From assembly GCA_965222225.1 (NCBI GenBank), contig CBDCTK010000002.1, positions 1,664,001 through 1,728,000 of the forward strand: 64,000 nt of DNA, in the 5' to 3' direction. This stretch comes from Candidatus Poribacteria bacterium (lineage in GTDB: Bacteria; Poribacteria; WGA-4E; JAJDTR01). Under the pieces are notes generated by a model. It did not search any database and was not told the DNA's origin. It saw only the letters and a program-made list of their open reading frames with translations. The translations under genes were made by a program, and so were the position numbers. Below are positions 1-64,000 of this stretch, one piece after another (the first letter of the stretch is position 1; every line of letters starts with the position of its first letter).

Positions 1-129
1 CTCGACGCAGAAAGTATGCCTCGAGCGAGACATAACCACGCCCTCCGTCAATGCGACCGCCATGTCATTCAGTTCGCACGATCCAGTCCAATCTTGGCTG
101 GTTTGATCGTCGCTGTCTTCTAAAGCCAT
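1..129 (-). CDS. N-terminus of unknown 'family X' protein (runs off window); paralogue of 5211-5666
   Basis: AGGAG RBS then ATG at 129; MALEDSDDQTSQDWTGSCELNDMAVALTEGVVMSRSRHTFCVE aligns by eye with DKWRGSWVEVKNVSL...VSQSTHSFELRN of 5211-5666. Confidence 0.6.
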   Translation of the reverse strand, partial: MALEDSDDQTSQDWTGSCELNDMAVALTEGVVMSRSRHTFCVE

Positions 130-224
130 AATAATCTCCTTATCGTGTTAGCGTGAGAGGGGACTACTTACCGGCGAGCCCCCGGAACCGCCGCCGGCGC
201 CCTATGGTGCAGGCTCATGAATAC

Positions 225-520
225 TTAACTCGTCACCGCAGACGTGACAGCACTGATCGCTGTATTCCCGCTTCCGAGATTATCGGTGCACACTACCACA
301 TCCCGCAGTTCCATACCGACATCTGCTGTGACTGGCGTGTAAGTGCTGGACGTTCCGCCCGTGATGCTCGCCCACTCGTCGCTCGACCCTTCATTACGCT
401 TTTGCCACTGCCAAATCAAATTGGAAAGCGGCACATCGGTGTCCGCCAGCGTTACCGTCATTTGTGTGCCAACAACAGGTGTCGTGTCATCAAGCGTCAC
501 AGTGCCGGGCGCATTATTGA
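225..520 (-). pseudogene. Isolated C-terminal Ig/cadherin-like adhesin domain, probably 5'-truncated
   Basis: GTVTL...P.VG..MTVTL.D.D...WQWQ...W..I.G.TSSTYTP...DVG.ELR..V...D pattern; no signal peptide or clear RBS; abuts repeat at ~524. Confidence 0.55.
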
Positions 521-592
521 TTATTAATGTGTGATTCAATTTGAAACTATCACTTCGGTAGTATCAACTACTACCAAAACCCACTGTACATA

Positions 593-621
593 AATATACC
601 GCACATATGTTAAGTTATCAA
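593..621 (-). promoter_or_regulatory. sigma70-type promoter (leftward), copy A
   Basis: Minus strand TTGATA-17 bp-TATATT; same hexamers and spacing at 7526-7554. Confidence 0.6.
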
Positions 622-916
622 TCTAAACTTTATTGTACATTAACCTAGAAAAGCAGAACCATTTGACCCGAAACCGATCAACGGGATTCGGAACTTCCCC
701 GTACTGGCAACCGTGACACTCCCCCCACTCTCGCGAAATTGTAAGACACAGGCACTGTTGCGAGAACTGCCAATGCCACTCCTGCACAGAAAATGAACAT
801 TGGCGTTCACTTGTTAGATACGAAAGCACGAAACGCCATTGCGTCTCCATGACACATCGGGGGGCGAGTTTGATGCAATTCGTGGCATAGTGCCACGTCA
901 GGGCAACTTATGGGCG

Positions 917-932
917 TGGCACAAAACTTGCT
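917..932 (+). promoter_or_regulatory. sigma54 (RpoN) -24/-12 promoter, copy A
   Basis: TGGCACAAAACTTGCT = TGGCAC-N5-TTGC consensus, 56 bp upstream of the beta-propeller operon; identical at 7835-7850. Confidence 0.8.
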
Positions 933-988
933 GACGCTCTACTAACGCAATCAATCCGACAGCCATCAATTCTAAGGGAGGAAGTCCA

Positions 989-2122
989 ATGATATGGACT
1001 CAAATATTCATGCGAACCGCTGTCATTTTCTTGGTAACGATGACTATGCCAGCAAACGAATCGGATGCGAATATCCACGCCGAGTGGACTCAACTCACTG
1101 TCGGGCAGCCCATGGATCGTGTGCGCGTACTTGAGACTGATGGATTCCGCCTCTACGCCGCGGCGGGAATCAGAGCGGAGAGTGGACTGTACATCTCCCG
1201 AGATAACGGTTACACCTGGAATCCAACCGAGCTGAATCACAGCGTTAATACAATTGCAATTGATCAGAATACTCTGTATGCAGGAGGAGATTCGCACGGC
1301 GTATTTCGCTCCGACAATCTCGGGGACACATGGAAGCCCATAAACAACGGAATCCGCACAATTAATGTTGATAACGGCGAAATCCGCCTCCCATACATCA
1401 AGCAAATACTGGTCATTAGTTCCGGCACAGTCGTCGCTGTGGGGTACCACAGCGGTACGCATATATCAACAGACCGAGGTGACACATGGGACGACGTAAC
1501 ACTAGCGTGGAAAGTGGGCCAACGCGTAGCGCCCGACTGGATAATAGGCGATAGCATCTGGTCGATGACCGAGTTCGATGGCTATCTGTGGGCAGTCTAT
1601 TCAAGCACCTCCAGATCCATATTCCGGTCCACTGACAATGGCCAAACGTGGGAATATACTCGCGAACAAAAGTACGGTCAGATAGCTGACTGGTCGGTGC
1701 TCAATGGTCGATTATACGCTGGTACGCGAAACGGCCTTGCCCGATGGAACGAAGCTCAACCGGCTTGGGAGTATTTCTCCGAAGGGCTTCCAGTCCTATC
1801 CATCGGAGCCACAGCCAGTATAAAAAGCCTGACCGTTTATCGCGGCCGTTTGTTTGCCGGACTTTACGATCACGCCGGAGCTGAGGGAGGTGTTTACATG
1901 TTTGATGACCGCATAGACACATTCGTTCCCGCAGGTCTTCAGGGCTCTTCAGTTAGTGTGCTCATTTCCCATCAATCCGAGCTGTACGCAGCAACCTATG
2001 CGCTCCACGAAAGGCAGGCAGGCACCGTCCACACCCCCCAAGGCATCTACCGCGCTACAATTCTGACCGTGCAACCCTTTGGCAAAGCCGCTACCACGTG
2101 GGGCGCTATAAAAACAAAATGA
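989..2122 (+). CDS. Secreted Asp-box (BNR) beta-propeller protein, paralogue 1
   Basis: Signal peptide, repeated SxDxGxTW motifs, C-terminal VQPFGKAATTWGAIK tail. Confidence 0.85.
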   Translation: MIWTQIFMRTAVIFLVTMTMPANESDANIHAEWTQLTVGQPMDRVRVLETDGFRLYAAAGIRAESGLYISRDNGYTWNPTELNHSVNTIAIDQNTLYAGGDSHGVFRSDNLGDTWKPINNGIRTINVDNGEIRLPYIKQILVISSGTVVAVGYHSGTHISTDRGDTWDDVTLAWKVGQRVAPDWIIGDSIWSMTEFDGYLWAVYSSTSRSIFRSTDNGQTWEYTREQKYGQIADWSVLNGRLYAGTRNGLARWNEAQPAWEYFSEGLPVLSIGATASIKSLTVYRGRLFAGLYDHAGAEGGVYMFDDRIDTFVPAGLQGSSVSVLISHQSELYAATYALHERQAGTVHTPQGIYRATILTVQPFGKAATTWGAIKTK

Positions 2123-3171
2123 AAAAAATATCCCTCACCGCCTCTATGCTCCTCGTCATCTCCCTCGCCCGCGCCGAGTGGGAACCCCTTGTCGGTACGC
2201 GCGCCATGAAAACCGTGGACGCACTTGAAAGCGATGGCCGCCGCCTCTTCGCCGGGGGATCGTTGGAAGGACTGTATACCTCGGACGATAATGGTGACAC
2301 CTGGTGTACAACCCACCTGTCAGTCAACTACGCGCAAGCAATAGCTGTCAGCGGCGATGTGATATATGCATTCCTGTATAAGGATGGCATGTATCGCTCC
2401 GACGATTACGGGAAGACATGGCACCGGAAAAACATCGGGCTCCCCGAAACAAATGAGGATACCGGCCTAATTCCGTCCATTAACCAAATACTCCTCACCC
2501 GTTCCGGTATGGTCATCGCTGTGGGCGGCTTTGATGGGACGTACATATCCCGTGACCGAGGAGAGACATGGCACTTCCCGGCCGATTGGTCGTATCCCTG
2601 CCCCGCAGCGCCCGATCACGACCGTAGGATCAGCGATGACCTCGATTCCATGTTCGAGTACGACGGTTATTTGTGGGCAGCCGCGTGGTTCCAAGTATAC
2701 CGATCCCCCGACGACGGCTCTACATGGGAATGCGTGCCAGTATTGCCAAGGCTCGGCGAAGCCTACGACTGGGCAGTGCTCAACAATCAATTATACGTCG
2801 CTGGAGGACACGGCTTTGTACGGTGGAACGAAGGCGAACTCGCTTGGGACGATCTCAACAACGGGCTGCCGGATTACCCTGATTTGATCAGCCTTGCCAT
2901 TAACCGCGGCCGCATCTTTGCCGCAGTTAGGGCGTCATCCGTGATTAGACCCGGGGCTTATAGGACTGTCGCACACGGCGTGTACGTGTTCGATGAGCAA
3001 TCCGAAACCTGGTTTCCCGCAGGCCTAGACGGCGTGGCGGTATACTTGGTCGCATCCGATCAATCCTACCTCTATGCGTCTACGTACAAGGGCATCTACC
3101 GCGCGTCAATACCGATCGTGAATTCCTACGGCAAAACCGCTTCCACCTGGGGCGCCGTTAAACAAAAATGA
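2119..3171 (+). CDS. Secreted Asp-box beta-propeller protein, paralogue 2
   Basis: ATGA overlap with paralogue 1; SDDNGDTW/SRDRGETW/SPDDGSTW; GKTASTWGAVK tail. Confidence 0.85.
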   Translation: MKKISLTASMLLVISLARAEWEPLVGTRAMKTVDALESDGRRLFAGGSLEGLYTSDDNGDTWCTTHLSVNYAQAIAVSGDVIYAFLYKDGMYRSDDYGKTWHRKNIGLPETNEDTGLIPSINQILLTRSGMVIAVGGFDGTYISRDRGETWHFPADWSYPCPAAPDHDRRISDDLDSMFEYDGYLWAAAWFQVYRSPDDGSTWECVPVLPRLGEAYDWAVLNNQLYVAGGHGFVRWNEGELAWDDLNNGLPDYPDLISLAINRGRIFAAVRASSVIRPGAYRTVAHGVYVFDEQSETWFPAGLDGVAVYLVASDQSYLYASTYKGIYRASIPIVNSYGKTASTWGAVKQK

Positions 3172-4292
3172 AATACCTAACCTTTATCGTCACCCTGTTA
3201 AGCCTTCTCATTGCCTCTGCTCTGCTGGTGATCGCCGTCAGGTCTTGCGCGCCAAACGCACATGCCGAAATTCGGGTGGAGTGGATTCCACTCCCCGGCA
3301 CGGAGGGCTGGCACGTGAACGCAATTGAAACCGATGGGCGCCGCCTTTACGCCGCGACGTGGGAGGGGGGCTACATCTCCCTTGATAACGGTAACACCTG
3401 GAGTTCAACCGAACCGCAACACGGTGTTAGTGCAATTGCAATCGATCGAAATAACCTCTATGCAGCGACGTTTCTCCGCGGCGTATTTCCCTCCGACAGT
3501 CACGGGGAGGCATGGGTTCCCATAAACACCGGCATCCGCATGTGGGAGCGCGACAACGGAGAGCGTGGATACCCAATCTTTTCGGATATACTCGTCACTA
3601 GCTCCGGCACCGTCATCGCTGTGGGGTACACCGGCGGCACGTATATATCCAACAACCGAGGCGAGACATGGCACAACGTCGCAGACGAATGGATACGACC
3701 CGGAAGAGACGGACCGCGCGGATTCCCGCCCCTCTACATAGCCCGCCGCATCCGTTCGATGACCGAGTTCGACGGCTATCTTTGGGTGGCCTATTCGAGC
3801 AGCCAGGCATTCCGTTCCCCTGACAACGGCGAAACGTGGGAAGGTCTTCCCTACTGGGCAGACGGCGGGAGCATTGCCGACTTCGGCACCATAGTCGACT
3901 GGGCGGTGCTCGACGATCGATTATATGTCGCCGGACACGAAGGCATTGGGCGATGGAACGAAGCCGAACAGCGCTGGGAGCTTCTCAACCGCGGGCTTCC
4001 GGTCCATAGGGGCGGCGGCATCGGCAGCTGGGATCTGGCGGTTAATCGCGGTCGTATCTTCGCCGCGCCTTTCCTATACGACCGCGGCGTGTGGCTGTTC
4101 GACCGGTCGTCCGAAACATGGGCGCCCGTACGCCCCCAAAACGCCGGACACATGTATTCGATCGCATCCCACGGATCCGATCTGTACGCCACCGGCGAAC
4201 TGGGTATCTACCGCGCTTGGATCCCCGCCGTTCAACCCTACGGCAAATTCGCTACAACCTGGGGCGCAATAAAAGGAAACCCTAAACCATGA
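3168..4292 (+). CDS. Secreted Asp-box beta-propeller protein, paralogue 3
   Basis: ATGA overlap; SLDNGNTW/SPDNGETW; GKFATTWGAIK tail. Confidence 0.85.
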   Translation: MKYLTFIVTLLSLLIASALLVIAVRSCAPNAHAEIRVEWIPLPGTEGWHVNAIETDGRRLYAATWEGGYISLDNGNTWSSTEPQHGVSAIAIDRNNLYAATFLRGVFPSDSHGEAWVPINTGIRMWERDNGERGYPIFSDILVTSSGTVIAVGYTGGTYISNNRGETWHNVADEWIRPGRDGPRGFPPLYIARRIRSMTEFDGYLWVAYSSSQAFRSPDNGETWEGLPYWADGGSIADFGTIVDWAVLDDRLYVAGHEGIGRWNEAEQRWELLNRGLPVHRGGGIGSWDLAVNRGRIFAAPFLYDRGVWLFDRSSETWAPVRPQNAGHMYSIASHGSDLYATGELGIYRAWIPAVQPYGKFATTWGAIKGNPKP

Positions 4293-4711
4293 CACGAACC
4301 CTCACCCTACTCATCTGCCTCACCCTTCTCGCCTGCAGTGAAACGCCCCAGCGGGACGAACCCACCACCGGCGCCTACATCGTGAGCATCAACCCGCCTA
4401 TACTCGACGAAGGCCGTCCCGCCGAAGAGAAAATCAACGTCGGCGAGTTGACCGATGAAGGCTGGCAACCCATCACCATCACCTTCTCCGATATACCTAA
4501 AGACCTTGACGTGCATCACGCGTACTGGAGGGTGTCTGAATGGGTGTTGAAAGGCCGAGTCCTCACTATAAGAACATTTTGCGACTACCGGTGGTATCCG
4601 GGGTCGGAGAACGTCTATTGTCGTCTCGTGGGATGCAGGCTACAAGTACTTAAACTATTGGTGCCCGGACGAATAACAATAAAGTGGACGAGCGGCAGGA
4701 AGAAAGGATAA
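4289..4711 (+). CDS. Putative lipoprotein; 3' end probably truncated or fused
   Basis: Lipobox LLAC; ATGA overlap with upstream gene; overlaps the convergent gene by 57 bp. Confidence 0.6.
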   Translation: MTRTLTLLICLTLLACSETPQRDEPTTGAYIVSINPPILDEGRPAEEKINVGELTDEGWQPITITFSDIPKDLDVHHAYWRVSEWVLKGRVLTIRTFCDYRWYPGSENVYCRLVGCRLQVLKLLVPGRITIKWTSGRKKG

Positions 4712-4963
4712 AACAACCGCCGTCGCAATGGCTATCCCAAGATACCGGAGCATGGTCAACTCGCCCTTCATCTTCTGATTTTCCGATTCAAGGAAACTGA
4801 TCCGTTCTTCAGATTTTCCTAGCCGGTTACAGATATTATCAACGCGCACCACCAGATGCTTAATGTCCGTTCGCGTCTCGGTCACCTGCTGAATCAAAAT
4901 GTCGAGTTTGTTGTCAAGATCGCGCACCCACTGCTTTGGGCCGCCGTCAGATTCGCCGTTCAT
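4655..4963 (-). CDS. Small coiled-coil protein with C-terminal hydrophobic helix (XhlA/holin-like)
   Basis: KQWVRDLDNKLD...KMKGELTMLRYLGIAIATAVV; paralogue of 7027-7317. Confidence 0.65.
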   Translation of the reverse strand: MNGESDGGPKQWVRDLDNKLDILIQQVTETRTDIKHLVVRVDNICNRLGKSEERISFLESENQKMKGELTMLRYLGIAIATAVVLSFLPAARPLYCYSSGHQ

Positions 4964-5151
4964 GAAAATACCCTCTTAATAAAAGCCCATAACCGACGCC
5001 ACCAGCTGGCATGTCAGAAAAGTCTCCTTACTTGTTCTTCATTTACTGAACCCTTCGTAACATGAGACTGATTCTCAGTGGACAGGCAATAGAATACATC
5101 GCCGCGCCAGCAAAAATCACCATGCCGCTAATCGCTCCCGAAAGAAAGCAT

Positions 5152-5188
5152 AAAAATAGCCCGCAGCCGAATATGACCGCGGGCTATT
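5152..5188 (-). terminator. Rho-independent terminator after the family X gene
   Basis: AATAGCCCGC...GCGGGCTATT stem followed by a T-run on the minus strand. Confidence 0.6.
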
Positions 5189-5210
5189 GTCGTCATACCT
5201 AAGACATCCT

Positions 5211-5666
5211 CTAAAGGACAGTGTCATCCGTTTCGCGAGCTTCAATAGCATTGCCAAGCCCCTGGCCACCATCTGGGCGCAGCGCCGTATAGCACTCCAA
5301 CAGATAGATTTTGCCGTCTTGACCCGTGTAATCCATCTGGCGGAAGGGATTCCAACCGTGCACGCGTTCCTGGTCCACGTGGGTCCATACCCGCATAGGT
5401 TCGCCCGCATCACGCGCCGGTATTGTCAACGTTCCACTTAACGTCCGGTGGACGTTAATATCGACGTTAACCCCGTTCACCACCTCATGCAACTTATGAG
5501 CGTACTCGATAGTAAAATCCAGATCCTCGTCCGTTAAATTGCGCAGTTCGAACGAATGGGTTGATTGGGATACAAGCAAGTTGTTGTCGTGAGGTACGAG
5601 GCTCACGTTCTTCACTTCAACCCAACTGCCTCGCCATTTGTCATTTCCTGTCTGAGTTACTCGCAT
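5211..5666 (-). CDS. Unknown beta-rich 'family X' protein (151 aa), intact copy
   Basis: AGGAG RBS, ATG at 5666; no signal peptide; paralogous pieces at 1-129 and 9927-10187. Confidence 0.7.
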   Translation of the reverse strand: MRVTQTGNDKWRGSWVEVKNVSLVPHDNNLLVSQSTHSFELRNLTDEDLDFTIEYAHKLHEVVNGVNVDINVHRTLSGTLTIPARDAGEPMRVWTHVDQERVHGWNPFRQMDYTGQDGKIYLLECYTALRPDGGQGLGNAIEARETDDTVL

Positions 5667-5686
5667 TGTTAATCTCCTTTGTATTG

Positions 5687-6241
5687 TTACCTCGGCCACT
5701 CGGCCGCTACCTCCGCCAACAGATCGAGCGGATCGCCATCATACCGAGTAAAATGCAGGGTAAAGCGATTGGCTCTGAGAGCCAAGGTATCACCCTTCAA
5801 ATAATATCGACCGACGACCGAGTCCAAACACCCGAATCGACCGCCCGACATCATAAATTGACCGTCATCGGTAAACAGATAGTCGCCGATGACAAACTGT
5901 TCTACACGCGGCTCCCAACGACTCTGCCACTCGCGTACGATAAGCCATGAATTCCATCGTCCGCGAGCACCAAAATGAATAATAATACGTCCTATTGGGG
6001 AACTGTGTCGCATCCGCAATAAGTCGTTAAAAATGAAAAACCCCGGTCTTTCATCGGACGGCAGAAAACGCGTTACCCAATAAGGCCCTTGAATGGCTTT
6101 CTCTATTGGCTGTCCGTCATTCAACGGGGCGAAGCGCAGATTTAAATCATCGTCTGCTTCATTATTGGACACTGTTTCCGAACACGCCGCGAGAATTACA
6201 GCAAAACACAGCACGATAAGGCGCATAAATGTCGCTAGCAT
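5687..6241 (-). CDS. Putative lipoprotein, unknown function
   Basis: GGAGG RBS, ATG at 6241; lipobox ILAAC. Confidence 0.65.
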   Translation of the reverse strand: MLATFMRLIVLCFAVILAACSETVSNNEADDDLNLRFAPLNDGQPIEKAIQGPYWVTRFLPSDERPGFFIFNDLLRMRHSSPIGRIIIHFGARGRWNSWLIVREWQSRWEPRVEQFVIGDYLFTDDGQFMMSGGRFGCLDSVVGRYYLKGDTLALRANRFTLHFTRYDGDPLDLLAEVAAEWPR

Positions 6242-6624
6242 GGTAGTTATCCTCCATATAGAAGTTAAGTGTCGGGACACCCGACCGGTATTCCGACAAT
6301 ATCCATCCTAGCCTTATGCAATAATGGAGCCATCAGCTGTTACCAATCGTCGTTCGGATCTAGCATTGATGAATCTCCTTTTGTTAAGAGTTAAAGTGAG
6401 GGCTGCTTAATGGCGAGCCCCCGAAGCCACCCGTTGGGACTACCCAACGAAGTTAAACGTCTTCAGCCTCAGCTTTGGCTTTAGCCTCTGTCTCAAGCCA
6501 CGCAGCCTTCGCCCACCGCGTCTCCGGCATCGGGATCGCCAAACTGGACCTCAGCTCGACTTTGTACAAAAGTACAATGGTTGGGTTGTAACGAGAGCCG
6601 TACAACACCAAACCCGTACGCGGG

Positions 6625-6661
6625 GATCAAATGAGCGGATAGCGAGTGCGATAGAGTTCCC
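6625..6661 (-). repeat. Dispersed 37-bp intergenic repeat (1 of 6)
   Basis: Consensus GGGANCTCTATCGCAYTCGCTATTCGCTCRYTTGATC; other copies at 27485, 40872, 46911, 51598(-), 55119. Confidence 0.8.
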
Positions 6662-6734
6662 ATCTCACTTTTCTCGAACGCTTGATTACCACCGTCTGTT
6701 ATACTTCTTAAATGTACAACGTCAAGCTAAGTAG

Positions 6735-6823
6735 ATTAATGTGTGATTCAATTTGAAACCATCACTTCGGAAGTATCAACTACTACCAAAATGAACTATA
6801 CATATATTAAGTTGTCAACCTAA
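6735..6823. repeat. Control region copy B, left part
   Basis: ATTAATGTGTGATTCAATTTGAAAC...CTACTACCAAAA matches 524-580; includes TTGACA on the minus strand. Confidence 0.85.
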
Positions 6824-7026
6824 AAATTATCAAAAATACAAAAAACTTTCATAGTGACTATGATTTGCTATCAGGATCTTCTATCACACTCATTATTCAC
6901 TCGCGTGATACCTCCCTATCTGGACGGTTGATAGGCTTGTATTGTCAAGTCCCAGCCGTGAACGACGAAGTCGCCTGTAATGCCGTCGGGCTCCGGGACA
7001 TTGTGGAAGCACGTCTATTCTTTTTA

Positions 7027-7317
7027 TCAACCACCTTTTACTGTCATAACAATCGGAACCGCTACCGCCGCAACTACGCCAATCCCGGACAAAATCCACT
7101 TGAGCATCGTGAGTTCCCCCTTGTGCTTTTGGATTTCGTCCTCGACCGCTTTAATCCGATTGTCCTGATTTGCCAACTTTTCGCACTGGGCATCAATACG
7201 CTTGGCTGTGTAGTCGAGATGGACTTCCATCTTGTGCATGAATTCAAGAATATTATCCACCTTCTTATCTATCTCGCGTACCCATTGCTTTAAGCCAACA
7301 TCTTTTTCCTCGGTCAT
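7027..7317 (-). CDS. Small coiled-coil protein with C-terminal TM helix (XhlA/holin-like)
   Basis: KQWVREIDKKVD...KHKGELTMLKWILSGIGVVAAVAVPIV. Confidence 0.7.
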   Translation of the reverse strand: MTEEKDVGLKQWVREIDKKVDNILEFMHKMEVHLDYTAKRIDAQCEKLANQDNRIKAVEDEIQKHKGELTMLKWILSGIGVVAAVAVPIVMTVKGG

Positions 7318-7523
7318 GATTCAATGACTCCAATATTATCCTGCAAGCGGGCGCCTCCCTCTTTGAGTGTATGTGTTGCCACTCCACAACGGACTGGCGA
7401 CACGGAAACATATTGTCCTTCCGTAGGCTGTTGCGACAAACTATCTAAATTATCTATTGCCTCTTTCTCCTGTCGAAATCTCGGAAGCATCAAATTTCTA
7501 TCGCCGCCGGTTAATTCCTTGCT

Positions 7524-7850
7524 AAAATATACCCCACATATATTAAGTTATCAATCTGGAAATTTTATTGTACATTAACCTAGAAAAACAGAACCACTTG
7601 ACCCGAAACCAATCAAAAGGAGTCATCCTCGCACTGGCAACCGTGACACTCCTCCCACTCCGGAGAAACTGTAAGACACAAGCACTGTTGCGAGAACTGC
7701 CAATGCCCCTCTTGCACAAAAAATGAACATTGGCGTTCACTTGTTGGATACAAAAACACGAAACGCCTTGACACATCGGGAGCGAGTTTGATATCATTCG
7801 TGGGATACTGCCGAGTCAAGGCGACTTATGGGCGTGGCACAAAACTTGCT
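7524..7850. repeat. Control region copy B, right part (sigma70 promoter 7526-7554 minus; sigma54 promoter 7835-7850 plus)
   Basis: Colinear high similarity to 592-932. Confidence 0.9.
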
Positions 7851-8115
7851 CCATTAGAAGTTAGGCACAAAAACTTGCCTTTCACGGAAGGTGATCCAAC
7901 CATGTGCTCTCGGCGCTTAATGCGAACCGCTTTCAATGTCTTAGTACGGTCGTTGGCTCAAGCGCATTCTATGCGGGACGACTATTCGACCTCCAAGAGA
8001 CGAGCCGCGCGTCCGAGTGTTAGGTGAAGATTGCGAACTGCAGACTTACATAGTCAGATCGACCCAACCCTATATTTTAAAGAGCTACTCTACGAGATAC
8101 ACTTCCGTTAGAACA

Positions 8116-9180
8116 ATGCGAAAACGAGAAAGAACCAACCCCTTCCTCGCGTTACTAATCGTCCTCGTCGTCTGCGCCCCGGACGCCCCCGCCGAGTGGG
8201 AACACATCGCCGACAAAGAGCAGACGGGACACATATACAGGCTTGAAAGCGATGGCCGGCGGCTCTACGCCACCAGCAAGGAGTATGGCGTCTCCAAATC
8301 CCTCGATAACGGTTACACCTGGCGTCGAACCCCACTCAAGCACAGTGGGGAACTTGCAATCAGCGACGACGCCGTATATGTGGGCACCTGGCGACACGGC
8401 TTGTTCCGCTCAGACGATCACGCCAACACCTGGACAGCCAAAAACAACGGCATGCCCGCATATAAAGTGACCGAACGCACCCCATCCGAAACCTATCCAG
8501 ACATTTGGGACATACATATTACAAACTCCGGTACCGTCATCGTTGCGAGGTACCAACTCGGCACGTATATATCCAACAACCGAGGGGAGACATGGCACGA
8601 CGTATCAGACAAATGGTATTGCCACCACGACAAATTAGGGGCATTGGAAGTCGCCAGTAGCCTCGTGTCAATGACCGAATTCGACGGCTATCTTTGGGTT
8701 GCCCAGAACCAGGGCGCTAACCTGTTTCGTTCCCCTGATAACGGGAAAACGTGGGAATGGATTCCCAACGGCATACCCGGCGTTCTATTCGAGTACGGCG
8801 ACCCAAACGACTGGGCAGTGCTTGACGATCGATTGTACATCGCCGGCGACAGAGACGGAAAAGGCATTGGAAGATGGAACGAAGCGGGGCTCATTTGGGA
8901 CAATCTAAGTGACGGGCTCCCGCGACAGCCGATATCTAGCCTGGCCGTTTACCGGAGGCGTCTCTTTGCCGGAGTTACTAAGCACGGTGTGTTCATGTTC
9001 AATCAGCGATCCGAGACGTGGAGTTACGCCGGTCTGTTCGGCTTAACCCCTACCGCGCTCGTATCCCATCAATCCGCCCTTTACGCCGGAACGTACGAAG
9101 GCATCTACCGTGGTTCCATCCCAATCATCCAGCGCTACGGCAAACTCGCCGTCACGTGGGGCGCCGTTAAAACAGAATGA
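8116..9180 (+). CDS. Secreted Asp-box beta-propeller protein, paralogue 4
   Basis: SLDNGYTW/SNNRGETW/SPDNGKTW; GKLAVTWGAVK tail; start codon uncertain (8017 or 8116). Confidence 0.8.
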   Translation: MRKRERTNPFLALLIVLVVCAPDAPAEWEHIADKEQTGHIYRLESDGRRLYATSKEYGVSKSLDNGYTWRRTPLKHSGELAISDDAVYVGTWRHGLFRSDDHANTWTAKNNGMPAYKVTERTPSETYPDIWDIHITNSGTVIVARYQLGTYISNNRGETWHDVSDKWYCHHDKLGALEVASSLVSMTEFDGYLWVAQNQGANLFRSPDNGKTWEWIPNGIPGVLFEYGDPNDWAVLDDRLYIAGDRDGKGIGRWNEAGLIWDNLSDGLPRQPISSLAVYRRRLFAGVTKHGVFMFNQRSETWSYAGLFGLTPTALVSHQSALYAGTYEGIYRGSIPIIQRYGKLAVTWGAVKTE

Positions 9181-9288
9181 AAACCCTAACCCTTATCGTC
9201 ATTATCCTCATCAGTGGCGCCCTAGACGCCCGAGCCGAGTGGGAATACAACCCCAGCAGGGAGGAAATGGGAACAATATACACACTAA
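9177..9288 (+). pseudogene. Truncated N-terminus of beta-propeller paralogue 5
   Basis: ATGA overlap; signal peptide + ARAEWE...IYTL matches paralogue starts, then runs into antisense of the next gene. Confidence 0.65.
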
Positions 9289-9521
9289 CACAGAGCACCC
9301 CGTGTACCGAGAATATTTGCGCACCATCTACGACATCCGGCGATCTCCTTCTTATTTTCCGTCACATCCCGCCGGATTTCATCAACCTCCCGCGCCAACT
9401 CCTTATAGTTTCCCATAGTCTCCTCTTTGATGTTGGCAATCTACGCCCGTATCCCCGAACTTAACGCAGCGAACTTCTTGTCGATTTTATGGATTGCCTC
9501 AAGAATTTCCTTGCCTTCCAT
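9285..9521 (-). pseudogene. Two short coiled-coil gene fragments (9441-9521 MEGKEILEAIHKIDKK; 9285-9416 MGNYKELAREVDEIRR), possibly XhlA-like
   Basis: First starts by TAATG overlap, second has GAGGAG RBS; weak similarity to 7027-7317. Confidence 0.4.
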
Positions 9522-9901
9522 TACGCAAACATCACCACCCCGCTCCGAGCATCATCATAGCCAAGACCGCGAACCACGACCCCGTCAGTTTGAGGCTCAA
9601 AGGTGAGCAAGTCGAGCCTCCCACCGTCGTCCGATAAAACACAGTTATAGGCGTGGCGAGCACTGACATCAATAACGATACCGATGCCGTTAATGTCCCA
9701 GCGCTGCGCCACATCGCCTGCCAAGCAGACCGCGAAGTTGTCGTAATCGCAATGCTCCGATATATAATGCTCGAGGTCTACCAGATAGTAAGCGAGGATC
9801 TGCTCCCACACCTTCCGCGACAACCCCTGGAACCGAGAATCCAATGCCCACAGCCCCAGATTGCGCAGCGCAGAGAACTGGTGCGCCCGGCCGTAAAACA
9901 A
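9521..9901 (-). CDS. MOA/agglutinin C-terminal-like papain-fold protein, probably inactive or decaying
   Basis: Y.SE..DyDNFA ... HAYN ... FEPQ motifs; expected DCDxF cysteine is Tyr; start uncertain. Confidence 0.55.
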   Translation of the reverse strand: MFYGRAHQFSALRNLGLWALDSRFQGLSRKVWEQILAYYLVDLEHYISEHCDYDNFAVCLAGDVAQRWDINGIGIVIDVSARHAYNCVLSDDGGRLDLLTFEPQTDGVVVRGLGYDDARSGVVMFA

Positions 9902-9926
9902 CGTGCCTACACAGACCTTATTATGG

Positions 9927-10187
9927 CTAGGGCACCGTACATATGTCCTCAGCCTCGGATCTTATAGTTGTCGTACCCTGCACTTTGACTAGAGTGTAGG
10001 CGCGTACCCTATACCTGTCGCCCGATTGCCCCCTGATGTCAACCGACCGACGAGTATTCCAACCCTTATCAGACTCCATGTCGTCGGAGTCGTACCAACC
10101 GGCATTTTCGATAGTAACGTCACCAGCATTCCAATCGTCGGCGTTTGGCAGAGTGTCGTGTTCAACGTCATTCGTCCAGCCTCTGAC
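9927..10187 (-). pseudogene. 5'-truncated third copy of family X (not in ORF track)
   Basis: ...[38 protein letters not shown] resembles MDYTGQDGKIYLLECYTAL...IEARETDDTVL. Confidence 0.5.
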
Positions 10188-10251
10188 TCAGCATCCTCAA
10201 ATCCTATCTCACATACCCTTAAAAAGTAAACCATTTGGAGCACACTTAGCC

Positions 10252-10965
10252 ATGTCCACAAACTCCTCAATAGAATGGACCGAAACCACTTGGAATCCGG
10301 TGACCGGCTGTACGAAGATAAGTCACGGTTGCAAATTCTGCTACGCCGAGCGAATGTCCAAGAGGCTTCGAGCCATGGGAGTTGACAAGTACAGAGACGG
10401 GTTTTCAATCACCGTACACGAATCCGCCCTCAAAAATCCACTGAAGTGGCGTAAACCGCGCGTAGTTTTTGTCAATTCCATGTCCGATCTCTTCCATAAG
10501 TCGGTGCCGACGGCGTTCATTGAATCCGTTTTCGAGATTATGAATAGGGCACCTCAACACACGTTTCAGGTACTCACCAAGCGGCCGAGTCGAGTTGCCC
10601 AAATAGACGGGAGATTGAATTGGACGCCGAACATCTGGCTGGGTACAAGCATCGAATCCGAAAAGTGGCTTGGGCGGTTGGAACCGCTCAAGGAAACTGG
10701 CGCCCAGATAAAGTTTTTGTCGATCGAACCGCTGCTCGGGCCATTGCCGGAGATACAGTTGCGAGGAATCGACTGGGTAATTGTCGGCGGTGAATCCGGG
10801 CCTGGCGCAAGGCCAATGCAACCTGACTGGGTGAGAGAGATTCGCGACAACTGTCTTCAGCATGGTGTCCCCTTCTTCTTCAAGCAGTGGGGCGGCGTAT
10901 TCAAGAAGAGAACGGGTAGGACGTTGGATGACGAAATATGGGATCAGATGCCGCAGCGGAAATGA
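10252..10965 (+). CDS. DUF5131 / phage Gp37-Gp68 family protein
   Basis: [60 protein letters not shown]. Confidence 0.9.
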
Positions 10966-11069
10966 GCGAGATGAACCAGAACCACATCTCCCGCCTCAAA
11001 CGGCATCATGATTGACAGACGTAAAATATGAAAATGGATAGAATGTTATAAATTGGAGGCACAAACACA

Positions 11070-11261
11070 ATGAAACCTAAAATGACGATGCTCTACTGGA
11101 AATCGGACAAATTTTGGCTAGGAAAGCTCCTTGAACACCCCGAAATAATGACGCAGGGCGAGACCATTGAGGAATTGGAAGAAAATATAAAAGACGCCTA
11201 TCTTCTCATGGCTATGGACGATGTGCCGGAAGAGTATGAGACGAAAGAAATTGCAATATGA
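11070..11261 (+). CDS. hicB: HicB-family antitoxin (short form)
   Basis: MTQGETIEELEENIKDA motif; GGAGG RBS. Confidence 0.8.
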   Translation: MKPKMTMLYWKSDKFWLGKLLEHPEIMTQGETIEELEENIKDAYLLMAMDDVPEEYETKEIAI

Positions 11262-11380
11262 AGCGAAGACAGTTTGTTCGCCAACTCTTGAATGAGGGTG
11301 GAGTTATGCTGAGACATGGTGCAAGACACGACATTTATCTAAACCCTGAGACAGGACTCAGGCAACCCGTTCTAAGTTGA
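11258..11380 (+). pseudogene. hicA: Truncated HicA toxin (40 aa)
   Basis: MKRRQFVRQL...LRHGARHDIYLNP...RQPV then stop where PRH.EI is expected; ATGA overlap with hicB. Confidence 0.7.
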
Positions 11381-11458
11381 CTGTGCAATTGCTTCTTTGG
11401 TCATTTAACGCTGTGAAAAAAGCATGAAACGACTAGCAATTTTCTGGAAAGATGTCTT

Positions 11459-14284
11459 ATGGAACAGAAGTCAATCGATCGCTTAATCGTCAATTCCCCC
11501 TATGAGGAACCGGCGAGGCACTGGACCTATAACCGTGAACGCCGTACCTTCTCGCTCTCGGAGGGACGCCGTCCGGCTGGGTATGTCGTCGCATCCGAAG
11601 GTTCGCGAGCGTTCGATGATCCGGGTCATTTTGTTGAAATCCCTCTCGTTAACCAAATTCGCTCGCGCGTCAAAGCTTGGCGTGACTTCGGGTATCCGGG
11701 CGTCACTGGAATAACGAAACGCTTGCTTGAGCACTGGAATTCGCCAAAGGAGTTTGACGACCGGCCGTTCTTCTTCTGCCAACTGGAAGCCGCCGAGACG
11801 TTGATCTGGCTCGCCGAATCACCCGCCTCCGAAAAGGTCGGGGTGGAAATCCCATCCGATGGCGGAGGATTCCGGCGCTTATGTGCGAAGATGGCAACAG
11901 GTTCGGGGAAGACCGTCGTCATGGGGATGGTGATTGCTTGGCAGATTCTGAACAAGGTTACCAATCCTCAAGATTCTCGGTTCGCCCGAAATGTCTTGGT
12001 GATCGCACCTGGACTCACGGTCAAAAGCAGATTGGCAGTGCTGCAGCCTTCACACCCCGAAAACTATTACCAAGAGTTCGATGTTGTCCCGTCCTCCTTA
12101 CGCGATAAGCTACATCAAGGAAGGGTATTGGTGCGAAACTGGCACGCCCTCAACTGGGAAACCGAGGATAGAATCGCCAAGAAACGCAGCGTGGACAAAC
12201 GAGGTGTCAAAAGTGACGAAGCCTATGTCCGCGAGGTTCTCGGTGAAATGGCAAATACCCGGAACTTGCTGGTCATTAACGACGAAGCGCATCACGCCTG
12301 GCGTGTTGCAGTTGAATCAAAAGTCAGGGGTGTGACGAGGGATCAAATTGATGAGGCGACCAAATGGGTCGGCGGTTTGGATCGTGTCAATAAGGCAAGA
12401 GGCGTTCTTGCTTGCTACGATTTCTCTGCTACTCCCTTCACGCCATCGGGAAAACGGAGTTCGGAGGAGGCATTATTCGGCTGGATTGTGAGCGACTTCG
12501 GATTAAACGACGCTATTGAGTCTGGATTGGTTAAGACGCCGCGCGTTGTTATTCGTGACGATGCCGTCCCCGACGCCGAAACCTACAAATCCCGTCTCTA
12601 CCATATCTACAACGACTCTGAGGTCAAAGACGACCTGAACCGCAAAGCAAGACCCGAGGAACCGTTGCCAGATTTGGTCATGAACGGCTACTACCTACTC
12701 GGCTATGATTGGCGGGAAACCGCGAGGAATTGGGCGAATCGACAGAATAGCACCCCACCGGTGATGATTACCGTCGCTAACCGCACCGAGACAGCGGCGC
12801 GCGTCAAATATGCGTTTGACCATAGCAAGGTGCACATCCCAGAACTCTGCAATCGGGATCGAACACTTCACATCGATTCCAGGGTGCTAAGCACTGCCGA
12901 AGCTGCCGAGGAGCCGATTGCCATGATCTGGGGCGGCGAGGACGAGGCGGATGACGATCACGCGTCTAAACTAACAAAGAAGCAGCAAGCCGAGTTGCTT
13001 CGCCTGAAAGTCGACACTGTAGGTCGGCTAAACAGAGAGGGTGAGAAGATACAGAACGTCATCTCGGTTGGGATGCTTTCGGAGGGCTGGGACGCGAAGA
13101 CCGTGACTCACATCATGGGCTTACGCGCCTTTACCAGCCAACTCCTGTGTGAGCAGGTGGTTGGTCGAGGCCTGCGTCGCACCTCCTACGAAACGAAGAA
13201 ACAAACCGACCCTTCAACCGGGAAAACGATTGAACTCTTTGAGCCCGAGTACGTTAACATCTTCGGCGTTCCCTTCGCGTTTTTGCCGCATGAGTCTGTC
13301 GACGATGTCATTCCCATCCCGCCGCAGCCTAAAACGGCCATTGAGCCGGTAGCAGACAAAGCAAAATTTGAAATCTCTTGGCCCAACGTCATCCGCATAG
13401 ACCACCTTTACCGCCCACGCCTAACGCTTGACCCGCAACGCCTGAAACCGCTCGAACTTGACGCCACTCAGACTGCCCAGATTGCAGAACTTGCACCGAT
13501 TGTTGAAGGCAAGCCGGATATAACGAAGATTCAGGCGATAGATTTAGAGAAGCTGGCACGTGAATTTCGCACACAGCGAATAATCTTTGAGACCGCCCGG
13601 GACGTATATGAACAAATGCACGGCGATTGGCGTGGCAGCAAAGAGTTTCTTCTCGCTCAGCTTGTTCGGCTCGTGGAGCAGTTTATCCGTTCAGACTCAA
13701 TCAGTATCAAACCGGTTTTATTCCTTCAGGACGACCTCAAGCGGCGTCTCATTATCACGCTTAACATGACCGGAGTGGTTCGGCATATCTGGGAGGCAAT
13801 CCGCTTTGAGAATACGGAGAAGCTTGAGCCTGTGTTTGACCGAGATCTGCCAATTCGTGCAACGAGCGATATGGGTATCTGGTATACCGGTAAGCCGTGC
13901 GAATACACGGTGCGAAGTCATATTAACTTCTGTGTATACGATAGTACCTGGGAAGCAACGGAAGCCTTTCAACTGGACAATAATCCCCAAGTAGAAGCTT
14001 GGGCAAAGAACGATCATCTCGGATTTGAAGTGTTCTATATCCACAACGGCGTAGTTCGGAAGTACCGTCCCGACTTTCTCATCCGTCTCAGTTCAGGTGA
14101 TACGTTGGTGTTGGAAACGAAAGGCCGTGAAAGAGATCGGGATAGAACCAAACGTAGATTTCTCAAGGAATGGATTCAGGCGGTCAACGCGCATGGCGGG
14201 TTCGGACGCTGGACTTGTGACGTGTCAAGGGCTCCAAGCGATGTCTTGGATATCCTCACACGGCATTCACAAGAAAAACAGTGA
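11459..14284 (+). CDS. Type III restriction enzyme Res subunit-like helicase/nuclease
   Basis: KMATGSGKT, DEAHH, SATP, LSEGWDA, QVVGRGLRR, C-terminal YRPDF...LETKG. Confidence 0.88.
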   Translation: MEQKSIDRLIVNSPYEEPARHWTYNRERRTFSLSEGRRPAGYVVASEGSRAFDDPGHFVEIPLVNQIRSRVKAWRDFGYPGVTGITKRLLEHWNSPKEFDDRPFFFCQLEAAETLIWLAESPASEKVGVEIPSDGGGFRRLCAKMATGSGKTVVMGMVIAWQILNKVTNPQDSRFARNVLVIAPGLTVKSRLAVLQPSHPENYYQEFDVVPSSLRDKLHQGRVLVRNWHALNWETEDRIAKKRSVDKRGVKSDEAYVREVLGEMANTRNLLVINDEAHHAWRVAVESKVRGVTRDQIDEATKWVGGLDRVNKARGVLACYDFSATPFTPSGKRSSEEALFGWIVSDFGLNDAIESGLVKTPRVVIRDDAVPDAETYKSRLYHIYNDSEVKDDLNRKARPEEPLPDLVMNGYYLLGYDWRETARNWANRQNSTPPVMITVANRTETAARVKYAFDHSKVHIPELCNRDRTLHIDSRVLSTAEAAEEPIAMIWGGEDEADDDHASKLTKKQQAELLRLKVDTVGRLNREGEKIQNVISVGMLSEGWDAKTVTHIMGLRAFTSQLLCEQVVGRGLRRTSYETKKQTDPSTGKTIELFEPEYVNIFGVPFAFLPHESVDDVIPIPPQPKTAIEPVADKAKFEISWPNVIRIDHLYRPRLTLDPQRLKPLELDATQTAQIAELAPIVEGKPDITKIQAIDLEKLAREFRTQRIIFETARDVYEQMHGDWRGSKEFLLAQLVRLVEQFIRSDSISIKPVLFLQDDLKRRLIITLNMTGVVRHIWEAIRFENTEKLEPVFDRDLPIRATSDMGIWYTGKPCEYTVRSHINFCVYDSTWEATEAFQLDNNPQVEAWAKNDHLGFEVFYIHNGVVRKYRPDFLIRLSSGDTLVLETKGRERDRDRTKRRFLKEWIQAVNAHGGFGRWTCDVSRAPSDVLDILTRHSQEKQ

Positions 14285-14309
14285 TAAGTCTGGCATAGGG
14301 AAGAATGAC

Positions 14310-15530
14310 TCAGAAATACGCTCGGAATGAGGAAAAGATGACGCTGGGATAACTGCCAAACTCCGATTGAAATTCGGGGGTTTCACTATTCTCAAGGGGC
14401 TTACCGATGCTGAGAAAACCGCCTGCGGAGAGGTAGATATCCTCCGCGATGTTATACTCAACTTGAGGTCCAAACCAGATTGACAAATCGGATAGGTTGA
14501 ACAACATCTGAGCATTTGAGGAAATTAGAGGGGTTAGTTGATAGGAAAATCCGGGGGCAAGATAGTGGATGCCCATTAGATAAACGCTACCTTGGGTGTA
14601 GGCTGGCTGGTTTAAATTGGCGAGGTAATTCTCGGGAGCCTTCGCGCCGACGCCGTTGAAATGATATTCGATGAATCCGTAAGTCTTTTCCCCAAAGCTA
14701 TAATCCAAACCGGTAGAGACACGCAGATAGTTGTTCGCCGTATCGCTATCCTGGCCAAACGATTCGACAAATACGTAAGCCGCCTCAAGCCAAAATCCCG
14801 CCCCACCAATCCCGCGAGCTATATCCAAGCCTGCCAACAGATGTTTCTGAAATCCCACCAATAAAATTGAAAAGTCGGTTTCCACGGCATTTAACTGACT
14901 CCGTAGAAACAAGGCGCTCTTTTCAGAATCGAAACCCTCCCCGAAGATGTAGCCGGTATCCCACTCTCCCATGGCGCCGATCGGAATACGGACTCGAACC
15001 GCATCTACCCCGATACGGTCTTCCGTATCCAGCTGATTGTAGGTGAAAGGAGCGACAACATCGGTTGGGTTCACAATCCGAGCGCTGCCCCAGGCAATTG
15101 CGTCTCGACCAACAGAGATGTCCGCGAAATCCGTACTGAACTCTACAAAAGCTCGATCGAGATTATGATAGATCCCAACGCTGCCGGTTGGATCGCCTTT
15201 GTCTGGATAGATTGGGGAGTCAAGATCTACGACGCGATACTGGCGCGAGGCAATGGAAACAGCTATCGGAGACTGAGAAAAGAGGGAGGGATCTTGAACT
15301 CGCGGCGTAAAGTCGTAGGAGAAGGTAAATGATACCGGAGCTGCCGGCGCGTAGGACAGATTGAGACGGCATCGGTTGACCACCGCGCCCATCATCGGTT
15401 CGTTTTGGAGCGGCGAATCGAAGATTGTGAAAAAGTTCTTGTAGTAGCCTCCGATTTGTAATTCCGCATCGGCGATTTCCACGCGCGGAATTGCCGTCAG
15501 ACAGATAATAAGTGCGAGGATTGCTTTCAT
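14310..15530 (-). CDS. Predicted outer-membrane beta-barrel protein associated with the ABC cluster
   Basis: Signal peptide, GRDAIAWG..NPTD motif, C-terminal AYF. Confidence 0.65.
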   Translation of the reverse strand: MKAILALIICLTAIPRVEIADAELQIGGYYKNFFTIFDSPLQNEPMMGAVVNRCRLNLSYAPAAPVSFTFSYDFTPRVQDPSLFSQSPIAVSIASRQYRVVDLDSPIYPDKGDPTGSVGIYHNLDRAFVEFSTDFADISVGRDAIAWGSARIVNPTDVVAPFTYNQLDTEDRIGVDAVRVRIPIGAMGEWDTGYIFGEGFDSEKSALFLRSQLNAVETDFSILLVGFQKHLLAGLDIARGIGGAGFWLEAAYVFVESFGQDSDTANNYLRVSTGLDYSFGEKTYGFIEYHFNGVGAKAPENYLANLNQPAYTQGSVYLMGIHYLAPGFSYQLTPLISSNAQMLFNLSDLSIWFGPQVEYNIAEDIYLSAGGFLSIGKPLENSETPEFQSEFGSYPSVIFSSFRAYF

Positions 15531-15765
15531 TTGTGAATTGGTCAACGACACGGCTTGCGTGCAACGTGAAAAAACCAAAATCCGGACGTGCAATGAATTG
15601 CACTACTACGAACCCAAGAACGTAATGCGTGATAGACGATGCTTTTATATGTGTTCATCTGTGCTCCTCCTTCCAACCTTCCATCCTTCCCCTCTTCCAT
15701 CCTCACGCATTACGCATTGAAGGCGACTGGTGTGGGGGGGCTCCCTACAGGAATGACTGCCCCGG

Positions 15766-16467
15766 TTATTTCATCTCGTCAGTGTCTATTTGCCCGTCGC
15801 GGAGTGTAATCAAACGTCGCGCACTTTCCTTAACCATCGGATCGTGGGTCGAGAAGATGAAAGTCATGCCTGTCTCCACATTGAGACGATTCATTATGGC
15901 AAGCAGGTCGGCGCCGGTTTTCGAGTCCAGGTTCGCGGTCGGCTCATCGGCAAGAATTATGGCAGGCTTGGAGACCATCGCTCGCGCGATGGCGACGCGC
16001 TGCTGCTGCCCGCCTGAGAGTTGGGTCGGATTCCGATTGGCAAGCCCCTTCAGCCCAACCGATTCAAGCATTGATGTGACCCGCTCGTGACGCTCGGCTT
16101 TTGATACTCCTTGCAAGAGCATAATGTATTCGATGTTTTCTTCAACCGTAAGCACGGGAATCAGATTGTAGGCTTGAAAAATGAAACCAATGTTATCACG
16201 CCGAAAATCGGAGAGTTCATTTCCGCTCATGTCAGATAGCACTTTGCCGGCGAGCCACACTTTCCCTTCCGTCGGGTTATCCAAGCCAGAAATAATGTTG
16301 AGAAAGGTCGTTTTGCCCGAGCCAGAGGGGCCCATCAACGCGGTGAATTCTCCCGATCGAATGGTTAAATCAATTCCGCCAAGAGCGTTAACGGGAATCC
16401 CATCAGCCGCATAAACTTTTGTTACGCCTTCCGTGACGATGACATCGTTTTTTTCAGCCTGTTTCAT
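15766..16467 (-). CDS. ABC transporter ATP-binding protein (LolD/MacB-like)
   Basis: GPSGSGKT, LSGGQQQR, LADEPTANLD, THD. Confidence 0.92.
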   Translation of the reverse strand: MKQAEKNDVIVTEGVTKVYAADGIPVNALGGIDLTIRSGEFTALMGPSGSGKTTFLNIISGLDNPTEGKVWLAGKVLSDMSGNELSDFRRDNIGFIFQAYNLIPVLTVEENIEYIMLLQGVSKAERHERVTSMLESVGLKGLANRNPTQLSGGQQQRVAIARAMVSKPAIILADEPTANLDSKTGADLLAIMNRLNVETGMTFIFSTHDPMVKESARRLITLRDGQIDTDEMK

Positions 16468-16639
16468 AATAGGTACATAGCGGCAGTGGTTAGTGGTCAG
16501 TAGCTAATAGCAAGCGAGGCTTGACCGCATCTCCTCCCGTCTAGCTTTTCTCCATTGCAACGTTCCTGTTTTCCTGTCTTCCAGCCTTCCTATCTTCCAA
16601 GGCTGGTGCGCAGTGCGCACCCTACATGGGTATGAGTTT

Positions 16640-17869
16640 CTAGAAGCTACGCCGCATGGCGTCTACCGGAGTCATTTTGGCTACGTACCGGGCGGGATAC
16701 AGCCCCGCAATAATAGTGAAAACGAAGATCCATATGGGATAAAGGATGAACTGTCGAACCGCCATAATCGGGTGGATTAACTCCTGCATCGTCACGCCCA
16801 TCATTTCAATGCCGGTATAATCAATACCACGATGCACAAATATTGCAGTCACGAGCCAGCCGAGTGTCGCACCCAAACCGATACTCACAATAGCCAATGC
16901 ACCCGCCTCAAATAGAATGACTTGCGCCATGCGTAAAGGACGAGTCCCAACGGCACGCAGCACACCGAACTCAAACATGCGTTCATACAGCGACATGAAA
17001 AGCGTGTTGACAATTCCGAAGACAACCACACCAAACAACACAATCCCCATGATGTATTTGCTAGTTTGAGACATCTTTAGGATTGCTTCCAATTGCGGCA
17101 AAATCTCAGTCCAGCTTAAAGCTTCGTTGCCGTGTTGGGAATATGCGCCCCAAAACGGCAACGCCGAATCCTGTGCGTATGCGAGCGAGGTAAATTTAAG
17201 CGCGATTTCATGGACACCGTTGCCAATAGCGAGCATCTGTTGTGCTTTATCAATACGAACAAACACCATCCCCCTGTTCATCTCTTCATCGGCAAAGTGA
17301 TAAATGCCGGAAATTCTAAACATCTCTTGGGAGATCTCTCCGCTCTTAGCTTGCGCCACTGTCACGACTACTCTGTGACCAAGACCAACCTCCAAGACTT
17401 CGGCGAGTTTTGTACCAATTACCATATCGCGGCTATTGTCCCCTTCAAAATAAGCACCTTCCGTAATCGCATCATCAACCTTTGACAAGAATTTCTCTGT
17501 GGGAGGATAAACCCCGACGAGATTGATTGCATTAACGTTTGCCGGGGAAGTGATCATCCCGGGGGCGAGCGTCCTTTGCGTGAAATGCCCCACAATGGGT
17601 TCTTCAGCAAGATTCGCAGTCAACTCGTCAAGCGCTCGAATTATCAGCGAGACCTCTCGCTCGCCTCGAAAACCTTCTCGATGAATCTGTGCATCGCCGA
17701 GGAAGGAGGCGGTGGCAGTCTTGATCATGTTCTGTTCCATCCCCATCCAGAACGCATCAACAAAAATCAGGGCGGCCAAGCCGATTCCCATCGCCGTGGA
17801 AGCGATAATCGTGCGCCGTTTGTTGCGAAAGATGTTTTTCCAAGCAAGTTTTGTTAGAATTAGCCACAT
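16640..17869 (-). CDS. ABC permease, FtsX/LolC-E family
   Basis: AWKNIFRNKRRT, ERMFEFGVLRAVG, 4-TM layout. Confidence 0.88.
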   Translation of the reverse strand: MWLILTKLAWKNIFRNKRRTIIASTAMGIGLAALIFVDAFWMGMEQNMIKTATASFLGDAQIHREGFRGEREVSLIIRALDELTANLAEEPIVGHFTQRTLAPGMITSPANVNAINLVGVYPPTEKFLSKVDDAITEGAYFEGDNSRDMVIGTKLAEVLEVGLGHRVVVTVAQAKSGEISQEMFRISGIYHFADEEMNRGMVFVRIDKAQQMLAIGNGVHEIALKFTSLAYAQDSALPFWGAYSQHGNEALSWTEILPQLEAILKMSQTSKYIMGIVLFGVVVFGIVNTLFMSLYERMFEFGVLRAVGTRPLRMAQVILFEAGALAIVSIGLGATLGWLVTAIFVHRGIDYTGIEMMGVTMQELIHPIMAVRQFILYPIWIFVFTIIAGLYPARYVAKMTPVDAMRRSF

Positions 17870-17896
17870 GTTATGAATCGTCTGTTGAACTCTAAT

Positions 17897-19111
17897 TTAA
17901 TGTGTCCGCATCGCCTTTGCAGGCATTATTCGAGCAGCCTTGATTGCCGGAAAGAGGCCGACAACTATCGCCGAAAGCAGAACAGTGATTGCCGGAATAA
18001 TCAGACTTCGCGCATTAACTTCGGCATACATCGTCTCAAATTTGATTCCGCCGTATGTGAATTCCTGTGGGAGCGTAATGCCGTATATGGATAGGAGGTA
18101 ATTTGCCAAAACCCCCAGCACTGCACCTACGCAAATGCTGGCGAGCGCGATGATGGCGACTTCGCAGATTACGAGCCGGAAAATCTGTGTCGGCTTTGTC
18201 CCGACAGCTTTGAGTACCCCGTATTCGCGCGTCCGCTCCAGTACCGACATCAGTACCGAATTTAGGACACCGATGGCGACGATGAGCATAATCACGATGC
18301 GCCCAATGGCATCCCCTTGCTTATCGGCTTGCATGGCTCGATAAAAGGATTTGGCAACTTCCTGCCACGGCGCGACATCAAGCGTTGAATCGTTGAGGCG
18401 TGCCTTGATTGCCTTCGTGATTGTAGGAACTTGGTTAATCTTTGAGACAGTGAGGACAATTTCATGGATGCGCCCCTCAAGGACAAGCAATTCTTGTGCA
18501 TCTTCGAGATTCAGGTAACACGTCACCCGATCCGTGGCGTCGTCACCGCTTTCCAAGATACCAACAATAGTATACACATCGTTCGCAATAGAACCGTCGG
18601 CAGCCTGTGAAAAGAGCACCATCTCACTACCCAGTGTCGCAGAAAGGGTTTTCGCCAGCCCCTTTCCAATCACAATGTGGTGGGAAGGGGTGTCGCCCAT
18701 AACTCTACCATCAATCACTTTCTTGTCAAATCGAGTAGTCTCGGTCTCACGCGCTACGTCCACCCCCATGATTTGTACAGTTGTACTCTTTTCATCAACA
18801 GAACCAAGTCCGGCGCCAAACACTCGCGGTGTCCACGCTTCAACGCCTGCGATGGTTTGAATCGCCTCGCCTACGGCTGAATAGTCGCTGATTGTTTTGT
18901 AGAGCGACGGTTTATTGAGGTACCCCTCCCGATGCACCTGAATGTGCCCGATGCGGTTTCGCGTGAACATCGCGATAATGTTCCCATACGCCCCATCGGA
19001 CCATCCGATGAATACCGAGGACAGCGTAAATCCGACAATCATCGCGAGCGAAGTAAGGATTGTACGCCGCTTTTGGCGAAAGATGTTACGGAATGCAATT
19101 TTGAGTATCAT
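17897..19111 (-). CDS. ABC permease, FtsX/LolC-E family
   Basis: AFRNIFRQKRRT, ERTREYGVLKAVG. Confidence 0.88.
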   Translation of the reverse strand: MILKIAFRNIFRQKRRTILTSLAMIVGFTLSSVFIGWSDGAYGNIIAMFTRNRIGHIQVHREGYLNKPSLYKTISDYSAVGEAIQTIAGVEAWTPRVFGAGLGSVDEKSTTVQIMGVDVARETETTRFDKKVIDGRVMGDTPSHHIVIGKGLAKTLSATLGSEMVLFSQAADGSIANDVYTIVGILESGDDATDRVTCYLNLEDAQELLVLEGRIHEIVLTVSKINQVPTITKAIKARLNDSTLDVAPWQEVAKSFYRAMQADKQGDAIGRIVIMLIVAIGVLNSVLMSVLERTREYGVLKAVGTKPTQIFRLVICEVAIIALASICVGAVLGVLANYLLSIYGITLPQEFTYGGIKFETMYAEVNARSLIIPAITVLLSAIVVGLFPAIKAARIMPAKAMRTH

Positions 19112-19270
19112 GATGAGGAACTATGCGTGAGAAAGGCAGTGGCCCGTGACTAGTGGTCAGTGGCTAGTGACAAGATTGGAAAACAGCACACCAATTGACA
19201 TCGATTAGGACTAATCATGTGTGATGTGTAAGACGATCTGTCGCCAGAAGTGTTCCAACCTGCCTGTCTT

Positions 19271-20086
19271 CTATCTCCTTTTCTGGAGGTTTCGGCGTGT
19301 GAAGATTTTGTCGTCGATATTCGAATCGAACTTCGCGTTTACGAACCGGACGACTGTATTGTGTCCCGTCTTGTTTTGAGGGAGCATTTCCATGACGGAA
19401 GGTGTGATTTTGCCATCAAAGGTTTTGATTTCTTTGAAATTCAGGACGCGCATTAAGTTCCCTTGTTCATCATAGAAGTGCTGCCACACCGGAATATAAT
19501 CGCCGGAATGCACCGCAGCGACAATCTTGCCCCAAACGATTGGCGAATCCTCCTTTGGCGTGAGTTGAATGTACAGTTGTCCGGGAACTGCGTCCTCTGG
19601 CTTGATTAACTTATAGGTGTAATCGTTGAGCATGGACGACTCCCTGACGAGATCGTCATTCGTGAAGTCGGAGCCCATCCATGATCCCATCATCATTGAC
19701 GGCGGAATTTTCATCACTTTGTTCGTTTTGGGCAGATAGTTCCACATCTCATTTCCGATGCGCAGCGTTGCCACGCCCAGTTCCTTCTTTGGTGCCGTGA
19801 TTCGGATAAAGGTCTGATCCATCCCTTTTGTCCAGACGGTCATGGCGAGGGTTCGCTCCCAATGCGGCGTGGTAATTTGCATTTCTATTTCGGCATGGCT
19901 GGTCTCACTACGATGGAGTTGATCCATCTTCTTGACGATGGCTTCAACATCAGGAACTGGTTCATCATCTTGCGCGAACATCAAGTAGGGAGTGGTCAAT
20001 ATAAGAAGAAAGCATAGATTCACGCTTAGTATTGCCGCGCGAGTCCTATTTTCAGAGTTCGCCATTCTCTCGGTTATCCTTTTCAA
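19271..20086 (-). CDS. LolA-like outer membrane lipoprotein-sorting protein
   Basis: MWNYLP...SWMGSDFTNDDL...FTRRNL. Confidence 0.8.
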   Translation of the reverse strand: MKRITERMANSENRTRAAILSVNLCFLLILTTPYLMFAQDDEPVPDVEAIVKKMDQLHRSETSHAEIEMQITTPHWERTLAMTVWTKGMDQTFIRITAPKKELGVATLRIGNEMWNYLPKTNKVMKIPPSMMMGSWMGSDFTNDDLVRESSMLNDYTYKLIKPEDAVPGQLYIQLTPKEDSPIVWGKIVAAVHSGDYIPVWQHFYDEQGNLMRVLNFKEIKTFDGKITPSVMEMLPQNKTGHNTVVRFVNAKFDSNIDDKIFTRRNLQKRR

Positions 20087-21369
20087 ATGTTTGACCGCCT
20101 TGTATGAATTAACTTGTAACGCGCACCCTAGGTTTTATGAGACGCGGATAAGAAACAAGGTGCGGAGGGTGTATAGACTAACCGCCACCCAAATTCCCCA
20201 GTCTTTGTAGAGTAGGCACCGCCCACCATCCAAGCGCCAGCGGCGCGACAGATGTATAAAGCAAGTTGACCGTTACAGAAACCGAGTTTTCACGAAAAAA
20301 CTCGGCTTCTTTCAGCCTACTTTAATATCACCATCCGCCTGATTTGACGGAAAGATGGTGTTGCCAACTGATAGAAATACACGCCGCTTGCCACGCCTTC
20401 ACCGAAATCGTTGCGACCGTCCCAATGGATTGTTTGCGACTGACTCTCGTAGAACCCCGCTGACTTATGCCCCAAATCCAAGCGACGAACCACGACACCA
20501 TTGGTATCATAAATCGTCAACGTAACATCCGCATCCTCCGACAACTGATACGGTATCCACGTCTCCGGGTTAAACGGGTTCGGATAGTTTGGCAATAGCG
20601 CCGTCTCTTTCGGCGTCAGCGCTGCGAGAAGTTGCTCTAAGAAGAGAACGCCCCGCTGCGACGTTGCATCCGTCAACTCAAGCTCACCCGCTTGTGCCAA
20701 CCACTGCCCCACGTCCGCCCTTGTAGGAGCGATCTCCAGGTCGCGATACCAGACTGACGGCGCGGCGGCTGCCTTCCCCAACGCACCCGCAACCATGACT
20801 AAATCCAGGATGTTCACGACCCCATCTCTGTTGACATCTGCATCTAAATCTCGTCCCTCATCCCCGAGAACCGACGCCACCAACACCAAATCCAAGATAT
20901 TCACGACATCGTCCCTGTTGACATCTTGCGGAATAGGGGCAATTCGGCGATTGCCGTAACGCTCTGTGTCAGCTGAATCCCCGTTACCCCCACCTCGACA
21001 GTGTTTGCTCCCGGATTGAGCCCCAACGTGAGGGTGCTTTCTACCCGACCGTTGCTATCCGTCGTGGCGCTAGTTACACTCAGCGTTCCGCCGCCTTTGG
21101 TGACCGTAAACGTAATCGGAACCTCCTCAAACGCATCACCTCTCTCATCTTGCACTTCCACGATAAGTGGCTTTTCAAGTGCCGCTCCGGGCAAGCCCTG
21201 TTGGTCATTCCCTGAAACGATGCGAATTCGCTGAGGCCTGCGGTGGCCAAAGGATACCTCAACTCCTCTTTCCTGTAAGACAGGAATGTGAGTATAGATG
21301 GATGGGTAGCTCAGCGGGTTTCCCCAAAGATTAACCTCATCTCCGCTTCCCAATCCTGTATTCGCTACG

Positions 21370-22160
21370 AGGGGTGATATGTCTGTGATGTTGTTGCCCC
21401 CAAGCTCTAGAAATGTCAGGTTGGTTAATCCCGCCACCGCCGAGATATCCGAGATGTTGTTGCCCCCAAGATTCAGAAATGTCAGGTTGGTTAATCCCGC
21501 CACCACAGAAATGTCCGATATGTTGTTACCCCAAAGGTATAGAGATGCCAGGTTGGTTAATCCCGCCACCACAGAAATGTCCGATATGTTGTTGCCCCCA
21601 AGGTACAGAGATACCAGTTTGGTTAATCCCGCCACCACAGAAATGTCCGATATGTTGTTACCCCAAAGGTATAGAGATGCCAGGTTGGTTAATCCCGCCA
21701 CCACAGAAATGTCCGATATGTTGTTGTTATAAAGAGTTAGCGATGTCAGGTTGGTTAATCCCGCCACCACAGAAATGTCTGTGATGTTGTTACCCCCAAG
21801 TGATAGTGTTTTCAGTTTGGTTAATCCCGCCACCGCCGAGATATCCGAGATGTTGCTGCCCCCAAGACTCAGTTCTGTCAGATTTGTTAAACCGGACACA
21901 GGGGAGATATCCGTGATGGAGTTGGACTCAAGACCCAAAACTGTCAAATCGGTTAGGGCCGCCACTGCCGAGATATCCGAGATGTTGTTGCCCCCAAGGA
22001 ACAGATATGCCAGGTTGGTTAATCCCGCCACCACAGAAATGTCCGAGATGTTGTGGCCCCCAAGATTCAGAAATGTCAGGTTGGTTAATCCCGCCACCGC
22101 CGAGATATCCGAGATGTTGTTGCCCCCAAGATTCAGCACTTTCAGGTTGGTTGCAAACTC
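21370..22160 (-). repeat. 66-bp tandem repeats encoding internalin-type LRRs
   Basis: Repeated L.L.GNNISDISVVAGLTNL; some units near-identical in DNA. Confidence 0.9.
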
Positions 22161-22339
22161 AAGCCCTGTCAAATTACTAATGGACGCGTTGTATGCGACA
22201 AGCTTGTTCAGAGCCAGCATGTTTCTCCTCACAATGGGAGCACTTGGTGATTTATCGAAAGTGGTCGCAATTGCAGCACGGAGGTTGGAGTCGGGGATAT
22301 CGACAATCTCTGCTATAGCCTCAAGACGGACCTGCGTCA

Positions 22340-23190
22340 ACTCAGACGTATCCCACAGTTCGACCGTGCCGTCAATCGTTCCGGCGGCGAGGGTTGCCCC
22401 GTCGGGCGAAAACGACACTGAATTCACCCCAGCCGTACGCTGGAGAGTGGCGAAACTTACTCCTGTCGTCACGTCCCATAGCTTGACCGTCCTATCCCCT
22501 GATCCGGAAGCCAGGGTTATGCCATCGGACGAAAACGACACTGAAATGACCCCAGCCGTATGTCCCGTAAGCGTGGCGATATTTTGTCGTGTCGTCACGT
22601 CCCATAGCTTGACCGTCCTATCCCCTGATCCGGAAGCCAGGGTTATGCCATCGGACGAAAACGACACTGAATTGACCGCAGCCGTATGCCCCTCAAGCGT
22701 GGCGATATTTTGTCGTGTCGTCACGTCCCATAGTTTGACCGTCCCATCTGCCGCCCCGTAGGCGATGGTTGTACCATCGGGCGAAAACGACACTGAATTG
22801 ACCGCAGCCGTATGCTGGAGAGTGGCGAAACTTACTCCTGTCGTCACGTCCCATAGTTTGACCGTGCCGTCCCCTAATCCGGACGCAAGCGTTGCCCCAT
22901 CGGGCGAAAACGACACTGAATTCACCCAATGCGTTTGCCCCTCAAATATAGCGGTATTTTGGCGTGTCGCCATGTCCCACAACTTGACTTCCTGCGATGT
23001 CCCCGCAGCAAGGGTTGTCCCATCGCGCGAAAACGACACTGAATTGGCCCCAGCCGTATGCGGAAGGGTGGCGATGTGGCGTGTCGCCATGTCCCACAAC
23101 TTGACTTCCTGCGATGTCCCCACAGCAAGGGTTGTCCCATCGGGCGAAAATGACACTGAATTCACCCGATGTGCATGCCCCCCCTTAAGC
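22340..23190 (-). repeat. ~120-126-bp tandem repeats encoding WD40 blades
   Basis: Repeated VNSVSFSPDG.TLA.G..D.TVKLWD. Confidence 0.9.
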
Positions 23191-24425
23191 GTGGCGATCG
23201 CGTTATAGTTTGGCAAAATTTCCAAGAGGGTAAAATGCTCACCGCTCCTATTCCCCTCCGTATCAATTGCCTCGACCCAAATCTCATGTGCAACATAATG
23301 GGGAAGAGACCTCAAGCCGTCCTCGGTAATAACACCCTCATAGTTGAATTCGACGAGGGCGTCTTTTTCGCCCGCCAATCCCTGACATGCCGCCAGTCCG
23401 CCACTAGAGAGCGCATCAAGACCGACTAGGAACACTTGGTGAAGCCCCTCTGAATCGCTGACTTTCAGTTGGACAGAAACGCTCTTTGACCACGCCGGAT
23501 ATGTAAGAGGCGAAATGATTTCAATGGTGGGCGACTGCCCCTCTTCGATTGGGATATCGGAATTGAAGTAGGGATGCACGGACAAAATTTCGGCAGCGCA
23601 GTCGGATAATCGACTCCATCCTAGTCCATACGACATGATGTACTCACCATTGCGGAAATCGTGACCCAACCCGAAGACATGCCCAAGTTCATGGGTCGCT
23701 AAATTCGCCGGTGAATCCCCTCCCTGCGAAACCCGTCGCGCCCCTAGAAACTCGCTCGACACTATTGTCAATGACAATCAAGTAAATGTTCACATCGAGA
23801 TTAAACGCTCGTTCAATCTGGTCCAACATAGGATCAGGGTTGTCAATGTAGTAACTATCGGGGTGTTCCCCATCCACCCGATGAACTATTGGCTCGCCTT
23901 GGGGATCGGTTTCCACACGGAAGGTTAGCTTTCCGTATCCGTGTACACCCATCTGCTCGGCAAAGAAGGCCTGAATGCTGAGAATCTCGTCTTTCATTCG
24001 TTGAACCACGTCTGCACGGTAGGGGCGGTCGTTGGGCAGAAAGTAGATCGTCCGCACCGTGCGTGGATCGCCGACATCCAAATTCGCCAAACTTCGCGCG
24101 TAACGGCGGTTGGGGGATTGGGTGGAGCGATGGCTGTCCGACTGCAAACCAGTAACCCCACAGATGTGTACCCCGATTTCTCCTAGTGGCGAGGAAGAGG
24201 CAACCGCGGGGTTCAATGTGGCACAAGTAAGATAGACCATTATCAAATACAAGGTGAAACCAAGAGTTTGTTTTTTCATCGATTCCCTCCGTTACGGTTA
24301 AGGAAAGTCGTTGCGCAATTAATGGCGCGTTTTGAAAATATGGGTGGCGAATCGTCCAACTACGTTTCAATAATCGGGAGCCGGATTTCCCTCGCCTCGT
24401 AAGAAGCAACGCCCTCAAAATAAAA

Positions 24426-25674
24426 GGGACTTAGTAGTTAACTGCTTTTTGGTCGATTTGCTTGCTTTTCTCTTCTTAATGTACAATCATTTTAGACAGT
24501 GTTCGGAATCTTGATTCACACTAAAATACATCTCTATAAGAGAGAAATGGAGGCATATCATGTTGACCAAGCGTTTGTACATGCTCGCGGGAGCATTGCG
24601 GGTTATCTGCGGGATTTTAATTTCCAACACTATGGGATTTTCAGCACACCATGATGTTGTCGTTGACAGAATATACCGATAGCCAAACAATTCATGTGGC
24701 TCAGGTGAAGCATTCATCAAAAAATCTTATGAAAATCTCATCATCTTTTCTGCGATTATATTTCCAGCAAGACTCCATGATATACAGTGGCAGCCACTTC
24801 TTGCTGTAGTGATGATGCGTTCCGTAGAATGACCTCTTGACACAAGCCCAAAACGACTCGATGGTGTTGGTGTGAGTTACGCCGTCCTCAGAAACATATC
24901 TCTCTTGGTGATGGATAACATGTCTTTCGATATCTTCGTCCAGACTATTGTAAGAGCGAAATTCATCAGTCATAAGAATAGACTCATCGGGTGAGACATT
25001 GCTAAGGATGAATTCTCTGATATTTTCACCAGATAGAACCTTCATGAATTTAGCAACCACCCGACCGCCTCTCTCGACTACGCCGATGACGGGAGATTTA
25101 TTTGTGCCTCTACCTCTCTTAGATTTTGCTCTGGGTTTGCCGCCGACATAGGTTTCGTCCGCTTCAACTATCCCTTTCAGCAATTCATCACTATCACTCA
25201 TTTTCTCACGGAGGCGCATTGCCATATACCAAGCGGACTTTTGATTCATGTCCAAGTCACGAGCAAGCTGACAACTCGATATGCTTTTCTTGGCATTGGA
25301 AAGAATTGAGATAGCCAAAAACCATTTCTGGAGAGGTATCTTGGTACCATGGAAGATGGTTCCTGCTGTAGCCGAAAAGCTAGATTCACAATCGTAGCAA
25401 TTCCAACCAGTAGTAATGTCGTTTTTGTTCTTGCGTCCAACTTTTTCACTGCCACAGTGGATACAGCAAACACCGTCCTTCCAACGTTTTTCCTCTATAA
25501 ATCTGAGACAAGATTCTTGATTTGGAAACTCTTTCATAAGATTCAAAATGTCCATAGCAAACTCCTACGAGAAGAATAGTCACTATGGACATCTACGTGT
25601 GACGAAAAGATTTACGACAGGGTACCAAGTTTTATGTTTGTCGTCAGTCTAAAAGCTACAAGCTACTAATTCCG
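24426..25674 (-). mobile_element. IS1595-family insertion sequence (1249 bp)
   Basis: Imperfect TIRs GGGACTTAGTAG / CTACTAATTCCG; 8-bp target duplication AAATAAAA at 24418-24425 and 25675-25682. Confidence 0.85.
24701..25555 (-). CDS. IS1595-family transposase
   Basis: Zn ribbon CxxC..CxxC, VEADETYVGG, MTDE, HTNTIESFW. Confidence 0.92.
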   Translation of the reverse strand: MDILNLMKEFPNQESCLRFIEEKRWKDGVCCIHCGSEKVGRKNKNDITTGWNCYDCESSFSATAGTIFHGTKIPLQKWFLAISILSNAKKSISSCQLARDLDMNQKSAWYMAMRLREKMSDSDELLKGIVEADETYVGGKPRAKSKRGRGTNKSPVIGVVERGGRVVAKFMKVLSGENIREFILSNVSPDESILMTDEFRSYNSLDEDIERHVIHHQERYVSEDGVTHTNTIESFWACVKRSFYGTHHHYSKKWLPLYIMESCWKYNRRKDDEIFIRFFDECFT

Positions 25675-25700
25675 AAATAAAATACAATGGAATCAGGCTA

Positions 25701-26135
25701 TCACACAAGGCATTTTTTGTAAAGTGGCGCGAATGCCAAAACGGTTTGCCGGTTTTCGCCGGTCTCCTGACGCAAGAACTTGACTCGTAGCGGCATTCCG
25801 ACTTTTATCGTTTCCGGGCAAAGCGAATCAACGCCTTCAATCCGTGCGACAACACGCGCCCCTTCCACCAACTCGACGGCTCCCGAACAGTATGGATTGT
25901 TCCTGTCATGTCCCTCTTTAATCATCGCGGGCGTGCCGATCGAGATTGAGGTGAAAGCGACAAGCCTCCCCTCGCCCGCTGTCTCTGCCCATTCCATATC
26001 TGAACGGCGGCATTGCGGACATAGCGAACGCGGCGGCACATAAAGCATCCCGCAGACATTACACCTTGAGCCCATCAGTTTCCCTTCGTTGAGAAACTGT
26101 TCAAACCCGTAATCGTTAATTGGTTTTTCAGCCAC
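25701..26135 (-). CDS. Zn-ribbon/OB-fold protein (DUF35, ChsH2-like)
   Basis: CNVCG...PPRSLCPQC; follows thiolase; probable GTG start at 26135. Confidence 0.85.
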   Translation of the reverse strand: MAEKPINDYGFEQFLNEGKLMGSRCNVCGMLYVPPRSLCPQCRRSDMEWAETAGEGRLVAFTSISIGTPAMIKEGHDRNNPYCSGAVELVEGARVVARIEGVDSLCPETIKVGMPLRVKFLRQETGENRQTVLAFAPLYKKCLV

Positions 26136-26139
26136 GGGA

Positions 26140-27405
26140 CTATCTCCTTTCGAGAATGGTAAAGGTACAGGTGCCCCCGGTGCCGCCGAGATTGTGCGCC
26201 GCACCAATACGTAAATCCGGTTTCGGCACACGCCTTCTGCCCGCTTTGTTTCTCAACTGTTCCCACACCTCAATTAACTGCGCCGCACCCGTTGCGCCGA
26301 CCGGGTGACCTTTGCACTTCAACCCTCCCGAGGTATTGATCGGCATCGGACCATCCAATCTCGTCAAGCCCTCCTCCACCGCTTTGTGCCCTTCCCCCGG
26401 CTTGAAGAACCCGAGGTCTTCGATATGAAGAATTTCCGCAATCGAGAAGCAGTCGTGCACCTCGGCGAACTGAATATCTTCGGGCATTAGACCGGACATA
26501 TCGTAGGCCTCCTGGGCGGCATGTCTTGTGGCTTCAAAGTACGTCAGGTCATCCGCGGCATGAAGCGCTCTCCCACTCCCCTGCCCGAGTCCGACGACGT
26601 GCAACGGGGAATCCGTAAAGCGATTTGCAATTTCTTCGGCGACTAACAGTATGCAAGCAGCTCCGTCACTTATGGGACAACAGTCAAAGAGGTGCATGGG
26701 CCAAGCAATGGGAGGGTTCGCCCTCGCGTCTCGGAGGAAATCTTTTTCATCAATCCAATCAGGAACCGCTTTTCCCTGACTTTTTGCACGCTTAACCTTG
26801 GCGTCCATCATGTCTCGAATGGCGAGGTTGAATTGGGCTTTAGGGTTCAAGGGCGCATTGTCGTGGCTCTTGATCGTCACGCTCATTAGGTGTTCGCGGG
26901 ACGCGCCGTATTTCTCAAAATATGCGGTAGCTATGACAGCGAAAACGCCTGGAAAAGTCAGTCCCGCTTTGCGCTCGTACGGACTTGCCGCCAAAGCCAG
27001 TCCTTCGGCCACCTCTTCAGTTGATCGCTTCGACATATCTTCAACGCCGCCAACCAAGACTACATCGTAGAATCCTGATGCTATGGCAAAAACGCCTTCA
27101 CGGAAAGCAAGTGCGCTTGAAGCACAGGCGCCTTCGGTTCGCGTTGCCGGTTTGGGAACGAGTCCGAGAGAATCGGAAAGAATTGCCCCCCAATGAGATT
27201 GGTGGACGAAAAAATCGTTTGTGAAATTGCCCAAGTAAAGGGCATCAATATCCTTTGGATCCAGCCCTTTGTCCACGGATGTGTTCATTTCGACAAAGGC
27301 TTCGGCGAAAAGATCCTTTGAGTCTTTATCACTGAACATGTCGAATTTCGACATGCCGGCGCCGACCATTGCGACTCCCCTTCCCAACTTTCGTTTTTTA
27401 TACAT
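26140..27405 (-). CDS. Thiolase-family protein (SCP-x type)
   Basis: EGACASS, EVHDCF, INTSGGL..GHPVGATG. Confidence 0.9.
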   Translation of the reverse strand: MYKKRKLGRGVAMVGAGMSKFDMFSDKDSKDLFAEAFVEMNTSVDKGLDPKDIDALYLGNFTNDFFVHQSHWGAILSDSLGLVPKPATRTEGACASSALAFREGVFAIASGFYDVVLVGGVEDMSKRSTEEVAEGLALAASPYERKAGLTFPGVFAVIATAYFEKYGASREHLMSVTIKSHDNAPLNPKAQFNLAIRDMMDAKVKRAKSQGKAVPDWIDEKDFLRDARANPPIAWPMHLFDCCPISDGAACILLVAEEIANRFTDSPLHVVGLGQGSGRALHAADDLTYFEATRHAAQEAYDMSGLMPEDIQFAEVHDCFSIAEILHIEDLGFFKPGEGHKAVEEGLTRLDGPMPINTSGGLKCKGHPVGATGAAQLIEVWEQLRNKAGRRRVPKPDLRIGAAHNLGGTGGTCTFTILERR

Positions 27406-27664
27406 GGAGAATCTCCTTTTGAATGGTTTTTTATTAAATCAGAATGACGGTATCATGAGGCGAGCTAATCAGGCAATTCGTGATAGGATCTTTATCGCAT
27501 TCGCTATTCGCTTATTTGATCGTGATGCGTGAAACGTAATTCTTGTGTTCTCAGTCCGCGTTCCTCCTACCTTTCCACCATTCTTCCTGCTTTTTTGGAT
27601 CGGCTATTGTCTGTGCGAATCTGTGTTCCCCTTGCCAATCGTCCAGTCTTCCAGCCTTCCAGTC

Positions 27665-29230
27665 TCATATTACTCTACTGGTTTTTCCTTTCCAATACTT
27701 CTCTCGCAATTCACGCTTAACTATTTTTCCATAGTTATTCTTCGGGAGTTCATCTATGAAATCGACCGAACGTGGCTTTTTGTAACGCGCAATATGTTCT
27801 GTGCAGAAATCGATTAATTCCGTTTCCGTGACTGTTCTCCCGGGCACGAGGGAGACGACAGCCTTAATTTCTTCACCCCACTGTGGGTCCGGGACACCAA
27901 TAACGGCGACTTCTCGAACGGCGGGGTGTTGCACGATTGTTTCCTCTATTTCACGAGGGTAGATGTTTTCGCCGCCGCTAATAATTAAGTCCTTTGACCG
28001 ATCCATGAGGAAGAGGTAGCCGCTCTCGTCCATGTAGCCCATATCACCGGTGTGCAGCCATCCGTCCCGTAGTATTTCAGCGGTTGTCTCAGGCTCACGC
28101 CAGTATCCCTTCATCACCAGATCCGATTGTGTCGCAATTTCCCCTGTCTTGCCCGGTGGGAGTTCGTTCTCATCCGAGTCAAAGATTTTGACTTCGACAT
28201 CGGTGCGTGGAATACCAGCGGATGCCAGCCGTTTCATCTGATCCGAATCTCCGTCAAGCACGTGGTCATCATGGGGAAGATAGGTGATGGTCATGGGCGA
28301 TTCCGCTTGACCATAAAGTTGGACGAGGCAGGGACCTAATTTTCTCATGGCATCAATTAGGTCCTCTACCAACATCGGTGCGCCACCGTAGTTCAAATAT
28401 TTCAACGAACTGTGGTCGTACCGGTCAATTGCGGGACTATCTATCAACCGCTTAATCATTGTCGGTGCGGCGAACATATTTGTCACACGGTGGTCTTGAA
28501 TTGTCCTTAATACTGTTTCCGGGTCAAAGGATTTGGACTCTAAAATAACGTTTGCTGCTCCCTTGGCGATATTGGGAAGAGCATAGCACCCACTCCCGTG
28601 AGACAATGGAGCGGCGTGGAGAGCAACGTCGCTAGAGCCAAATCCGGGAGCCATGTCCGCATAGAAGTTCATCGTCATGCCGAGAAGATTGCGATGTGTT
28701 AACATCGCACCCTTGGGGCTTCCTGTTGTTCCGGATGTATAGAAAATCCATGCCACGTCATCCGCGTCGACATCGGCATCATCGAACCGTTCGGATTCGG
28801 CCGCCAGTAGGGACTCGTAATCTAGCAGATTGTCACGCGCCCCGGACACTGTGACAATGGACTTGACACGGGGGAAAAGGTCGCCAGTCTTGATGATTTC
28901 CTCGTTGAATTCTGGCGACACAATCACCGCTTTGGCTTCGGAATGCTTGATGATAAAGGCATACTCTTTGGGATGCAGCCGAAAATTGATGGGTACCACT
29001 CCGCACCCGGCTTTGAAGCCAGCAAACATCGACTCAAGCATTTCAGGGCAATTATACATGAGCACCGCCACGTTATCGCCTTGCTGAATCCCGTGCCTGT
29101 AGAGTGCGTTTGTCAAACGGTTCGCTCGACTGTTGAAGTTCGCGTACGAAAGCTTCCTTTTACCGTAGGAAATAGCCAGGTTGTCGGGAAAAGTTCGGGC
29201 GGATTTTGTCAAGCATCGACCAATGTTCAT
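27665..29230 (-). CDS. Acyl-CoA synthetase / long-chain fatty acid-CoA ligase
   Basis: YTSGTTGSPKG, YGQAE, GWLHTGD, RSKDLIISGGENIYP. Confidence 0.92.
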   Translation of the reverse strand: MNIGRCLTKSARTFPDNLAISYGKRKLSYANFNSRANRLTNALYRHGIQQGDNVAVLMYNCPEMLESMFAGFKAGCGVVPINFRLHPKEYAFIIKHSEAKAVIVSPEFNEEIIKTGDLFPRVKSIVTVSGARDNLLDYESLLAAESERFDDADVDADDVAWIFYTSGTTGSPKGAMLTHRNLLGMTMNFYADMAPGFGSSDVALHAAPLSHGSGCYALPNIAKGAANVILESKSFDPETVLRTIQDHRVTNMFAAPTMIKRLIDSPAIDRYDHSSLKYLNYGGAPMLVEDLIDAMRKLGPCLVQLYGQAESPMTITYLPHDDHVLDGDSDQMKRLASAGIPRTDVEVKIFDSDENELPPGKTGEIATQSDLVMKGYWREPETTAEILRDGWLHTGDMGYMDESGYLFLMDRSKDLIISGGENIYPREIEETIVQHPAVREVAVIGVPDPQWGEEIKAVVSLVPGRTVTETELIDFCTEHIARYKKPRSVDFIDELPKNNYGKIVKRELREKYWKGKTSRVI

Positions 29231-29579
29231 GGAGAACCTCGTTACATAAATCAGAAGCCGGAATTAGGCCCTTCAATGGCTTATTTTATCATTTTCAAGG
29301 TTATAAAGGGAAAAATAATCCGTGAAACGTGATGGGAAGAAACCAGAGCAAGCAAGAGACATCGAACAATACAGACAACAAAGGCGTGAAAGGATTTAAA
29401 GACTTTGTGCTTGACATGAAATTTATATCAATGCTATTATTTAGTGGTTTCGGCTTCCTATTCACTCATATTCCATCTGACAAAAGCACCCCCATTTGGT
29501 GCCCGGTTAAGGTTTTCCCGCTTGTTCTGAAATTGACGCTAGCCCGCAGAATTACGCTCCGTTTTGAACTTTATCAATT

Positions 29580-30020
29580 ATGCCAATTATTCTAGGATTA
29601 GACGTTGGCGATGTACGGATTGGGGCGGCAATTAGTGATGAACTCGGGTTTGCGGCTCATCCGCTCTGCACAATCACACGGAAAAATCGTAAAACGGACT
29701 TGGCGGTGATATGTGACTTAATCAATACCCATCAGGTTGATGCGGTTGTCATTGGGCTTCCGTTGATGCTCAGTGGAGAAATTGGCATACAAGCAGAGAA
29801 AGTTCAGAAATTCGCGAACCGTCTGAAGCAAGAGGCGCGTATTCCAATTCATTTGAGGGATGAACGACTGACCACAGTTGAAGCGGATGATATTTTAAGG
29901 GAAGTTGGAAAACCGCGTAAGAAGCGGCGACATGTAATTGACCAAGTTGCTGCGGTGGTCATTCTTAATGAGTATTTGAACGATGTTCGTGAATTAAAAA
30001 GCGATAATCACCATCCTTAG
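29580..30020 (+). CDS. ruvX: Holliday junction resolvase-like protein RuvX/YqgF
   Basis: LGLDVGDVRIGAAISD, GLP, DERLTT, IDQVAA. Confidence 0.93.
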   Translation: MPIILGLDVGDVRIGAAISDELGFAAHPLCTITRKNRKTDLAVICDLINTHQVDAVVIGLPLMLSGEIGIQAEKVQKFANRLKQEARIPIHLRDERLTTVEADDILREVGKPRKKRRHVIDQVAAVVILNEYLNDVRELKSDNHHP

Positions 30021-30075
30021 GATTGGGTTGTTTCTATTTGCTGCGTTCAAGGAAGCATCTCGCGACAGTAGGCAC

Positions 30076-31089
30076 ATGATACCCCACATTTCGCGTCTTA
30101 CGATTCTCGTATCTTGTTGCCTCGCGATTGTGGGCATTATCCTCGCTCTGATTTTAGCCCCCTATCTGACCTCGAAAGAGTTAGCTTTAGAGCCCAAGGA
30201 GATACGAATTGCTCCAGGCACGAGCACAAAATCAATCGCGAAGCAACTTGCGGATGAGAGTATCATTCGTAGTTCTCTACTATTTGAAGTGGTAGCTTAC
30301 TTTGAAGGCGCCAGCCGTTACTTGCAAGCGGGGACCTATGAGTTAAGCGCCGCGATGAGTCCTCGCGAGATTATTCATCAACTCAAAGCAGGGAAGGTCG
30401 TTCATCGGCATTTTGTGGTGCCGGAAGGGCTAACCGTGGCGCAAATCGCTCAACTCTTCGAGGACGAAGGATTTGGAACCGCAGAATCATTTAACCGTGC
30501 GGCTCGTGATTTACAGTGGCAAAAGCGGTACGGCATTGAAGTGAACAGCTTGGAAGGATATCTTTTCCCGAATACCTACAAATTGGTCGATGGAATCGCC
30601 GCCGCCAAAGTTATCAAGATGATGCTCGACGAGTTTAATCGACATTGGACTCGCGAACGAACCCAGGAAGCGGAGTCGATAAATTTTTCTCCACAAGAAA
30701 TCATTACCCTTGCCTCAATCATCGAAAAGGAAGCGAAGATTGACAGCGAGCGACCGTTAATCTCGGCTGTATTTCACAACCGATTGAAACGTGGCTGGAA
30801 ACTTGAGGCAGATCCGACAGTTCTATATGCGTTAGGTAATCCACCGCGCGCATTAACTACACGGGATCTCAAATTTGATTCGTCGTACAATACCTATGTT
30901 AATCGTGGCTTGCCGCCGGCACCTATCTGTAATCCGGGGTTGGCTTCAATAATCGCGGCATTAAGACCGGTTGAGAGTTCTCATCTCTATTTCGTGGCAA
31001 TCGGTGATGGAAAACATTATTTCTCCAATACTCTGGCAGAACATAACAGAGTAGTTCGCAGAATTAGACGGAATGCGAACCGAGGCTAA
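30076..31089 (+). CDS. mltG: Endolytic transglycosylase MltG
   Basis: LEGYLFPNTY, LASIIEKE, YNTY..GLPP.PICNPG. Confidence 0.93.
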   Translation: MIPHISRLTILVSCCLAIVGIILALILAPYLTSKELALEPKEIRIAPGTSTKSIAKQLADESIIRSSLLFEVVAYFEGASRYLQAGTYELSAAMSPREIIHQLKAGKVVHRHFVVPEGLTVAQIAQLFEDEGFGTAESFNRAARDLQWQKRYGIEVNSLEGYLFPNTYKLVDGIAAAKVIKMMLDEFNRHWTRERTQEAESINFSPQEIITLASIIEKEAKIDSERPLISAVFHNRLKRGWKLEADPTVLYALGNPPRALTTRDLKFDSSYNTYVNRGLPPAPICNPGLASIIAALRPVESSHLYFVAIGDGKHYFSNTLAEHNRVVRRIRRNANRG

Positions 31090-31141
31090 GGAAGGAAATT
31101 CAAGAATTTTGAAGCAGAATAGAACTAACTCTGGCGCGGAC

Positions 31142-32425
31142 ATGCAACAAACCGTGCAGAATGAATGTACGATTTCCGGACACGGTTTGATGTTCGGTGA
31201 GTTTGTTGAATTGACGCTCCGACCGGCGCCTCCCAATTCCGGGGTTGTCTTTCGACGGACAGATTTGCCCGATACGCCCGAGATTCGCGTCTGCCCAGAG
31301 AACTATGGCACTGTCGTCCCGCGTTGTACTAGCGTACAAGAGGGCGATGCGGTCGTCAATAGCGTCGAACATATTTTGTCAGCTCTCGCTGGACTTGGAA
31401 TTGATAATGTGAAGGTTGATATCAGCTCTTCCGAGCCGCCAGCGCTTGATGGGAGTGCCTTGCTCTATGTAAATCTCATCAAAAAAGGCGGTACCGCTCA
31501 ACAGGAAGTCCCTCGCAGCTATATCGAATTTGAAGAGCCGTTCGCCATTCATGAAGCGGATAGGCAAATCGTACTGCTACCCTCCGATTCATTACAGTTC
31601 TCCTTTGTCTACGACCATCCACAGATTCCGGCGCAAATTGGCACGTTTAGGATTGACCCTGAAACGTACGCCAAGGAGATTGCTCCGGCGCGCAGCTTTT
31701 GTTTCGCGGACGAGATCGACCTGCTAAAAAGCCAAGGGATTGGGAAGGGCGCATCTTACGACAACGTTGTCGTCGTTGAGGCAGATGGTAGCGCTAGCGA
31801 CTCGCTGCGATTTGAGGATGAATTTGTTAGGCACAAAATACTAGATTTGATTGGGGACCTGTACCTAGCGGGCCGCGGCCTCCGAGCTAATGTAATCGCG
31901 CTGCGAACGGGGCACACGCTGCATACGGAGCTCGTACTATCCTTAGCCGAAAAGGGATTCATCAACGGAGAGGCGCTTGAGCCTGTTGAAGCTCAGGAAA
32001 TCTACGGAGTCCTACCGCACCGCTATCCGATGTGCATGATCGATCGAGTGATCCACTTTGAAAGCGGGAAGCGTGCAGTTGGTCTTAAGAATCTGACATA
32101 TAACGAACAGTTCTTCCAAGGACATTTTCCGCAACAGCCTGTTATGCCAGGTGTACTCCAGATGGAAGCACTAGCCCAACTTGCTGCATGGTTGTTACTG
32201 CACGACTACGGCGCCGAAGGGCAGCTTGGATACTTCGCTACCATCAAGGAGGCGAGATTTCGCCGTCCGGTGATACCAGGCGATCAGCTAAGATTGGAAG
32301 TTGAGGTGCTGCGCGGACGCAAGACATTAGCCCGCATCGGCGGCAAAGCCTATGTTGGCGACGAGCTTGCCACGGAGGGCGAACTGACAATCGTGCTTGA
32401 CAAAACACGGGCTGAGGAGAGATAG
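31142..32425 (+). CDS. lpxC: Bifunctional LpxC-FabZ
   Basis: VEHILSAL, HKILDLIGDL, then LPHRYP..GHFP..PVMPGVL. Confidence 0.93.
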   Translation: MQQTVQNECTISGHGLMFGEFVELTLRPAPPNSGVVFRRTDLPDTPEIRVCPENYGTVVPRCTSVQEGDAVVNSVEHILSALAGLGIDNVKVDISSSEPPALDGSALLYVNLIKKGGTAQQEVPRSYIEFEEPFAIHEADRQIVLLPSDSLQFSFVYDHPQIPAQIGTFRIDPETYAKEIAPARSFCFADEIDLLKSQGIGKGASYDNVVVVEADGSASDSLRFEDEFVRHKILDLIGDLYLAGRGLRANVIALRTGHTLHTELVLSLAEKGFINGEALEPVEAQEIYGVLPHRYPMCMIDRVIHFESGKRAVGLKNLTYNEQFFQGHFPQQPVMPGVLQMEALAQLAAWLLLHDYGAEGQLGYFATIKEARFRRPVIPGDQLRLEVEVLRGRKTLARIGGKAYVGDELATEGELTIVLDKTRAEER

Positions 32426-32550
32426 GCACAGAAATCCCATCAAGTTGTCTACTTCGGATTAAACTCCGATAATCAGAGGTTTGTGATGCGTCTAACTTGT
32501 ATTGGGGGATAACTGTAGGCAGTGAGGGAATATCGGGGGAGGGTAGGTGA

Positions 32551-33342
32551 GTGAGCAAGATTCACCCAACCGCAATCATCTCACCAAAAGCAGAACTAGG
32601 AACGGATGTTGAGATTGGACCTTATTCAATCATCAATGACGAAGTACAGATTGGGGCTGGGACCGTCATTGGGCCACATGTGCAAATTGACAAATGGACA
32701 TCGCTTGGTGAACAGTGCCAGATCTACTTCGGCTGTACAATCGGAAATCCGTCCAAAGACTTGAAATACGGAGGTTGGCGCAGCTACACACGAGTCGGTG
32801 ACCGAAATGTGTTTCGCGAGTATGTCTCAATTTCCCGAGCAACCACCAGGGAGGGAGCCACTATCATCGGCGATGACAATCTGTTGATGAATTGGACGAA
32901 TATCGCGCACGATTCGGTTGTCGGAGATCGGACGATCATGGCTAATCTCGCTACCCTTGGCGGGCATGTCATCATTGAGGATGATGTTCGGATGGGAGCG
33001 CATTCAGCACTACATCCATTCGTCCGAGTAGGCAAGATGGCGATAGCTGGCAGCTGTTCAAAGTTCGTTAAAGACATTCCACCGTTCGCACTTTCAGATG
33101 GTCATCCTGCCCGTGTTCGCGGCTTGAATATTATTGGTCTAGGCACATCTGCCACAAACCCTCTGTCGTCACTCCCGCCCGAGACGATTCTATTGCTGAA
33201 AAGAGCCTACCGTATTCTGTTTCGCTCTAAACTTCCACTTCGGGAAGCGGTTAATCGCGTAAGAAAGGAGATTGAGTCTAATCCCGAAGTCAACCATCTC
33301 CTTGAGTTCATCGAAAATTCTCAACGTGGAATTGGAATTTAG
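32551..33342 (+). CDS. lpxA: UDP-N-acetylglucosamine acyltransferase
   Basis: IHPTAII hexapeptide repeats, DLKY, IAHD, C-terminal RGI. Confidence 0.93.
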   Translation: MSKIHPTAIISPKAELGTDVEIGPYSIINDEVQIGAGTVIGPHVQIDKWTSLGEQCQIYFGCTIGNPSKDLKYGGWRSYTRVGDRNVFREYVSISRATTREGATIIGDDNLLMNWTNIAHDSVVGDRTIMANLATLGGHVIIEDDVRMGAHSALHPFVRVGKMAIAGSCSKFVKDIPPFALSDGHPARVRGLNIIGLGTSATNPLSSLPPETILLLKRAYRILFRSKLPLREAVNRVRKEIESNPEVNHLLEFIENSQRGIGI

Positions 33343-34142
33343 GAGAGTGTTCACACAAAGATAGATAAGGCAATCTTCTGATACCGACGGAAGACCTCTT
33401 GGTCGGTCAAAGCAGTCCATAACTTCATGGCATTGTCCACCATCTCAAGTTTCTTGGATACTATTTTGGTGCGGCGTGTGAATCGTCCAAGATGATGGCG
33501 TGTATTGCTGTTATCACGTTCGACTGTTGCTGTCCCTGATTTCCCGATGTGATGACGCTCCGCAGGAAGTACCTTGGCAAACGCTTCCCAATTGTCAGTG
33601 TAATACTGGCAGTCACTTAAGTGTTTCACTTTGTCGAATAGCCGTCTGAAGGTATCAGCATCACGACCACCGATAACCCAGGCAACGGTTTTGCTTGTTT
33701 CACGAGAAACTGCTTTGTGAATCCATCTTTTGTTTTTTTTGACCCGATAAAATGCCACATCTCATCAAATTCCAATTCACGGGTATTGATTGGAATCTCA
33801 GGCTCCGACAACAGGGCTGCTTCCTTTGCAAGCCATTTTTGAACAGTACTTGGCGATACATTAAACAAGTTGCCAATAGTGCCATAAGATGCTTTTGCAA
33901 GCGAGTAGAGAATTACTGCAAAAGCACGCTTGATGGTGGTTTGAGGGTTGGTTCTCTCGTCTCCCTCAACGAAATTATAACCGCACGTTTTACAACGGTA
34001 TCGCTGTTTGGAACGAACGAATCCGTTTTTCGTGACTTCCGAACTATGACAGTTCTTACAGTTTGACATAATATCTCCTTCCTGACCTTTCTGGTTAGTT
34101 AGAAGAATTATATCATAAATCTATCTATATGGCAATACTCTC
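33343..34142 (-). mobile_element. IS1-family insertion sequence (800 bp)
   Basis: Imperfect TIRs GAGAGTGTT..GATAGAT / ATCTATC..AATACTCTC; 8-bp target duplication GAATTTAG (33335-33342, 34143-34150). Confidence 0.9.
33351..34069 (-). CDS. IS1 transposase InsA/InsB joined by programmed -1 frameshift
   Basis: InsA Zn finger + HTH (33626-34069), InsB YTD..ER.N..RH (33351-33758); A8C slippery tract near 33732-33740. Confidence 0.88.
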
Positions 34143-34380
34143 GAATTTAGTACACAGGTTCAGGTGAAATCTAGCAGCTTAGACCTCCACCAAGCTACGT
34201 TCCCACCTTCGTCCACACTGGCGTCGTTGAACGCGCCAATTCCCGCGGCTCAGCGATTTGTTGGTCGAAAACACGCCCCAGCATATGTAGAGTGCGTGAA
34301 TGCATGCCGAAATGCGCGAATCGTACTTTGCACTTAGCCCCCTTACCACATATTTGTCCATTCACTAACGGAGCAATACA

Positions 34381-35184
34381 TTGGAAAAACTCGGAATTAT
34401 CGCTGGCGCAGGAGAACTTCCGGTTCTGTTAGCTCAGGCTGCTATTGAGCAAGGTCGGACACCGTTTATTATTCAGGTGACAAAAACGCCATCTGAACAC
34501 CTTTCCCATATAGTGCCCGAGATTTATTCGTTTGGTGTTGGTCAGCTTCGGAAGATGACACGGACGTTGCTCGACTCAGGCGTAAGGGAAGTAGCGCTAA
34601 TTGGCAAAGTTCACAAGGGAATACTCCTTCGCCCCTTTCAGGTGGATCGGGTCGCGGCTAACATTCTCGCCACGACACGTCAGAAAGGCGCGGTTGCAAT
34701 CGTTTCGGCAATTATTGATTACTTGGAATCAAATGGGCTTCGCGTCATTGAGCAGCACCGATTTTTGAAGCAACTGCTGCCACCACCTGGTGTCCTTACT
34801 GAGAAACAGCCAACGGAAGCGCAATGGACGGATTTGAGGTATGCAATCATTCTTGCTCGGCAAATTGCAGACTTGAACATTGGACAGACAGTTGTTGTCA
34901 AGGATGGCATTCCTTTGGCAATTGAAGCGATTGAGGATACGAACGAGGCAATTCGGCGTGGCGGGAGACTCGGGAAGAAAGGAGTCGTGGTTGGAAAGGC
35001 TGCAAGTGTTTCTCACGATTTCCGAGTTGATGTGCCAACCGTAGGCATAGAGACCTTAACCGTACTACACGAAGTCCACGGCAACGTACTAGCGATAGAA
35101 GCAAACCGCACGTTTATCCTGGATCGGGAAGCGCTCTGTCGGCAGGCAGACCGCTGGAAGATTTGCATCGTGGCAGTGGAGTAG
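34381..35184 (+). CDS. lpxI: UDP-2,3-diacylglucosamine diphosphatase LpxI
   Basis: LGIIAGAGELP, IGQTVVV, AIEAIE.T, DVPTVG; downstream of lpxA. Confidence 0.9.
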   Translation: MEKLGIIAGAGELPVLLAQAAIEQGRTPFIIQVTKTPSEHLSHIVPEIYSFGVGQLRKMTRTLLDSGVREVALIGKVHKGILLRPFQVDRVAANILATTRQKGAVAIVSAIIDYLESNGLRVIEQHRFLKQLLPPPGVLTEKQPTEAQWTDLRYAIILARQIADLNIGQTVVVKDGIPLAIEAIEDTNEAIRRGGRLGKKGVVVGKAASVSHDFRVDVPTVGIETLTVLHEVHGNVLAIEANRTFILDREALCRQADRWKICIVAVE

Positions 35185-35256
35185 ATTCGCCGCAATAGAG
35201 ACCATGTCCACAACCTCTTCGGTGATGTCCTCCTCACGACACTGGAATAGGTTGGT

Positions 35257-36531
35257 TTATACCACGAAGCGAGGGTGGCCAAAGCCATCGTTAGCGACAT
35301 GGCTCCTGGCGGGGACCTCCGATTGATCCGGGATAATAAGGTCGATTGCGGAGGTATTCTCAATAATTGTGCTATCACCGACATGGACGCGCTTTCCAAG
35401 ACGAATCACGCCAGGTCGATTCGACTCGCTTTTTATGGTGCCGATGATAACCGATGAACCGATGCGGCACCCCTCCCCCATTTCGATAAATCCGTACATC
35501 TCAGTATTCGTACCGATGCTGGAGTAATCCCCAATTTTTACAGGTCCGAATATTCCCGCGTCTGTTCCTATCTGCACAAAATCACCGACAACAGGGTGGC
35601 GTTGCTTAACCTTGACGCTAAGTCCACCTAGCGTACACGGATAAATGGCGCATCCGGAACCGATGATACCGGTTTGGCCCGTCGTGATACCACGATGGGG
35701 ATGTTCTAGGAAATTTGCATCACCGATCCGGGTTTCAGGATGTAGGTCAGCTTGGTAGTAGCGTCCGCCCAGTTCGGCAAGCGCGCGCGGTAGGAGGGGC
35801 ACAGGAATTCGATGAAGATTAGGGCTATCGTCGATTCGCCCGGCGCGGGTCAACGCATGGGCAATGTCATGGTAAAAAAGGACGCGCCACCCGGGATAGG
35901 CACTCACAACCAATTGCATCTGGTAGTCAAAAGCGAAGCCTAGACTAAGAGAATTAAGAAAATCCTGATATGGTTCAAAGTCTCTCTCCACAATCGCTCT
36001 ATCTACGTGCGCACCGATATCGAGTTCGGCAAGTTTATCGTGGGAAACCCCGCGATGAAGAAGGTAAGCATCCCAGACAGCAGGATCTCTAAGCGAAGCA
36101 AAGCGATTCCACCTTGCCCGGATTTTCAAGCGTGGTAGGTCCCAGAGGAGCGCAAAAGTCGTCTCCAAGGCTTCTTCCAGTTGCGCTGACTCAGAAACCG
36201 CCAGAAAGGATTGGGCAATCATGGCATAAAGTTGGTCGACGACCTCTTCAATGGCTTCAGCCAGGTCCCGCTTCTGATACTGCGGATCGAGGGCATTGTG
36301 TGATCCCGGCGCAACGCATTCCAGCAAATTACCGAGAATTGTCTCCAGAATATCTCGATTGACAAACCCGCGCCCCGATCTCAAAGAGAGCATGTCGCGT
36401 TTAATGCTGTCGATTCGCAAGGCGCGGAGCTCTTCTTCGGTGTAAATGGGCCGAAGCCGGTCTAGCGTCTCGGTTAAAAGTCCACGCTTCCGCTTTTCAT
36501 AAGATTGTTCAAAGAGTGTTTTCTCAGCCAT
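35257..36531 (-). CDS. Serine O-acetyltransferase-like hexapeptide protein with long N-terminal extension
   Basis: DLHPETRIG..FLEH, TLGG...RHPVVGD.V.IG. Confidence 0.65.
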   Translation of the reverse strand: MAEKTLFEQSYEKRKRGLLTETLDRLRPIYTEEELRALRIDSIKRDMLSLRSGRGFVNRDILETILGNLLECVAPGSHNALDPQYQKRDLAEAIEEVVDQLYAMIAQSFLAVSESAQLEEALETTFALLWDLPRLKIRARWNRFASLRDPAVWDAYLLHRGVSHDKLAELDIGAHVDRAIVERDFEPYQDFLNSLSLGFAFDYQMQLVVSAYPGWRVLFYHDIAHALTRAGRIDDSPNLHRIPVPLLPRALAELGGRYYQADLHPETRIGDANFLEHPHRGITTGQTGIIGSGCAIYPCTLGGLSVKVKQRHPVVGDFVQIGTDAGIFGPVKIGDYSSIGTNTEMYGFIEMGEGCRIGSSVIIGTIKSESNRPGVIRLGKRVHVGDSTIIENTSAIDLIIPDQSEVPARSHVANDGFGHPRFVV

Positions 36532-36763
36532 ATCGTTTGAAGTGGTCAGTGACTAGTGAAACAAATTGATGCGTAAGGTTGATTTGAGCGTTTTTTGCTA
36601 TACAAAATTAGCTTCGACTTGCCACCGGAGATTGTAATGTGAAAAGGCGTGTAGCGTGGGAATCTTAACTCACAACCCTTTTCAGTTCCACAACCAAGAC
36701 GCATATCGAACATCAAGATGGATTGGGCTCTACTCCAGAGGAACACAATGTCTACAGACCAAT

Positions 36764-39333
36764 TTAGGACGCCCAATGGATTAAAGCTAACTCGTGTGGG
36801 TTATGCAGGTCATCATGACGCGGCAGTATGCGAACGGTATAACCGTGCAAACCCGTCTTGTAGGAAGATATCGCCCCTTCAAATAGGTGCGTTCCATCAT
36901 CCAGCCGTCCCCGAGATTCCATGGGGATTGCGTAATCGGCATTGATTTCGCCATCTTCATTGAGAGTTCCATGATAGATTTGAACGCAAACGTCGTCCGG
37001 GGATAGAGCGGCTAAATCAATATAACTTTTCACGCTTAGCTTCTCGCCAATCCCAATTTCAGATACCGGTACGTCTTAAACACCCTTAATTTTGATTCGC
37101 GACCAATGTTCTTGGAGGTAAGATTTCCAGTGCGCTAACGCCCTGCCCCGTTCTATATCGTCTCGATTCAATAGATTCCAACGTTGGTGAACAGGGAAAT
37201 AGCATTGGCTTGCATATTCGGACACCATGCGTTTCGTGTTGAAAATTGGCGAAAGGTTTCGCATCGCCAATTTCATCAGGTCAACCCAGCCATGGGGGAT
37301 TGTGTCTCTCCCGCGATCATAAAACAGCGGGACTACCTCCTTCTCAAGGATGTTGTAAACTGCCTCCGCGTCCACTTGGTCTTGAAATTTCCGTTCCTCG
37401 TACACCTCGCCTCTACCAATTGTCCATCCGCCACCCGATGGGTGTGCCTCTGCCCACCAGCCATCAAGGATGCTTAGATTCAGGCCTCCATTTGCAGCGA
37501 CTTTCATACCGCTAGTGCCACTGGCTTCCTGTGGCGGAAGAGGGTTGTTTAACCAAACATCGACACCCGCAACAAGATAGCGCGCGACGCAGATATCGTA
37601 GTCTTCAATGAACACTATCCTATGCCGAAAACAATCTTGAGCGGCGAACCTGCAGATTTCTTGAATCAAAAGTTTGCCCGCATGATCATGCGGGTGCGCT
37701 TTACCGGAGAAGATGATTTGTACCGGATGCTCCAGGTGGTTCAGAATTTTGTCCAAACGATCCGGATTCTGGAAAAGGAGCGTTGCTCGCTTATATGTTG
37801 CAAAACGTCGTGCGAAACCGATTGTCAGGATTTCCGGAACTAAAATCTCGCTAGTATTTTTAATTTCGGCGGCGGAGGCACTGGAGCGGATCAATTGGTC
37901 TCTTAGCTTTTGACGGACAAACGCCACGAGACGCTCGCGGTGGTGCTCATGGGTACGCCACAATTCAACGTCCGAGATGCCGTCAACCTGCGTCCAAACA
38001 GACTTTTCATCTACTAAATTCTGAATCCATCCTGGGCCGAGATATCGTGCAAACACACTCTGCATGTCGCCCGCAACCCATGAAGGAATATGGATACCAT
38101 TCGTAATAGAACGAATCGGGACTTCATTCTCCGGCAACCCGGGCCAAAGGTGATTCCACATACTGCGGGACACCTTTCCATGAACTTTACTAACTCCGTT
38201 GCTGTAAGCAGAAAGACGTAGCGCCAAGACTGTAGTACTAAACTCACTGTCACTGTCCGCAAAATTGTCTCTCCCCAAAGCAAGAAATTCTTCCCGCGAA
38301 ATACCAAGCGAAGAATAGTATCCCCCAAAGTAGTAATCGACAAGACCGGGCGGGAACCAATCAATCCCTGCGGGAACCGGCGTGTGAGTTGTAAATACGT
38401 TGCCTGCCGTTGCCGCCGCCCGGGCTTCTTCGAATGTAAGGTGCTGTTCCTCTATCAGGTGTCGAATTCGTTCGATAGCTAGAAACGCGGCATGTCCCTC
38501 ATTTATGTGGCATACAGTTGGACGGATTCCCCAGCTTGAGCAAGGCACGGAAGCCACCAACCCCTAGTAGTATCTCCTGTTTGATGCGTGTTTTTTCATC
38601 GCCTCCGTAGAGGTAGTTGGTGATATTTCTCAGCCCGGGATGGGTATTGTCAGGGATATTTGTGTCAAGGAGGTAGAGCGGAATCCTTCCAACCTGTATA
38701 CGCCATATCTGGGCATAGGCTTTTCCTTCCGGATAATCGACATCTACCATCACCGGTGAACCGTCGTCCTGACACTCCACCTGAATGGGCATGTTGTAGA
38801 AGTCATTCGGCGGATAATCCGCCATTTGCCAACCCTCGCGTTAGAATTTGGCGGAAATAGCCGTGTTGATAGAGCAATCCAACGCCGACCATTGGCAAAC
38901 CAACATAGCTTACCGACTTCAGGTAATCGCCCGCGAGAATCCCTAATCCACCGGAGTATATCGGTAAACATTCAGTGAGCCCAAATTCTGCCGAGAATTA
39001 CGCGATGGAAAGATTATCCAGATTCCTATCCCGGAGGTTCTTTTCGTAGGGCGAGGTTGCCGTCATATAATCCTGAAACTTCCGTACAACCAGATTCAGG
39101 TGGACAATAAACGCTTCGTCTCTTGCCAATGCGTCCAAACGTTCCTGCGGTATGATTCCGAGCATGTGGACCGGGTTGTGGTACGTTTTCTCCCAAAGAT
39201 CTGTATCAAGATGTCTAAAGAGTCTAATCGCTTCGTAATCCCAGGTCCACCAGAGGTTCAGCGCGAGTTCGCGTAACGGCTCCAGTTCAATCGGTAATGA
39301 AGGTATGATTGCAAATTGGCGAAGCGGTTTCAT
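36764..39333 (-). pseudogene. glgP: Alpha-glucan (glycogen) phosphorylase pseudogene
   Basis: LALNLWWTW, NEGHAAF, FARRFATYKRA, EASGTSGMK; in-frame TAA at 38998 and 37076; frameshifts near 38840 and 38530. Confidence 0.9.
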
Positions 39334-39593
39334 CTAAATTGTCCTATCAATAGGCAAAGAATTTATCAAGTTGGACAGATGTGGAGTCCATAAAAACTCT
39401 ACGTTTAGCGCTTCTCTACGTTTCAAAAAGCGACGGATCCCGCACACTGGTTGCCGGAGCGTGAACCTGGGTATCCGAGATTGATTCAGTAACTCAGAAT
39501 TGTCGGACGTCTACATTTTTCTGCTTTACCCGATGATTCCGTATCAACTATAATGCACTACGGAACGCAGCCATCCACATAAGGATAAACCAA

Positions 39594-40629
39594 ATGATAA
39601 AAGCACATCGTATCATCTTTTCGGGAAAATTGCAAGCGTGTCTAGAACATCATTCCTTTGAGGAAAACGCGGAGCATGAGAACGAGATTGTAATTGAAAC
39701 TGCCTTCTCCGCGGTTAGCTCAGGCTCGGAACTAGTGGCTTTCACGAATGATCGCGACATGGGTGTGATGCCGTATAGAATAAATACGGGCGAGCCGTAT
39801 CCGGCTTTTCCCGAATACGCTGCTGTCGGAACGATTGTCAATCTCGGCGATGGCGTGAAGGATTTTGACCTTGGAGATATGGTGTTCGTCGCCAAGGGCC
39901 ATGCCTCTCATCATCGCGTCTATGTGACAAAGATGTCGGTGATAAGGGTTCCGGAGGATGTTTTACCTCAGGAACGCGGTCTATGTTCGGTTCTGCGCAG
40001 TTAGTATGGCTACCCTCCGCACGACGGTGGCACGCCCGGGAGACGGTGTTGCGATTTTTGGTTTGGGGGTTGTCGGAACAATGGCAGCCCAGATATTTCA
40101 AGTTTCCGGATATGAGGTTATCGGTATTGACCCGCTAGATGCACGGTGCAAGCAGGAGGAATGTTGCGGTGTCCGTCATACACTGCTTCCAAGCGAAGAC
40201 CTGTCTAGACAATGAACACGTACGCTTGGGGGGACACGCCTTGCAAGTTAGCACTGGAGCAATCGGTACCCCACACACGCCACTCATGCCGCCGTACAAC
40301 TTGCGTCTACGGGCGCAGAAGTTGTGTTGGTAGGCGGACCGTGGAAACGAAGCGTGGCATTCAGTATGTCTGACCTGCTACAACCCCTCTTCTTGAAATA
40401 CCTGCACCTTCGCAGCGGTTGGGAATTGGAACTTCCCGAATTTCCAACTCCCTTCAGACACGGCAGCACTGCCCAGAACCTCCAGCACGCATTGAATCTG
40501 TTTGCGCGGGGACAAATCCAAGCTGCTCCTTTGCGGCCCCCGTTAGACGCGGAAACAGTCTTCCTGAGCTTATTGAACGAGAAGGAAACTTGTCATAGTG
40601 TTGTGTTTGATTGGAACAGCATCAAGTGA
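39594..40629 (+). pseudogene. Zinc-binding (MDR) dehydrogenase pseudogene
   Basis: SAVSSGSEL, GDGVAIFGLGVVG across three frames. Confidence 0.75.
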
Positions 40630-40936
40630 GGTTTGAGCCTGCGCGACTAATAGGAGAGGAAACCGTTGTCGTTCATTCGAGTTTCTACCAAGGAACACTG
40701 TTTCAAAGGGTTTACAAACTCCAACTCCAAGAAAAATTCCGCCTTTGAATGCCTGAACCAACCCTACTGTATCATACGTGTTACTTGCTGAAGAATCATT
40801 CCGACAGGAATAATGGCCTGCTATACACCTGTCGCCCCTCCAAGATTTTCAAAGGCTAGTTGAATCTTTATGGGAGTACTATCGCATTCGCTATTCGCTC
40901 ATTTGATCGGTCACCGGCTTTACGCTAGGATTTGGC

Positions 40937-41737
40937 TCAGGTTTTACGGATCTCAATTACATCGTCGCACTTCAGTCCGAGAACTTGCGCGGCGCTTCCA
41001 TGGTTGACCGAAATCTCTAAGTAACCGGAACTTCCAATAATTGCCAGGCACTTGCCTTTCTCAGACTCGGCATAGGCGCAATTGAGCTGATAGATCTCAG
41101 CCTTTCCAGCCCTGATTACAAAACCGCTATCCATTCCAAATGACTCAAGCATATCGAGCGTAACATTCGTAATCAGGTTCCCGAAGCGATCGGCCCAGAT
41201 TACGCTTCCGACAATCGTCGTCGTCTTCACTTGAGGCGTGGGGATGGGCAATCGCACCAAGTTGTTTGCCGCATTCCCAAATTGACTGAGCGAAATCCCA
41301 CATGACAAGTGGGCTGCCACGGGAGCGAAAATATCCCTGCCGTGAAATGTATTGCTAATCTCAGAAAGCCAGTATGCAGCGTTGTCCAGTGCGACAACGC
41401 GACGTGCACTACTGTCGCCGAGGACGTGACTCAAGACGCCGTTGTCGGGACAGACGAAATACGCCGTGTCTGTTTGACAGACGATTCCTCGGCGACAGCT
41501 TCCCACTCCCGGATCAACCACCACAACATGAATAGCTCCGGCTGGGAAATCGCGATACGCGGAATTAATGAGGAATGCGGCACCGTGAATATCCTGTGGC
41601 GGAACAGCGTGCGTGATGTCCACAATCCGGGCTTGCGGACTTATATTGAGAATCACGCCTTTCATGACACCGACGAAGTGATCTCTCGTTCCAAAATCGG
41701 TCATCAATGTAATGACGCCACATGGATTGAGATGCAT
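40937..41737 (-). CDS. SAM hydroxide adenosyltransferase (DUF62; fluorinase/chlorinase superfamily)
   Basis: TDFG, VVDPGVGS.R, PDNG, TFHGRDIFAP, DRFGN. Confidence 0.9.
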   Translation of the reverse strand: MHLNPCGVITLMTDFGTRDHFVGVMKGVILNISPQARIVDITHAVPPQDIHGAAFLINSAYRDFPAGAIHVVVVDPGVGSCRRGIVCQTDTAYFVCPDNGVLSHVLGDSSARRVVALDNAAYWLSEISNTFHGRDIFAPVAAHLSCGISLSQFGNAANNLVRLPIPTPQVKTTTIVGSVIWADRFGNLITNVTLDMLESFGMDSGFVIRAGKAEIYQLNCAYAESEKGKCLAIIGSSGYLEISVNHGSAAQVLGLKCDDVIEIRKT

Positions 41738-42191
41738 TGTAAATCACTCCGTAAGTTCGATTTTCCGCAGTTTGGACTACGCAGAAAGTTTACCAAAAAG
41801 GGCGGTTTTAGGCAAGGCGAAATATTCGCTTGCACGACTGCGTCCGCTGCGCTATAATATTTCTGTATCATCTGCGAATTCACGCTATATTATAAGGTAT
41901 TTCGGATGTATTACCGAACTGAGCCAGATTCTCACCGTAGGTTACGATGTCTTCTTAGTGGCAAACGACAAAGGCAGCATGTATTCAACAATTACCGACT
42001 ATTCGGAATGCGCGTCGTCATTTTTATAAACGCCCATGCTTTACAGAACAGAAATGGACAAGAGCACCTACACCCATAGTATTTTCCATCTAAAACCACG
42101 CTATCCGCGCTTACGAAAAAATATACCGAAGTCCATGCAATGAATAATATCAGTTTCAGCAACAATTAGAGAGGGTTCTCACGAGGTAGTA

Positions 42192-43328
42192 ATGCAAAAA
42201 TATTTACCAATAACAGACTCAAGCCTTCACCCTATTCATGACAAAGTAGTAGCCGGAGAGCGTCTCTCGTTTGAGGACGGTATCACGCTCTCTGAGAGCC
42301 CCGACATAACAGGTGTCGGGTATCTCGCCAACATCGTGCGGGAACGCCAGAACGGGAGCTTTGCCTACTATAACATCAACCAACACATTGACTACTCAAA
42401 CGTGTGTATCCTGCACGCGCGATGTCATTTCTGCGCTTTTGCGCGGAAGGATATGAAAACGGAAGGTGCGTGGGAAATGAGCGTTGATGAGTTCTTAGAT
42501 AAGGCGATGTATTCGATCGATCACGGCTGTACGGAGATTCACAGTGTCGGCGGCCTGCACCCGAAGCTACCGTTCGAATATTATCTTGATATGCTTCGCG
42601 GACTTAAGGAACGCATGCCGCAAGTCCATCTAAAATTCTTCACGGCTGTGGAAATTGACCACTTTTCTCGCATATTCAAAATGTCGATTAAGGAGGTGTT
42701 AACCGCATTGCGCGAAGCCGGGCTAGACTCATTGCCTGGGGGTGGAGCAGAAATCTTCGCCGAAGAAACGCGAGACAAAATCTGCCCCGGCAAGCTCAGT
42801 ACGGAGGGGTGGCTTGATGTACATCAACAAGCACACGAACTCGGTATTTCTACCAATGCGACAATGCTTTATGGTCACCTTGAAACAAGCGAAGATCGGG
42901 TCGATCACCTGATTCGTTTGCGCGAACAGCAAGACAAGTCGGATGGCTTCGTCACCTTTATCCCGCTTGCATTTCACCCTGAAAACACGCGAATGGATTA
43001 CCTGCCAAGCCCATCGGGCTTAACGGATCTTCGGAATGTCGCACTATCCCGTTTGATGCTAGATAATTTTCCACATATTAAAGTCTACTGGATAATGACC
43101 GGTTTGAACGTGGCGCAGACAGCGTTGAGTTTCGGTGCTGATGATATAGATGGAACGGTGACGGAAGAAAAGATTACCCATATGGCTGGCGCGACGACCC
43201 CGGAAATTGTGGGTGTTGATGAGATAACTCGCCTAATTCGAGAAGCTGGCAGAACCCCGATCGAACGTGACACACTCTACAACGAAATAATCCGAGAGGG
43301 AAATCAATGGTACAGAAAAGCCGCGTAA
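42192..43328 (+). CDS. mqnE: Aminofutalosine synthase (radical SAM)
   Basis: C...CHFCAF, VGGLHP, PGGGAEIF, ATMLYGH, HIKVYW, IERDTLY; adjacent to mqnA. Confidence 0.88.
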   Translation: MQKYLPITDSSLHPIHDKVVAGERLSFEDGITLSESPDITGVGYLANIVRERQNGSFAYYNINQHIDYSNVCILHARCHFCAFARKDMKTEGAWEMSVDEFLDKAMYSIDHGCTEIHSVGGLHPKLPFEYYLDMLRGLKERMPQVHLKFFTAVEIDHFSRIFKMSIKEVLTALREAGLDSLPGGGAEIFAEETRDKICPGKLSTEGWLDVHQQAHELGISTNATMLYGHLETSEDRVDHLIRLREQQDKSDGFVTFIPLAFHPENTRMDYLPSPSGLTDLRNVALSRLMLDNFPHIKVYWIMTGLNVAQTALSFGADDIDGTVTEEKITHMAGATTPEIVGVDEITRLIREAGRTPIERDTLYNEIIREGNQWYRKAA

Positions 43329-44128
43329 GAATCGGCGCGGTTTCATTTCTGAACACCAAGCCTCTCATCTACAGCCTATTACATTCCACCTCGCTAAATG
43401 AGGAGATTGAACTTAGTGTTCATGTGCCGAGCCGTTTAGCAGAACTTCTGAAAACCGGCAGCGTTGATGTCGGATTGATCCCGATTATCGAGTATTTTCG
43501 TGCGGATGGGCCGGCAAATTTTCCTCCATACCGCATAATCCCCCATATTTCTATCTCGTCGCACGGTGCTGTACGTAGCATACAACTCTTTAGTCGGGTG
43601 CCGATTCCACAGATCCAGAGTGTTGGGTTGGACACTAGTTCGCGTTCCTCACATGCGCTCCTCCGAATTGTGTTTGCTGAGAAGTATGGGCTCCATCCGA
43701 CGTTTTCTGCGTCGCCACCGTCCATTGAGATGCAATCAGCCGAAACCGATGCAGTTCTCCGCATCGGGGATGCCGCATTGAGGCGACTTGGTTCTACGCC
43801 CTATTCCTTAGATCTCGGCGCGGAGTGGGACGAGTTGACGGGATTGCCCTTTGTTTATGCCTGCTGGGTTGCTAGAGGGGGTATTGATATCGGAAGGGTG
43901 CCCCACATATTACAGGAGGCAAAGGAAATTAGTGTTAAACAAATACCCGAGATTGCACGGGTTGAAGCTGAAGCTTTGGGTTTGCCGGAAGCGATGTGCA
44001 GCGACTATTTGACAAACCGTATCTTCTACGATCTCGGCGATTCGGAAATTGCCGGAATGAACCGGTTTTATGAGCTCGCCCAGAAGCACAATTTGGCACC
44101 TCCGGGAGTTTCGTTGAGATTTACATAA
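43307..44128 (+). CDS. mqnA: Chorismate dehydratase (futalosine pathway)
   Basis: VSFLNTKPL, SRSS, IGDAAL, DLG.EW..LTGLPFVYA.W. Confidence 0.9.
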   Translation: MVQKSRVRIGAVSFLNTKPLIYSLLHSTSLNEEIELSVHVPSRLAELLKTGSVDVGLIPIIEYFRADGPANFPPYRIIPHISISSHGAVRSIQLFSRVPIPQIQSVGLDTSSRSSHALLRIVFAEKYGLHPTFSASPPSIEMQSAETDAVLRIGDAALRRLGSTPYSLDLGAEWDELTGLPFVYACWVARGGIDIGRVPHILQEAKEISVKQIPEIARVEAEALGLPEAMCSDYLTNRIFYDLGDSEIAGMNRFYELAQKHNLAPPGVSLRFT

Positions 44129-44282
44129 CGTATACTTACGCCGAGATTCGTCGCCGGTCGTTACTTATCAAGTTCGTAGTCGACCAATCCACTGATCGTC
44201 CCAATTGTTTTACAACCCAGTTAGCCTCCAAACGGATACCGAATAAATTTCGCTACTATAATTCAAGCATGGGAGGGATTTC

Positions 44283-46301
44283 ATGGCGTCCAAGATAGAC
44301 ATCGCGTTCGAAGAGATTCTAGATTCCCGAGAACCGGGAATCTACGACCTCCAAACGAACGCTCCCGGTCCCGAAGGCAGCCTACCGCTTGCAGAAGAGA
44401 TGCTCCTGAATTGGCCTAGTGGTGACATCTTTGCAATGACCCAAAACGCCGGCATGGGTTGGGCACCTGCCGAACTGAACCGAAAACAATTTCTCCTGTT
44501 GAGCACTCAAGGTGGAATTCGCGCTCCCGATGGTACACCGATTGCGCTTGGTTACCACACGGGACATTGGGAAATAGGTTTGCTGATGCAGGAAGCGGCG
44601 CATGAGTTCAAGGCGCTTGGCGCAATTCCGTTCGCAGGTTACTGCTCAGACCCCTGTGATGGGCGCACTCAAGGTACAGTCGGGATGATGGATAGTCTCG
44701 CCTATCGCAACGATGCCGCCCAAGTTTTACGGCGTCTTATCCGTTCGCTCCCGACACGCAAAGGGGTAATAGGCGTTGCGACCTGCGACAAAGGACTGCC
44801 GGCAATGATGCTGGCATTGGCAGGGACGCCAGATTTGCCATGTGTGCTAATTCCCGGTGGCGTTACTCTACCGCCGACCGAAGGTGAGGATGCGGGAAAA
44901 ATTCAGACCATCGGCGTACGTTTCGCGCACGGTGAAATCTCTCTGCAAGACGCCGCCGACCTCGGGTGCAAAGCGTGCGGGAGCCCGGGCGGCGGATGTC
45001 AATTTTTGGGCACAGCCGCCACATCACAGGTTGTCGCCGAGGCGTTTGGGATGACGCTGCCCCACGCCGCACTCGCGCCCTCCGGACAGGAGATTTGGCT
45101 AGACATGGCGAAACGGTCAGCACGCGCTCTTGTAAATTTGGAATCAAAGGGTATCACGATGCAGGAGATTTTGACACCCGAAGCGATTCGCAACGGGATG
45201 GTGCTTCACGCCGCTTTTGGTGGTTCGACCAATCTACTGCTGCACATCCCTGCAACAGCTCATGCCGCCGGACTGGACCGACCGATTGTCGAAGATTGGA
45301 TTGAGATTAATCGCGAGGTGCCTCGCCTCGTCGATGTACTTCCCAATGGTCCGGTTGGACATCCAACCGTGCAGGTCTTTCTAGCGGGCGGTGTACCTGA
45401 GGTCATGCTGCATTTGAGAGAATTGGGGGTGTTGAATGAAGAGGTCATGACGGCAACCGGTGAGACACTTGGTAACAACCTTGACTGGTGGGAAAAATCG
45501 GAACGACGTCAGCAATTGCGCAACCTGCTTCTTGAGAGCGACGGAGTGCAGCCTGATGACGTAATCATGAGTCCCGGCGTCGCGAAGGCGCGCGGATTGA
45601 CGAACACCGTCACATTCCCGCGAGGTAACCTTGCCCCCGAAGGTTCAGTAATAAAAAGCACCGCTATTGACCCAAGCGTGGTCGATCCCGACGGTGTTTA
45701 TCGAATGACTGGGCCGGCACGCGTATTTGTGCGCGAACAGGATGCGATACGCGCTATCAAGAGCCACGACGAAAATCGAATTCGACCTGGTGATGTAATG
45801 GTGCTCTGTTGCCGTGGGCCTATGGGTACAGGCATGGAAGAAGTTTACCAGATAACTGCCGCCCTTAAACATCTATCCTTTGGAAAGAAAGTCTCTCTAA
45901 TCACCGACGCGCGGTTTTCGGGTGTATCCACTGGTGCATGTATTGGTCACGTCGGTCCAGAAGCCTTGGCAGGAGGGCCCATCGGCAAGGTTGTCGACGG
46001 AGACTTGATTCAGATTGCGGTCGATTGTAACCGGCTTGAGGGCAGTATCGACTTAGTTGGCTACGGAGAGGATATTTTTGGCCCCGACGCCGGCTCGAAG
46101 GTTCTAGCAGAGCGTTCCCCACGTTCCGACCTTGCGGCGGACGAAATGATCCCCGACGATACGCGTCTTTGGGCGGCACTTCAATCTGTTGGCGGCGGAA
46201 CCTGGGGCGGATGCGTCTATGATGTCAACTCAATCATCGAGATGCTGGAAACCGGCCGGGCAACATTACAAGAATCAGGCAACGCATCCCGGGCCGATTG
46301 A
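44283..46301 (+). CDS. YjhG/YagF-family D-xylonate dehydratase (IlvD/Edd family)
   Basis: [39 protein letters not shown]. Confidence 0.9.
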
Positions 46302-46377
46302 AAGGATAAGGATTACTATCAACACCAATTCTTCCGCGTTAGGAAGTGAAAGCGCATCAGTTCAAGAGGAATGGATT

Positions 46378-46764
46378 TTGCGATTTATTAGATATTGGCT
46401 ACCACTCCTGATTTACATGGGACTCATCTTTTATCTCTCTTCGCTGTCCCAACCGCCCGAAACATTAATGGAGGTTATTGCCTGGGGGCCAATCGATAAG
46501 GTGTTCCATCTTGTTGAATACACCGTATTGGGAGTTTTGTTGGCACGCGCATTGTCGTACTCTTTGCGGCGAATACTTCCAACCTCTGCTTGGATCATTG
46601 CCTTTGCAATTGCCGTTCTGTTCGGAGTGAGCGACGAATGGCACCAATCATTCGTGTTAGGTCGCCACTCTACTGTCTCTGATTTGATTGTCGATATCAT
46701 TGGCAGCGCGCTCGGTGTGGGCATCGTATATTTACGAGTCAAGAGGAAGGAATCGCGGGACTAA
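46378..46764 (+). CDS. VanZ-family membrane protein
   Basis: DKVFH..EY, SDEWHQSFV.GR...D; probable TTG start after GAGGA. Confidence 0.85.
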   Translation: MRFIRYWLPLLIYMGLIFYLSSLSQPPETLMEVIAWGPIDKVFHLVEYTVLGVLLARALSYSLRRILPTSAWIIAFAIAVLFGVSDEWHQSFVLGRHSTVSDLIVDIIGSALGVGIVYLRVKRKESRD

Positions 46765-46965
46765 GACTAAGATCGCCTTTGTACATCTAAGCAGTATAAC
46801 AGACGGTGTTAATCAAGCGTTGAAGAAACGTGGAAGAGATTTTAGCCATCTGGTCTTTTTGGTTGACCATTGAAAAAGTTTCAGCGATTCCTAATGCTAT
46901 TTAGCCTGTCGGGATCTCTATCGCACTCGCTATTCGCTCGCTTGATCCCCTCTGGGGCTTTCAAA

Positions 46966-46990
46966 GGCTGGTGCGCAGTGCGCACCCTAC
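46966..46990. repeat. REP-like palindrome GGTGCGCAGTGCGCACCCTAC
   Basis: Identical copy at ~16601-16625; GTAG-terminated palindrome. Confidence 0.7.
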
Positions 46991-47033
46991 AAGATGGCAA
47001 TTCAGAATTGTACTTTTGTACAAAGTCGAGCTA

Positions 47034-47297
47034 AGAACCTGTTTGAATTACGGCGTTTGGCAATCTTGGACGATTTCATACTTTTCATACCAAATGAGGG
47101 TTCTCAGTAGGAGCTCAGTAGGAGCGTAGAAAGGGTTGAACCCCTTGCTATGACTAGCTTATCGGCAGTGTTGACATTCATACCATTTAGCTATTGGTAT
47201 GAAATTTTGGTATGAAACGGGGTTGCCGCCCAAAACAATTTCAAGCCTAAGATTGACCCTTCTTTCATCGGAGAAAATGAATTATCAAACGGGTTCT
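47034..47297. mobile_element. MITE-like non-autonomous element (264 bp)
   Basis: TIRs AGAACCTGTTTGA / TCAAACGGGTTCT flanked by TA on both sides; no ORF. Confidence 0.7.
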
Positions 47298-47449
47298 TAC
47301 GCATTACGTTTCACGCATTAATCCTTCCTAATTCTCCATCCGCAAATCTCCTTGCACAGCAGCCTATATACCATATGTTATATTGTATTTGACAACCACA
47401 CGATGGGCATGGCATAATATAATACGCTGTACTTATACTTGCACGAATC

Positions 47450-50400
47450 GTGGACAACATGTCATCTATTCCGACAACCGAATCTCGCCTAAAAATCAAG
47501 AATCTCCGCGAGATCAGAAGCATGACGCAAACCCAATTCGCGGAACTCGTCGGTGTCTCTTTCGCCACCGTCAACCGCTGGGAGAATGGTCAGTCTCGCC
47601 CCAACAACTTGGCATGGAAGCGCATCCTCGAGTTGGCAGAGTCCGGCGACGGGCGTCAAGAGGTTCAATCCGTACCCGACGAAGCGCCAAGCATGGACTT
47701 CGCCGCCGACTCGAACGCCGTCTCGGCAGTCGCGGAGGCGCACCGTCTCGCCTATGGCCATCTCTTCAATCCGGCATTCGCCACGGAAACCTCGCTGATC
47801 GACCCGCTCCCGCATCAGCGCATCGCCGTGTACGAGCAGATGCTGGGACAGACGCCGCTGCGCTTTCTATTGGCGGATGACGCGGGCGCCGGCAAAACTA
47901 TCATGGCAGGGCTTTACGTCCGCGAAATGTTGTCCCGCCGACTCATCCGCCGCATACTCATCGTTCCGCCCGCCGGTCTCTTGGGCAACTGGGAACAGGA
48001 GATGCGAAAACTGTTCCGCCTGTCGTTCCGCATTGTCAGGGGCGAGGATGCGCGAACCGGAAATCCCTTCAGCGGTCCCGAGAGCGATCGGGTCATCGTC
48101 AGCGTGGACACCTTGGTGACGGAACGCGTGTTCAACCGCCTTAAAGACCCCCAAACCAATCCCTACGACCTTGTCGTCTTTGACGAGGCGCACAAGCTGT
48201 CCGCAGTCCGTCAACCGGATTACCGAATCCGCAAAACGAACCGGTACAGGCTGGCGGAAGCTATCGCCGGCGCCGAGGTAGACGGTGAGGATTGGGAACT
48301 GCCTTGGTCAGCCCGACACCTGCTTCTGCTGACAGCCACCCCGCACATGGGAAAGGATTCCCCCTACTACTTCCTATGGCGTCTATTGCTGCCGGAGACG
48401 CTTTCAACCCACGACGCCTTCGATAGGTTTCCTCGTGAATCTCGCCAGCGGCACTTCATCCGCCGCACGAAGGAGGAGATGCTCCATTTTAACGGGAAAC
48501 CCCTGTACCCGCAGCGAAACTGCGACACGCTCAGCTACAATCTCTCGGATGGCGCAGGCAGTGAACAGGAACTCTACGACGAGACGACGGAATACATTCG
48601 CGACTATTACAACCGCGCGGGAGTCTTGAACCAATCAGCCGCCCGTCTTGCGATGGGCGTCTTCCAGCGACGCCTCGCCAGTTCGACTTATGCCCTCATG
48701 CGATCATTCGAGCGGCGCATAGATAAACTCGACGGGTTGATTGAGAACCTCCAAAACGGACATCTCAGCGAGGCACAATTCGTCAGTCAGCAACAGCGAT
48801 TCGACAAGCTTGACGACCTTTTCGAATCGTCGACCGCCGATGAGACCGAGGATGAGCACGAAGCATATGAAGACTACGCGCTTGAGGGCACCGTAGCCGT
48901 CAGTCTCGCCGAGCTAATCGTAGAAAGGCTTAAGGTGCAGGAATTGCTTAAAAAGTCACGGAAACTGTTGGATGCCGGGGAAGAATCCAAGTTTGAAAAA
49001 CTGCGTGAAGTCCTTCGAGATCCGGACTACAACGACGAGAAGTTTATCATCTTTACGGAGCACCGCGACACGGCAGACTTTCTAGTGCGTCGGCTCGAAG
49101 GCCTCGGATTCACCGATCAGGTTGCCCTCATCCACGGCGGGCTAGATTATCAAGAACGCGAGCGGCAGGTTGAGTTTTTCCGCCGATCGGCGATGGAAGG
49201 AGGGGCAAACTACCTCGTGGCGACCGACGCCGCAGGTGAGGGAATCAACCTCCAATTCTGCTGGTTGATGGTGAACTACGATATCCCGTGGAATCCGGCG
49301 CGGCTTGAGCAGCGCATGGGACGTATTCATCGCTACGGTCAAAAGCACGACCCCGTGGTGATTGTCAATCTCTTGGCGGGCGGCACGCGCGAAGGACGTG
49401 TACTGAAAACGTTGCTGGAAAAGCTGGAGGTTATTCGGGAACAACTTCAATCCGACAAGGTGTTCGACGTGGTGGGGCGTCTGTTCGAGGAAGTGTCTAT
49501 GACGGACTATCTGCGGCAGGCGCTCACCGACGATGCCGAGGCTGTCGCCCGACAGTTGGAGGGCAATCTCACGGAGAATCAGGTTCTGGCGCTCGAGCAC
49601 AAAGAACGCGTCCTGTACGGCGAGGGCGGCGACGTGCGCCAGCGGCTCCCGCAACTCAACGAGGAAACGGATCAGGAAACCTATCGTCAACTGATCCCCG
49701 GATACGTGCGCCGTTTTGTGGAACGAGCCGCGCCGCTGCTCGACCTGCATATTGAGGAAGATTCGGAAACCACCTTCAGTTTGATGCCCAACCGACCGCG
49801 CGCGGCAGACCCCCTGCTCTCCTCACTTGAGCGATATTCCGAGGGCGCACGCGAGTTCCTAACGGTTTACAAACCGACGAGCCGAGACGATGCCGTCTGG
49901 ATGCACCCCGGCGAGCCGGTGTTCGATTGTCTCTCGGACGCAATCCTGGAGCGGTTCGGGCGTGCCGGACGACAGGGCGCCGTGTTTACCGATCCCTATG
50001 CAACCGAGGCGTATCTATTCCACATCGCGCGGGTTTCCGTCGAACAGCGCGGCAAAGAGGAGACGACCGATTTGTTTGATGACCGCACCGAGCGTGAAAA
50101 TGCGCCCAAGCCCATAGAATCACGCTTGGTCGGGCTGCGCCAATCGGGCGACGGCAGCCTAACCGAGATTCCGGTGGAACACCTTCTGCTGCTCAGGGGG
50201 GCGGACGGTTTCGCGCCGAGCCGCGTCCCCCTCGCTACGTTGGCTCGCGGTATGGTCGCCGACGCCATGGCGTTTGCCCGTGAGGAGATAGGCGAGCGGA
50301 TAGCGCAACTTCATCGACAGGGACGATTCGACGATCTGCCCTCGCGGGCGGAATCCGTCAACCGAGGTTTCGATTTTCAGGCTGCCGAACTTGCCGCTGC

Positions 50401-51031
50401 CCGCGCGCGCCTCAACCAACGGACGCGCGACGGCGATCGGGACGCGGGGGCGGAACTTGGCGTGGTCAAGGATCGCCAGCGCCGCTTGACCGCCTCCCGA
50501 AATCGGAGCCTCGCCGAACTGCAAGCCGAACCGGAGTGCATTCGGGTCAGGGAAGTCGCGATGTTGGTGCACGCCCTCGTGGTACCGGTTCAGGACACGG
50601 AGGAGCTTGAGCGTTACGATGCTGATGTTGAAACCATCGCCGTGGAGGTTGCCACCGGATACGAAGCGAACTTCGGCGCCGAGGTAACGGATGTCTCAAA
50701 GCCCGAACTCGCCCGCCGTGCCGGGTTGACGGATTGGCCCGGTTTCGATCTCAAGTCGCGCCATCCTGCGGACGCCGACGGACACACCGAGGAACGCGCC
50801 ATCGAGGTCAAGGGGCGCGCCGGTTCCGGGAATATTGAAATGACCGAGAATGAATGGGCGCGCGCCTGCAACCTGCGGGACGACTACTGGCTCTACGTCG
50901 TCTTCGACTGCGCCACGCCGCGACCGCGCCTCGTGCGCGTGTGTGACCCGTTTGCCAAACTCCTCGTCCGCAGCCGCGAAGTGTCCGCCATCACTATCAA
51001 ATCGGGAGCTATTATTGAGGCAGCCGAATAA
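47450..51031 (+). CDS. XRE-HTH + SNF2 helicase + C-terminal DUF3883-like nuclease
   Basis: TQTQFAELVGVSFATVNRWENG; LADDAGAGKT, DEAH, TATPH, QRMGRIHR; GFDL.S...IEVKG. Confidence 0.9.
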   Translation: MDNMSSIPTTESRLKIKNLREIRSMTQTQFAELVGVSFATVNRWENGQSRPNNLAWKRILELAESGDGRQEVQSVPDEAPSMDFAADSNAVSAVAEAHRLAYGHLFNPAFATETSLIDPLPHQRIAVYEQMLGQTPLRFLLADDAGAGKTIMAGLYVREMLSRRLIRRILIVPPAGLLGNWEQEMRKLFRLSFRIVRGEDARTGNPFSGPESDRVIVSVDTLVTERVFNRLKDPQTNPYDLVVFDEAHKLSAVRQPDYRIRKTNRYRLAEAIAGAEVDGEDWELPWSARHLLLLTATPHMGKDSPYYFLWRLLLPETLSTHDAFDRFPRESRQRHFIRRTKEEMLHFNGKPLYPQRNCDTLSYNLSDGAGSEQELYDETTEYIRDYYNRAGVLNQSAARLAMGVFQRRLASSTYALMRSFERRIDKLDGLIENLQNGHLSEAQFVSQQQRFDKLDDLFESSTADETEDEHEAYEDYALEGTVAVSLAELIVERLKVQELLKKSRKLLDAGEESKFEKLREVLRDPDYNDEKFIIFTEHRDTADFLVRRLEGLGFTDQVALIHGGLDYQERERQVEFFRRSAMEGGANYLVATDAAGEGINLQFCWLMVNYDIPWNPARLEQRMGRIHRYGQKHDPVVIVNLLAGGTREGRVLKTLLEKLEVIREQLQSDKVFDVVGRLFEEVSMTDYLRQALTDDAEAVARQLEGNLTENQVLALEHKERVLYGEGGDVRQRLPQLNEETDQETYRQLIPGYVRRFVERAAPLLDLHIEEDSETTFSLMPNRPRAADPLLSSLERYSEGAREFLTVYKPTSRDDAVWMHPGEPVFDCLSDAILERFGRAGRQGAVFTDPYATEAYLFHIARVSVEQRGKEETTDLFDDRTERENAPKPIESRLVGLRQSGDGSLTEIPVEHLLLLRGADGFAPSRVPLATLARGMVADAMAFAREEIGERIAQLHRQGRFDDLPSRAESVNRGFDFQAAELAAARARLNQRTRDGDRDAGAELGVVKDRQRRLTASRNRSLAELQAEPECIRVREVAMLVHALVVPVQDTEELERYDADVETIAVEVATGYEANFGAEVTDVSKPELARRAGLTDWPGFDLKSRHPADADGHTEERAIEVKGRAGSGNIEMTENEWARACNLRDDYWLYVVFDCATPRPRLVRVCDPFAKLLVRSREVSAITIKSGAIIEAAE

Positions 51032-51216
51032 CAGGGAAAGGAGACTGAGAAAGTGTTTAGTGGCTAGTGATTAGTGACTAGCAAAAACCTTAAAGTCACA
51101 AGACGTGGAATGAATTGCATTACTACGAAACTGCAAGCAGTGGTTAATGGCTGACAAGGGGCACCCGGAAGGCGTAACCTTTCAGACATATCGCGAAGGA
51201 TTACCTAAACCCGTAA

Positions 51217-51597
51217 GTGATTACCCGCAATCCCGCCGAGCCGGAAAGAACTTGGGAGGGCCTTTTTCGTGTCGATACGGGTTCGACGGATTGTCTCGTC
51301 CCTCGGCCGCATCTGGAATCCATCGGCCTCGCGCCCAAAGGACAGCGAGTCTACGGCTTGGCTGATGGTAGTGAGATCAGAATGGATATTACGGTAGCAG
51401 AGATTGAGTTCATGGGCGAAATTGTCGGCGGAACGATTCTATTCGGGGACACGGATGCGGAGCCGTTGCTTGGTCTCACTGCCTTGGAATTGGTCGGCAT
51501 TGAAGTTGACCCGCTCAACCAGCGATTGAAAAGGCTGCCCGCCGTGTGCCTAAAGCCTTTGGAAGGCGAGAATTGCTCACCGCTCTACGCCGTGTAG
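51217..51597 (+). CDS. Clan AA (retropepsin-like) aspartic protease, 5' end degenerate
   Basis: VDTGSTD, PLLG; paralogue of 52323-52721. Confidence 0.7.
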   Translation: MITRNPAEPERTWEGLFRVDTGSTDCLVPRPHLESIGLAPKGQRVYGLADGSEIRMDITVAEIEFMGEIVGGTILFGDTDAEPLLGLTALELVGIEVDPLNQRLKRLPAVCLKPLEGENCSPLYAV

Positions 51598-51760
51598 GAT
51601 CAACCGAACGCATAGTGAGGGCGATAGAGTTCCCGTAGCAATCCCCTGTGATTGTCCTATTATAGGAGGCAATAATCGCCGCCCGCCGTTTTGAGTTGTC
51701 TTACAATGGTGCGGTGGTGTATAGTGGAAAACAGAAAACATAATTCAGGAGGAAAACACG

Positions 51761-52294
51761 ATGGATGCGCTGATTGAGGGCTTTAAGATATTTGCTCCTA
51801 TTGTAGTGGCTATCGTTACAGTAATCGCTTTTGTGTGGAAAGTACCCAGCAAGAAAGACATGCAAAGGGGAGACGACGCTCTCCGAGCGTCGATGAACAA
51901 TCTCTCTGATAGAATTGACGCAAATTCCCGGACAACCCATGCGGAAATCTCTAAACTCAATGACAAGATGGACGCAAATTTTCACACAGTCTATGCAGAC
52001 ACCCGTAAACTCGTTGATAGAATTGACGCCAATTCTGATAAGATAGACGCAAATTTTCAGACAACTCATATGGAAATCTCTAAACTCAATGATAAGATGG
52101 ACGCCAACTTTCAGACGGTCTATGCAGATGTCCGTAAACTCAACGATAAGGTAGAATCTTATTCTCAGGCAACGCATGAGAGGATTGATAACGCATCTAC
52201 GGAACTCCGCGCGGAGATTAGAACGATGAATCAGAATTACATCGATCACTTGGCGCGACACGAAGAGCAGTCGCTTAAAGCGCGTGAAACTTAA
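51761..52294 (+). CDS. Membrane-anchored coiled-coil protein with internal repeat
   Basis: N-terminal TM; duplicated TTH.EISKLNDKMDANF.TVYAD.RKL; AGGAGG RBS. Confidence 0.75.
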   Translation: MDALIEGFKIFAPIVVAIVTVIAFVWKVPSKKDMQRGDDALRASMNNLSDRIDANSRTTHAEISKLNDKMDANFHTVYADTRKLVDRIDANSDKIDANFQTTHMEISKLNDKMDANFQTVYADVRKLNDKVESYSQATHERIDNASTELRAEIRTMNQNYIDHLARHEEQSLKARET

Positions 52295-52322
52295 GGCGAT
52301 TGAGTTGTGATGGAGTCCAAAA

Positions 52323-52721
52323 ATGGGTGGTGTAACCGCCAACGTGATCGTCAGCAACCCAGCCAATCGAAATAGGCGCTGGGAGGGCCAATTTTTAGTT
52401 GACACAGGTGCGACTGACAGCCTTGTCCCACGGCAACACTTGGAAGCCATCGGCATTCGACCCGAAGGACAGCGAACCTACGTACTGGCAGACGGTACCG
52501 AAATCCGGATGGATATTGGCGTGGCGCGAATCGAACTCCTGGGAGAAATCGGGGGAAGTACCGTACTTTTCGGGGATGAAAGGGCGGAGCCTCTGCTTGG
52601 CGTTACGGCGTTGGAGTCCTTGGGAATCGAAATCGATCCGCTTAACCAGCAACTGAAGAAGTTGCCTGCCGTGCGGCTTAAGTACATCGGACGAGGTTGT
52701 AGAAAAAGAATGGAAAATTGA
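52323..52721 (+). CDS. Clan AA aspartic protease
   Basis: FLVDTGATD, EPLLG..ALE. Confidence 0.85.
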   Translation: MGGVTANVIVSNPANRNRRWEGQFLVDTGATDSLVPRQHLEAIGIRPEGQRTYVLADGTEIRMDIGVARIELLGEIGGSTVLFGDERAEPLLGVTALESLGIEIDPLNQQLKKLPAVRLKYIGRGCRKRMEN

Positions 52722-52889
52722 ACAGTCCCAAGCTTGTATCAATAGTCTCGTTGAATTCAACTACACCAGTCCAGTGCTGCGGACTGCGCCACTGTGCGAT
52801 CAGTTTCAGTGTCTCTTTGCAAGGTCCCATGGTGGACAGGTAGTTTTAAGCATGGAACTCATTTCAGCAACGAAAAGGGAGTGTGTAAA

Positions 52890-54826
52890 ATGTCTTGGAA
52901 GGACGAACTCGATCCCACATCACTGCGTATCGCAATGACCGATGCCTCGCCGTTACGCGTTCTGGCGGGGCCGGGAACCGGCAAGACGCGTATTCTCACC
53001 AGACGTGTTGCTCGGCTCTTAGAAGAAAACGTGCCGCCAAAACACATATTGGTTTCAACGTTTACTCGCATGGCTGCCGCCGATCTCAAGCGTGAGTTAG
53101 AAAAACTGGAGGTTGATGGTGCATTGTCTGTATGCGCTACAACGGTGCATTCACTCTGTTTTCGTATACTTAACAGAAACGAAGTGCTAGAGGCTATAGA
53201 TTGTGTCCCTCGTCCGCTCCTTGAATTTGAAACACGCTTTCTACTCGAGGATATTAGGGACGAGGACTTCGGGATACTCAATCTACGAGAAAAACGCCTT
53301 AAGGCGTTCGAAGCGGCTTGGGCGCGACTTCAAAGTGACGAGCCAGGGTGGGCTCTCGAGCCCATAGACATGCGGTTTGAAGAACATCTACGAAATTGGC
53401 TTGAATTCCACGAAGCGATGTTGATAGGCGAGCTTGTTCCGGAAGCTCTAAGCTATTTACGCAACAACCCGCTTAGCCCACAGCGTTCTGCTTTTTCTCA
53501 CATCTTTGTTGATGAATACCAAGACCTAAATGCGTCGGAGCAAGCGCTCATCGGACTCCTTGCGGAGAATGCTAAGTTGACAATCATTGGAGATGAAGAC
53601 CAATCAATTTATTCCTTTAAACATGCCCACCCAGAGGGAATCGCTGAGTTTCACGACAGACATCCGGAAACAATGGATGAGACACTGAGATTCTGCTGGC
53701 GATGTCCGCCGAATATCGTTGAAATGGCTAACCGGCTCATCTTGAAGAATCCGCGACGGGCCAATCGCAAGTTGGCTTCCTTGCCTCACAATGCGGATGG
53801 CAAAGTTTACATCGCTCAGTGGGAGAGCTTGGAAAAGGAAACAAAAGGCCTTGCCAAATTCATTGAAAATCTTATCGAAGCTGAATGTGTAGATCCTGGG
53901 GAAACGCTCGTTCTCGCGCCTCGCCGACAGATTGGCTACGGCGTTCGCGATGCACTAAATGATAGGGGTATAGAAGCCCACAGTTTTTTTCAGGAAGAGA
54001 CACTTGACGGGAACCCCAAGTATTTGGAAAAATGCCAAACACAGCAGGCTTTCACGCTGCTGGCATTGGCCGCTAACCCTAAAGACAATGTCGCACTCCG
54101 CTGTTGGTGCGGATTTGGCAGTTCCAACCTCCGAGAAACGGCTTGGAAGCGCATTCAAGCTTTATGCACTGAACAAAATCTCATTCTCCCGGAAGCACTA
54201 CGCCGCGTCCAAAGTGGCGAACTCAAATTGGCCTATGGAAGTAAAATAATTGAACGGTTAAATGAACAAAAAATAGGTTGCAAGAGTTAGCGCCCCTCCA
54301 CGGGAGTGAATTGTTTGATGCTCTATTCCCGGACAACAATTCCGACTTTAAGCAGATAAGGACTTTAGCCGCGGACCTCAACTCAGACGCAGATGCAAAG
54401 CAACTCCTAGACCACCTCCGTACGAATATTACTCAGCCTGAACTGCCGACCGAAGTTGATTTCGTGCGCGTGATGAGTCTTCACAAATCAAAAGGACTGA
54501 CCGCAGACCTAGTCATCGTGATGGGTTGTATTCAAGGGCTAATCCCAAATTTGCCGAAAGATGCATCAAAGGAAGAATGTCAACTCGCACTCGAAGAACA
54601 GCGACGACTATTCTACGTATCTATAACCCGTGCTCGAAAAATCTTGGTACTTTCCAGTGTCACCAAATTGTCTTCAAAGGAAGCCCACAAAATGCGCGTT
54701 GACGTCCCTCCTCGTCGGCGCCAAGTTAAAACAATCACAACGCGGTTTATTAAGGAGCTCGGGCCCAACTGTCCAAAACCTATATCAGGGTTGGATCTTC
54801 CTTACGGAGATGTTCATCTTGATTAG
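52890..54826 (+). CDS. UvrD-like helicase (GajB-like), interrupted by a single frameshift at A6 (54268-54273)
   Basis: AGPGTGKT, DEYQD, GDEDQSIY in ORF1; SLHKSKGL, RRLFYVSITRA in ORF2. Confidence 0.8.
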
Positions 54827-54888
54827 CAACAAACGCCGCATAGAAGTCGTCTTTGCACTTTAGGGCCCTCAGAAATCCATCGGGGTAG

Positions 54889-55077
54889 TTGAACATGCCT
54901 GACGAAATCATCAAGCAACTCTGGCAAATCAAGGACAGCATCGCCCGCGAGCACGGGTACGACATTGATGCCCTTGTCGCCCATCTACAAACCAAAGAGC
55001 GGCGCGAGGGTCAACACGTCGTGGATTTACGTTCTCTTAAAGCAACCGCTGAGGCCCAGAACCTGTCGAAATACTAG
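54889..55077 (+). CDS. Small hypothetical protein
   Basis: MPDEIIKQLWQIKDSIAREHGYDIDAL; plausible helical small protein. Confidence 0.5.
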   Translation: MNMPDEIIKQLWQIKDSIAREHGYDIDALVAHLQTKERREGQHVVDLRSLKATAEAQNLSKY

Positions 55078-55288
55078 GTGCCAAGCCATTCTTAGGCGTT
55101 TGGATTGCCATTATCTGTGGGAGTTCTATCGCACTCACTATTCGCTCGCTTAATCCCGCTGGGGCTTAGTGGGCGGGGTTGCGGCATTGCTACACACCTA
55201 TCGCCCTTCTAGGGCTTTTGGCTGTATGGTGTTGCGACAAATAAATTTTTAAACACGTTCCAAAATTTGACAGCTAGGAGAATCTAGG

Positions 55289-57115
55289 ATGAAAATTAAA
55301 ACGATAACAGCTACCGACATTCCTCCTATCAAGAATTTCATGGCTGATGACTTAAAGGATTTAGTCGTCATCGCGGGGCCAAACGGAGTTGGCAAAACAC
55401 GATTAGTCGAGGCAATGTTAAGGTATTTTCAGACACCCAAACCCAACAACCGAGCGAAATACTTGACTAACCCGAGTTTTATCATTGAAGCAACCGACTC
55501 GTTCGAACGTGAGGCTTGGGGTCAACAGGAATTGGATACTACGAAGCCGGAAGAGACAGAGATCCTAAAAGGTTTTCTTCAGGGGCATCGTACAAGACGA
55601 AACCTGCGAAATAGCATTCTTAACTACGAGAGCAACCGATGGATGCGACAGACAAATTCATCGGCGTCGAAGCACTACCGCCGTGACCCATGGGAAGAAG
55701 GCATTCCGTCGAAACTCACGTTGGGGGGTCTTGGCGATCGGTGGGATGATACCGAAAACGCCATCTTCAGGAAATTAGAGTACGAAAGGACTTCCCTTGG
55801 CGATCTTGCACTTCAGATGTGGAATGAAGGACATGAATCCATGCCACTAAAATTCGATGACCCGACAACTCCTTTCACTAAGTCTTTTTTCAAGCTGTTG
55901 GGGCCAAAGTCCCTAATCAAGCCGACGCTTGACAGTCGAAAATTGATGTACACGGAAGGAGAACAGCGTTTAGGTATTGAGTCGCTTAGCAGTGGTGAAC
56001 TTGAAGTTCTCAGGATAGCCCTTGACTTTGTTCTTCGCGAACCTTCGCACTGTATCGTCTTCTTTGATGAGCCGGAGTTGCACCTACATCCGGAACTGCT
56101 ATCCCGTCTGATAATGACACTTCGAGATGTCGGAGAATCCAATCAATTCATTCTCGCAACACATTCCGCGGAACTCATTTCCTCCTCCCTAGACGAATCA
56201 GTCATATTCCTTACGCCGCCCAAAGAGGACAGTGGCAATCAAGCCGTGAAGATTGAGCCTACAGGCGATGTAGCAGAAGCATTGCACCAACTTGGTCAAT
56301 CTCTTGGTGTTGTTTCGTTGGGCAAAAAGATTGTTCTCATAGAAGGTTGCCATGCGAGCTTGGACAAGAAGACCTATGGACAGATAGTTAAGGACAAATT
56401 TCCGGAGCTTGTGCTTCTGCCAAGCGGTGGCAAAAATACTTTGTCATCATTTGGTACAATTTCCTCGGAAGTGCTTAATAAGTCTTTATGGGGAATCCGA
56501 TTTTTTATGTTGGCAGACCGAGATGCGGTTACCGGGGCCCAACCGACTGCAACCGACCACTTTCGGATGTTGAGCCGATACCATTTAGAGAATTACTTCC
56601 TTAACGCTGAGATACTGTGTCGGTGCTTTGATGGAATGGTACATGAAGACTCTTGGCTTTACTCGATTGAAGAGATAGAAAGACGTTTGCGAGAAATTGC
56701 ACGAAGTCAAATAGGTTACGCGGTTAGTCTTGTGGTGTCAAAAAAACTTTGTGATTCAACTGGAAATGTCAGCGTCAAGCCAAAGGGTTGCCATAAGATG
56801 GATATGGTTACACTTGTCGATGCTTTCTCAGAAAAAGCCGAGGCTGAAAAACAACGTGTTACAACGGCACTACACGACGACCCCGTTCGGGAATTGGTAC
56901 AACACACTTACGAGGGATTTGAAAATTTACTGAAAACACCGGGTGATGCTTGGAAAATGCAGTTCCCCGGCAAGTGTATTCTTTTACCCTTCTGTGGAGA
57001 AGCTGGAGTAAAGGACAACTACCTAAAGAATCTGTATATTCAAAAATCAAGAGAAGCTGATACCAATCCGTTTCAGGAGATTATTGATATATTTTCCTCA
57101 TTTGCGCAAGCATGA
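55289..57115 (+). CDS. OLD-family ABC ATPase-TOPRIM nuclease (GajA-like)
   Basis: GPNGVGKT, LSSGE, FFDEPELHLHP, ATHS; TOPRIM VLIEG and DRD; LENY. Confidence 0.8.
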   Translation: MKIKTITATDIPPIKNFMADDLKDLVVIAGPNGVGKTRLVEAMLRYFQTPKPNNRAKYLTNPSFIIEATDSFEREAWGQQELDTTKPEETEILKGFLQGHRTRRNLRNSILNYESNRWMRQTNSSASKHYRRDPWEEGIPSKLTLGGLGDRWDDTENAIFRKLEYERTSLGDLALQMWNEGHESMPLKFDDPTTPFTKSFFKLLGPKSLIKPTLDSRKLMYTEGEQRLGIESLSSGELEVLRIALDFVLREPSHCIVFFDEPELHLHPELLSRLIMTLRDVGESNQFILATHSAELISSSLDESVIFLTPPKEDSGNQAVKIEPTGDVAEALHQLGQSLGVVSLGKKIVLIEGCHASLDKKTYGQIVKDKFPELVLLPSGGKNTLSSFGTISSEVLNKSLWGIRFFMLADRDAVTGAQPTATDHFRMLSRYHLENYFLNAEILCRCFDGMVHEDSWLYSIEEIERRLREIARSQIGYAVSLVVSKKLCDSTGNVSVKPKGCHKMDMVTLVDAFSEKAEAEKQRVTTALHDDPVRELVQHTYEGFENLLKTPGDAWKMQFPGKCILLPFCGEAGVKDNYLKNLYIQKSREADTNPFQEIIDIFSSFAQA

Positions 57116-57152
57116 TGAATTCTTAACCGATTTTCTATCGGCACACAAAACT

Positions 57153-60100
57153 ATGCCCACTAACGACAAACGCCTCATAGAGGTCGCCTTTCCGCTCAAG
57201 CAGGTCTCGCTCGACTCGGTGCACGAGAAGAACGTGCGGCATGGCCACGTCTCCACGCTCCACATTTGGCCCGCGCGTCGACCGCTAGCAGCCGCGCGAG
57301 CCGCGCTCATCGCCACACTCCTACCCGACCCCGGCAACGACGACGAACGGAAGAAAATCTTGGAGCGCATGGCTGGCAAAGTCGTCGAGAAGACCGAACG
57401 CAAGCGCCTGAACGGCAGGGTCATAGAGAAGACCAAAGAGGTAACCGAGGGCGGCATCCTTCATTGGGGCAGAGAGAACGGCGACGCACTCCAGTGGTTC
57501 CGCGACGAGATTCGCAAAGCCTACGGCGGACGCGCTCCCAAGGTGCTGGACCCGTTTGCCGGCGGCGGCGCTATCCCGCTCGAAGCCATGCGCCTCGGCT
57601 GCGAGGTCACCGCCATGGATATCAACCCGGTGGCGTGGTTCATCCTGAAGTGCACGCTGGAATACCCCCAGAAGCTGGCAGGACAGACGCGACTGCTGCC
57701 CGAGTTCGCGGTGGCGGACCGCGACTTCATGGAGTCCTTCCTGAAAGCCAAGGGGTACAAGAGCGACAGGTTGCGGACAGCCCTCCAACGTCTGGGTCAC
57801 GGCGATGGCGGCGAAACCCAATTGGAACACCTCCCCCCCGACGATTCGTTGCTCGAAGCCGACCTGGCGTGGCATGTCCGCGCTTGGGGCAGGTGGGTGC
57901 TGGCAAAAGCACGGGCGGAGTTGGCGCCGTACTACCCCACCTACGCCGAATACGAGCCGCTTGACCCCGACGCCGACTTTGAGCCGGAACCTCCGCGGCT
58001 TTTGAAGGTTGATAAGGACGGCGTGCCCCAACTCGATCCGCTCAACGCCGAATTCAACGACGACTACCTCAACGACCCGCGCAACCCGCGCTGGATCGCC
58101 AAGCCGACGGTCGCCTACCTCTGGGCGCGCACCGTGACGTGCAAAGGCTGCCGCGCCACGCTGCCCCTGCTCAAAACGCGCTGGCTGTGCAAGAAGGAGC
58201 GGAAGCGCGTGCTGCTGACGATGGAGGCGAACGCCGAGGGAACCGGCGTTGTGTTCGGCGTCGAAACAGACGTACCCCAAAACGGCGGGAACGGCGCGCA
58301 ACGACGGGAAAACGACAAACGTCTCGGAGCGGGCACCATGTCCCGTACCGGCGCCACCTGCCCCTGCTGCAAGATGATTATGACGATGGAGGATATTCGC
58401 CTTGAGGGACGCGCCGAGCGCCTGGACGCGGAGATGACGGCTGTCGTGGTGAAGGGGAAAAAGGGAAAGGAATACCGCCTACCGACCAAACATGAACGCG
58501 CTGTAGCGGAAGTGACGGAGGAGAAACTTCAATCCCTCTACGCAGACATCCCCTTCGGCTTGCCGGATGAGCCTTTGCCAAGAAAAGGCACGCTAGGGTT
58601 CAGTGTTCCGCTATATGGATTCAACTCGTGGAAGGAGTTGTTCACGAATCGGCAGCTTGCTACGCAGTGTGCTATTATCAAAGCGATAATCGATTCTAAG
58701 CCCGAAATTGAAACGGTACATGGCAATGGTATTGCGGATGCAATCGTGGGTTTCTTGGCGTGCATTATGGACCGTCAAGCAGACTACGGGAGCGCGGGTT
58801 GTATCTGGGTCAACGCCCACGAGAAAATTGGTCATCAGTTCAGTCGCTATGCACTGCCAATCATGTGGGACATCGCTGAAGTCTGCCCGTTCACTAGTGC
58901 ATCTGGTGGTTTAGAGAGCGCTTATGAGTGGGTGACAAGGGTCATCGATCATCTACAGGCAGCAGTCAAGCATACATCAGAACCTGCGGTGGCGTTGAAA
59001 TCGGCAATTGAGGGACAGAAAGGTCGCTATGATGTTATTGTCACTGATCCGCCGTATTATGACGCCATCCCGTATTCCGACCTAATGGATTTCTTCTATA
59101 TCTGGCTTCGACGCCTCGCGCACAGTTGTTCGGACGAATTGCGAAGTGCTTTTCTGTCTCCGGTGGGACCCAAGTGGAATGCGGAAGACAACGACGGAGA
59201 ATTGATCGATGATTCAAGCCGCTTTGAAGGGGATAAGGTACAATCAAAGCGCAACTACGAAAATGGAATGGAACGCGCCTTTAGGGCGTGCTCTGAGGCG
59301 CTTGTGCCTGACGGACGACTTGTCGTCGTTTTTGCCAGTAAAAATCCCGATGCTTGGGAGACCCTTGTAGCCGCCCTGATTCGAGCAGGTTTCGTGGTGG
59401 ATGGCTCTTGGCCCATCCAGACGGAGCGACAGGGGCGATTGCGAGCTGTGAGTTCCGCAGCCCTCGCATCGTCTGTCTGGCTTGTCTGCAAAAAACGCAC
59501 ATCTGCCCGCCCCGGTTGGGACAACGTTGTACTTGACGACATGCGGAGGAACATAACGCAACAACTCCACGACTTCTGGGACGCCGGCATTCGGGGACCC
59601 GACTTCGTGTGGGCGGCGACAGGTCCCGCCTTGGAAGCCTTCAGCAAGCACCCGGTCGTCAAGAAGGCAACCGCTCAGGACGAATTGATGACTGTCTCCG
59701 AGTTCCTACGCGAGGTGCGGCGGATGGTCGTCGACTTCATCGTCGGTCAAGTCCTGACGCAGGATGGCGAGGCGGAGTTCACAACCGGGCTAGACGATGT
59801 GACCACGTACTACCTGCTCCACCGTCACGACTTCAAGATGGCGGATGCCCCCGTCGGCGCCTGCATCCTCTACGCGCTGTCGTGCAACCTTTCCGATGCC
59901 GCGCTCGTCAACCAGCACGACCTCCTGAGCCAATCGGGAGCGGGAAGCGCGGATGAAACGCCTGAAGCCGAGGAGGCCGAGGAGGCGGAAAGCGGGGGCG
60001 GCGCCAAGGTCAAACTCAAACCGTGGCAGCGGCGCCAACGGCGCAACCTCGGTCTTGAAGCGCCGAGCGGCCAACCGGTGCCGCTCATCGACCAAGTGCA

Positions 60101-60338
60101 CAAGTTAATGCACCTCTGGCGCGCCGGCGATCAGGTCAAGGTGGACGACTACCTTGGCGACCATGGGCTGCAGCGCAACACGCTTTTCAATCAGATTCTT
60201 CAGGCGCTTATCGAGTTGGCGGACGAGGGTTCCGAGGAACGATCGATTCTTGAGGCGTTGAGCAACCACGTCGTCGCGCAAGGGGACGCTCGGGAGTCGG
60301 GTCAGGGGATGTTGCCGTACGCGGAGAACGCGCAATGA
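57153..60338 (+). CDS. DUF1156-domain adenine DNA methyltransferase with Zn ribbon
   Basis: LHIWPARRPL, DPFAGGG, CKGC...CPCC, TDPPYYD. Confidence 0.92.
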   Translation: MPTNDKRLIEVAFPLKQVSLDSVHEKNVRHGHVSTLHIWPARRPLAAARAALIATLLPDPGNDDERKKILERMAGKVVEKTERKRLNGRVIEKTKEVTEGGILHWGRENGDALQWFRDEIRKAYGGRAPKVLDPFAGGGAIPLEAMRLGCEVTAMDINPVAWFILKCTLEYPQKLAGQTRLLPEFAVADRDFMESFLKAKGYKSDRLRTALQRLGHGDGGETQLEHLPPDDSLLEADLAWHVRAWGRWVLAKARAELAPYYPTYAEYEPLDPDADFEPEPPRLLKVDKDGVPQLDPLNAEFNDDYLNDPRNPRWIAKPTVAYLWARTVTCKGCRATLPLLKTRWLCKKERKRVLLTMEANAEGTGVVFGVETDVPQNGGNGAQRRENDKRLGAGTMSRTGATCPCCKMIMTMEDIRLEGRAERLDAEMTAVVVKGKKGKEYRLPTKHERAVAEVTEEKLQSLYADIPFGLPDEPLPRKGTLGFSVPLYGFNSWKELFTNRQLATQCAIIKAIIDSKPEIETVHGNGIADAIVGFLACIMDRQADYGSAGCIWVNAHEKIGHQFSRYALPIMWDIAEVCPFTSASGGLESAYEWVTRVIDHLQAAVKHTSEPAVALKSAIEGQKGRYDVIVTDPPYYDAIPYSDLMDFFYIWLRRLAHSCSDELRSAFLSPVGPKWNAEDNDGELIDDSSRFEGDKVQSKRNYENGMERAFRACSEALVPDGRLVVVFASKNPDAWETLVAALIRAGFVVDGSWPIQTERQGRLRAVSSAALASSVWLVCKKRTSARPGWDNVVLDDMRRNITQQLHDFWDAGIRGPDFVWAATGPALEAFSKHPVVKKATAQDELMTVSEFLREVRRMVVDFIVGQVLTQDGEAEFTTGLDDVTTYYLLHRHDFKMADAPVGACILYALSCNLSDAALVNQHDLLSQSGAGSADETPEAEEAEEAESGGGAKVKLKPWQRRQRRNLGLEAPSGQPVPLIDQVHKLMHLWRAGDQVKVDDYLGDHGLQRNTLFNQILQALIELADEGSEERSILEALSNHVVAQGDARESGQGMLPYAENAQ

Positions 60339-60805
60339 AACCGAGTTTTTTCCTGAAAACTCGGTTTCTTACTTCGATAATCCCGTAGGGTGCGATTGGT
60401 GATTATTAAGCACGTAGGTTGGGTTGAGCGAGACATGAAAAATCACACATCCGTGGGGCGGAAACCTTCGCGTACCGATGCTGCTTAAAGGCTCCGAAAT
60501 TGCCGCGAAACCCAACATTTCATGACACGTGGATTGGTGCTCTGAGTGTTGGGTTTCACTATAGATATCCCACAAGAAAATCTGCGTGACAAGCAGTCGC
60601 ATGGGACAGCACAAGGGAGGGACTTCTATCGCACGGGGTCTACTATCGCCTTCGTTGGCCACTCAGTTGATTCCTACAAATGCGCTCTTAATGCGTGAAA
60701 TCCTTAAATCTGTGATAATTTGTGACAATCTGTGATTCAGACAACTGCCAAAACCTCAACAACTAGACAAGAAATAGTCCTTCACCGAACGAGGATAACA
60801 CGAAG

Positions 60806-63800
60806 ATGAAATCGACATGGAAACCCTGGCACCACGTCGTCCTACTGCGTGACGATCTCAGAACGGGTGAACTTTCGTTGGCAGTGTTTGCCGCCGACCT
60901 GTACGACGTGGTGATGCAAAAGGGTAAGCGCTCGGTTTACGAGGATCCTACCGAGTTCTTTACCCTCACGTATCCCACGTACAACCTGCGGGAATTGGTC
61001 AAGGATGTCTCCCTGCGGTTGGCGCGCCAGAGCGACAAGGCGTACCGCACACTCTCCGTCAACTACGGCGGCGGCAAGACGCATACGCTAATCACGCTCA
61101 AGCATCTGGTAGAAGACCCCGCCGCATTGCCGAAGTTGCCCGCAATCGAGGAGTTTGAAGCGCACATCGGACAAAAGCCCCCATCGGCTCGGTGCGCCGC
61201 GCTGTGTTTCGACAAGATTGATCTGGAAAAGGGCGTCGAAACACTCGCGCCCGACGGGTCGGTTGCGACGCTCAAACGTCCGTGGAGCATTCTCGCTTAT
61301 CAGATCGCGGGCGGGGAGGGGCTGCGGCTGCTTCACGCCGATGGCAAAGAACTTGAGCGCGATACGCCGCCGGCAGAACCCGTGTTATCGGAGCTGTTGT
61401 CAAAGCCGCAACGGGACAATCTCGCAACGCTGGTGCTCCTCGACGAGGTGCTCATGTACCTTCGCGACATGGTCGAAAGCGACGGGAGTTGGCGGGGGCG
61501 TCTCATCAGTTTCTTCCAACACCTCACAAATTCAGTCGTAAAGGTGGACCGTTGCGCCATGGTGGCGTCGTTGCGCGCCTCGGATCCAAGGAAGCACGAC
61601 AGCCTCGGAACTGAACTCCTCGCCGACGTGTCCGATGTCTTTGGCAGGCAGATGGAGGAGGACGCCAGTCCGGTGAGCAAAGAGGACGTGGCGGAGGTTC
61701 TCCGGCGGCGTTTCTTCAAACCGGAATCCATGCAAGAGGACGCATTCCGACCACACGTCACGTCGATTGTGCGTGGCATTGCGACGCTTGACGAGGGGAC
61801 GAAGAAGGGGCAAAAGGCGGAGGAGAAGCGATATCTCGACAGTTACCCCTTCCACCCGGGACTCACTGAAACTCTCTACACCCGCTGGACACAAGTTGAA
61901 AGATTCCAGCGCACCCGGGGCATCTTGCGCACCTTTGCCATTGCCCTGCGCGACGCGGAGAAGTGGGACACGGCGCCTTTGGTTGGGCCCAACGTCTTCC
62001 TCGCCGAACCGGGAAAGCGCGATCTTGCTGAAGCCGCGAGCGAACTCGCCTCCTTCGCCAGCGTCGATTCGGGGTCGGGTCAACAGCAGGAATGGAGACC
62101 TATTCTTGAGGGTGAACTGGAAAAGGCGGCTACCATCCAGTCCGAAGCCACCGGTTTAAGCGGCAGAGAGATAGAGCAGGCGGTCATGTCGGTATTCCTT
62201 AGCTCGCAGCCGATCGGTCAAAAGGCGCTGACGCCGGAACTGATGGTGCTGATCGGCGCGGCAAATCCGGACAAAATAGAATTGGAAAAGGCGCTTCGCC
62301 GCTGGGCAGAGTTGTCTTGGTTTCTGGACGAGCAAGAAATCGCTGCGGGGGAATCCGATGCCGGCGGCGCCACGGCGTTGCCCAAGGCGTGGCGGCTGGG
62401 AAATCGTCCCAACCTCCGTCAAATGCATCACGCCGCCTGCACCTCTCGCGTACCTCCCGAACTCGTGGACTCAAAGGTGATTGAGGCTATTGAGAAACAG
62501 AAGACTCTCACTTCAGATGCACGTGCGGCGGGGGCAAGAGTGCACAATCTTCCGCCGCGGCCGCGCGATATTGAGGACGACGGCGATTTTCACTACGCCG
62601 TGCTTGGTCCCAATGCGGTCTCGGAGTCCGGCAAGCCGAGCGCCGCAGCCAAGCGGTTCATCAACGAAACAACGGCAGCCGACCGTCCACGTGCCAATCG
62701 CAACGCTGTCGTGCTCGCCGTCCCCTCTAGGGATGGGCTTGACGTGGCTCGCAACCGCGTCCGCGAGTACCTCGGCTGGGAGGAAGTCCGAACTCAACTC
62801 AAGGGGCAACAGGTTGATCTCATCCGCGAACAGATGCTAGTCAGCGAGACGGACACGGCGCGAAAGCGCATTCCGGATGCCGTCAAGCAGGCGTACTCCA
62901 TCGTGGTGACGGTCAACGACAGCAATGAGATTCACGCCTTCAAAGTGGTGGTGCCCGACGAACCCCTGTTCACGACCATCAAAGCCGAGAAGCGATCCCG
63001 TATCCAAGAAACCGCCATCAGCGCGGAGGCGATGCTGCCCGGAGGGCCCTACGACCTGTGGCGCGAAGGCGAACAATCGCGCCGTGTCAAGGATTTGGTG
63101 GGCGCCTTCGCCCAATCCCCGAAGCTGCCCAAAATGCTGCGCTCCAAAGGGATTATGGATACCGTGGAGGGCGGCGTACAGCAGGGCATCTGGGTGGCGC
63201 AAGTCGCGCGTCCGGATATGACGACGAAGACCTTTTGGCGAACATCGATTGACGAACCCGCGCTTAAAGAACCGAGCCTTGAGGTAGTGCTTCCCGAGTT
63301 TGCAACACTGAGCGAACTGTCGTCAAGTCTCTTGAAGCATCAAGCGCTCCCGGGGCTTTGGTCATCCGCCGCGATTACCGTGCAAAATCTGTATGACTAC
63401 TTTGCGGGAGGCAATATCGTAAACATTCCAAAAGAGGGTTACGAAGAACCCCTCACCATTCCCAAATGCGAACCGGCGGATGTTGATGCCGCGGTGTTGG
63501 AAGCTGTTGAGCAGGGGACGTTGTGGTTAACGAGCGGCCCGGCATCAATCCTTAATGAAACTGTACCCCCCGGCGTGCTTAGTGCTTCGGCGTCGTTGCG
63601 GCCGCCGCCCGCCCCGATTCCCGTTCAAGAGTTGACGGATGCCGAAATCCCCGACGCTTGGCGGGATCGCAAAACCAACGCGCTCGCACTCGCTACGGCA
63701 CTCTCGAACAGGAGGGATGTAACACTTCCTTGGCACACGGTAAAGACAGCGATTAGCGGCGCCATTCAGGCGAACTGGCTCGCGGTGAGTGAGGAAAGCG

Positions 63801-64000
63801 CTGACTGGCCCTGCGACTTCTCTGGCGCTCAGAACGTCTTGTTTGAAATCCCGCAGGAAATTCACGAGCCCGACAGACCATACCCGCCAAAACCAACAGG
63901 TGTCGTTGTAGCCGAGGCGGATTTGGAAGCCCACGGCATCCAGGACTTGGCGGATCAGATCCCGGCTATCACACAGGCGGCGATTGGAACCGAAATCAAG
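60806..64000 (+). CDS. DUF499 AAA+ ATPase (runs off the window; absent from ORF track)
   Basis: KPWHHVV..RDD...FAADL, YGGGKTH, LLDE, YPFHP, FQRTRG; GAGGA RBS. Confidence 0.9.
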   Translation, partial: MKSTWKPWHHVVLLRDDLRTGELSLAVFAADLYDVVMQKGKRSVYEDPTEFFTLTYPTYNLRELVKDVSLRLARQSDKAYRTLSVNYGGGKTHTLITLKHLVEDPAALPKLPAIEEFEAHIGQKPPSARCAALCFDKIDLEKGVETLAPDGSVATLKRPWSILAYQIAGGEGLRLLHADGKELERDTPPAEPVLSELLSKPQRDNLATLVLLDEVLMYLRDMVESDGSWRGRLISFFQHLTNSVVKVDRCAMVASLRASDPRKHDSLGTELLADVSDVFGRQMEEDASPVSKEDVAEVLRRRFFKPESMQEDAFRPHVTSIVRGIATLDEGTKKGQKAEEKRYLDSYPFHPGLTETLYTRWTQVERFQRTRGILRTFAIALRDAEKWDTAPLVGPNVFLAEPGKRDLAEAASELASFASVDSGSGQQQEWRPILEGELEKAATIQSEATGLSGREIEQAVMSVFLSSQPIGQKALTPELMVLIGAANPDKIELEKALRRWAELSWFLDEQEIAAGESDAGGATALPKAWRLGNRPNLRQMHHAACTSRVPPELVDSKVIEAIEKQKTLTSDARAAGARVHNLPPRPRDIEDDGDFHYAVLGPNAVSESGKPSAAAKRFINETTAADRPRANRNAVVLAVPSRDGLDVARNRVREYLGWEEVRTQLKGQQVDLIREQMLVSETDTARKRIPDAVKQAYSIVVTVNDSNEIHAFKVVVPDEPLFTTIKAEKRSRIQETAISAEAMLPGGPYDLWREGEQSRRVKDLVGAFAQSPKLPKMLRSKGIMDTVEGGVQQGIWVAQVARPDMTTKTFWRTSIDEPALKEPSLEVVLPEFATLSELSSSLLKHQALPGLWSSAAITVQNLYDYFAGGNIVNIPKEGYEEPLTIPKCEPADVDAAVLEAVEQGTLWLTSGPASILNETVPPGVLSASASLRPPPAPIPVQELTDAEIPDAWRDRKTNALALATALSNRRDVTLPWHTVKTAISGAIQANWLAVSEESADWPCDFSGAQNVLFEIPQEIHEPDRPYPPKPTGVVVAEADLEAHGIQDLADQIPAITQAAIGTEIK

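Follow-up and report, generated by a model that had tools for sequence, protein, structure and literature searches.

A putative divergent sigma54/sigma70 promoter cassette reiterated alongside secreted beta-propeller genes in one genus of Poribacteria

We consider it probable, at roughly 60%, that this region carries copies of a genus-specific, reiterated divergent sigma54/sigma70 promoter cassette (a divergon) that spread with the expansion of a family of secreted propellers. The cassette is intergenic and bipartite, made up of a left module (LM) and a right module (RM), and the window, by which we mean the whole 64-kb stretch of DNA analysed, contains it twice in full and once in part (Table 1). 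Poribacteria are dominant, uncultured symbionts of sponges, and their dealings with the host are largely guesswork. The regulon can now be defined by a DNA signature, a putative enhancer/promoter block of ~195 bp with 75 copies in ten genomes of one genus, and this signature is tied to the propeller family and to small conserved genes present in sponge metatranscriptome assemblies. It offers several handles: one dyad for the activator, one promoter pair, and a short list of secreted candidate binding proteins and a holin-like protein.

Table 1. Positions of the cassette modules and neighbouring genes within the window.
Feature	Position	Strand	Remarks
Family X copy A, N-terminal 43 codons in window	1-129 (also given as 1-147)	-	Whole gene G000:C2:1663731-1664129, 132 aa
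Ig-like protein, 104 aa, leaderless	225-539	-	First gene downstream of LM-A; weak Ig/ZirU matches
LM-A	523-738		Minus-strand sigma70-like promoter 621-593, TTGATA-17-TATATT; leader hairpin 557-575 (read from the sequence, not folded)
RM-A	739-935	+	Dyad TGAACATTGGCGTTCA 794-809; sigma54 -24/-12 site 917-932
Three tandem secreted BNR/Asp-box propellers	989-2122, 2098-3171, 3168-4292	+	Each with TWGxIK end
Small lipoprotein	4289-4711	+	Lipobox; last gene of propeller operon
XHLb	4655-4963	-	Divergent XhlA-like coiled coil with C-terminal membrane anchor; 35-38% identical to XHL
Terminator-like hairpin, 14-bp stem	5155-5188	-	Directly after family X stop
Family X, intact copy	5211-5699	-	Likely start 5666, giving 151 aa; all-beta sandwich
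Lipoprotein, 197 aa	5687-6280	-	Lipobox; shares one RNA contig with family X
Partial LM copy	6735-6828		Weaker sigma70-like site 6833-6804, minus strand; heads lipoprotein/family X unit
XHL	7027-7317	-	96-aa XhlA/holin-like tail-anchored protein
LM-B	7525-7668		Minus-strand sigma70-like promoter 7554-7526, upstream of XHL
RM-B	7670-7850	+	Dyad 7724-7739; sigma54 site 7835-7850; extra sigma70-like site TTGACA-18-TATCAT 7768-7797
Propeller 4	8116-9180	+	BNR/Asp-box propeller
Fifth-propeller remnant, N-terminal, truncated	9177-9464	+	Likeness limited to signal peptide and first residues
Leaderless 126-aa protein	9521-9901	-	Weak lectin C-terminal-like match; follows family X here and in G009
Family X copy without N-terminal half	9930-10187	-	Profile match

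The control region is genuinely repeated at the DNA level. Positions 696-837 and 7626-7767 are 90% identical, a second and a third segment match at 89% (625-689 and 7560-7624) and 86% (860-932 and 7778-7850), and the LM part at 523-595 recurs at 6735-6807 with 90% identity. These segments bear out the original prediction that a control region recurs two to three times here, and the divergent sigma70/sigma54 layout that it proposed fits the motifs found in the two modules. The RM, ~195 bp long, contains an invariant dyad, TGAAC-N6-GTTCA, followed about 110-117 bp downstream by a consensus sigma54 -24/-12 site, TGGCAC-N5-TTGC. Exact matches to the consensus TGGCACNNNNNTTGCW occur twice in the 64-kb window, once in RM-A and once in RM-B, where 0.05 are expected by chance, and a count of two was reached by none of 100 shuffles. 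The dyad is present in all eight RM copies of this genome; as an exact 16-mer it is found six times genome-wide, and in relaxed form nine times, eight of them inside an RM. The sigma54 motif is retained in 35 of 42 BLAST matches to the RM (from this genome and 16 congener loci), even in copies with an insertion of ~47 nt between the conserved block and the motif. The genome has rpoN (PF04552, two matches) and 14 strong matches to sigma54-activator enhancer-binding ATPases (PF00158); no activator gene was found adjoining any cassette, nor was the dyad found near any sigma54-activator gene. Searches of the RM for structured RNA or riboswitches gave no Rfam match at E<=1, and none of eight predicted base pairs covaries in a compensatory manner. 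We envisage the RM as a DNA-level enhancer plus promoter, in which one of the 14 activators would bind the dyad and its flanking conserved blocks and drive the -24/-12 promoter ~110 bp downstream.

Assembled sponge metatranscriptomes contain RNA from several of these genes. Contigs from three studies span propeller 4, running from 7705, 7820 or 7856 to 9166-9485, and single contigs cover this gene in three of four runs. In three runs the contigs begin at 7705, 7815 and 7820, upstream of the start at ~7860 expected from the sigma54 site, and one begins at 7856, near the expected start; contig ends are not transcript ends, and these positions cannot define starts. Contigs also span family X together with the lipoprotein (5199-6416), propellers 1-3 are represented by just short pieces among the matches listed, and no contig covers 10401-10800.

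The contig ends at 7815 and 7820, seen in two studies, would suit a different arrangement, in which the RM acts chiefly through sigma70, from a -35 element (TGACA) and a -10 element (T[GA]NAAT/TATCAT) that precede the sigma54-like motif by ~40-60 nt, the dyad is a classical repressor or activator operator, and the -24/-12 site is secondary or unused. The strong additional site in RM-B, which includes a TG and scores 11/12, could be the working promoter there, and the 25-copy RM alignment shows little or no variation in the columns GACACATC and GAT..A.T. However, the -10 is mostly TGCAAT or TGAAAT, and a G at position 2 makes a poor sigma70 element. Given also the caveat on contig ends and the persistence of the -24/-12 motif despite upstream insertions, we regard this arrangement as unlikely.

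On the other side of the cassette, the LM carries a near-consensus sigma70-type promoter directed leftward, the same TTGATA-17-TATATT in LM-A and LM-B, and the -35 and -10 elements are retained in 21 aligned copies. In the divergent cassette that we favour, this promoter, with one of two leader types, would be repeated ahead of each small leftward gene and would drive a phage-type XhlA/holin-like protein (XHL) and leaderless beta-sandwich proteins (family X, Ig-like and lectin-like), and the RM would head operons for proteins exported by the Sec or lipoprotein routes (propellers, LamG-like proteins and small lipoproteins).

An RM model found its 75 copies in 10 of 10 genomes of the genus and none in 91 genomes drawn from 16 other genera in the order, and BLASTN with the cassette matched 9 of 9 genus genomes and 0 of 31 others. 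The gene order propellers-RM-LM-XHL-LM-family X recurs across congeners: among XHL copies in congener loci, an LM lies immediately upstream in 10 of 11 and an RM lies beyond the LM in 6 of 11, while family X matches have an LM directly upstream in 5 of 10. Family X matches from another search adjoin BLASTN cassette matches. Since gene order and promoter modules recur in all nine congeneric genomes searched, the objection that the families are not linked in other genomes fails, and the proposal of a co-regulated, duplicating cassette is upheld by the same recurrence.

The cassette appears to have spread along with the expanding propeller family, its copies kept alike by binding-site constraint and some gene conversion. 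Between paralogues A and C the conserved block of the RM is 88-95% identical, against mostly 50-75% for the mature propeller coding sequence, and comparison of paralogues A, C, D and E shows far stronger conservation from the promoter through the leader to the signal peptide than in the mature protein. In the 25-copy alignment, each of the seven RM copies from this genome is closest to another copy of this genome, so the likeness of RMs is partly gene conversion and not constraint. For 15 of the 25 copies the closest neighbour lies in a different genome, and therefore many copies are old and stable.

These within-genome affinities would also be expected if the conserved 5' cassettes were chiefly recombination substrates that shuffle, delete and convert propeller genes into a variable surface or secreted repertoire, as in antigenic-variation families. 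Over ~1.1 kb, propeller genes C and D share ~100% identity while their RMs are only ~85% alike, with the break inside the RM; loci E and G and positions 9177-9464 hold truncated or split propellers. In one RNA contig, 3144 is followed directly by 4257, so that a single propeller unit of 1112 nt is missing; in another, 9369 is fused to an LM; and two, of other strains, leave the window sequence at 10179, within the truncated family X copy. However, such turnover is expected of any tandem paralogue array, the old and stable copies argue the other way, and neither a recombinase nor invertible flanking repeats were seen, self-comparison of the window giving one weak inverted pair. We therefore rate recombination as the cassette's chief role improbable. 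In Mycoplasma, the vsp and vlp multigene families encode variable surface proteins behind a conserved 5' expression cassette, and the propeller paralogues resemble them in that the 5' region outlasts similarity of the mature proteins; they differ in that neither a phase-variable tract nor a site-specific recombinase was seen and in that regulation is apparently by sigma54.

As the original prediction held, no system with this layout is described in the literature that we searched, but parts of the divergent cassette have parallels. In Rhizobium, NifA/sigma54-dependent nif promoter regions are reiterated, with nifH promoter repeats on symbiotic plasmids, and the symbiotic promoters of R. meliloti have common upstream regions of ~160 bp. 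There too, in a host-associated bacterium, one block comprising a sigma54 promoter plus the activator region upstream of it was copied to sites before several operons. The cassette differs in being present in eight copies in this genome and 75 in ten genomes, in being paired with an opposite-facing sigma70-type module, and in probably driving secreted propellers and lipoproteins instead of nitrogen fixation. In the psp divergon of enterobacteria, pspF (sigma70) is divergent from the sigma54-dependent pspABCDE, and the likeness extends to an enhancer, putative in our case, between both promoters and to small membrane and coiled-coil proteins in the set. Unlike psp, the cassette has no activator gene on its sigma70 side, no homology to Psp proteins, and many copies. 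The cassette would clearly illustrate how, in nature, entire promoter-enhancer blocks are duplicated together with a gene family.

The genes headed by the RM encode exported proteins: tandem propellers, LamG-like proteins, which have the C-terminal TWGxIK tail in common with the propellers, and small lipoproteins. Of 42 RM copies, 19 have a propeller as the first ORF downstream, and in 8 of 41 that ORF belongs to the family of the small lipoprotein at 4289-4711, which is found after the RM in congeners. The secreted Asp-box propeller arrays of the original prediction are present, with four propellers located, of which three exceed the Pfam cut-off of 27 bits for BNR repeats (PF02012; 37.8, 30.7 and 27.8 bits) and the fourth scores 20.3. 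In the remnant of a fifth, 9205-9282 matches 8162-8239 at 72%. The structural model is a 7-bladed, Ycf48-like propeller with repeated SxDxGxTW Asp-boxes. Ycf48/HCF136 (PDB 2xbg, 5ojp) is a 7-bladed BNR propeller that assembles photosystem II and is a protein-binding scaffold, not an enzyme; among known structures, propeller 1 matches it best (Foldseek E 2.4e-12, TM 0.70 on target), and it has Asp-box blades and a similar size. Identity to it is 14%, however, Pfam PSII_BNR matches just one paralogue, at E 0.048, and the propellers here are secreted, TWGxIK-tailed and arranged in arrays, with up to 26 matches per genome, in a non-photosynthetic lineage. Comparison with sialidase, GH33 and GH74 families gave just local, repeat-level matches, to GH74 (E 9e-6) and, below its cut-off, to the F510_1955 glycosylhydrolase. 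Judged by the model, the propellers look like Ycf48-type binding scaffolds and not enzymes. The output of the cassette may be a switchable set of secreted or surface proteins used in the sponge, with a likely role in host interaction.

The leftward genes are of another kind. Family X has four copies in the genome, three in the window and one elsewhere, and a profile of database homologues matches exactly these among 75,247 six-frame ORFs (E 1e-6 to 9e-6), thus recovering all three sites at which the family had been predicted; copy A scored E 1e-6 before inclusion in the profile and 1.2e-43 once included. It is a leaderless beta-sandwich without a close structural relative by Foldseek, and neither the Ig-like nor the 126-aa protein has a signal peptide. 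Every one of 8 genus genomes encodes XHL, with 86-95% identity, and the sequences and their alignment indicate a short protein with an N-terminal coiled coil, a conserved KGELTML motif and then a single C-terminal membrane span of ~20 hydrophobic residues. In sequence it weakly resembles phage holin-like proteins, matching Pfam XhlA (PF10779) at E 1e-4 and 22.9 bits, below the cut-off of 34.7, and PHROG holin 689 at E 5.6e-5 over its full length; small tailed-phage proteins make up its nearest ESM Atlas clusters (0.94), and a phage origin is likely. XHLb gave no match in the Pfam XhlA search. Of the three XhlA/holin-like proteins originally predicted, these two stand, and the third, at 9285-9521, was rejected on account of an in-frame stop, the absence of the hydrophobic tail and a BLASTP similarity of E 0.1.

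A holin-like protein beside leaderless proteins raises the idea of a domesticated phage lysis-type module coupled to the sigma54 secretome. XHL would give the beta-sandwich, Ig-like and lectin-like proteins a way out of the cell, whether through export without lysis or through lysis of part of the population. The LM units would then form a phage-derived, holin-type release system, XHL opening the inner membrane for the adjoining leaderless proteins and being wired to the intergenic switch of the sigma54-controlled propellers, so that two classes of binding protein are deployed together in the sponge matrix. PMC6834076 describes lytic cassettes of B. subtilis PBSX and SPbeta in which a XepA or YomS beta-sandwich protein accompanies XhlA, XhlB holins and an amidase, and a small XhlA-type coiled-coil membrane protein adjoins a small all-beta sandwich protein here as well. 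Set against this, the XhlA and holin scores are both below curated cut-offs, and Pfam and PHROG scans of 10 local proteins found no endolysin, lysozyme, amidase, spanin or second holin. Family X differs from XepA and YomS in sequence and fold (a PDB profile search gave 0 matches, and both are absent from the Foldseek top list), and the genes here sit on the chromosome in multiple copies, linked to propeller operons. We find both the lysis-module origin and the release system doubtful, but holin-type release, if true, would give an uncultured phylum a new, non-canonical route of secretion or altruistic lysis. The idea that the leftward genes encode effectors, membrane disruptors or immunity proteins gains no support from these results.

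The phage-like character of XHL, together with a DUF5131 (phage Gp37/Gp68-type) gene and a ResIII gene to the right of the cassette region, could also mark a decayed prophage or mobile remnant that merely adjoins unrelated propeller genes. This is very improbable and largely refuted by the XHL/family X/LM units that lie beside an RM and propellers in many loci of seven congeners; the genus-wide conservation of XHL also speaks against it. Among the 10 local proteins scanned, XHL and the DUF5131 protein match PHROGs while 0 of 8 others do, and no phage structural, replication or integration genes were found; the genes beside the propellers are thus not ordinary phage lysis or structural genes.

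Other leftward genes fared variously. No papain-like protein, as had been proposed for a leftward operon, was found in any ORF scanned. The predicted Ig domain has a counterpart in the Ig-like protein at 225-539, but its matches are weak (SCAB-Ig E 5e-4, ZirU E 1.8e-6). Where a lipoprotein had been expected, two with lipoboxes were found, one in each direction, and the leftward one (5687-6280) has a homologue at the equivalent position in congener locus L048. The 126-aa protein is 47% identical to a congener homologue in L042.

The best-supported reading of the cassette, the two-way intergenic control region that joins a right-pointing sigma54-type module (RM) to a left-pointing sigma70-type promoter module (LM), is a lineage-specific divergon. 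RM, as a sigma54 enhancer-promoter block, would drive genes for exported binding proteins, the reiterated LM promoter would drive those for a phage-type holin-like protein and for leaderless beta-sandwich proteins, and the block would have been copied together with an expanding family of secreted Asp-box propellers. The active promoter, the activator that works on it and the roles of the proteins are inferred. No account of such an arrangement in Poribacteria turned up in the literature searched.

The first 10.2 kb were mapped from the ORF listing and by repeat finding (Table). An architecture recurring along this stretch had been proposed, and it stands in part: there are two full intergenic regions, a fragment that repeats part of the left half, and repeated propeller, XhlA-like and family X genes, the last encoding leaderless beta-sandwich proteins. 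A papain-like protein, also proposed, was found in none of the ORFs scanned, and a third XhlA-like gene assigned to 9285-9521 was not found as such, as the ORF there contains a stop.

Table. Features of the first 10.2 kb, in window positions
Feature	Position	Strand	Remark
Family X, copy A	1-129		continues past window edge
Ig-like ORF	225-539	minus	104 aa
First intergenic region	523-988		466 bp
LM promoter, TTGATA-17-TATATT	621-593	minus	followed by leader
RM	739-935
Propeller genes	989-4292		three in tandem
Small lipoprotein	4289-4711
XhlA-like gene	4655-4963	minus	convergent
Family X	5211-5699	minus
Lipoprotein	5687-6280	minus
Left half of intergenic region	6735-6828		partial copy
XHL	7027-7317	minus	second XhlA-like gene
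Second complete intergenic region	7525-8115
LM promoter, TTGATA-17-TATATT	7554-7526	minus	followed by leader
RM	7670-7850
Propeller 4	8116-9180
Propeller remnant	9177-9464		N-terminal
ORF containing a stop	9285-9524	minus
ORF	9521-9901	minus	126 aa
Family X copy	9930-10187	minus	5'-truncated

Repeat finding and BLASTN show the two intergenic regions to be 84-90% alike over ~330 nt. The 3' end of RM is TGGCACAAAACTTGCT, which fits the sigma54 -24/-12 consensus exactly and occurs twice in the 64 kb against 0.05 occurrences expected, and ~117 bp upstream of this site lies the dyad TGAACATTGGCGTTCA. A looser sigma54 pattern is uninformative genome-wide, with 222 matches against ~170 expected. On the left side, promoter hexamers and spacer are almost invariant across 21 aligned LM copies, and the leaders that follow fall into two classes, one ahead of XHL and the other ahead of family X or the gene of the Ig-like protein. 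Two other readings of RM were considered. As an RNA element it was dropped because an Rfam scan of 1-11500 gave zero matches at E<=1 and RNAalifold, run on 25 RM copies, predicted no pairing beyond the dyad and a 3-pair stem, neither of which shows compensatory change; as a gene, a 19-codon ORF encoding MNIGVHLLDTKARNAIASP, it was dropped because an 11-nt deletion breaks the frame in copies B and F. Judged by its sequence, RM is a DNA element, neither RNA nor gene.

Over the whole genome, in which the window is C2:1664001-1728000, BLASTN recovers the cassette in 13 pieces, resolved into eight RM copies (A-H) and seven LM copies. RM stands upstream of propeller genes at six loci (one frameshifted, one split); at a further locus it heads a small lipoprotein gene with a LamG-like gene behind it, and the remaining copy is a remnant of 82 nt. 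The dyad is present in all eight copies, and its exact 16-mer occurs six times in the genome, always within RM. RpoN is encoded (two matches), as are 14 strong matches to sigma54 activators, none of which adjoins a cassette, and a genome search found no dyad outside the cassettes near an activator gene. Two paralogous activator genes with ~530-aa frames (C2:3951099-3953577 and 2322332-2323633) are each followed by TGGCATAGGG[TC]TTGCT, and one of these sites precedes the gene of another protein with the C-terminal TWGxIK tail that the propellers carry; sigma54 control of TWG-tailed proteins may extend beyond the RM cassette.

Between paralogous loci A and C the conserved block of RM is 88-95% identical and the leader and signal-peptide region 82-97%; for the part that codes for the mature protein the figure is mostly 50-75%. 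The nearest RM neighbour lies in another genome for 15 of the 25 aligned copies, and within this genome for all seven of its own aligned copies; the likeness of the copies is therefore due partly to constraint and partly to gene conversion. Two propeller genes ~970 kb apart (C2:2026825-2027892 and 2998799-2999920) are ~100% identical over ~1.1 kb and have RM copies only ~85% alike upstream, the identity switching inside RM ~50 nt before the -24 element, a pattern that points to recent duplication or gene conversion. Three tandem LamG-like genes (C2:2028441-2031175) diverge from propeller D, and a further member lies downstream of RM copy F (C2:3029102-3030031), where a transposase-like fragment and a piece of LM separate the genes.

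The cassette appears confined to the genus. BLASTN finds it in nine of nine congeners and in none of 31 genomes from other genera, and a sequence-only model of RM (R1) gives 75 matches in 10/10 genomes of the genus (2-17 each) and none in 91 genomes from 16 other genera of the order. The propeller family reaches further at E<=1e-20: all nine congeners have it (1-26 matches each); in one other family it is present in 12 of 21 genomes, with 1-2 matches each that often sit in frames of ~790-870 aa; and 29 genomes of two further families have none. A sigma54-like motif lies upstream of out-genus propeller homologues at two of four loci, both in one genus, which, for a loose pattern near chance density, is only a hint.

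The original prediction that the families would be linked in other genomes is borne out by 16 loci from seven congeners, annotated with the modules and proteins of the window. Repeatedly the layout is [propeller array][RM][LM][XHL][LM][family X], for example at L036 (twice), L037, L039, L041, L047, L050 and L051. At these congener loci LM lies just upstream of 10 of 11 XHL copies, with RM beyond it in six of the 11, and directly upstream of family X in five of 10 matches, most of the others lying within about 1 kb of XHL. Finer details also recur: as in the window, L048 has a homologue of the 5687-6280 lipoprotein between XHL and family X, and L042 has a homologue of the 126-aa ORF after family X (window 9521-10187). 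Across this genome and the 16 loci the sigma54 motif is kept in 35 of 42 RM matches, and a propeller is the first ORF after RM in 19 cases by manual count; the family of the 4289-4711 lipoprotein takes that place in eight of 41 cases (seven distinct ORFs).

AlphaFold2 models propeller 1 (pLDDT 84) with seven blades, preceded by an N-terminal signal helix and followed by a C-terminal tail that is disordered. In the PDB the model comes closest to Ycf48 structures (E 2.4e-12, TM 0.70 on target), and sequence matches to GH74 and BNR glycosidases are at repeat level only. Within 8 residues of the stop, TWGx[ILVM]K closes 60 ORFs genome-wide, mostly of 270-380 aa, among them LamG-like proteins and the four propellers (ORF ends 2122, 3171, 4292 and 9180).

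XHL combines a coiled coil with a C-terminal membrane span and is 86-95% identical in eight of eight genus genomes (1-4 matches each). Its match to Pfam XhlA falls below the cut-off; it matches PHROG holin 689 at E 5.6e-5 and resembles small proteins of tailed phages in the ESM Atlas (0.94). Family X has no signal peptide and is modelled with very high confidence (pLDDT 97.1) as an all-beta sandwich with long strands, whose best PDB and viral (BFVD) fold matches are generic Ig-like sandwiches at TM <=0.46; ESM Atlas scores of <=0.81 are uninformative. Searched with a profile of homologues taken from databases, this genome yields four copies, of which three lie in the region studied, and a set of 1.84 billion proteins yields 59 cluster representatives, mostly of ~150 aa. 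A profile search of the PDB gave no match, a word-based search matched only six proteins, jackhmmer seeded with a single family X protein matched only itself, and a search for related loci confirmed none. A marginal fifth copy adjoining an LM copy (C2:2995994-2996458) was not counted, its E value being only 0.26. For XHL and family X together, the analogy with PBSX XepA-XhlA and holin-dependent secretion serves only as a lead. By eye, family X copy A is preceded by a GC-rich hairpin and then AAGGAG (153-195, minus), and a similar pair (6336-6433, minus) precedes an 8-codon ORF (MLDPNDDW, stop) that resembles the N-terminus of family X, truncated ahead of the lipoprotein gene.

Three studies supplied four sponge metatranscriptome runs, whose contigs were placed on 1-12000; low cover or gaps over propellers 1-3 and 10401-10800 rest on contigs only and were not used to rank expression. 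Propeller 4 is covered by a single contig in each of three runs (7820-9166, 7705-9369 and 7856-9485), and the fourth run has a partial one (7815-8522). Family X and the lipoprotein share one contig (5199-6416), further contigs cover XHL and 9145-10179, and none of the four runs has a contig on 10401-10800. Of the four contigs on propeller 4, three begin upstream of where the sigma54 site would place the start, though contig ends cannot fix transcript starts. RM-B contains a strong sigma70-like site at 7768-7797, so that tandem promoters are possible.

Some contigs depart from the window: one joint, 3144 to 4257, removes a 1112-nt propeller unit, another runs from 9369 into an LM copy, and two contigs cease to follow the window at 10179, at the site of the family X truncation. 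These joints suggest structural polymorphism among strains. Many contigs also break at 6622-6656. The segment concerned (6440-6663), flanked by the lipoprotein gene on one side and the partial LM on the other, has translated-level matches to at least 15 further sites in the genome and is probably a dispersed repeat. From the strain-variable junction onward, 10255-14284 has the look of a defence-type island that was inserted: it comprises a gene for a DUF5131 protein (phage Gp37/Gp68-type), an ORF of 63 aa and one for a ResIII protein of 941 aa.
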